A stretch of DNA of 48,913 nucleotides, the filler included, from Sphacelaria rigidula (lineage: Eukaryota), in NCBI GenBank assembly GCA_964200075.2. It is 2 parts of 2 records of this genome, joined end to end, with 100 filler letters (N's around TTAATTAATTAA, not from the genome) between each part and the next. Parts side by side here need not be neighbours in the genome. Positions count along the whole stretch, not along the records: positions 1 to 24,417 come from CAXNAA020000205.1; 1 more part is not named here. One strand, given 5' to 3'. Every line of letters begins with the position of its first letter. Within the stretch, counting starts at the first letter, position 1. The translations under genes and the position numbers were made by a program. Of the stretch, positions 1-48,913 are shown piece by piece. The notes beneath the pieces are model-generated. The model made no database searches. It was not told the origin of the DNA and saw only the letters and a list, made by a program, of their open reading frames with translations.

Positions 1-13100: not shown

Positions 13101-16100
13101 TATCGGCTTATTTTCTTTAACCCCGCTCCCCGCAATCATCCCTACTAGGGTACAACGCGACTCACTCTCTTGAAAATTTCCATCCTTCATTCCTCGCGAG
13201 CTGTTGCTATTGTTGTGTCAGCGATGGCAGGTCCCCTACTGACAAGAGGGTTATATCCTCTTGCTTGTGGCGTACATCCGATTGTCGTAGGTCTTCGCAT
13301 CGCCACGCGTCCTCGAAGTCCTTCGCCGCTTTCTCGACCCCCAGGTGCCATCCGCCCACGCTCTTAGCGGCAGTGGCGGAGTGTTGGGAATCTTTGACGT
13401 CCACAACGTCAGCGAACCATTCCTTGCTTCTCCCTCACGTGGGACAGCCTCTAAGGCTCGCAGGTCGCCCTGGAGACGGTTCGCGGAGGGTTTGTACCAC
13501 CGGCCGGCCTCCGTGGGCCCTTGTGTGGCTAGCCGTCCAAACATGATGCGCTTTGGAAGACGTGTTTCGTCCTGGTCCTGCCGGACAAGGGCTCAAAGGC
13601 TCCCGCGAACCAGAATCGACACTTCCGGATGGTCGTCTCCATACACTCGATACACTCGATACACTCGATACACTCGATACACTCGATACACTCGATACAC
13701 TCGCAGTTGGTCATCTCGAGCACAGCTGTGTATGGAAGAGGCTTGTGTCTAGTGCGATCCTCCTTCCTGCGAAAGCCAACTAACTGCTCGCGGTAAAATC
13801 TTGTCATGGCCAGTGGGGAAGCATAGCATTCGAAGTCCTCTGGGTGCAGCGTTCATGCAGCACGTCTGTACAGTATAACTCTCACCACCTCACCACCTCC
13901 GCTTCGAGCAGTCTGATTTGCAGAGAAGTTTGGTGTTGTGCCGATCGTACGGTTGGGAACTATTAATACGAGTATACTTGGAGGCGTGGCCACGCAGGGT
14001 GACGCACGAAAACGTAAGAGAAGGAAATTAGCCGAATCAATTCGTTTCGACAAACTTCTCTGTACACTTCATTTGGATAAATAATAGTTTGCTGCACATG
14101 TATTCCCTCGAAATGTCGGATGGAGCATGACCTGTGCTATCTATCGCTGGCCGCGCCGATACCCCTCAATGATGCTGCGATTGATGAAAAACGAGTGTGT
14201 CTGGCTATGCTATTACATGAAACGCTACGAGTAGGTGAATCGTCTCATCATTTTTTCTCGTTTGACTTTGAACAACAACACAGCATGAACCGTGTTGGGG
14301 ATGTTGGTGCTGCAGCCTTGGCCGACGCATTTCGGAGTCCGTTGTGCACCCTGGCCAGGCTAGACCTGAGATACAACCAGGTAAAGTGAATGAGTGCATG
14401 ACACATACAGTCGCACGTTTCCGTCTCTACCTTTCTTGTTGTGTTCATTCCATTTGAGATGGTTCACTGTCCGCGAAGAATTGGTGTACTTCCTCTTATA
14501 CTTTCTCTGCCTCATAACTTAGGGTACCTGAATTTGTGCGGGCCCTCAGCCGTGCCCGATCTATGTTTCGATTGTTTCGTTTAAATCTTCGTTATTTTTT
14601 CAGTAAAAAACATGTTTGTTTGTTCTTCAGCTGATGCTTGAACCATGCGGCCGAACGGCCGAAAAAAAATCAGTCGGCCCAATAATGGCGTAAATCACGC
14701 CCTTCCCACGGGACTGCATGGCCATCGCAATCTCTACCACCATTGCGTAGCGGCCACCAACCGATATCTCGGTGCCCCGTTTGCGAGGTGGGGGTGTGCT
14801 GGGGGGCGAGTCCATCGCTAGAATGGTGTAGTGTTGCAGGTAGGGTACCAAATTTGGACGCTTTTGAGAATTTTTCGAGAATTCTCAAAAACATTATCAA
14901 AAAACATTATCAAAAATATTCCCACAATAGTCCAGAAAAGGGTAGATTTTTCTCCATTTTTGGTGAAGAAATAGAATCCCGTTTTTCATTTTTTCTCTAG
15001 CTTCGTCTTCGTTTTATCTTTCTAACAAACCCGGCTATACTATCCTCACTAACACGGTAACCCACACAGCGAATTACCCATAATTACCCTAACTTATGAG
15101 ACAGAGGAAGTATTACTCCAGTGCCTGCTCAGACAGCAACAGCGATGGACCCGTGTTGTTTCGGACACGGTACAACCAAATAGCGGAGGGCAAAAAAATT
15201 ACACTTGGAAGTACGTACCACGAGCGCGTACGTACTTTATTTAATTGTGACCTTTGATCCCACGCTATACCGCCCTCCCGCAGAATCGGCGTGTTTTCAA
15301 GAGCTTCCATCCTGGTGCGCACTAATCTATTTTCAGACCAATGGACAAGGGCGGGTATACCTACCCCCTTTCAGACTCGAAAGTGGGTGCCGTACAAATA
15401 AATGCGAAAGTTGGCGCTGCCCGTGCTACGCCCAAGCCGCTCAAAATTCGATCCCGACGCAAAGACAGCACGCCCACAGCCCATGCAGAGAGTCTGTGCA
15501 CCAAATCTCGCGAAAAATGAGCGCGATTTAGAACCAAACACCACCGCGGGGCATAACCGCTTGTGTCCGACAATCAGGTGGTCATACCCACCAACCACCG
15601 TGATGTTTACCTCGTACCCCCTTTTGTCCATTATGGTCCCCCTTTTGTCGGAAGTCTACTCACGTTCGACCACTACCGGTCCTCCAAAGTCACGCTCGAA
15701 GTCACCGCACGGAACAATATCGAATGGCCGAAGAACGTCTCGAACGCTTCATTTTACTTATTTCTACGGCCTGGAGAAGTTTGGATCTTTGGTTGTGCCG
15801 CGCGCTTGAACGTTTGAACGAATTTTTACGCGCAAGCTTTCCCTTCGTTGGGTCTTCGGTTGTGTGCTGCGCGTTTCAATTAGTTGTGACATGGGTTTTA
15901 CCGATTGCAACCCCTATGGTTGATCCACGAGGGACCCAAACGTGATGTCGGGTGGTTTCAAATCATCCGACTACCACCCATGGGGGTCGCAATTGGTAAA
16001 CCCATGTCACGACTAATTGAAACGCGCAGCACAAGCAAAAATCCAAATATCCGAGAAGGTAAGCTTGCGTGTAAAGATGCATTGCAAAGATGCATTCAAA

Positions 16101-17983
16101 CGTTGAAACGCGTAGTACACAACCGAAGACCCAACGAAGGGAAAGCTTGCGTGTAAAAATTCGTTCACACGTCAAAGCGCGCGGCACAACCAAAGATCCA
16201 AACTTCTCCAGGCCGTAGAAAGGAGTAAAATGAAGCGTTCGAGACGTTCTTCGGCCATTCGATATTGTTTCGTGCGGTGACTTCGAGCGTGGCTTTGGAG
16301 GACCGGTAGTGGTCGAACGTGAGTAGACTTCCGACAAAAGGGGGACCATAATGGACAAAAGGGGGTACGAGGTAAACATCACAGTGGTTGGTGGGTATGA
16401 CCATCTGATTGTCGGACACAAGCGGTTATGCCCCGCGGTGGTGTTTGGTTCTAAATCGCGCTCATTTTTCGCGAGAGTTGGTGCACAGACTCTCTGCATG
16501 GGCTGTGGGCGTGCTGTCTTTGCGTCGGGATCGAATTTTGAGCGGCTTGGGCGTAGCACGGGCAGCGCCAACTTTCGCATTTATTTGTACGGTACCCGCT
16601 TTCGAGTCTGAAAGGGGGTAGGTATACCCGCCCTTATCCGTTGGCCTAAAGATATTACCATACAGTTCAGTTGACGTTGATGTGAAGATAAAGTACGACT
16701 CCCAAGTTGTCATGGTCATGTCCTCACCATACTATCACTACAGAACAGCCATGTCAGCACAAGTTCGCAGCAGTTATACAGCATGTGTATCTACTCTGCT
16801 CCCTCCTCCCTCTGTTGCGATGATGGATGATGGATGATGGTGAGGTGTCATACTCACGTCAATGTGAATGTGAATGTGAATGTCTTGTGTACTGTATTGC
16901 AGATCAGCATGAGAGGTGTACAGCTACTATCGGAGGCCCTCGAGAAAGCCAAGGACCGTGGGGTCGAGCATGTGTACGTTCATAGCCAAGGGCGGATAGA
17001 CGCGTTGGGCACCAAACTCCAAGGTTCACAAGTAAGACAAAAGTCGACACGAGAGCCGAAGTTGCCTAACCACACGGGGATCGCAGTCACATCACCCCTC
17101 GACGTGTGCAGCGTGCACAGTAAGCACGATTCCTTTCCTGTAATTCACATCGAGATGCCACCAATTCAGTTTTTATATTTGTACAAAACAAGTAGCCGCC
17201 TAGGACATGCAGTATCAACCACGCTGAAAGCCATATGGTGATTGTTTTGAATTTTGAAGGGTAGATGTGACAACGGCGTGAGAGAGTGAACGTTATCCAT
17301 CAAGTATAAACGGTCCTTTTTTCAGTTGCTGGCCTCGCTCGTGCCAGTCGCTTGTATGCTGCTTACCGTACCTTACCGTATGTAGTGTCAACAACATTGC
17401 GAGTACTACTTAGTACTTCACACTTTTCACGTACCCCTTGATACATAACTTAGCATATCATAACATAATATAGCGTAAGATAGCGTAAGATGGTGTAAGA
17501 TGGCGTGAGATCACGTAAGATAGAAAGTGCCAGGTAACCTGTGGGCATGATGTGTGAAAGGCGTGAAACACAAGACTCTCCTGGGGTGTTGTAGACATAC
17601 TTTACTCACCTGCTAATACTCGTACTTCGAAGTATATAATCCACATAAATTTCGTTCCCGCGAGACCATAGACCATAGAGCAGTGACGCTGACATTGACA
17701 TGCCGATAAGGCGAAGCACAGCGTCGCTATGCCTTGAAGGCGAACTTTCCCGACAAGTTTTACTTGAGTACTCTGACAGCACCGATCGGCCTATCCGATG
17801 CCAGACAAAAAAAAAAGCAGTTGCGTGAACTGCGCTGGAAGCATGTCAGATATTCTCGGTGAGATCTGAACAAGATATAAATGTTCAGAAGCAAATAAAC
17901 TACCGAACAATTGCACGTGAAGTGTCAATTGTTCCTGTACTACATCACACGTCAACCGGATGGTATGGTCTTTACATATAATT

Positions 17984-18019
<36 letters not shown>

Positions 18020-18357
18020 GATTGAATTTGAATTGGGTCATGGCCCATTGGTAGCGTTTGAGCACAACTAGTGCTGATCGATCGGAAAGCTTGGTGAGCG
18101 TGGCTGTGGTGGACGCGCGCGATAACACTCCTCAAGAACTGCCCCTCCAGAATGAGAGCATCTCTGAAAGCTTGAGGTGGCGCGGTACACCTCCCTCTCG
18201 ACCATCGATGGCGCGAGAGGAGCACTCCTCACGAGATGACCACTTGCTCCAAGAACGAACACTGTCGCCAGATGGACATCTACCCCTGTCACCAGCTGGA
18301 CAGACTAGGCACAGGAAAGGAAAAACTTCGGCGCTACAGGTGCAGGTGTTGGTGCAG
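1238..18357 (+). CDS. Gene 1 (partial, spliced): coiled-coil N-terminal region followed by RI-like leucine-rich repeats and a low-complexity tail; about 545 aa recovered
   Basis: Exons join in frame with matching phases and GT-AG ends: 1238-1303, 2484-2599, 5421-5565, 6237-6350, 6646-6725, 7177-7282, 9249-9414, 10995-11183, 11758-11893, 14284-14380, 16903-17031, 18055-18339/18357. The first six exons are E/K/L/Q heptad-rich. LRR motifs: VRSLDISDCGL, LTSLNLSMNRVGDVGAAALADA, LARLDLRYNQISMRGVQLLSEAL. No start codon found and the terminal exon is unresolved. Confidence 0.85.
1388..2286. mobile_element. MITE with imperfect TIRs and internal 21-bp repeats, interrupted by a LINE tail
   Basis: Left gccagtatcacgaattcaagttaaag vs right (rc) gccatgatcacaacttcaagttgaag; repeat ttcggcattgaacttgtaagg at ~1545-1649 resumes at ~2147-2215; no clean TSD. 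Confidence 0.65.
1650..2146 (+). mobile_element. 5'-truncated RTE LINE 3' end inserted in the MITE
   Basis: Ends gtctatcatgtgaccccggctgga..gggggtaagttgaagtgcgacgatcaatcaataaaatc, shared with 8840-8945 and 23636-23700. Confidence 0.7.
2484..2599 (+). CDS. Gene 1 exon (VTELKLRVRNSDERYAEKSAVLEVKLIKAIGENIALKD-)
   Basis: ggcacag| acceptor, AA|gtgagc donor; phase 2 completed by the first G of 5421. Confidence 0.85.
2604..2655. repeat. 7-bp tandem repeat GCTGTCT x7 immediately after a splice donor
   Basis: Direct reading. Confidence 0.95.
3659..4648. mobile_element. ~1-kb TIR element (non-autonomous DNA transposon) with ~45-bp TIRs
   Basis: Left aggttggcaccggctgctcgtttgtttcagtacccgagcacag vs right (rc) aggttggcacaggctgcccgtttattttcagtacccgggtacag; subterminal TACCCGGGTA motifs; no TSD seen. 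Confidence 0.75.
4885..5272 (-). mobile_element. tRNA-derived SINE, copy 1
   Basis: On the minus strand, A-box-like ggtggcgtgaa and B-box-like gggttcggtcc; body actctcgtcaaacaaactca shared with copy 2; A-rich tail after aaagtacgaca. Confidence 0.65.
5421..5565 (+). CDS. Gene 1 exon (YAGTDERFETLQSELESTRKTALLDMETAKGELAARRKGQYEVLNQLQ)
   Basis: cccatag| acceptor, CAG|gtaggc donor; same frame as track ORF 5302..5580. Confidence 0.85.
5602..5723. mobile_element. piggyBac-type MITE, nearly fully palindromic
   Basis: TTAA at 5598-5601 and 5724-5727; ends TCCT.../...AGGG; ~55-bp arms with a 12-nt loop. Confidence 0.85.
6237..6350 (+). CDS. Gene 1 exon (ESRDRLQQKEDSLEASEEQLQVQRQQSAELGLRLRTVQ)
   Basis: aatacag| acceptor, CAG|gtcaga donor, 114 nt phase 0-0, coiled-coil composition. 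Confidence 0.85.
6646..6725 (+). CDS. Gene 1 exon (NDLEALEIRTREREAKGDQDLTMAAA-)
   Basis: ctacacag| acceptor, AG|gtacag donor, phase 0-2. Confidence 0.8.
7177..7282 (+). CDS. Gene 1 exon (LSKETALSDSLHDKVATMSRTILRLVQTNKDLTTQ)
   Basis: gaatcag| acceptor, CAG|gtatat donor, phase 2-0. Confidence 0.8.
7680..7950. mobile_element. hAT-type MITE
   Basis: Perfect 8-bp TSD gtttctac (7672-7679, 7951-7958); TIRs cccacgtcggagagatc / cacacgtcggacagatc; GATC-rich interior. Confidence 0.85.
7995..8330 (-). mobile_element. tRNA-derived SINE, copy 2
   Basis: ggacgagtccg and ctcccgcacc..actctcgtcaaacaaactca shared with copy 1; B-box-like ggattcaattcc on the minus strand. Confidence 0.65.
8800..8945 (+). mobile_element. 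Short RTE LINE 3' terminus spanning a 10-N gap
   Basis: tctatcatgagaccacggctggaccccgggggggtcagttaaagtgcgacaataaaaaataaa. Confidence 0.7.
9249..9414 (+). CDS. Gene 1 exon (VIRLESSLDLQGTHNRVHGAIQTLNAHMEQSQLQVNR...STDL-)
   Basis: gtacag| acceptor, G|gtatgt donor, phase 0-1. Confidence 0.8.
9994..10224. repeat. (TCA)n trinucleotide microsatellite, degenerate 3' half
   Basis: Direct reading; explains the poly-D/H/I/M/S ORFs in the track. Confidence 0.95.
10995..11183 (+). CDS. Gene 1 probable exon (LQYGREVGSGHAVWSRRQLLCKYLSFFGSLP...DSRDR-)
   Basis: gacacag| acceptor, G|gtgaga donor; phase 1-1 bridges 9414 and 11758; alternative boundaries exist nearby. Confidence 0.6.
11758..11893 (+). CDS. Gene 1 LRR exon (LRSHRDKLNGVRSLDISDCGLEDADMEEVKQLVATSSSLTSLNL-)
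   Basis: LxxLxLxxCxL RI-type LRR; cataag| acceptor (alternative at 11765), AG|gtgagc donor. Confidence 0.85.
12351..12420. repeat. 10-bp tandem repeat CTACAATAGT x7 abutting the RTE 3' tail
   Basis: Direct reading. Confidence 0.95.
12430..13980 (-). mobile_element. Degenerate 5'-truncated RTE-clade LINE (post-RT C-terminal region + 3' UTR)
   Basis: Frameshifted minus-strand peptides IRLLEAEVV..ILY, GFRRK..LPYTAVLEMTNCECIETTIRK.RFWFAG, MFGRLATQGP, WHLGVEKAAKDFEDAWR match the RTE C-terminal pattern; ends ggatcag..tgtgcgacaatcaatcatc; internal ATACACTCG x7 at 13641-13703. Confidence 0.85.
14284..14380 (+). CDS. Gene 1 LRR exon (MNRVGDVGAAALADAFRSPLCTLARLDLRYNQ)
   Basis: Classic RI-like NxIGDxGAxALA...LxxLDLxxN; aacacag| acceptor, CAG|gtaaag donor, phase 2-0. 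Confidence 0.9.
15334..16648. mobile_element. 1.3-kb foldback (palindromic) element in an intron of gene 1
   Basis: Arms ~15334-15921 and ~15975-16648 are reverse complements (mirror ORFs 15402+/15963- and 15371-/16351+ are nearly identical); ~50-bp spacer; ~85-bp extra internal duplication in the right arm. Confidence 0.9.
16903..17031 (+). CDS. Gene 1 exon (ISMRGVQLLSEALEKAKDRGVEHVYVHSQGRIDALGTKLQGSQ)
   Basis: attgcag| acceptor, CAA|gtaaga donor; continues the LRR (NQ-ISxxGxxxLxEAL). Confidence 0.85.
17986..18017. repeat. (TC)16 microsatellite
   Basis: Direct reading. Confidence 0.95.
18055..18357 (+). CDS. Gene 1 exon (RLSTTSADRSESLVSVAVVDARDN...KGKTSALQ)
   Basis: ttggtag| acceptor; in-frame CAG|gt donors after 18339, 18345 and 18357. 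Confidence 0.7.
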
Positions 18358-18603
18358 GTGCGTTTTGTACACGCCTTTCTTGACATAGGACACAAGGTAC
18401 AAGGAGAAAATGATACGAGGAGGAGTGTGTTCATTGAGGGTTCATTGAGGGTTCATTGAGGGTTCGTGCGTTTTCCGATGGGAGGATGGGGTTTGCGGTT
18501 CGAGGAATGATGCGTCATTGTCTTTACTTGCTAGCATGTACCATTGGCTGGGCCCGAGAAACATCGAAAACCTTCGACGGGCCAAATATCATGACGTGCT
18601 GCG

Positions 18604-18605
<2 letters not shown>

Positions 18606-18666
<61 letters not shown>
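18606..18666. repeat. (AC)30 microsatellite
   Basis: Direct reading. Confidence 0.95.
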
Positions 18667-18667
<1 letters not shown>

Positions 18668-19037
18668 GTGGGAAATCTTGCAACACTGTAAGGGCCCCGG
18701 AGCTAGCCGCAACGGCCGTCAGGGTCGCTTCACAGTTTTAAACCCCGCTGCGACCCTCACGAGGTGTACAGGCTGCGTCGGGGGACGGACGTTTTGACAT
18801 GAAAATTACGTCGGTTAAGGTTCGTACCCGATTCCCCCTCGATCGCTCTCAAATTGTCATCTATGTGTTCCTAGATTGCTGAGACAATAAGGAGCAACGA
18901 CATATTCGGGTTCTCCGTCAACGCTTCTTTGTTCGAAATCTCATCAAACTGTAGTCCAAAAACATGTAGGTTTCAGAATTACATTCGGAAGTGCGTGACA
19001 ACAGTACACAATCGTTTCGTCTACTGCCTTTTCTAAG

Positions 19038-19211
19038 ACGTGGGGTCTAAAACGTCCAGGATAGATGCGCGTGCAAAAATCGAATGCCGCACTTGGAGAG
19101 TCTGGGAGAAACTTGGAGAAATACACCCGTACCTTCGAAAGGCAAAATCGCTTAAGGGCTATTGTTCTCGGAACGGTACCTTCTTTTTCCAGAGTCTCCA
19201 AAGACATCTGA
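19038..19211 (+). CDS. Possible terminal exon of gene 1 (boundaries and frame unresolved)
   Basis: Pyrimidine tract and several AG acceptors at 19037-19064, each giving a short phase-0 frame ending in a stop; cannot choose among them. Confidence 0.3.
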
Positions 19212-20457
19212 CGTCTACCTTGAGTGTAGGACACTCGGCTCCTAGAAGCGGCAGTAGGCGAACCGGTTGAAGGTTTTCGATGTTCCTTGGTGGGCCCTGC
19301 CTGTGTGTGATGTGTTCGTGTGTGGGTTTCGATTTCCACGGGGGGTGTTGTTTTGTAGTTTTATTTTACGAGTTGTTTGCATGCCCATCTCACGGCCACC
19401 AGCACGATAAGCATGGCATTCACATCACACGGGGACATTTACTTCTGCAGCACCCTGATGCAGCAGCGAGCGCGTTTTTTACAATTCACGCCCAGCATGT
19501 ATGGTGTGCTGCATGTATTATCATTCATGCTGGCGCTGACGACTGTTTTGGTCATTTTGCACCTTGGCTTCCCCCCCCACTGTTGAAGGCGTCAGTGTAG
19601 GGTGCGATCTGCGGAGTCCGAGCTGTTTAAGCGTTTCTGCACTCGGTACCATGTTCGTTGATGCTTAAAGGCTGCGACGATATTCACGTGTACGCTTAAT
19701 ATGTAATTGGAGCTTGGAATCATATCTGGAGCACGTTGGCTGTGCCTGGTTCTCACTGAAGCACTCGATGACTTAAAGCTTTATTATTATTACCACCGGT
19801 TGGTGTTCCCGGATATCACGGACTAAGATTTCAAGGGACATACAGGACAGGACACAAACTTCCTCATGGTATTGCCAACCATGGCAACCTACTCGAATCA
19901 CCAATGGCACAGCTTAGTGATGGTACAAGTAATGTGATACCACCATTTCATCAGCTACTGCAAAAATCACCTCTCGCATCACAAGCATAACAACCGGAGA
20001 CCAGAAACAACGATATAACGGTTGGCCGAGGCAACGCATTACATTCTTGAGCCCCAAAATAGTACAACCCTGCGCATCCATCATTTTCTCACATTTGACA
20101 TCAGTTTCAGTTGAAAATGTATTTGGTACCCAGACAAGACCCAGGCGAGACCCAGCTCGATACAGACAATTTTGTCATAGATCGCAGCAACAGCGTGCAC
20201 GCGCTGTTTGACAATGTGCAGTGTACACTGCACTATGGTGATGGTACTGGTGCTGGTGCCTCAATCCTGCTGCTGCTACAGTTTTGGCTGTCGAGTGCTT
20301 GTATTGGTATTTCACTAAAACAAACAAGCCACATTTCATTGTCGTTTCACCGTCGGACCGCGACTTTATCATCAATCTAGCCACGCGTCGCGAGCTAGAT
20401 AGATGTTTTACTTTTTTTAGCGATATCCGTTCTGGAGAAGATCTCAGTTTCATCGTT

Positions 20458-20515
20458 CTGTACACTGCTGTACACTGCTGTACACTGCTGTACACTGCTG
20501 TACACTACTGTACAC
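20458..20515. repeat. 10-bp tandem repeat CTGTACACTG x~6
   Basis: Direct reading. Confidence 0.95.
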
Positions 20516-22175
20516 ATATCACGGCCGGAGTGCGGTTCGGTCTAGTCTGCTTCGGTCCCTCGAACCCTCTGCTTTTTGTGCCCGTCCCGGTCCCGTGATG
20601 TCGGGTCGTGTTCGGTCTACCTCGCAACAAAGCAACAAAGCAACAAAGCGACAAATCGACAAAGCGACAAAAGACTGCCGGGGCGTGTCCGGCGCATGTC
20701 ATGCCGACGTAAACATCTCGCCTGCCTCTGACCTCAGCCATTCCACCTTCAGGTGGCCCGAAAGGTACCTTCGACCAGTACCATTTGCGAGTATTATGTG
20801 CAATTTTGACCTCGGCTCGCCCCCATACAAAAATCTCGTTTCCAATTTTTCAGGATCCCGTGATACTCTGGATTATGGTCATTCTACAGTACTGTACTCG
20901 TAGTAGCATCGTCATTCCGACCTTCGGGTTGTGTTTTGGTATGCAGTTGGCACGTGACGTACTGCGTTTGGATGTCAGCTAACCACCGAAGAAGAGCCCG
21001 CCGCTATACTATTTACTGATAGGGACAACGCTTATCATCAACTTGCTGTTTTAACCTTAACCATGGCTATGCTTCGACTTGGTGTTTTGACCTTCAACTT
21101 CATCGTTTCCATTCCGTAAGGTAGGGGATAGCGTGCAGTCTCCTCTTGAGTTGAGCCTCACTTATTAGTTCAAATTCCATACGCGTGCGGACTAGGGCCC
21201 ACTCAGCTCCTATCCACCTATTTCCCATGTTCTTTCCTGGCAGCAGCGGATCTACGGAGATCTGGTATTTACAGTTTATTCATTCTTCAGCAAAGTTCGC
21301 GGAAATATCGAGCGTACGTGCCCATTGCATTTGAGCCACCTTTTTGAGCCACCTTTGCCAAAGCCCTGGGATGCCGCGTGGGTACTGCATCCTAGAAATA
21401 CTGCCTGTACGGAGTGGGCAAACGCAGCTACCAAAGCGTGCCAGTCATTTATGGAGCATTGTAGGTATCCCATATTTCCGTCTTTCCACCGCCGCCAGGG
21501 ATCAACGTCGAACAGCATTCATTATAAAGGAATTTGTCCCCGTTCGCGTTACGTAATTCCGGCTGCCTGGGCACCGTGGGTCATGTGCAGAGTTTGCTAT
21601 AACTGGTGATGCCCCACCAATGTGCGATATTCGCGTGCAATTCTCCAATGCAGTTTTTGTGTTCATCATGCTGCCATCGCTGTGCGTCACCGTGGTATTC
21701 GCGGACTCGAAGACTTGAACACTTGAAGAAGTCGGGGACCTAGTGTTCGCGTGATGGCTGTCCCTACTCCTATCTCTATTCCTATTGGTATTAGTATTCG
21801 TTGGCGCACGAGGGTCAAACGCCAGGGGTGAGAAAATCCAAAAATAATGAAAAAATGGCAAGGCTTAGGCCTGAGGAGTGAATGAGTCGGATAGACGGAC
21901 ATACGAACAGACAGACACATTGTTATGCTCCGTCATAGAGATCTCCAGTGTACTACTGAAGACCCTGCTGTCATTCTCCTCGGAGCGGTGTACTTATTTC
22001 TCGGGAAGTGAGTGTTTGAGCACAACGTGTTCGAGGTGTGAAACACGCCAACTTCGGTCCACTTTTCGTCTGTGTCCGTGACGATTGACCTGAAAATAAA
22101 AGTGTTACAATTAACCTTCGTTCGACCGGATGAAACGAACGCTTGTCCCACCTTGTACACCCTATCTCTCTCTCT

Positions 22176-23322
22176 AACGGGGTATAGCACCCCCACCCCG
22201 CTTGCCCCCCGGCCGGGGCCGAGTCTGAGCCCATAACGAGCGCACCAGGCCACGGCAGAGTAGGAGGGGTGGTGTAGAGGCACAACTCAGCAGTGTACTG
22301 ATGATTTAGTGCGCTGGTGAGGTTGTGCAGACGGAGGATGTGACGCATGGTGCAGCGGACCTACCGGTCCCCGCGGCAGAGTTGCCTGCGGTAGCTACAC
22401 CGAGCCACCGTCGCGGAAAGCGTGGTACACGTAGCCTGAGGAGCAGAGAGGCGAGAAAATTCCATGTTAGTCGGCACCAATGCCGACAGGTCGGAGGTGA
22501 ATACCGATGTACAGTAGTGGGCGGTCTAACTTTTCATTTTGTGTCATTTTGAGATTTTTTCGTGATTGGTGTTTTCTTGGACTCTTTTCGCGCGCCACCC
22601 CCTATCACATCGGGAGTCTGAAGATATCTGTATTCGCTCCACATTCCAAGAAGAAAAAATCGTCTTTACTCAATATTGAGTGACTTGCGGGCTGATCCGT
22701 CATCGGGGGTCCTGCCACGTTTCAGCCCAGACTCTTACTCTTTTGTATTTTCGGTCGATCGAGCCCGTCTCAATCAAATTTGCAGAGAAATGTACAGTTT
22801 TCTTTTTTCGAAATTCTGCCTACTCAGTGCGCCAGGGCCGAAAAACTGTGTTTCGCGGTCAATAACACCCTCCTGATGAACGGGGAATTTACTCGTTTTG
22901 CCCCATAACACCAAGTAACACTGACTTGGGCACTGTGTTTCGAAAATGATCTGTTTTGTTGTACCAAAATCTACCGAAGCTAACAATTTCGAGCTTTTTC
23001 GAAGAGTAGTACGCGAGGAAAACCCCGAAACATCCCTAAATAGCTAGACCGCCCACTACTGTAGGCAGGGAGAGCGGTACCCTGTCCTTTAAAACCAAGG
23101 CACGAACCGTGCTAGGCTGAGATAGATGAAGAGGAAAACAATGAATTGAAAGAAACAAGAGGATATCGGCCCTTACGTGTAGCGGACCGACAGAGACAAG
23201 CAAACACCAGGGTAAAACCACGCGTGGGCGAGCTGACTACGGGTACCTTCAACGTCCGAACACTCCCTTACAGCCGCAAGAACCCATCGGCCACAACATT
23301 ACAATCGCCATCCAATGTAGTG
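22176..23322 (+). mobile_element. 5' end of an RTE-type LINE (GC-rich leader + start of the APE endonuclease), split by a MITE
   Basis: 23221-23270 encodes RVGELTTGTFNVRTL, the APE N-terminal motif (L-x-I/V-G-T-W/F-N-V-R-T-L). The 5' boundary is approximate. Confidence 0.65.
22512..23061. mobile_element. Tc1/mariner-type MITE
   Basis: TIR cagtagtgggcggtcta / tagaccgcccactactg; TA duplicated at 22510-22511 and 23062-23063. Confidence 0.9.
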
Positions 23323-23325
23323 TAG

Positions 23326-23595
23326 TCTGGGCGAGTATTTGCTAGGCACATTTACTTGTGGACAGTTGGGTGTACTCAAGTGAATACTGGGAAGGGCACT
23401 CATGGATCCACCAAGTACGGGAAGTCAGGAGGAGAGGGGAAATCTAGGGCGCTGAATCTTCTGTTGGAGGTTTTCAACGGTACTATATTTCCTCTTAGCA
23501 GAGACTACATGAAGGAAGGATCACTTAAGGACATGGGTCTAGAGGCTATAATGTCTGGCAGAAGAGTCACTTACGGAGAGTCTACACTGCCGAGT
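23326..23595 (+). pseudogene. Fragment resembling a viral SF3 / D5-type primase-helicase P-loop region
   Basis: Stop-free, intronless SGRVFARHIYLWTVGC...YGKSGGEGKSRALNLLLEVFNG...EAIMSGRRVTYGE: Walker A-like and a G[KR]RhhhxE Walker B-like motif at D5-like spacing. Confidence 0.55.
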
Positions 23596-23635
23596 AACTT
23601 GAGGATCAACTTGAGGATCAACTTGAGGATCAACT

Positions 23636-23700
23636 GTCTCTCATGAGACCACGGCTGGACCCTGGGGAGTCAGTCAAAGCGCGACAATTAATAAAAAAAA
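23636..23700 (+). mobile_element. RTE LINE 3' terminus
   Basis: tctctcatgagaccacggctggaccctggggagtcagtcaaagcgcgacaattaataaaaaaaa, close to the 8870-8945 copy. Confidence 0.75.
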
Positions 23701-23769
23701 CTTCTGTTCCGAGACCAGCTGTGACGTCATCCTTCTCCAAGACACCAGGCGTGAGGAATACAATACTTT

Positions 23770-24200
23770 GCACCTGAAATAGGGGAGTTTTGGAAATTTT
23801 TGTAGTCGGCGATTTTCGATTGTGTTTTTTTCGCGTGCCACCGCTTATCCCAGAGAACGTTTGATCCCAAAGCTTGGGGATCGAAAGATACTAGAGATGC
23901 GCTCCACATTCCAAAACGAAATAATATCTGCACTCAATCTTGAACAGCTTACGGGCTGACCGGTTTCCGGGGGTCCTGCTACTACCCAGCCCCAGGTTCT
24001 GACCTTTAGGTATTCTTGCTCGATTGAAGCAATCCCGATCGTTCTCGCGGAGAAATAAAAAATAACATGTTTTTGCATTTTTATCTGTTCATTGCGCTGG
24101 AGCGGAAAAGCTGCGTTGTTTGGGCCAGTGACGGTCGATAGCACCCCCTGATAAACGAGGTATTTACACCGTACCCCCCCCCGACAATATCAATTGAGGA
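23770..24200. mobile_element. Diverged relative of the interior of the 22512-23061 MITE
   Basis: Shared colinear blocks cgctccacattccaa, actcaat.ttga, cgggctga..cgggggtcctgc, ccc.ctgat.aacg.gg.attta; ends not defined. Confidence 0.55.
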
Positions 24201-24417
24201 TTGTGCCCTGGGTGCGACCTGCTTCTTTTCTAAATTTTCATCGACGCAAGAGCTTTCGAGTGCTGAAGAAGAATATCATACGAGAAAAATTCAGAAAAGT
24301 ACCCAACTACGAAGATTGCCCAGCCAAGCTTTGCACCGCACAGGGGGGGGGGGGGGGGGCTTCTGGGGGGGGGGGTGGGGGTTGTTCATTTTTTGTTTTC
24401 CCTTGTTGTTTAGGCTG

Positions 24418-24517
24418 NNNNNNNNNNNNNNNNNNNNNNNNNNNNNNNNNNNNNNNNNNNNTTAATTAATTAANNNNNNNNNNNNNNNNNNNNNNNNNNN
24501 NNNNNNNNNNNNNNNNN
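24418..24517. other. Artificial scaffold linker N44-TTAATTAATTAA-N44
   Basis: Exactly 100 bp, symmetric, with a six-frame stop 12-mer at 24462-24473; homopolymer-rich flanks typical of contig ends. Confidence 0.95.
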
Positions 24518-25919
24518 GTTGGGGCCGTCCATTTTTTTTCTCTTTCGTTTCTTTCCCCCCGGCGGGCCAATTTTCGTTCCTTCCCCCCGCCCCCCCCCCC
24601 CCCCCTGTCCTTTTTATGTGGCCGAGCTGCTTGCTGCTGAGATCGTCACCTGTACGTTCGCTTGTAGGTAAGGTGGGGGAAGGGATATTTCATTTCGTGA
24701 TCCGATGAGACGGTGTTTTCTCCACGGCTGTGAGACGCGTACGTAGATAACCTATACTACAAGTATGCCACGCGTTCGGTGGTCGTCGGTACTGTCGCAG
24801 TACATGAGAGTACCACGGCAACCGTACAAGCATGCGAGTTATGCCGGCTGATGACAAAACAATGCATGATGCAGGCTCTGCCGCCGAAGGAACGGACTTT
24901 CCTTCAACCCGTTCTAACTGGCGATATATCGCGAGTTATGCCCACCATGACACATAGTGGTGATCTACATATCAGCGCGCGTCTTTTTATCTACGTAGCA
25001 CTGCGATCCGACAAGTTCCCTTCGAACGAAATACCAAACTGCAGTCAGCTGCGAAGTGTAGAGAGTCGAGGGTGACATGTGCGGCGGAATCAGGGCAAAA
25101 AAACGGCTGCAATCGTATTTTCGGTTACAGTCGGTTGTGCCCGCGGCCGCAAAGTGGTGGTGTTGCACAAATTGTGGTTGTATAATAATGCATGTCCTGT
25201 AGGCGCGCAGTGTCTGAAATGGCATGCAGACAAGGCCTCCAGCGCGCCAAGGAGTCTAGTACTACTGTATAGTGTGCGAACCGGTGAGCAGTGAGTGAAA
25301 AGAGCCTGTAGAGAACGTCAAGGTTCCGGCAGAGGTTATACTCTGAAAACGAGTCAACCGGTTCTCAACAGAGAAGCGCGGTTACGCTGCTCAATTTTGA
25401 GTCGTTTACTACAATCTCTTGACACGTTGTACAAAAAATATGTGCAAAGTCCCTACGGTTATCCCTTCACTCCTTCGTTCAGTTTTCGGTAATCCAAATT
25501 TCGGAACAATTTTCCCGGGATAAAATCCTCGATAACTCGTTGAAAAAAAGTCAAGGAGGGGGGGGGGGGGGGGGTTAGGGTCTTTGAACATAGCTCAAGC
25601 ACATCGTGTCAAAATTTCAGGGAAAACACCTCGAAATTGAACAGCGTCACCGCGGTTCAGATTTTCCTGTTCCCGTTGTGGCTGGTCCATCGCCACATGG
25701 GAACCGGTTTTTGACACGAAGACGCAGTAATACTGCTCGGTTTCGGGTCGTTTAAAATGAAATTTTGACACGATGTACAGGACGTATGTGCAACCATTTT
25801 CCCTCCCCTACATTGTCTTTTTTTCGGGACTTGTTGGCGACGGAACATTTCGGAACAGGTGTTTGCCACTAAATCGCAAATAACTCGCAGAGAAAAAATG
25901 ATGTGGGGAAGGAATATTG

Positions 25920-27530
25920 CAGGGGCATATACGTTACACGTGCCACAACGTTGAACGTTACGTTTCGGCCGGAACGTAATGTGAGCGCTATTTTTCTTAC
26001 GTGATGAACGTAACGTGAGCGTAACGTTAAATTCTCGAATGAAACGTAACGTGGACGTCTATCACACGTTACATGCGCATGAGACGTCACACGTAACATG
26101 AAACGTTTCATGCTACGTTACGCGTCGCATAAAACGTCATAAACACGTCACATCAAGCGATGCACACTTCAAGTTTGCGATGATTGTTGAAATCCTAGAG
26201 ACAAGGTAACTACTGTACAACGGTTCAAGTACAGACCGTGTATTTTGCCAACAGTACAAGGTTACAAGTACTGGCGGCACATTGCGAACACAGTACAAGT
26301 GCAGGCTGTACTCGTAACGCTGTACTACTGTATTTCCGACTACAGGCTGTACTTTGCAAGCACAGTAGGGCAAGGTCGCAAGTACAGCCTACACTCTGCA
26401 AGCACAGTAATGCAAGGTCACAAGTGCAACCTGTACTCGCGAACACAGTATTGCAGTGCAAGGTCCCAAGGACAGGCTGTGCTTGCGAACACAGTACAGT
26501 ACGAGGTGGTTGCTGTACTTTGCAAATACAAGAGACAACACTAGTACAAGGATACGAACACCCTGTACTTTGCACACACATTACTTTAGTACGAGGTAAT
26601 CAACCATTTGTTCTCGACAACGGGAGGCAGGCTCGCATTTGGCTGCGGTGATGTCGGCAAAACCTTTAGTTCTACACCGTCTTGAGAGCAGGGTTTAAGG
26701 CTACATGCAGATGCACGTACATGGTAGCGAATGCAGATGCGGGGAATATGACTTCTGCCTGCACTACGGTACATGTGAAGGCTCTACTTTGTTTGCGAAC
26801 ACCCGTAAACGTCTCAGATTGAAAAAAAAAAGTGGGCTCTCGAAAAAATATGTATGACGCAAGATCGGTCATGATGAAAGATACAACATGGGGGGACATT
26901 GATTTCCCGCGCATATAAATGCATTGATTGCCTGGACTGCGGTGTAAACCTGTCATGCACTCATGTATACATAGGTACGCCTGCCTTTGACGGCCGTGAA
27001 CTATCTTATTTGTCCACATGTATACGTATAGAACCAAGGGTACCTACCCGATATAGTTTTCTCTGCGGAATGCTGGGACGACTCACGCCGGCGCTCAATC
27101 ATGTTCACGATCTCTTGTGTGCACAGTATGTGCTGTCGTGCGAATTACCAAGTATTTGAAAGTTGAAAATTGAAAAAAAGAAGATGAGAAGAAAATAGGA
27201 GATATGAAAATATTACGGTCAAAAACGAATGAACGATACACTGTGGAGAAAGAAACGTTACACAATCAGATAATGCGCCTACGCTAGAACATACGATGGG
27301 CCACCGTCAGCGTTGCGTACACGGTAACGTCACGCGTTAGACGACACGTTACAACGCCTTCAACCCTTGTAAATGAGCCGCGACATGCACAGAATGAAGT
27401 ATTATATTTCGAACGCTACACGTGTCAACGAAACATAGCGTTAACTTTTTTCACGTGCTGAACGTAACGTCAACGTCAAATTTTACAAACGTGATGAACA
27501 CAACGTGAACGTGTAACGTGTAGACCGGTG
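25920..27530. mobile_element. hAT-like non-autonomous element
   Basis: 8-bp TSD gaatattg/gaatatcg; TIRs caggggcatatacgttacacg / caccggtctacacgttacacg; many subterminal ACGTTAC/GTAACGT motifs. Confidence 0.8.
26205..26580. repeat. Degenerate ~40-45-bp tandem repeat (gcRaRcacagta...caagt.caRRctgtact) inside the hAT element
   Basis: Recurrent gcgaacacagta / gcaagcacagta / caagtacag / ctgtact blocks. Confidence 0.7.
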
Positions 27531-27719
27531 GAATATCGGGGTCTTGGCACATGAGTCCTGTACATCATGTCAAAAATTCATTAAAAAACGACCCAAAATC
27601 GAGCAGTATAATCGCGTGTCAACATCCCTGTCCTCGTCTTCGGCGGCCTAGCCTGTAACAACATTTTCGAAGGTGCAACCACACCTACAGGTAGATGCCT
27701 AATTGGTTCATTGTAGCAT

Positions 27720-28016
27720 GACTTCTTCTTTTTTTCCCCGTCAAACTTCCATCCCATTCCCTCTTTTGAGTACAAGTCCGTGGTCTCACGGGATATCCAT
27801 TTTCTCGCCCCGGTACACGCCTTATTTCGATATCGCGGATTTGATCTGGCACGACTCTCCTCAAACTCATGTCTTTGCTGCTCACGTCCTCACTTTCTCA
27901 ACGACGAAAATCAGATACGGCTCAGAATAAAATTCTCAAAGCGTCTGGCGGGATCCGAACCCGCGTCTTCCGATCTTTCTGCTCTTAGCTGTACCGGTTA
28001 GACAATCGGGGGCGCG
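27720..28016 (-). mobile_element. tRNA-derived SINE, copy 3
   Basis: Minus-strand head gcgcccccgattgtctaaccgg...gcgggttcggatcccg (A and B boxes); body motifs gtccgtggtct, caaactca, cagatac shared with copy 1. Confidence 0.7.
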
Positions 28017-28404
28017 CCGGCCGATCCGGCCGAAACCCAGGCGTGGTCACTGAGATATAAGTAGGCACAAATTTGACAACGGGGCGAAATTTGAAAAAAA
28101 CAGAGGGAATAAACTGAAAAATTGAGTGAGAAAAAAAAGAGGAAGCAGACGCCGGGCTGAACCCCCCCCTCAGGAAGTACCGTTGCCGAGTAGAACAGGC
28201 CTCTGCCAGAGCTTCAGGGAAGGAGGCCAAATATATCTGAAACAAGCAGGAGGAAACTCGTACATGCCGTTTTCCCCCACTATACTGCTCGTCTTGTGCG
28301 GTACTCTACCGTACTGTATTGTAGTTTTGAATCGAAGATTGAGCAAGGGAACAAGATGAAAAACTCATGGAGGAACATGAACACCCCGAAGCATATCACC
28401 TCAA

Positions 28405-29765
28405 GGGCAGGTCGAGTAGAGTATTTTCAATACTCAGTATCTTCGAAGAAAGATACTTCTAGTACTCAGATTTTCAAATTTGACTACAGGCTGGGCCGGC
28501 CGCCGGAGAAGCGGACTTTCCTTCAGCCGGTTCTAACTGATGATCTATTGCGAGTTGTGCCTACTATGACACATCGTGGTAATTTGCAAATCAACGCGCG
28601 TCTTTCACTTCACGTAGCACTGCGATCTGCAAGTTCCTATCAAACGAAATACCAAACTGCAGTCAGCTGCGAAGTATATAGAGTTGAGGCTGGCATGTGC
28701 GGCGGAATTAGGGGGGGAAACCGGCTGAAATCACATTTACGCTACAGATAGTTGTGCCGCGGCCGCAAAGTGATGGTGCTGTACTAGTTGTGGTTGTACA
28801 ACAAGGCATGTCGTGCTGTAGGCGCGCAGTGTCTGAGATGGCAGGCAGACGAGACCTCCAGCGCGCCAAGGCGTCGCGCTTGTAGAAAACGGCAAGTTCC
28901 GGCCGAGGTTATTGTACTCTAAAAGCAAGTGAACGGATTCTCCACAGAAAAACGCGATTTCACTGCTCAATTTCAAGTCATTTTCCATGAAATTTTGACA
29001 CGATATACATTTGGTACATGTGAAGCCCCTACCGTTTACCCCTCTTCTTTTTATGACTTTCCTCGTATGTTATTGGTGATCTAAATTTCGGAACATTTTT
29101 CCGGGTACAAAAGCGTCGACAACTCATTGAAAAATAGAAAAATGTCAAGGGGCGACAATAGAGACTTCACAACATACATACCTCATGCGCATCGTGTCGG
29201 AATTTCATGAAAAAATACGTGAAATTGAACAGCATCACCGCGTTTCATTTTTTCGTGGCTATGATTCTCCACATAGAAACCAGTCTTGGACACGAACACG
29301 CGATTTAACAGCAGCTTCAGGTCGTTTTCTATGAAATTTTGGCACGATGTACAGGATGTATGGGCAAAGACGTCTCCATTTGCCCCGTACATTTTTTGTT
29401 TTTTCTCCTTGAGTTATCGTCGACCAAATATTTCAGAACATATTTTTTCGGAACAAAATCGTGAAAAACTCTAAAAAAAAATGTACGGGGAAGACGGGGG
29501 CGTCTTCGCACATACGTCCTGAACATTGTGTCAAAATTTCACAGACAACGACCCAAAAATGAGCTGCTAAATCGTGTGTTCACATCCCTGTCCGCGTCTT
29601 GGGCGGCCCAGCCTGTAGAGTATTCGAGGTCGTACTCAATCTACCCAGAATTTGAGTGGAGTATTTGAGGCCGTACTCGATCTGCCCAAAATTTGAGTAG
29701 AGTAGGAGTAAATGCTCGGGTATTTTACTCGAGTACTCAAAAGTACATGCTCTACTCGAGTGACT
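28405..29765. mobile_element. Small TACTCGAGTA-rich element hosting MITE copy A
   Basis: tcgagtagag at left and ctctactcga at right; GAGTA/TACTC-rich sequence continues on both sides of the insertion. Confidence 0.45.
28487..29615 (+). mobile_element. ~1.1-kb TA-flanked MITE family, copy A (intact)
   Basis: ta|caggctgggccg ... cggcccagcctg|ta; no coding capacity; Tc1/mariner-like CAG ends with TA TSD. Confidence 0.9.
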
Positions 29766-31107
29766 TTGTATCATTTCATGTCTGTTCCCGCTACACGTCT
29801 TCCATGGTTTCACAAGGGTGCGGCACGGTAGACAACTATCACGCTGCGGCTATTTTGTACATGTACATGATCCGTATGTACACTCCCCAACTGCCTGTGT
29901 AAAACCGTCCAATTAAATGTGTAGCGACTGCGCTATTCCACTGCCCGTACTGACTGTTGGGCTATGTTTGGGGCTACTGTCTTCAGTACGACCTGGCATG
30001 ACTTAACTGCAGCATTCAAGGAAGATTTTCAAAAGTTGCGCGGGGTCTTGTCTACTACAGCACGCAAGCACGCGTATCTCGCATCGGCATTTCGTACCCG
30101 ACCGCTTCGTCTAGCAGATGGTCAATGACATGAAAGCTTGCAGCGGAAAGGAGATGGCGGGGCGTGGAGTGTACCCTTTTCCAAATAGATTTAGGGTACT
30201 GCAGCTCTCGGGACAACAGTGCTCAACGGCTGCACAAGCCTTTCTGGGTTTTTTCAAATTTGAAGCTCATGGACTAGGCGACTGCACTGACTCTACTGTG
30301 TAGATGCGGAACGAGGTGAAGTGCCGGAAAAACATAGAAACTCGATCCTTCTTGCTCTACTCGCCCTATCGCGGACCTCAACTCTAAAAGGAGAGGTAAA
30401 ACTTCGGGAATAGCAGTAGTAACACATGCATGAAGCGCCACATGTGAGAATAGCTGGACATGCTTCTGGCTCTATGGGGCGCTCACGCGGGCCGCGCTCC
30501 CTCGGCGCCTACAAAAACTTTAACATAAGTGCAAACCGTTAACACCTGGACAAAGCATTGAAAAACACGAGCTGTAGAAATACAGGTAGAAGATACAGCA
30601 TTGAATATTATCTCAATCGATAGATACAACGAAATGAATGCATTATCCGCACACAGATGTATCTACAGGCACCAGTTCTTACCTTTCAACACGGGAGACT
30701 CGGCCAGGCCTGATATGATCCTTCCCTGTGTTGGCCAATATATTCTTCTTTCTCAATCCCACACAATTTCTCGTGTCCATACTGTTCAGACCCGTAATAG
30801 ATTCATAACCTGTGATACCATTTACCACCCCCGCAACGGACAGATATACACAGTAAACTTGATCGATTGTAGCATACTATCCGTACCCCGAGGGATTCAC
30901 GGATACTTTAGACAAATAACGAAGGAAAGATCCCAGTTGGGGCAAGAAAGGTGTCAAAATCCATGCCTGCTGTGAATTAGCCTACGTAATATCTCGAGCA
31001 AACTGGGAAATGGCGCAAAAAAGTAAAGATCTACCGAACAATGACAACATATTCCACTTTTCTTGGGATCCGTGAGAATCCCGCTACGGGACTCTTCTGT
31101 AGAGCCC

Positions 31108-31420
31108 ATGGGCCCCCAAAATCAAGTGGATGTTCGAAGGATTGATTACACCAATGATTTATACTCGCAGCTTTTCTCATCGATAAAAAATGCGTTGGTG
31201 GACAGCAACAGCGCTCAGACGTCTGGTGTTGCTAACGTTGACGTTGCCAGATGTGGCATCAACGGCAGCCGCGGGCAAATCTTGATACCTGCCATACCTG
31301 CGTCCTCAACGCAAGGGCAGCCGCATGATACTGCATGCGGTACACATGGTTTTCAAGGCATTGTTGGACTGAATTCAAGCGATAACAGAGCAACGGCGGC
31401 GGCCCTACCACGACGATCAG
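31108..31420 (+). CDS. Gene 2 probable first (or internal) exon (MGPQNQVDVRRIDYTNDLYSQLFSSIKNALVD...PRRS-)
   Basis: Open frame of track ORF 31063..31431; G|gtgatg donor in phase 1 fits the next exon; an acceptor ttctgtag at 31102 is also possible. Confidence 0.45.
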
Positions 31421-34400
31421 GTGATGTATGATAGACATACGTTCACAGCGCTCCAAGTAATGGGTTATAACACCCCTGGTGCTATCTGGAATTTCGAGCG
31501 CAAACCCTGTGCTCCTCGAAGTTTCCGTGTGAATATCGGAAGACTGTAAAGATGCCTCCGGATACGATTTTTTGGCGCCCTAACCGAAGCAAGTTGTGAG
31601 AAAAAAGTGAAGTTGAAGATGTCATTGTCAGATATGCCTTTTGAGTTTTGTTCCATCGACGGATTGAGGAAACTGTAGTCTCCATAGGAGTTCACTTCGT
31701 CGTCGATGGATGGGGAAATAATTTATGAAATCGCCAGTGGTGTTATACATTCACAGCCAAGGTGTGCACCATTAGTGTGGGACATTGATAGGCGAGCAAC
31801 AGCCTGCATCCCATGCACAACAAATTATTGAATCGAAATCGATTGTTTCAGTAACGTTAACTGACCCTTCTAGATTGCACCCCGGTGCGGAGATAGTTTT
31901 AACGCGACCGCCAATATAACGACCGCACCACGGACGACGGGACGCATGCCACTTTCGAGAGTCTTGGGGATCTGTCGATTTGCCCATATTTCGTCTCATG
32001 TCGCATCGTCGTTGTCGACACAAAAGTTCGTTTTGAAAACCGCTCGCACCCCGGTGCATTTTTGCAAGGGCCAACGGTGCTGACCCTATACCGACTCCGC
32101 CAAACCTAGGGTATGCGAAAGAAGGGGGACACCAAACACTGGTTGAGGCACAAAGGGAAGTTCAGGAACAGGATCGTTCGATCCGAGTCACGAAGGAGCA
32201 CGCTACACTTGTCCACGTGGCGATCGAGGTGAGGGTTTGTGAACCACGCGGATGTAAAACTGCGAGCACTGCAGCCAGCCTACTTTTCTACTTGGCAGAA
32301 ATACCCCAAAAACCGTTGAACGAACGTTCGACACAAAAATGAGATTTGCTGCCAGTAAAGTAGTCACTACGAGGCGAGCCAGCCGTGGAACATACAGACG
32401 CGTATCACACAACAACTTCTCAAGTTTCCAAAATCAGCCCTACTTGAGCATATCGCTGTGAATTGCAGACCAAGCTAGTGAAGCACGGCACCGACGCTGC
32501 TCGATTGGCGCGGTTTTGGCGATGATTGTACTGCATTGAGTACCGGGTGCGTCTCATATCGTGGCGTGAGAGCGTGTTCTGTTTTTTTTTCAAGAAGCGC
32601 GGCGAAATTCCAGGAAACGCGGCGGCATTGCGTATGACAACTTTTACAAGCACAATCAAGAATGCACCAGGAATACTGCGAGATGGTATCAAGCTCGTCA
32701 GCAGCTCCATCATGGGAGAGGACTTCTGAGCCGATTGTCACATATAACAAGCACGGACACAAATATCCAACTGAGACTAGGCTGCGACGCTTTCCCTCGG
32801 CCAAATCCCCGATGGTAATCGTTTATTCTTACAGCTGAAAATGAATATGGAGAAAAAATGGACGTGTCGAGATTCGAACTCGTGACTGTTACAGCGCATT
32901 TGGAGGCTGGTGTATCAGTTGGACCACCGGGGCGCAGCGGTGTCACACAAAAAGTGCCAGGCGAGGCCCAAGTTTAAAGTTTAGCCAAAATTTCACCAGG
33001 ATCTCCTGCACGCAAGAATGAACATTTTTCGGGGGTGCTGCTGTTTTACGTTTGTTGCACGGAGTTTTGACATTTTTCCAGCGTTTGCTGAAATTTTAAC
33101 TCGCCCTATATGTTTTCTTGACACCCGAGAAATGTTGTGCATGTTGAGGATAAAAATGTTGTGTCAAAATTTCAGCGTTTAACTCCTTGAATTGAGCACC
33201 GCCTGATCCGAAAACATTCAAAATCACTGTCAGCTGGCCCAGCTCGTATGTCTATCTCATTTCACGGTGTGCGTGGCTCACCTGAATTGTACTGGATTCA
33301 TAAATTCACCTGCATCGAAGTATTAACGAAGTATCAAGAGAAGAATCACCAACGAACAGTCACACAGCGTTCGTGTCGTTTCTGATTAAGTATATCAGTG
33401 CGGTCAAAATTTTGTCAGCAAACAGCAGTCCAGTTGTCGTATGGAGAGTGCTTCCGGGAACAAAACATGTGCCATCGACTTCCCCTGGTATTATGCTCTC
33501 GTGACCGCCAAAAAAATGGGATCAGGACGATGCCGAGCAAGCTCTACAATGCGTACGAGATAGACGGTTGCGAGCGGCGGCCTTGCGACGGACGCGCCTG
33601 TCTCGCATTTCAACGCGACATGCAGCGTTCGTGCACTCCGCGAACGGATCCCTCGCTCGAGCTCGTGCGGAAGGACTGATGGCGATTCGCAGGTTATGTT
33701 TGTACCTTGCTGTCTTCGTGCACAAAAGCGTTACACCCCTGCGACTTTTCAGATGGTACCTATCTGACCTCCGGCCGTGCACTCGTTTCCGAACGATCGA
33801 AGAATGAGCGGCAGATCATGTCTTGGCGGCTTGGCCTTCTTCTCGACGTTCCGAATTCGTGTACCGCACTTGTTCGTTGCCTGGAAGGGAAGATGGGGGG
33901 GAAGCGTGCTAGGGGAGGTCATTGCTTGTACCTCCTGGGCTTGAGCGCGAGCATCGGAATTGAATAAACACTGGACACGTGGGTGAGCTGGCAAATACGT
34001 GCGATTGGAACTGAGACACCCTGACCGCCCGCCTGCATGTTCCCTTCCCCTTTCTTCCCTCTACCTTTTTCGTGAATGTTTTTGGCAGGCTCCGGTACCA
34101 GGGTGCCGACGTCACTCGTCGACTGCAGGAACTGCTGCATGAGTGCGTGGGGGAATACGAGAAGGCTAGACTTTCGGAAGTGAGGCACCGACGGATGTCG
34201 GCGGAGATGTGTGACTCCGCAGTCCGGGGGATGGTGCTCGATCTGCGGTGAGTTTGTCGATGTGTCATTTTCTTGCTGTGTGGTGGTCGCCCGGTCGCTG
34301 GTTCGCTTGAAATTTGTCGTTGATGTCTTCATCATCATCGTCGTCGTCGTTGTTGTTGTCGTTGATGTTTTGGTGGTAGTGGTGAAGGCGGTGATTGATA

Positions 34401-37400
34401 GTGATGGCGGTGCTCCCGTGTCCCCGTATTCGTTGTGTAGCGCGAGCTTTGTTTTCCCCGCCTTCCCCCGCGGCGGACGACATGCTTGGATTTTCTCTTT
34501 TCGATTCGTTGCTGCTCTATGAACGTTTGCGTGTTGTCTTTCTCGGCGAACGAATCCAAATTATGCACAACTTCCTCCTTTGTTTACGCGTGTACGCAGT
34601 GTGTGCATATCCCTCGTTTATGTATGCACGTGCAGCACGTGAAAACCGCGTACACCTGTCGCAGCATAGGTTTCGTCATCTGCTGTCCTCTCCCGCGATA
34701 GGCTAGGCCCATACCTCATCGGATCTTTTAACTTTCTCCGTAAAAACGCGCTCGCCCGTACGCGCTCGCCCGTATTAATAAAAGCAGTTGGTCAAGGTTT
34801 TGCGCCCGTCTAGAGGCGGACGCGTGCGGTCTAGCAAACGTGCGAGACCTCGGCGACCCGGGGATAGAAGCAACAAAAGCGGTATCTGCTATTGTTCCTA
34901 GTGCCCACACGAAGAAGACGACGGCGTCGAATGCATCTACACGCCGCGGAAGTGGAGGGACGGGGGGTAAAGCAGATCCGTGTTCTTCTCGATTCAAGCC
35001 AAAGCCAGAGTCGGCGGCGACTACCGCTGCTTTGCAGTTAGTACCCGTTCTTGCCCGAGCTGGTCTATTACGTGACAACTCCCGCATTCTCCGCGTGGTC
35101 GCTCTGTACCCGTGTCGCAGCCATGCCATCGGCAACAGTGTCATTCGCTATCCTTTCGATGAAAGGACAAAAGGAGAAGCAGCTGTGCGAACTGTCGACC
35201 GTGCTCGATGTCGTGTTGGTGGGGGTGATGGGGGCAGTGACAGGCGACGAAGTGGCCTCGGAGCGGCAAGCCAGGACGAGAGTTTGGGGGGTGACTCACA
35301 AGCGAGCGTTGTTGTGCCCGAACAAAATACGCCGCTTTGCGTTTCGGAAGTCCTTCGTAAAGCCCTCCTCCGGAGCAATCACGCCTTGCGAAGGGCCGTC
35401 CTTGGTAGGAACAACAACACTACTAACGTTGTTAATGATGACACGGGTAGGGGAACAAGCGGCGTATGCTGCGGTCAAGCGATGGGTAGTCTGTCTAGGC
35501 TGTCTTGGACGACGACGGGTTTGGATAACGCCCAGACAAGAGAAGATCATAGGCAATGTGGAGAGCACGATAATCCAGACGAAGGTGGCAGCAAGGGATC
35601 AGCTCTATGCAGCAGAGGGCCCTTCATCGGCGTGGAGAAATGCAACGTCGTCGGAGCAGATCCGCGGCTCCTCTTGAGCACGGCTGGCCTTGCGTGGGTC
35701 CTCCGACCTCCTTTTTTGGGGCAATCTGAACCCGGTCGGTCGGGTTCGGACGCTTCTCCATCGGACTGCAATGTACCATTGAAGCAACGTGCCGGCAGTA
35801 GTGGCAGCGACAGCGATCGTGATAGTAACAATGTAGGCATGATGGGCGCGAGCACGGTCGACCATTTGGGGGATCTCGCAAATCCGCCAGCGATAGCGGT
35901 GTCTCGTTTGCAGAAAGTCGGTTGCGCTGGTGTCGATTTCAACGGCAAAGATGGCTCTGATGATGAACCGCGACGCGAAGAATTGGGTCGGGAAGTCACG
36001 TGGGTGAGCGCCACGCCGGTAGGGTCGCGGGTGTATTACTGCCTTGAAGAGGCCGCATGGGCGCATGCACAACAGCAGCAAACGACGTCGACGCCCGAAG
36101 CAGAAAGACAACGTCATATGGGCACGTCTGTTGGTCCGCCGCTAGCTGTAGATACACATTTGGGCCTGACCAAGGACACGAATCCAATGAGACAGTCTGC
36201 ATCGGCGGAGCTCGATCTCGGTGATGGAAGGAGAACGCGTCGAACAACCCGCACCGATGCCCCATCGGCCTTGAGTTCGCCAGGAGCTTTTGGTCGGGAT
36301 TTCATGGTCGAGACGGAGGAGCTGGAGTCTGACGCGAAACGCGCGTCCGCAATGGTTTTCGCTAGGAACGTATCTGAGATGCTGGCGGCGGTGTACACGG
36401 AGTCGCCGGGAAGCGTGATTGCCGACCGAGAAACAAGCTGGAAGGAGAAAGAGGCGTCAAATGCACGCACCCGACAGCAGCAGCAGAAGCATCGACGTTC
36501 GTCTACCACGAAAGCCGGAAATTGGAAGTCTATCGTAGGGGATGACGGCGTGATGGCGACTACATCTAGCTGGGTGGTAGACGGGATCGCAGATAGCCAT
36601 CGTCACAGTCAACAAATTGGCTCTTCCGACAGAATCGAGCCCAGCAGACAGGTTTTGAATGCTCTCGGGGCGGTGCCAGATGTTCTTGTCGTCACCGTGA
36701 AGCTTCCAGAAGGAGAGCCGATAAGATCTCCTGAGAGTGCTGCGGCTGAGCATACATCGGTAGACTGTAGCGCAGCAAAGGCTGTGAGTGCGCCTAAACC
36801 GCGTTCGGGTGAACGTGTGGCGCGCCGAGACAAAAGTGGCAAACGTGCCACTGCTCCCGCCATCGCCTCCACCCCGGGGGTTGCAACGAGCATCGATGAA
36901 AACGCGGCGACAATCACGCCATCCGGTATGTTGCACTTCGCCCCCGCCCGTGTGCTTCAGCTTCTCGGGACGCCGCACTACCGGGAGTTCATGAGGGCTT
37001 TGCCGCAAGCGGCACACGCTAACCCTTGCCTATTACGTGGCGAGTACGACTCTACCTCTTGGTCACTGCGGCCGCCGCCTATCACCCGCCTTTACGTTGC
37101 TATGGGTGGTGGACATGCCTCGTCTTCCGCTGTAAATTATGCCGAGGGACGAGAAGGAGACCACAGCGCCGGCGAGGTGGGCGCCGTTCCATCAGCGGGG
37201 CCAGCGAAGGGATCAGTTGCCTCGATCGCGGCCGAGGACGGTCCTAACAGCAGCTATGGCAACGGGGGCGTTTCTTCTTGCAGCTTGCCACCGCGGTCGC
37301 CGTTGATCGGAGCCGTCTTGCAACCATTATCCGCACATGCGATGCGCGAGCTCTTGCAGATCTACGTCGCCACGACTCGCGGAGTGTCCCCGTCGACAGC

Positions 37401-40400
37401 CACTGTGAAGGAAAAAGGGCGACCCTTGACATCGGGGCTCTTTTTCGCCCCTTCTCCTCTTCGCGCCGCCGTTCCCACGGCAACACTCGCCAGCACGCGC
37501 TCCGACTCCGATATGGTCACCGCTGCTAGACACGAAGCAGAACATGCAAAAGGCGCCAGGGGTCAAGCGACCGCCGCGTGTGAGCTGCAGCGACGGCGTC
37601 GACGGCCGTCCAGCTCCTCCCGTGAGTCCAAGTCAGCTTTGAAGATTACTCCCCCGAGGCCGTCGACGGACACCTTATCCCGGTCCAGCCATGACGAAGC
37701 CTCAGCGGTGTCGCGATGCCATAGCGTGGCGGATCCCAGGTTGTCGGTGTGGGAAGATACGCCGTCTGCCGCAACAGCAACTTTGTCAGGGACGGGGAGT
37801 TGCTTGACAAGTAGGTCGAGAAGCTCCGACGAAGACGACGGGGCAGAGCGAAGCACGGCCGTTACTTGCGGTGAGGATTTTTGTTACTATGATCCCGTAG
37901 CTGCCGTACCACCATCGGCGCTGGACATAATCCCTGACTCCCCACGTCTGTGCGAAAGTTCTTCCGGGCATTTGATTACCTCAGCTCTAGGCGAAAGTAT
38001 CACGACCGGAGGTCGGTGCGGTATAGCCGACAGCATTACCACCGACAACATTATCGCATCATCGCTTCGCAGGCGGTACCGCCGCGCTTACGTTGCAGTA
38101 CTGGCACCGCTGACGGTGACAGCCGTCGGTAGGGTCGGCCCTTCCAAGGCAGTGCCCGCCTCCGACATCGGGTTGCCCGGTGCTTCGGCGTATTTTTTGC
38201 AGCTCGAGGAGGCGGCCGACACCGCGTTCTATGAAGAAATGCGAAACTCAGATCTCCGTTGTTGTGAAGGTGCCGTTGGCCGTGCGGAGTGCGGACGCGT
38301 AAGCGGGGGTGGCGATGTAGGCGGGGGTGATGCGGGAAGGGGAACGAAGGGGGCAGAGTCACGGGCGGGAAGTGGTGTGCCGATCGTGTGCGTGTGGCGG
38401 GGTTGTCTGTCTGACGCTCAGTTCGGGTGAGTTGTTCTTATTCGGGTTTTCGCCGGTGATCATTTGTTTTCGGAATATTTAGGGATGAACGATCGACACG
38501 AACTTGAATACCTCTTCAGATTATCGTATTTTCCTGATGCGTTTTCGCCGCTTGCCCCGATTGACACCAGCACACAGGTTCTGGCGCAGTCATATTTTTT
38601 TCCCGAGTACACGGGCTCGGTGACGTGCAATGGAGAATGATTTTGTGATGGGCGCTTCAGTTGAATGCATGGTCGTGTTGGTCCAGTAGAAGCTGACGTT
38701 TTCTCGGCGCGTATCGGATCGGTGACACATGTACCGAACAGGTCGTCATTATGCTCGGTGCACTTGCAGCTGAAAGACTTCTTGGACGTCAAATCTGCGA
38801 AGGTGAGTGGAGTCCATCCCAGGTTTTATCCGATGGAGCACAGGCTGGGCCGCCCAAGACGCGGACAGGGATGTGAACAAGCGATTTAACAGCTCAATTT
38901 TTGGCTCGATTCCCATGAAATTTTGACACGATGTACAGGATGTATGTAGGAAGACTCTATCTTCTGCCCCCTACATTTTATTTTTTTCGGGAGCTATTCA
39001 CGATTTTGTTCCGAAGTAAACTGTTTTGAAGTTTTTGATCGCCGATAACTCACGGAGGTGAAGAACAAATGTATGGGGCAGAAAGTCGAGTCTTTGCACA
39101 TACATCCTGTATGTCGTGTCAAAATGTTATACAAAATGACTTGAAATTGAGATGTCAAATCGCGTGTTCGTGTCGAAGACCGGTTTCTATGTGGAGATGG
39201 ACAAGCCACGAAAAAATCAAACGCGGTTATGCTGTTCAATTTCGAGTATTTTTCCACGAAATTTCGACACGGTGTGCATGAGGTATGTTGTGAAATCCCT
39301 AGTTTCCCCCCTTGAATTTTTTTCCTTCAACGAGTCGTCGACGCTTTTGTACCAGGAAAAATGTTCCGAAATTTAGATAACCAATGTCTCACGAGGAAAA
39401 AAATAAGAGGGGGCAACGGTAGAGGCTTCACATATACCAAATGTAGATCGTGTCAAAATTTCATGGAAAACGACTTGAAATTCAGCAGTGAAATGGCGTT
39501 TTTCTGTCAAGAACCGGTTCACTTGCGTATAGAGTACAACAACCTCAGCCGGAACTTTGACGCTTTCTACAAGCGCGACGCCTTTGCGCGCCGGAGGTCT
39601 GGTCTGCGTGCCATCTCAGACCCTGCGCGCCTACAGGACGGCATGCACTGTCGTACAACCACAAGTACCGCAGCACCATCACTTTGCGGCCGCGGCACAA
39701 CCGCCTGTAGCTGTAAACGCGATTTCACCTGTTTTCCCCCCCTAATTCCGCTGCACATGCCAGCCTCAACTCTCTACACTTCGCAGCTGACTACAGTTTG
39801 GTATTTCGTTTGATGGGAACTTGTCAGGTCGCAGTGCTACGTGAAGTGAAAGACGCACGTTGATTTGCATATTACCACGATGCTTCATAGTAGGTACAAC
39901 TCGCGATATATCGTCAGTTAGAACCGGCCGAAGGAAAGTCCGCTTGTTCGGCGGCCTAGCCTGTAGACTGCACACTACTTGCTTTGTTTCTCCGCGATCA
40001 CGATTTGCTATCTCGGTGATGTCGTACGAGCAGCATTCCCCTGCCCCCTCACGTGCTGCTATAATCCCTGACCCTAAATGGAGCGCAGGCGCGGACACCG
40101 AGCGAGGCTCGCCGGTTTCTTCCCCCAGGAAGCCTTGACGCGAACAAACAACAGCGACGCTCCTCTTTTCGGAAGAAACGATCCAGCTCTGTCGTGACCA
40201 ACACCACCACTTCTACCAGTGGTGGCGCTGCCTCTACCAAGAGCGGGGTTTCGGTTATTGACATGCAGCACCCTGGCGCTGAGAGTGAGGTCGCCGTGGC
40301 CTGCTCCATGTCCCCGCTCCTCGCGGAGCTTTTCAACGGCAAACTGGCGTCCACGATCTCGTTGTTTTGCCGAAGGGCGGTGGCGGAGTCGAGTGGGCGA

Positions 40401-43400
40401 CAGTGGCGGGGTGTTGGTGGTGGAGGCGGCGGTGCTTGCAGCAGGTTAGTGTTGCGGCGGTTGGCGGGGCTCCCAGAAGTGTTGTGTGGGGAGGATAGCG
40501 CAAGAGATACGGGACAAGGCCTGGAGGGGAGATACGAGTAGCTTGACGTACCGCGTTTGCGGTCGTTTTCAGGGCGCCACAATGTTGCTGAGCATTCACG
40601 TGCAGGTGACGCTCAACCGATGAGAGGGTGCTGATGTTTTGTAAGGCCTCCGACGTGAGACGATAGGCCACGTTCCCCAAACGGGAGAAACAGGACATAG
40701 GGAATGGTTCTTCTGGAGGTGACGGGGTATCCCTTGCGTCCACCTTGCGATTACTAATGTGGTGAAGGCGAAGGTCCTTTCCGGACATTTTTGTATACAA
40801 TTAGTTAGTTGATTAGAACTGTTTTGTGTCGATGTTACCCATTTCCCCCCCCCCCCCCCCCCCCTCTCCCCCCCCCCCTTCCTCACCCTACCCACTGCCT
40901 CCCCCTGCTGCACCATCAACCTCNNNNNNNNNNGCGAAGGTCCTTTCCGGACTTTTTTTTAAAAAATTTGTTTGTTGTTTAAAACTTTTTTTTTTCGATT
41001 TTTCCCCTTTCCCCCCCCCCCCCCCCCCGGCAATTTCCTCATCTCATGCATAACGAGTCACGCGTCTCTCAAAATGGACCCGATATCTTCAATGCTACAA
41101 CGCGGGGGCGATGCTGGATTTCCAAGTAATGAATATTCCAGACCTAATGTTGACTCACGTGACAAAAATCTGTCGGTGGACTCGGAGTAAGGGATATACT
41201 AAGTCCATCGGTTAGAGATCTATCCAACAGCTGATTGCGAGTCTAAGACGTGAAACTAATGCGCTACCTAGGGAGAGAGAGGGGGATTGGTTTGGTCTTG
41301 GAGTTGCCTGGAGGCGACCCCCAGATTACATGTGAGCGAGGAAGGATAAAATCAAGTTACCTGACGACAATCTGTGCGCTTCAGGTCACTTTTGCAGCCT
41401 TGGCCGTTGCCGACAGAGGGCGTTCAACTTGCGCTTTGGCTGAAGTGAAAGATTTTTGTCTTCGGTCCAAAATATTAGTGAGCGGCGCGTGCGCCGGGGG
41501 GCAAGGGGGGGCGGAGTGCGATGTAGAAAGATACGGAATCCTTTATACTACCAGGGATTCCTCGCGTAGAGGAGTTTAGCTGAGTACGTGACCCCTTGCA
41601 CTGTATGGGACCGGTATATATTTGTTCCGTTATCAAAGGATTTGCCGTAAAGGTTTGCATCATGTCGTTGCGCACGCAAGAGTGGAAATACTGATACAAC
41701 TGGAGAACAGTGCAATTACAAAGGTACTGCACATATTATCTTCGTGTGCCGGCAGCGCTCTTCATCATTTCCGCATGTTTTGTTGCAATCGATACGAGCA
41801 GTAATCGGCGCGGATCCGGAAAGAGCGCCGTCGGGGGCGAGGACGGAGAAGACGGGGGGGGGTTGACGGTGAGAAGCTCTCGTACTTACTGTTGAGGCTT
41901 GGGTACTGTAACGTCCTCGGTTGTACCGTAACTGTACTATCGGGCTGACAAAGACGTACTTCGCTCTTACTCGTTGCGGGGTCTTGAGGAACCCTGCCGC
42001 TGTACGGACTTATTTCGTTTATATTATTTTCTTTTAATATATTGTTGGCTGTCCTTCGGGTATTGGTACATGAGGGTGCCGTTGTTAGCCCACTTTGAGC
42101 TATGTTCGTGGCTTCCCGGTACGCACCCTGCATCAGAACATTTTATGTTTGTCATACTTCAGGCGATAAAATTGCATGGTACATTTGCGGCAAGATGCTC
42201 TGTTTCGTTCAGCCATACCGCTTCGATGAGTCATACCCTAGCCTACGTTCCTGTTGTCATGTGCAGGATACAAACCAGGCTTCCGGGGGGGCGAGATGGG
42301 CCATCCCCGGCAGCATAGAGGCTGCTGAACGCAAGCTGGACGATAGCATACACTGGGCGGAGCAGGTGTGTACGTGCTCATCATCGCCCCTGATCATACG
42401 CACATTGTTATGTGCATAGCAAGGCGCGATATCAGTCGACAGGCACCGCTTAACCCTTTGGACGCTCTTGAGATTACTGCGAGGGCATCGCCACAATATC
42501 ATGCCGCAACTATTTGCGTTTTGCCATCCACCGTTCGACCGTGTCCCGGCGTTGACGAGTCATACTACGATAGGTGGGGGGAGGGGAGGGTGATTCCACG
42601 AAAGAGAGGGCTCATAGATGTGTCAGACAACATGACACGCTCGCAGTGCGCTTGTATTCGGGTGAAAGCGGGGACGAGCACTACAGATGTGGAGACCGTA
42701 CATGTATGAGCGTAATGAACACCAGAATACACGTGTAAGCCGGATGAACAGCCTCAGGAGCGCGGTCCGCCAGTGACATACATGAGCGGACTCGACACGT
42801 TCAAACCTGTGAAACTGGATCTTTGGCAACCTAGGCAATGTGATGTCCGGTAGAAGGAGCTCGGAATAATATTAGAGTCACCGCATGAGCCCTGGTTGAA
42901 CGTTGCCAGTACTGCCATACCGGCTCTTTCAGTTGTTCTTCTTGCCTACCATCGGTCACGGCCAAATCCTCGCCTCAAACGACAAGAGGCGAAATCACGG
43001 CTCGCTTTGGAGATCCTTCGGTAACAGGGCACGACAACGTTCGTCTTCGGAACCCGTAACTCTACGGCCTCACCCCTAGCGAGGCCTAGTTTACACAAAT
43101 GCGTGTTATTTAACACGGAAAAAAATGACCCAAAATACCCCGCCTCTCGACCGTAGCATGACTCTGATCGGCTAGTGCTCACCACATGGTCAATTGACAC
43201 ACTTGAACTCGGTGACCTGCACGAGTTTTTGCTCTTCTCTGCGCACTAACCTCCATGTTTCCTCGTCAGGTTTAATGCTCGAGCTTCGCGATATCCTGCT
43301 TTTCAACACGTCGAGAGGATATATCGTACGCAGACATTTTCGCCCTCGTAGAAGAATACCCTTCACAGCAGGAAGCCCACATGGTCCGCACAAATTGCCG

Positions 43401-45628
43401 CCGCAAACTGTTTTTGAATATCTTACTTCCTACCTTCCTACTCCCGACCTTTCCCGTGCGGTAGCGGTGTAATCGACCACGGCAACGTCGCATATCTCAT
43501 TCCGCTTCATCCCAAAATCCTCCTTGATCGTTCTTCCGTTTCCTGCATTAGCTGCACAGAGCCAGTAGCGTGTGTACGGTTTTCTTGATCCACACGTACA
43601 CCGACCTGAAACGTGTCCCCGCCCGGACGGTCATTGCCGAAACCTTTGAAACTTTACTCATTTTTCTGTCATGTATTTGCAGGGGCTGGTCTCGGGATCT
43701 CTCGAGTATACATGTCTCGAAGTTAAAGCAACGTTTGGATATGAATCTTCGATTTGGCCGTCGAGAGACGCCAGCCAGTTTGTTGGAAGATCCAAATCGA
43801 TGTTCTGAATAGCAGTCGATGTGATGAAAGTTGTATGGTTGATTGTCTTGTCTACTGCGCATCAAATGTCCATGTGCACAAGAGATAGCGTTCCCGGAAC
43901 GTTCGTTGGATGGAGGATTTCTGCTTTTCGAGCCTTGTACCATGACTATGTGTGGATATATTTCAGGGTGTAGGGTAGTTATATTTCGGAGCGTTGAGTG
44001 CCTCCCATGGTCACTCACTCTATCTCGGACCCAGGACATCATCAGCTTTTGCCGCCGTTGCTCTGAGTTCCACGTGAGTCCCTACTATTACGCTTTATAG
44101 TTGGGAGGAACTATTGGATCTGGTTCGTATTGTAATCTACAAGGAGATAATCTATTTCTGTGAACATCTGGATTTCAACTGCTACTGTGGTTGGAATTGA
44201 GTTGATTTGTTACTGCGTAGCTGTGCTTTGCAATCAGGCAACCACGGCTCGAGCCTCTGTTCGTGAGAACATATCAGGAGGTGTACTGAGGCTGCCTTCT
44301 CGAAGGTGGCGAGTCCAAAGTACATAATATTTCACGCTAAACGCTGACTTTCCTTCCGCGGACTGCAGGTACTAAAGGTCGAGAAGGAGGTTACGGCAGA
44401 GTTGCGGCGACTGTCAGCTCTCGGGATCTACCCAGACGCCGAGTTAGAAAGAATTCGGCGTGAGCACGAAGTGTTTGCTGGCGAGTGGCGACAGGTATGA
44501 GCAGTAGTTGGTTTCCGCGGTGTGGATTGTGATGATGGAGGGATTATGCAAATCAGTTACGTATATGAACCAGATGTTTGTGGCGATCCCCCACAGCTGC
44601 GAATTTTTTGTCAAGCCACCTGCTCTCTCCGTTCTCGGAAACAGGTGACATGTTTTTTTTTATCTTTTCCCCCCTTTTCGGCTGAGTCGACCTTCTCCGG
44701 AGGGCAACATTGTTGAGCATCCAGCACCCACAGCACTATTTCTGTCGAAATTTACAAACGAAATAGGTAACCTATCGCGGGACGCAAGGCTGAGATTACA
44801 CTCTGTGGCAAATGTTAAACCGTCACCTTGATATCTCCCATAAACCGGCTCGAAAAATGCCCGTTTTTTTGGTCGCTTACAAGCACCCCGTAAGGTTAGG
44901 CTTCATACGCAACCGCTTTCCCCAGCTGGCACGCGCGCACTTTGTATGTTGAACCCTCCGCATCCAACCCATTTCAGGCAGGCGGTGACGGCCTCACTGG
45001 CGGTACCTGTACCTCCTCCCCAAAATATCGTGATCGCGGGTGGGGATCAAGAGGCGAGGAGGAAGACGAAGACGATGACGAATATCAAAACCAGCAATTC
45101 TCGATCGGAGGAGAACGCGTGACCGCTGCCGCCACGTCTACCGCTACGACCACTACTGCTGACCGCGTAGGGCTGCATATTTCATCGACGAGAGGTGAAG
45201 ACATGAATGGTTTCGCAATGGGCTCGCCGCTGATTACCCGTCGATCGAAAGGTGCCGCATCGGGGCTCTCAGCTGCGACCGACGGTACTCAAGTAGTGCA
45301 GGGTTCCGGTGGTGGTGGCGCAGCTGTAGCAGTGACGGCGGCGGCGGCGGCGGCGGCTGATACTGTTGGTGCCGGCGCACCCCACGATGCAGAGGGGAAG
45401 GCTTCCGTCGCGGAGAGAGATGGTCGACGACGAGCTACTCGGCAAGACAAATCTGTGTCGTCGTCGATGACGGCAACATCGTCCGGGAAAGTTGTCAGCG
45501 CCGGCGACGCTGGCGGAGTTGCAGAATGGGGAAAGAGAAGGAGTAACGGGGGCAGGAGGACGGAGTCTGAGATTGAGCTCGAGTTCTGTAAGATGAAGCG
45601 GACGCTCTTGAGGAAGCGGAGGAACGAG
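31108..45628 (+). CDS. Gene 2 (spliced, 3' end unresolved): ~1900-aa protein of unknown function, S/G/A/R-rich with helical segments and a CX4CX10CX2H motif
   Basis: Phase-consistent exon chain: 31108-31420(?), 32110-32228, 33526-33692, 34089-34247, 34788-38426, 38742-38802, 40089-40444, 41802-41868, 42267-42365, 44369-44494, 44978-45628 (5757 nt, 1919 codons). The last donor GAG|gtaaga implies a further exon. Confidence 0.8.
32110..32228 (+). CDS. Gene 2 exon (YAKEGGHQTLVEAQREVQEQDRSIRVTKEHATLVHVAIE)
   Basis: acctag| acceptor, GAG|gtgagg donor, phase 1-0. Confidence 0.65.
32850..32938 (-). mobile_element. tRNA-like SINE head
   Basis: Minus strand gccccggtggtccaactgat ... gagttcgaatctcg (A and B boxes); no convincing cloverleaf. 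Confidence 0.5.
32958..33205. mobile_element. Possible small MITE
   Basis: caggcgaggcccaagtttaaag vs (rc) caggcggtgctcaattcaag; no TSD. Confidence 0.35.
33526..33692 (+). CDS. Gene 2 exon (DDAEQALQCVRDRRLRAAALRRTRLSRISTRHAAF...GLMAIR-)
   Basis: gatcag| acceptor, AG|gttatg donor, phase 0-2. Confidence 0.7.
34089..34247 (+). CDS. Gene 2 exon (LRYQGADVTRRLQELLHECVGEYEKARLSEVRHRRMSAEMCDSAVRGMVLDL-)
   Basis: ttttggcag| acceptor, CG|gtgagt donor, phase 2-2. Confidence 0.8.
34788..38426 (+). CDS. Gene 2 giant exon (3639 nt; track ORF 34840..38430)
   Basis: 1196-codon open frame; aaagcag| acceptor in phase 2; the ORF 'stop' TGA lies inside a perfect GG|gtgagt donor. Confidence 0.9.
38742..38802 (+). 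CDS. Gene 2 exon (SSLCSVHLQLKDFLDVKSAK)
   Basis: gaacag| acceptor, AAG|gtgagt donor; completes CVWRGC...CSVH. Confidence 0.8.
38841..39963 (-). mobile_element. ~1.1-kb TA-flanked MITE family, copy B (inverted) in a gene 2 intron
   Basis: ca|caggctgggccgcccaagacgcggacagggatg ... ggcggcctagcctg|ta; reverse complement of 28487-29615 throughout. Confidence 0.9.
40089..40444 (+). CDS. Gene 2 exon (ARTPSEARRFLP...SPLLAELFNGKLASTISLFCRRAVAE...GACS-)
   Basis: gcgcag| acceptor (alternative 40155), AG|gttagt donor, phase 0-2. Confidence 0.75.
41802..41868 (+). CDS. Gene 2 exon (NRRGSGKSAVGGEDGEDGGGLT)
   Basis: gagcag| acceptor, ACG|gtgaga donor, phase 2-0. Confidence 0.7.
42267..42365 (+). CDS. Gene 2 exon (DTNQASGGARWAIPGSIEAAERKLDDSIHWAEQ)
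   Basis: gtgcag| acceptor, CAG|gtgtgt donor, 99 nt. Confidence 0.8.
44369..44494 (+). CDS. Gene 2 exon (VLKVEKEVTAELRRLSALGIYPDAELERIRREHEVFAGEWRQ)
   Basis: ctgac branch motif + ctgcag| acceptor, CAG|gtatga donor, 126 nt. Confidence 0.85.
44978..45628 (+). CDS. Gene 2 exon (AGGDGLTGG...TESEIELEFCKMKRTLLRKRRNE)
   Basis: atttcag| acceptor, GAG|gtaaga donor; frame of track ORF 44942..45673. Confidence 0.85.
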
Positions 45629-45879
45629 GTAAGAAAGGCACCGGTCACCGAAAATGATTATCCCGAATCCTGAACCAACGTCATGTGGTTCAGTCATACA
45701 GAATATTAAGCCGGCAGATACCTACCCGCACGGGTTTCATACTGTATGTTCGAGGGTTTGTGTGAGTGACCCGTGTGATAGTGCTGATGATTATGTGTCC
45801 GTGTGGTACTTCGGCAATGCTGTCCGCGGTGGGCTTCTTGTCCTGGAGTTTTGTTCGCGTTTCGTGTCTGGTAGTGGTA

Positions 45880-48424
45880 TGGGCGCACCTGACCCCCCAA
45901 AATGGGCAAAAAAAAAGTCAGCGACCAGAATCACGAACATACACAAACAGACCGACGTTTGCGGCTTATCCGGGCTCGTGAAGTAAAATACGACCAACGT
46001 CATCCAAAGAGAACGGCATACATCCAGAATTCACATCGAGAAGAAGCGGACTGCATTCTAAAATCACAACACCCCAACGTGGCTGTCACTGGCATTCCAG
46101 CGTATCGCAAGCGCCGACGAAAAACGACGCAGTGGCACGTGGTATATGAGCCATAACAACGGAAATAGAGGTTAAAGGGAAAAATGAATGCGCCGGGGAA
46201 ACAAAAGCAAACGCAACGCAACAGACACCTAGACGCTGTTAGCCCCGTCTTGCGTCGTAGTTCATGTCTCGTCGTTCCAGCAGTCGCAGATGCGCACGTA
46301 GCACGCGAAATACTCCACTCAGATGTTGGCGAATGGCGTCTATCGCTTTGTTCACACTAAGAACATGCCAGACGCCGCCGCTAACTTTGCGCAGTCGCTC
46401 CCGAGGGGTCCTCAAAACCAGGACGCTGAACCAGCAGCAGCTCCAAGTGCCCCTGGACCTGCTCCAGACGAACCCTCAGATATCCATATATTTTGTGGTA
46501 CGTGTGGGTTGCCTTTTGCACATACTGCACACTTACATGATAAGCGGGTTGCAGAGCGTTTTTTTCATGGAGTTACGCGGCAAGGGATCCTGGCATAAGT
46601 GGGACGACCAGCACATTTTTGCCTTGCTTGGACAAGCTTTTTCGGTTAGGGGTACGACACAATGCGATCGTTTGTGGGGTGCCTATGCTGCTTGCGTTAG
46701 AATATGGGCATAAAGGTGATCGAACAAATTTTTCAGGGGGTGCGGATCGACACCTGGCCAATATTATGTGCTCAACATGCGACAGGGCCATACGTACTGA
46801 TTAAGTCCAACGAGGACGTTCCTGGCACAGACGAGTGGAGTACAAACAGTCGCCGGGTGTGCGATGTGGGCTGGGGGGATGTTGGTGGACCACCTCGTTG
46901 TGTTTCGAGGAGCTTGATTTATCGGATGCCGTCGTTCCCCAATTTTTGGCGGATGAATGACTCGCCTTGTGCAAGTGTATTTGTTATTCCGTGGAGATGG
47001 CTTTTTATTTCATGAACATGATACTTGATCGGAATCCAATTTTTTTGTGGTGCAATAAGGAATGGAAACAAACCGTCATCACGTGCGTGACCCACCAGCG
47101 CCGATTACAATAGACGCGTGTCTGAAGACGGGTAGGTCCACTGAAAGACATGCATAGGACTTCGGTGCCATGTGGCTTCAACAATAGTGGGCCGACGAGT
47201 TGATGCTGTACCTTGTGCCATCTTGATGATGCAGTATAGTTTACCAATTGGGAGGGTGTTTTAGTCTAACTTGATTTTAGTGTGGACACCGGAATCCGGA
47301 TCTGAGCTGTGCTCCTAGCGTGCTCCTAGGGTGCGCAGAACGCGTTTTTGTCTAAATCGGTGCCTGGGATGCCGATTTGAGGTCTTGCAACGCACACTTC
47401 GCCTAGGGAACACTTTGCACACCCCTTGCCCGAGGGTTCTCGGTATTCCTTCGTTGGGGTTAGGGTTAGGGTTGGTGTTATTGTTTGTTCGCTGCGCTGC
47501 TGCAAGGTCGCGAAGACGATTGCTTTTCTTCCGTGCGACTCATTGTTGATGGATGTGGGGGTGTGTGGCCATCGCGTTCAAGGCACTGCTCGTCTCTTTT
47601 CTTGCAGACTTTCCGTCTCGCCAGCTTCCTCCGTGGCTTTCTTTTCTCCTTCAGTTTGTCCATACTTGCCGCCAGGTGAGATTTGATACTGAGTTACGCC
47701 ATCGATGGTGGCGTGGTGATGGCACTGGGTGCAGAGGAACGAGCGCTACTCTTGCCACCGCCACGAGCGATGCACAGACGGGGGTATATGTCTTCCAGGC
47801 ACAGCTTGTGGAGGGTCGAAGGTTCAAAGTCTACACCTGTCGAATAGTTGCCACTGTCGTTTGTACCACTATCAAGAGTCATTCATGGGTGTAATCTATT
47901 CTGAGGCCGTTGGACAGGGGTGAGGTTTTCGCGTATCGTGGAAAACGAACGAGGGTTGGAGGCGCTTGTTTGCGCTGATAGCCCACACCGTTCCCCAAAA
48001 TATACATCGCCAAGGCCATCGATTGGTGAACATTTTTTTGCATGATCTACGCCGAAACGATAGCTACAACTAGGCGTCAGGAAATGTTGTATCTCACCAG
48101 GATCCGAGTTTCATACCGAATTACGCGGGGAAAACATTTTTTTTTTTTTGCGATTTTCTCGATCACCATAAATGTTTTGGCAACATGGTTTTGTCAGATT
48201 GTAACTTGGACAGATACACGCCTTTGAGTAGCCGAGGCACGCCGTGGTTTGTAGTCTGCGACGAGAAAAATGGGAAACCGTGAGGTGGACACCCCACACA
48301 AATCGCAAGTACTTTGAGTGATTTTACGGCGTGCATCATCAGGGGATGAACAAGATCTGGAGTCTCTTCGTGCTTTTGGTCGGTGACACTTCTTTTGCCC
48401 ATTTCGAGGGGTCAGGCGCGCCCA
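45880..48424. mobile_element. 2.5-kb TIR element of unclear superfamily with decayed internal ORFs
   Basis: ~60-bp TIRs tgggcgcacctgaccccccaaaatgggcaaaa / (rc) tgggcgcgcctgacccctcgaaatgggcaaaa; TA on both flanks (45878-79, 48425-26). Confidence 0.8.
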
Positions 48425-48913
48425 TAACGGTGTACTTTTTTTAGAGTTTTGCTGACTCGATGTTCTCCGCTTCGTCACCTGGTCGTTGTGTCGCTTGCCT
48501 TTGGCGTGAATTCATCAGTGCCATCCACTCGCGGCACACGTACCTAGCCGCACGTACCGCAGAAGCGGCAGGCAATGATGGTGACCTTTCGTATCAGCTC
48601 GTTCCTCGTAGTGCACAAAACAATCACATCTTTTGATACGGGAAAGCGTCCATCGAGCAAGCTATACCCAAAACGATGCCTATCCAGTTTAGACCATAAC
48701 AGAAGGACGTTGAAGCTACAGCAATCTTGCGTTCGCGCTTGTTTAGAAAAAGAAGTGTCAATTTGCCCATAAGTCTGTTCCTTGTTTGTATTCGATGTAT
48801 TCAATGTCCCACTCGATCCCCCCCCGGCCTGGTCCACCTGGACCTGCCAGAAAGAAGAAAAAGATATACCAGTAGTCGGAAGGAGGAGGAAGTAGATGGA
48901 CAGAATTGCCTCT

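Follow-up and report, generated by a model that had tools for sequence, protein, structure and literature searches.

The locus lies in a 48.9-kb window of Sphacelaria rigidula DNA (the window is the whole stretch that was analysed, 48,913 nucleotides with filler included). Its left part is the GC-rich leader of a low-copy LINE-like element (22176–22509, plus strand), delimited by contig depth and contig breaks and situated upstream of a MITE (22510–23063). The LINE-like 5' part continues behind the MITE (23064–23319), as judged from reading frame, motif scan and depth. It is followed by a piece of a helicase gene (23338–23595), a tandem array of AACTTGAGGATC (23596–23635) and a high-copy retroposon 3' terminus (23636–23700), the latter identified by depth. 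An apparent restart of the LINE-like endonuclease frame (23701–23782), recognized by motif scan, and a second MITE-like element (23775–24328) lie further downstream. All parts except the MITEs are oriented on the plus strand. The features listed in a first-pass annotation of this DNA were all present in the sequence and needed small corrections only.

Organization of the locus

The first MITE has a 550-bp body (22512–23061) with 17-nt perfect terminal inverted repeats (CAGTAGTGGGCGGTCTA) and a TA on both sides (22510–22511 and 23062–23063), just as its earlier description as a TA-flanked element had it. The inverted repeats, the TA target duplication, the lack of coding capacity and the high copy number identify it as a TA-targeting (Stowaway/Tc1-mariner-like) element. 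More than 100 contigs per run had loose ends at 22510 and 23063/4, and the summed depth reached 8 × 10^5 versus 67. The second MITE-like element (554 bp) was revealed by self-match and lies between 9-bp direct repeats, CTTTGCACC (23766–23774 and 24329–24337). Its core is 67% like that of the first MITE, with 23897–24167 matching 22632–22892, and depth is high from ~23817 onwards.

The LINE-like element, put forward as an RTE in the first-pass annotation, reads 'GELTTGTFNVRTL' in frame 1. No ATG is present in the frame, and the copy is therefore degenerate. In run X1, the summed depth of the leader was 109–295 versus 67 for the unique flank; the depth of the LINE-like part was 152–232 up to the bin 23249–23319 and 67 thereafter. 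Contigs of run X6 break at 22176/22186. The joints 22353>23174 and 22390>23225, each represented by one contig in runs X1, X3, and X4, are consistent with paralogues that have no MITE.

For the endonuclease of APE-type LINEs, we take motif I to be [WF]N..[GT]L and motif II to be D..LQ[ED]T, at a distance of ~16–25 residues. FNVRTL (23248–23265) is located shortly before the helicase piece and DVILLQDT (23723–23746) behind the retroposon terminus, in a stretch that reads NFCSETSCDVILLQDTRREEYNTLHLK up to a stop. Each of them occurs once in the six frames of the window; they share a strand and stand in the right order, 16–26 codons apart once the intervening insert is removed. Shuffled sequence yielded 0.2 matches per window to a DVILLQDT-type motif II, the pattern having been written down after the sequence had been viewed. 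DVILLQDT was aligned to residues 28–36 of E. coli ExoIII (DVIGLQETK; E 0.029), and the FNVRTL piece gave no BLASTP alignment with ExoIII. LINE pieces of 69, 46, 39, and 30 aa had no endonuclease match in Pfam or PDB, and a search of 5.8 billion proteins returned no homologue of the N-terminal 69 aa. On the evidence of the motifs, the LINE-like endonuclease frame seems to resume after the A-run. It is cut by the second MITE-like element at 23775 and by gaps at 24418–24517, and no reverse-transcriptase domain was seen in the vicinity.

The 12-mer array between helicase piece and tail contains 3.3 units with 100% matches (TRF); the three copies reported before are present, with their start at 23596 and not at 23597. 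One contig of run X6 crosses the array with 12 gap letters, consistent with a difference of one unit. The 62-nt tail carries AATAAA (23690–23695) and a run of eight A (23693–23700), which ends at 23700. A second copy of this tail, severely 5'-truncated and 86% identical, occupies 8870–8932 on the plus strand and abuts a 10-N gap. The bin 23604–23674 had a depth of 18526 versus 67 in run X1, a contig-based value, which is not a copy number and from which variants can be missing. The genome contains the 62-nt terminus some hundreds of times.

The junctions are spanned by contigs of three studies (23035–23670 in X1; 23035–23611 in X3; 23035–23408 in X4; and 23416–23685 in X6) and are thus real. 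The helicase piece is indeed joined, in the same orientation, to an A-tailed high-copy retroposon terminus. The chimera itself has not been amplified: 23320–23603 is covered by only one contig per run, and the depth of the helicase piece (67 in X1) equals that of the unique flank. A 22-nt frameshifting insertion is located behind 23415 in the helicase piece in run X3. Its single-copy state and this insertion in one sample characterize the helicase piece as a decaying relic. Run X6, one of four runs (X6–X9) guessed to be RNA, has the same depth (~3.6) over the unique flank and thus carries no information on expression.

The helicase fragment and its relatives

A TAG (23323–23325) precedes the stop-free frame, as had been described; the open run (23326–23643; to 23646 with its TGA) comprises 106 codons rather than ~90 and carries YGKSGGEGKSRALNLLLEVF...SGRRVTYGE. 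The translation showed 43% identity over 99 aa to P0001, a protein of 453 aa (BLASTP; E 3e-21 pairwise, 3.4e-11 database-wide), and the piece 23338–23595 corresponds to residues 186–~280 of that protein. A family HMM built without the fragment matched nt 23350–23613 at profile positions 188–275 with an E value of 2.5e-14. Since the next best of the 1584 six-frame ORFs of the window reached E 1.3, the helicase-like frame is the sole significant match and lies far beyond chance. The fragment matches 58 of 140 helicase-family proteins.

The Walker A motif of the fragment, GKSGGEGKS, was aligned to the family-invariant residues G221, G224, G225, G227, and K228. Its Walker B-like motif VTYGE, as part of RRVTYGE, was aligned to RFVTYGE/RFVTYGD of the relatives, in which R268 is invariant. 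The alignment also covers family motifs outside the P-loop, i.e. W201, PLSRDY, and RFVTYG. Motif C (N315) and the arginine finger (R329/R330) have no counterpart anywhere in the window, and the fragment stops at position 275 of the 447 in the profile. As judged from the sequence, the fragment is a piece of a family member, with ~90 residues left and unable to work as a helicase.

The 106-aa frame had no family match in Pfam (also when the TAG was read as X across the junction), PHROG, or PDB; the only PDB match was the DH domain of a fatty-acid synthase (E 0.044). A HMMER comparison of the fragment with D5/SF3 profiles, named in the first-pass annotation as a check, was negative when run directly, and the D5 link of the fragment therefore needs the intermediate helicase family.

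Members of this family are ~450 aa in length. Pfam DUF5906 was matched by 15 of 47 members (best E 2.4e-6), with scores that were under the gathering threshold or close to it in every case. The phmmer search from P0001 over 1.84 billion representatives retrieved 137 proteins, and a word-based search with P0001 retrieved nothing besides P0001. When used alone, P0001 matched no Pfam family and no PDB entry and had a weak PHROG match to DNA primase (1.5e-4). The family profile matched the SaPI5 primase-helicase (7ola; 6.4e-8) as well as vaccinia D5 and mpox E5 (4.4e-4) in PDB, and the nearest Atlas clusters were DUF5906/D5_N. The AF2 model of P0001 (pLDDT 92.8) had MPXV E5, ASFV PrimPol, and VACV D5 as top Foldseek matches, together with D5 helicase-primases of giant viruses, phages, and virophages.

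The common fold of P0001 and D5/E5-type helicases comprises a D5N-like domain, an SF3 ATPase, and a C-terminal domain. The Walker A/B core of the fragment's family is shared with poxvirus D5/E5 and with phage/plasmid 'P4-family' primase helicases (DUF5906/D5_N; 8apl, 8xj8, 8hwh, 7ola, 8iqi). Unlike D5/E5, the family has only ~450 aa, no AEP primase domain was detected in the scanned members, and sequence similarity to D5 is at the profile level only. The similarity to P0001, the match to the family HMM and the connection of this family to D5/E5 by profile and fold agree well with the earlier recognition of a viral-type SF3/D5-like helicase fragment. The region 23338–23595 is in all likelihood an internal, sense-oriented piece of a D5-type SF3 helicase gene, extending from Walker A to Walker B. 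Fragments of the same family were also found in other nuclear genomes: two in the brown alga Discosporangium (CAM9705504.1 and CAN0064192.1) and a third, from a smut fungus, on a contig of 1.2 Mb.

Origin of the putative insert

The retroposon tail had been regarded as the 3' end of the same LINE copy whose 5' part lies upstream. The position of endonuclease motif II behind the A-run, on the same strand, argues against this view and gives the helicase piece with its tail the appearance of a nested insert. It is rather likely that helicase piece, 12-mer array, tail, and A-run constitute one insert of ~380–400 bp (~23303/23320 to 23700), nested in the LINE-like frame. Target-site duplications (TSDs) are a defining feature of classical target-primed insertions. 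None had been reported here, and our searches gave the same result: around 22176/23700 (22090–22260 versus 23680–23780), direct repeats did not exceed 8 nt, and the 8-nt word concerned is internal to the tail; around 23320/23700 (23230–23360 versus 23690–23740), the longest shared word measured 5 nt. A gapped TCTG..CGAG resemblance (23326 versus 23703) was rejected as a TSD; it is weak, and the LINE repeat signal ends before 23320.

U6-L1 and mRNA-L1 chimeras in mammals are products of template switching by the LINE reverse transcriptase, and bornavirus-like N elements represent LINE-mediated endogenisation of viral mRNAs. The insert has the layout of a template-switch retrocopy, i.e. two parts in one orientation with a retroposon 3' end and an A-run on the 3' side. 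As at this locus, LINE template-switch chimeras are bipartite and uniformly oriented, with the retroposon and poly(A) located 3' and a foreign, transcribed, 5'-truncated part located 5'. In contrast to known template-switch chimeras and viral retrocopies, the locus has no TSD that could be found, bears a 12-mer array at the junction and resides in an algal host. Here the captured gene derives from a DNA virus-like element rather than from an RNA virus or a host RNA.

The most likely mechanism behind the insert is a single template-switch event, to which we assign slightly less than even weight; the captured template was probably RNA. Reverse transcription would have started on the 3' end of the retroposon RNA, and the reverse transcriptase would then have changed over to the mRNA of a viral helicase gene, in which it stopped. 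The cDNA would have been joined into a copy of the LINE-like element, and deletion of target sequence or capture of the cDNA at a break would explain why no target duplication can be recognised. The chimeric copy would never have been amplified and would now be decaying. The chances are about even that the whole composite, a dead viral-type helicase piece with a retroposon terminus, was placed in the low-copy LINE-like element by a single retrotransposition event.

Alternatively, the locus could represent one chimeric LINE copy that ends at the A-run, its interior between the endonuclease start and its own 3' terminus having been replaced by viral sequence. All three parts share one orientation, the helicase piece is in the frame of the endonuclease start with one stop between them, and a low-copy leader with a high-copy tail is what a 5'-truncating LINE family would display. 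However, motif II is found behind the A-run, on the same strand and at the expected spacing, no TSD is present at 22176/23700, and nothing ties tail and leader to one family, which makes this possibility unlikely. Such a copy would require two template switches or a precise internal replacement (recombination, or a deletion with filler), which also appears improbable.

Independent juxtaposition implies that a viral DNA fragment integrated into the LINE copy and that an unrelated truncated retroposon tail was added later at its 3' edge. The tail, or a deletion end, would then have to fall exactly on the viral/LINE boundary, and the shared sense orientation would have to be fortuitous. We therefore consider this scenario doubtful, although the region is heavily nested, with two MITE-type insertions within 1.8 kb, very short truncated insertions of the tail occur elsewhere too (8870–8932), and no TSD was found. 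The viral DNA would, for example, have served as filler at a repaired break or be left over from a larger endogenous viral element. The helicase-family fragments in nuclear genomes of a brown alga (two) and a smut fungus (one) are in line with such integration, but the helicase profile revealed no other piece of a helicase gene among the 1584 ORFs of the window.

Donor elements and implications

Four helicase-gene loci with at least 10 kb of context were available (L001, L002, L003, and L005, of which L003 is nearly identical to L002). In all four, the helicase gene divergently adjoins a PF00136 PolB gene, and Rpb2- and Rpb1-like ORFs are located nearby. The donor contigs are compact, ~13–28 kb, with apparently complete ones of ~17–28 kb. 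The delta-like PolB most closely resembles archaeal PolB, Pol delta/alpha, and poxvirus polymerases. Chytrid gene models contain the helicase fused to PolB or to an Rpb1 fragment, and elements with helicases of this family occur in soil metagenomes and fungal assemblies. The donor genes appear intronless, and intron loss is therefore no test of an RNA intermediate.

The core gene set of Nucleocytoviricota includes the double-jelly-roll capsid protein, an A32-type packaging ATPase, PolB, the D5 primase-helicase, and VLTF3. Of this set, the donor loci display the delta-like PolB and a D5-type helicase without a primase domain; genes for Rpb1/Rpb2-like proteins are present as well. No pPolB, integrase, or capsid domains were detected around the donor helicase loci. 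Twenty further ORFs of the donor elements had no Pfam domain at E values up to 5, capsid, ATPase, and VLTF3 domains included; an ORF of 717 aa had no usable Atlas match. Scans of IMG/VR with P0001, P0003, P0005, and alignment A4 yielded no match, nor did a first metagenome scan with P0003.

The donor had been sought among phaeoviruses and other giant viruses with a D5 protein, polinton-like viruses, and nanoviruses. It is highly unlikely that the fragment derives from any such D5 or from a nanovirus/CRESS Rep. The P-loop GxxGxGK[ST] is common to all SF3 helicases, and the fold matches include D5 of algal giant viruses (Heterosigma akashiwo virus) and of a virophage; the donor family is, nevertheless, separate from canonical NCLDV/phaeovirus D5, with its ~450 aa and its location beside PolB and Rpb1/Rpb2-like genes. 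Among the 14 of 137 phmmer proteins that were scanned (543–1134 aa), the sole canonical D5_N+DUF5906 protein is Toprim-type (E 2.4e-5), and vaccinia D5 is similar at the profile level only (E 4.4e-4). Nothing points to the suggested link to a nanovirus-type Rep, and the 60 best PDB profile matches include no Rep/HUH protein. For a polinton-like virus donor, no corresponding gene context was seen and IMG/VR gave no match, the helicase neighbours being PolB and RNA polymerase genes and not pPolB, integrase, or capsid; on this indirect evidence, a polinton-like virus D5 appears improbable. A non-viral nature of the fragment, as an open frame arisen by chance or as an exon from a host gene for a P-loop NTPase, is barely credible: direct Pfam, PHROG, and PDB family matches are absent and some runs guessed to be RNA contain parts of the stretch, but the profile E value of 2.5e-14 with aligned family-specific motifs outside the P-loop, the frameshifting insertion in another sample, the loss of motif C and everything downstream of it, and the equally low depth of a guessed-RNA run over the unique flank all speak against it.

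The donor gene in all likelihood belongs to a still unnamed helicase family (~450 aa) encoded in compact virus-like elements with delta-like PolB and Rpb1/Rpb2-like genes. The literature searched contained no description of ~17–28 kb elements combining PolB, RNA polymerase, and D5-type helicase, though one may exist in print.

Killer-plasmid elements encode YKP4, which is an SF2 helicase. Zymocin-like killer/helper plasmids resemble the donor loci in being compact dsDNA with RNA polymerase genes and a helicase; they possess a protein-primed pPolB and the different helicase gene YKP4, whereas the donor loci combine a PF00136 PolB of delta-like type with an SF3 helicase of D5 type (PMC13348850). 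The Mriyaviricetes also have compact dsDNA with giant-virus-type genes and SF3 helicases. Mriyaviruses are described as being without DNA polymerase and without RNA polymerase subunits; the donor loci differ from them in the presence of the delta-like PF00136 PolB and of separate Rpb1- and Rpb2-like genes (PMC11253617).

A bolder and clearly speculative reading is that the fragment is the retro-copied mRNA fossil of undescribed, very small virus-like replicons that would infect algae and also chytrid and rust fungi. Such replicons might, with the same reserve, combine a giant-virus-like information core (a delta-like PolB, an RNA polymerase of their own of the two-subunit type, and a D5-type helicase without primase) with a genome a tenth of the usual size. 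Because they would be transcribed in the cytoplasm, their route of entry would be LINE reverse transcription of mRNA and not DNA integration.

Phaeovirus endogenous elements of brown algae likewise place a viral DNA-replication gene in an algal nuclear genome. These are described as large DNA-level integrations of whole virus genomes, in contrast to the single 270-bp fragment described here, which has a retroposon tail attached and belongs to a different helicase family (PMC11890097; PMC12993054).

In genome annotation, the locus should be treated as a dead relic and not as a gene. The fragment also pointed to a helicase family, poorly known so far, that marks compact PolB/RNA-polymerase elements. 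The locus provides a concrete algal case of a DNA-virus-type gene in a nuclear genome bound to a retroposon tail, and points to reverse transcription of viral mRNA as a route of endogenisation alongside whole-genome integration of phaeoviruses. If the elements prove to be a distinct virus group, such fragments would record their past host range.

Identity of the helicase fragment

Queried directly, the open frame of 106 codons at 23326-23643, which includes YGKSGGEGKSRALNLLLEVFNGTIFPLSRDYMKEGSLKDMGLEAIMSGRRVTYGE, matched no family in Pfam, PHROGs or PDB, so that the profile search against D5/SF3 proposed by the first-pass annotation was negative for the frame itself. Its sole relative from the search among longer proteins was P0001, a protein of 453 aa, whose residues 186-284 correspond to the frame (99 aligned residues with 43% identity; E 3.4e-11 across the database). 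A family profile was built from 47 relatives of P0001, with the window sequence left out, and was run on all 1584 six-frame window ORFs of at least 20 aa. It matched only 23326-23643 (E 2.5e-14; positions 188-275 of 447, nt 23350-23613); the runner-up had an E value of 1.3, and no further piece of the helicase gene was detected among these ORFs. Direct matches of the fragment to 58 of 140 family proteins were obtained at E <1e-2. The likeness extends past the P-loop to the invariant W201, a PLSRDY block, and a RFVTYG(D/E) block; the fragment stops short of motif C, with N315, and of the arginine pair R329/R330.

Exhaustive phmmer analysis with P0001 of 1.84 billion representatives revealed 137 proteins at E <=1e-3, including 85 at E <=1e-10 and 32 at E <=1e-30. 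Family members are mostly 430-510 aa in size, and the proteins of ~450 aa have no detectable primase domain. Of the 47 profile members, 15 matched DUF5906, the best at E 2.4e-6; P0001 itself matched no Pfam family. In PDB, the family profile matched the SaPI5 primase-helicase (7ola, E 6.4e-8) as well as vaccinia D5 (8apl) and mpox E5 (8xj8), both at E 4.4e-4; its matches to midasin, ABC transporters, and dynein cover the P-loop only. The alignment-based AlphaFold model of P0001 was confident (pLDDT 92.8, pTM 0.91), with MPXV E5, ASFV PrimPol, VACV D5, and the SaPI5 primase-helicase as the best Foldseek matches in PDB (E 7e-11 to 4e-9). In BFVD, the model was matched best by phage helicases and primases, giant-virus D5 helicase-primases, and a virophage primase-helicase. 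In the ESM Atlas, P0001 is positioned among DUF5906/D5_N clusters. These Pfam, PDB-profile, fold, and Atlas matches support assignment of the family to the SF3/D5 type. The same designation of the window fragment by the first-pass annotation is thereby supported, solely through this intermediate family.

Structure, copy number and variation of the locus

The sequence reads in the order described earlier, i.e., leader, MITE, start of frame 1, TAG, open frame, 12-mer array, and A-ended tail. The GC-rich leader (22176-22509, resuming at 23064) is interrupted by a 550-bp MITE (22512-23061) with 17-nt perfect terminal inverted repeats and TA on either side. Frame 1 reads ...RVGELTTGTFNVRTLPYSRKNPSATTLQSPSNVV before the TAG at 23323-25, and the helicase piece continues in the same frame. 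The tandem array (AACTTGAGGATC, 3.3 units, 23596-23635; Tandem Repeats Finder, 100% matches) and a 62-nt tail segment, ending at 23700 with AATAAA and a run of 8 A, come next. Directly past the A-run, frame 2 reads NFCSETSCDVILLQDTRREEYNTLHLK up to a stop and contains DVILLQDT. A second MITE-like element of 554 bp (23775-24328) is located between 9-bp direct repeats (CTTTGCACC), ~700 bp downstream of the first MITE; its core is 67% similar to that element, without the same terminal repeats. At 24340-24620, two 44-N gaps separated by TTAATTAATTAA lie between long homopolymer runs of G and C, probably an artefact of assembly or scaffolding.

Logan contigs of four sequencing runs were mapped to 21900-24000 at 85% likeness. 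Summed contig depth in run X1, which is not equivalent to copy number, was 67 in the unique flank, 109-295 in the leader (22184-22467), 152-232 at 23178-23319, 67.0 in the helicase piece (23320-23603, one contig), 18,526 in the tail bin (23604-23674), and up to 8x10^5 in the MITE. The contrasts are large and show a helicase piece that is single-copy in these contigs (at >=85% likeness), a low-copy leader, and a tail of high copy number. Members of the MITE family occur in extreme abundance, their summed contig depth reaching ~10^4 times that of the unique flank; loose contig ends at the MITE borders 22510 and 23063/4 were found in more than 100 contigs per run. A second, severely 5'-truncated copy of the tail is present at 8870-8932. 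The 10-N gap at 8860-8869 (window 8850-8879) has the same 9 letters, TCTATCATG, on either side and resembles a scaffold overlap left unmerged within a retroposon tail, rather than missing sequence.

The junctions are bridged by an X1 contig without a single difference (23035-23670). Contigs from X3, which belongs to a different study, and X4 span 23035-23611 and 23035-23408, respectively, and one from X6, of a third study, spans 23416-23685. The latter contains a 12-letter gap in or near the 12-mer array, consistent with the gain or loss of one repeat unit. In the X3 contig, there is an A>T change at 23350, and 22 nt with flanking TACGGG microhomology are inserted behind 23415. The locus is polymorphic between samples, and the helicase frame is not under constraint, since this insertion would shift it.

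Several other features were recorded in the window. Two arms of an inverted repeat (15328-15879 / 16103-16654; 552 nt, 96% complementary, 223 nt between arms) contain the same open frame of 135-205 aa with no Pfam match. Another repeat family has three copies (80-91%) at 24863-25256, 28490-28895, and 39557-39972 (inverted), with internal sub-repeats of ~340 nt at 25350-25830, 28926-29620, and 38840-39560. An uninterrupted frame of 1228 codons at 34744-38430 (+), rich in Ser/Ala/Arg and with no Pfam domain, lies where the GC content of the window is highest (56-60%).

Proposed nested insertion and possible origin

FNVRTL and DVILLQDT resemble motifs I and II, respectively, of the exonuclease-endonuclease-phosphatase (EEP) fold, to which LINE endonucleases belong. 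When loose patterns were run over all six frames of the 48.9-kb window, each motif was found once (23248-65 and 23723-46), both on the + strand and in the expected order; shuffled sequence gave 1.12 (FNVRTL-type) and 0.2 (DVILLQDT-type) occurrences per window. DVILLQDTR aligns with residues 28-36 of E. coli exonuclease III (DVIGLQETK; BLASTP E 0.029). No BLAST alignment with this enzyme was obtained for FNVRTL, and the short LINE-like pieces had no endonuclease match in Pfam or PDB. In exonuclease III, FNINGL lies 16 residues upstream of DVIGLQETK. With ~23303/23320 to 23700 removed, the two window motifs are 20-26 codons apart, near the usual spacing. Given this order and spacing, and a low-copy repeat signal that ends by 23319 (contig depth), we think that the LINE-like frame picks up again past the A-run. 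The helicase piece, 12-mer array, tail, and A-run would then form one nested insert of ~380-400 bp. The frame is not traceable beyond 23775, where it is cut again by the second MITE-like element, followed by poly-G runs and assembly gaps.

A single event best accounts for the junction of helicase piece and tail, in which a short, sense-oriented piece from within a gene meets a retroposon 3' end with poly(A), while the surroundings contain no other viral sequence. Reverse transcription would have been primed on the retroposon RNA and then switched template to a viral helicase mRNA. Known chimeric retrocopies show this pattern. Since the donors have RNA polymerase genes of their own, their mRNAs may be found in the cytoplasm, the site of LINE particle assembly. 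No target-site duplication was found around the unit, which counts against classical insertion; one would have to assume that target sequence was deleted or that the cDNA was captured at a break.

The first-pass annotation had placed the fragment within one chimeric LINE. Its observations are confirmed, and its interpretation is supported in part; a single element of this kind is rather improbable, and the nested insert is preferred. Two independent insertions, with helicase piece and tail brought together by separate events, are about as improbable. A phaeovirus, PLV or Rep source, as suggested previously, is unlikely: canonical giant-virus D5 proteins were out of reach by sequence search from P0001, and no Rep or HUH protein was among the 60 best PDB profile matches of the family. 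A non-viral origin of the fragment is likewise unlikely.

Carriers of the family and putative donor elements

Source names and contig sizes were taken from look-ups of 20 family proteins. Carriers include the chytrids Lobulomyces, Clydaea (UniRef name 'SF3 helicase domain-containing protein'), Zopfochytrium, and Rhizoclosmatium, the rust Melampsora, and the smut Melanopsichium (P0140, on a 1.2-Mb contig). Two partial proteins, P0056 and P0047 (NCBI CAM9705504.1 and CAN0064192.1), occur in the brown alga Discosporangium mesarthrocarpum; P0001 residues 197-289 are covered by a protein of 94 aa and residues 90-247 by one of 190 aa. Nuclear genomes besides this one contain partial proteins of the family (Discosporangium, Melanopsichium). 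The 94-aa protein spans nearly the same region, from Walker A to Walker B, as the fragment described here, yet shares only 36% identity with it. Other members reside on contigs of 16.2, 20.9, 23.2, 24.6, 26.0, 26.5, and 27.9 kb, and one cluster has a recurrent contig size of 17,442-17,456 bp (the longest contig falls in that range for 6 of 9 members).

Scanning metagenomes with an alignment of five sequences yielded six loci from 161 pattern matches, four of them with at least 10 kb of context: L001 (1-19428), L002 (1-20523), the nearly identical L003 (1-15318), and the more distant L005 (1-11344). In all four, the helicase adjoins a divergently oriented family-B DNA polymerase (PF00136, E 1e-28 to 4e-38), with Rpb2-like (817-833 aa) and Rpb1-like ORFs close by; a TFIIS zinc ribbon is additionally encoded in L005. 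The nearest relatives of the polymerase are archaeal PolB, Pol delta/alpha, and poxvirus polymerases, none of which are of the protein-primed type. Fusions of the helicase occur in chytrid gene models, with PolB in P0052 and with an Rpb1 fragment in P0097. L001 and L002/L003 share a conserved gene order, and these three contigs all stop 8-9 kb downstream of the helicase. The contigs of the four loci are compact, densely coded, and 13-25 kb in size, with relatives at 17.44 kb and 23-28 kb. Beside the delta-like PolB, the Rpb1/Rpb2-like genes, and the primase-less D5-type helicase, they have ~10 ORFs without any Pfam domain; 20 further ORFs of the donor loci had none at E up to 5.

The YKP4 helicase belongs to SF2. 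Zymocin-type killer/helper plasmids use it together with pPolB (PMC13348850) and in this differ from the donor elements with their delta-like PolB and D5-type helicase. Mriyaviruses have neither DNA polymerase nor RNA polymerase subunits (PMC11253617), in contrast to the donor elements, which on this account are not mriyaviruses. Our literature search found no description of such PolB/RNA-polymerase/D5-helicase elements, although one may exist.

The fragment in S. rigidula is a dead, single-copy, polymorphic relic: an endogenous viral fragment and, probably, a chimeric retrocopy, both of known kinds. It is chiefly of value in pointing to a family of compact PolB/RNA-polymerase/D5-helicase elements about which little is known, and in hinting that such elements enter host genomes via the retroposon machinery.
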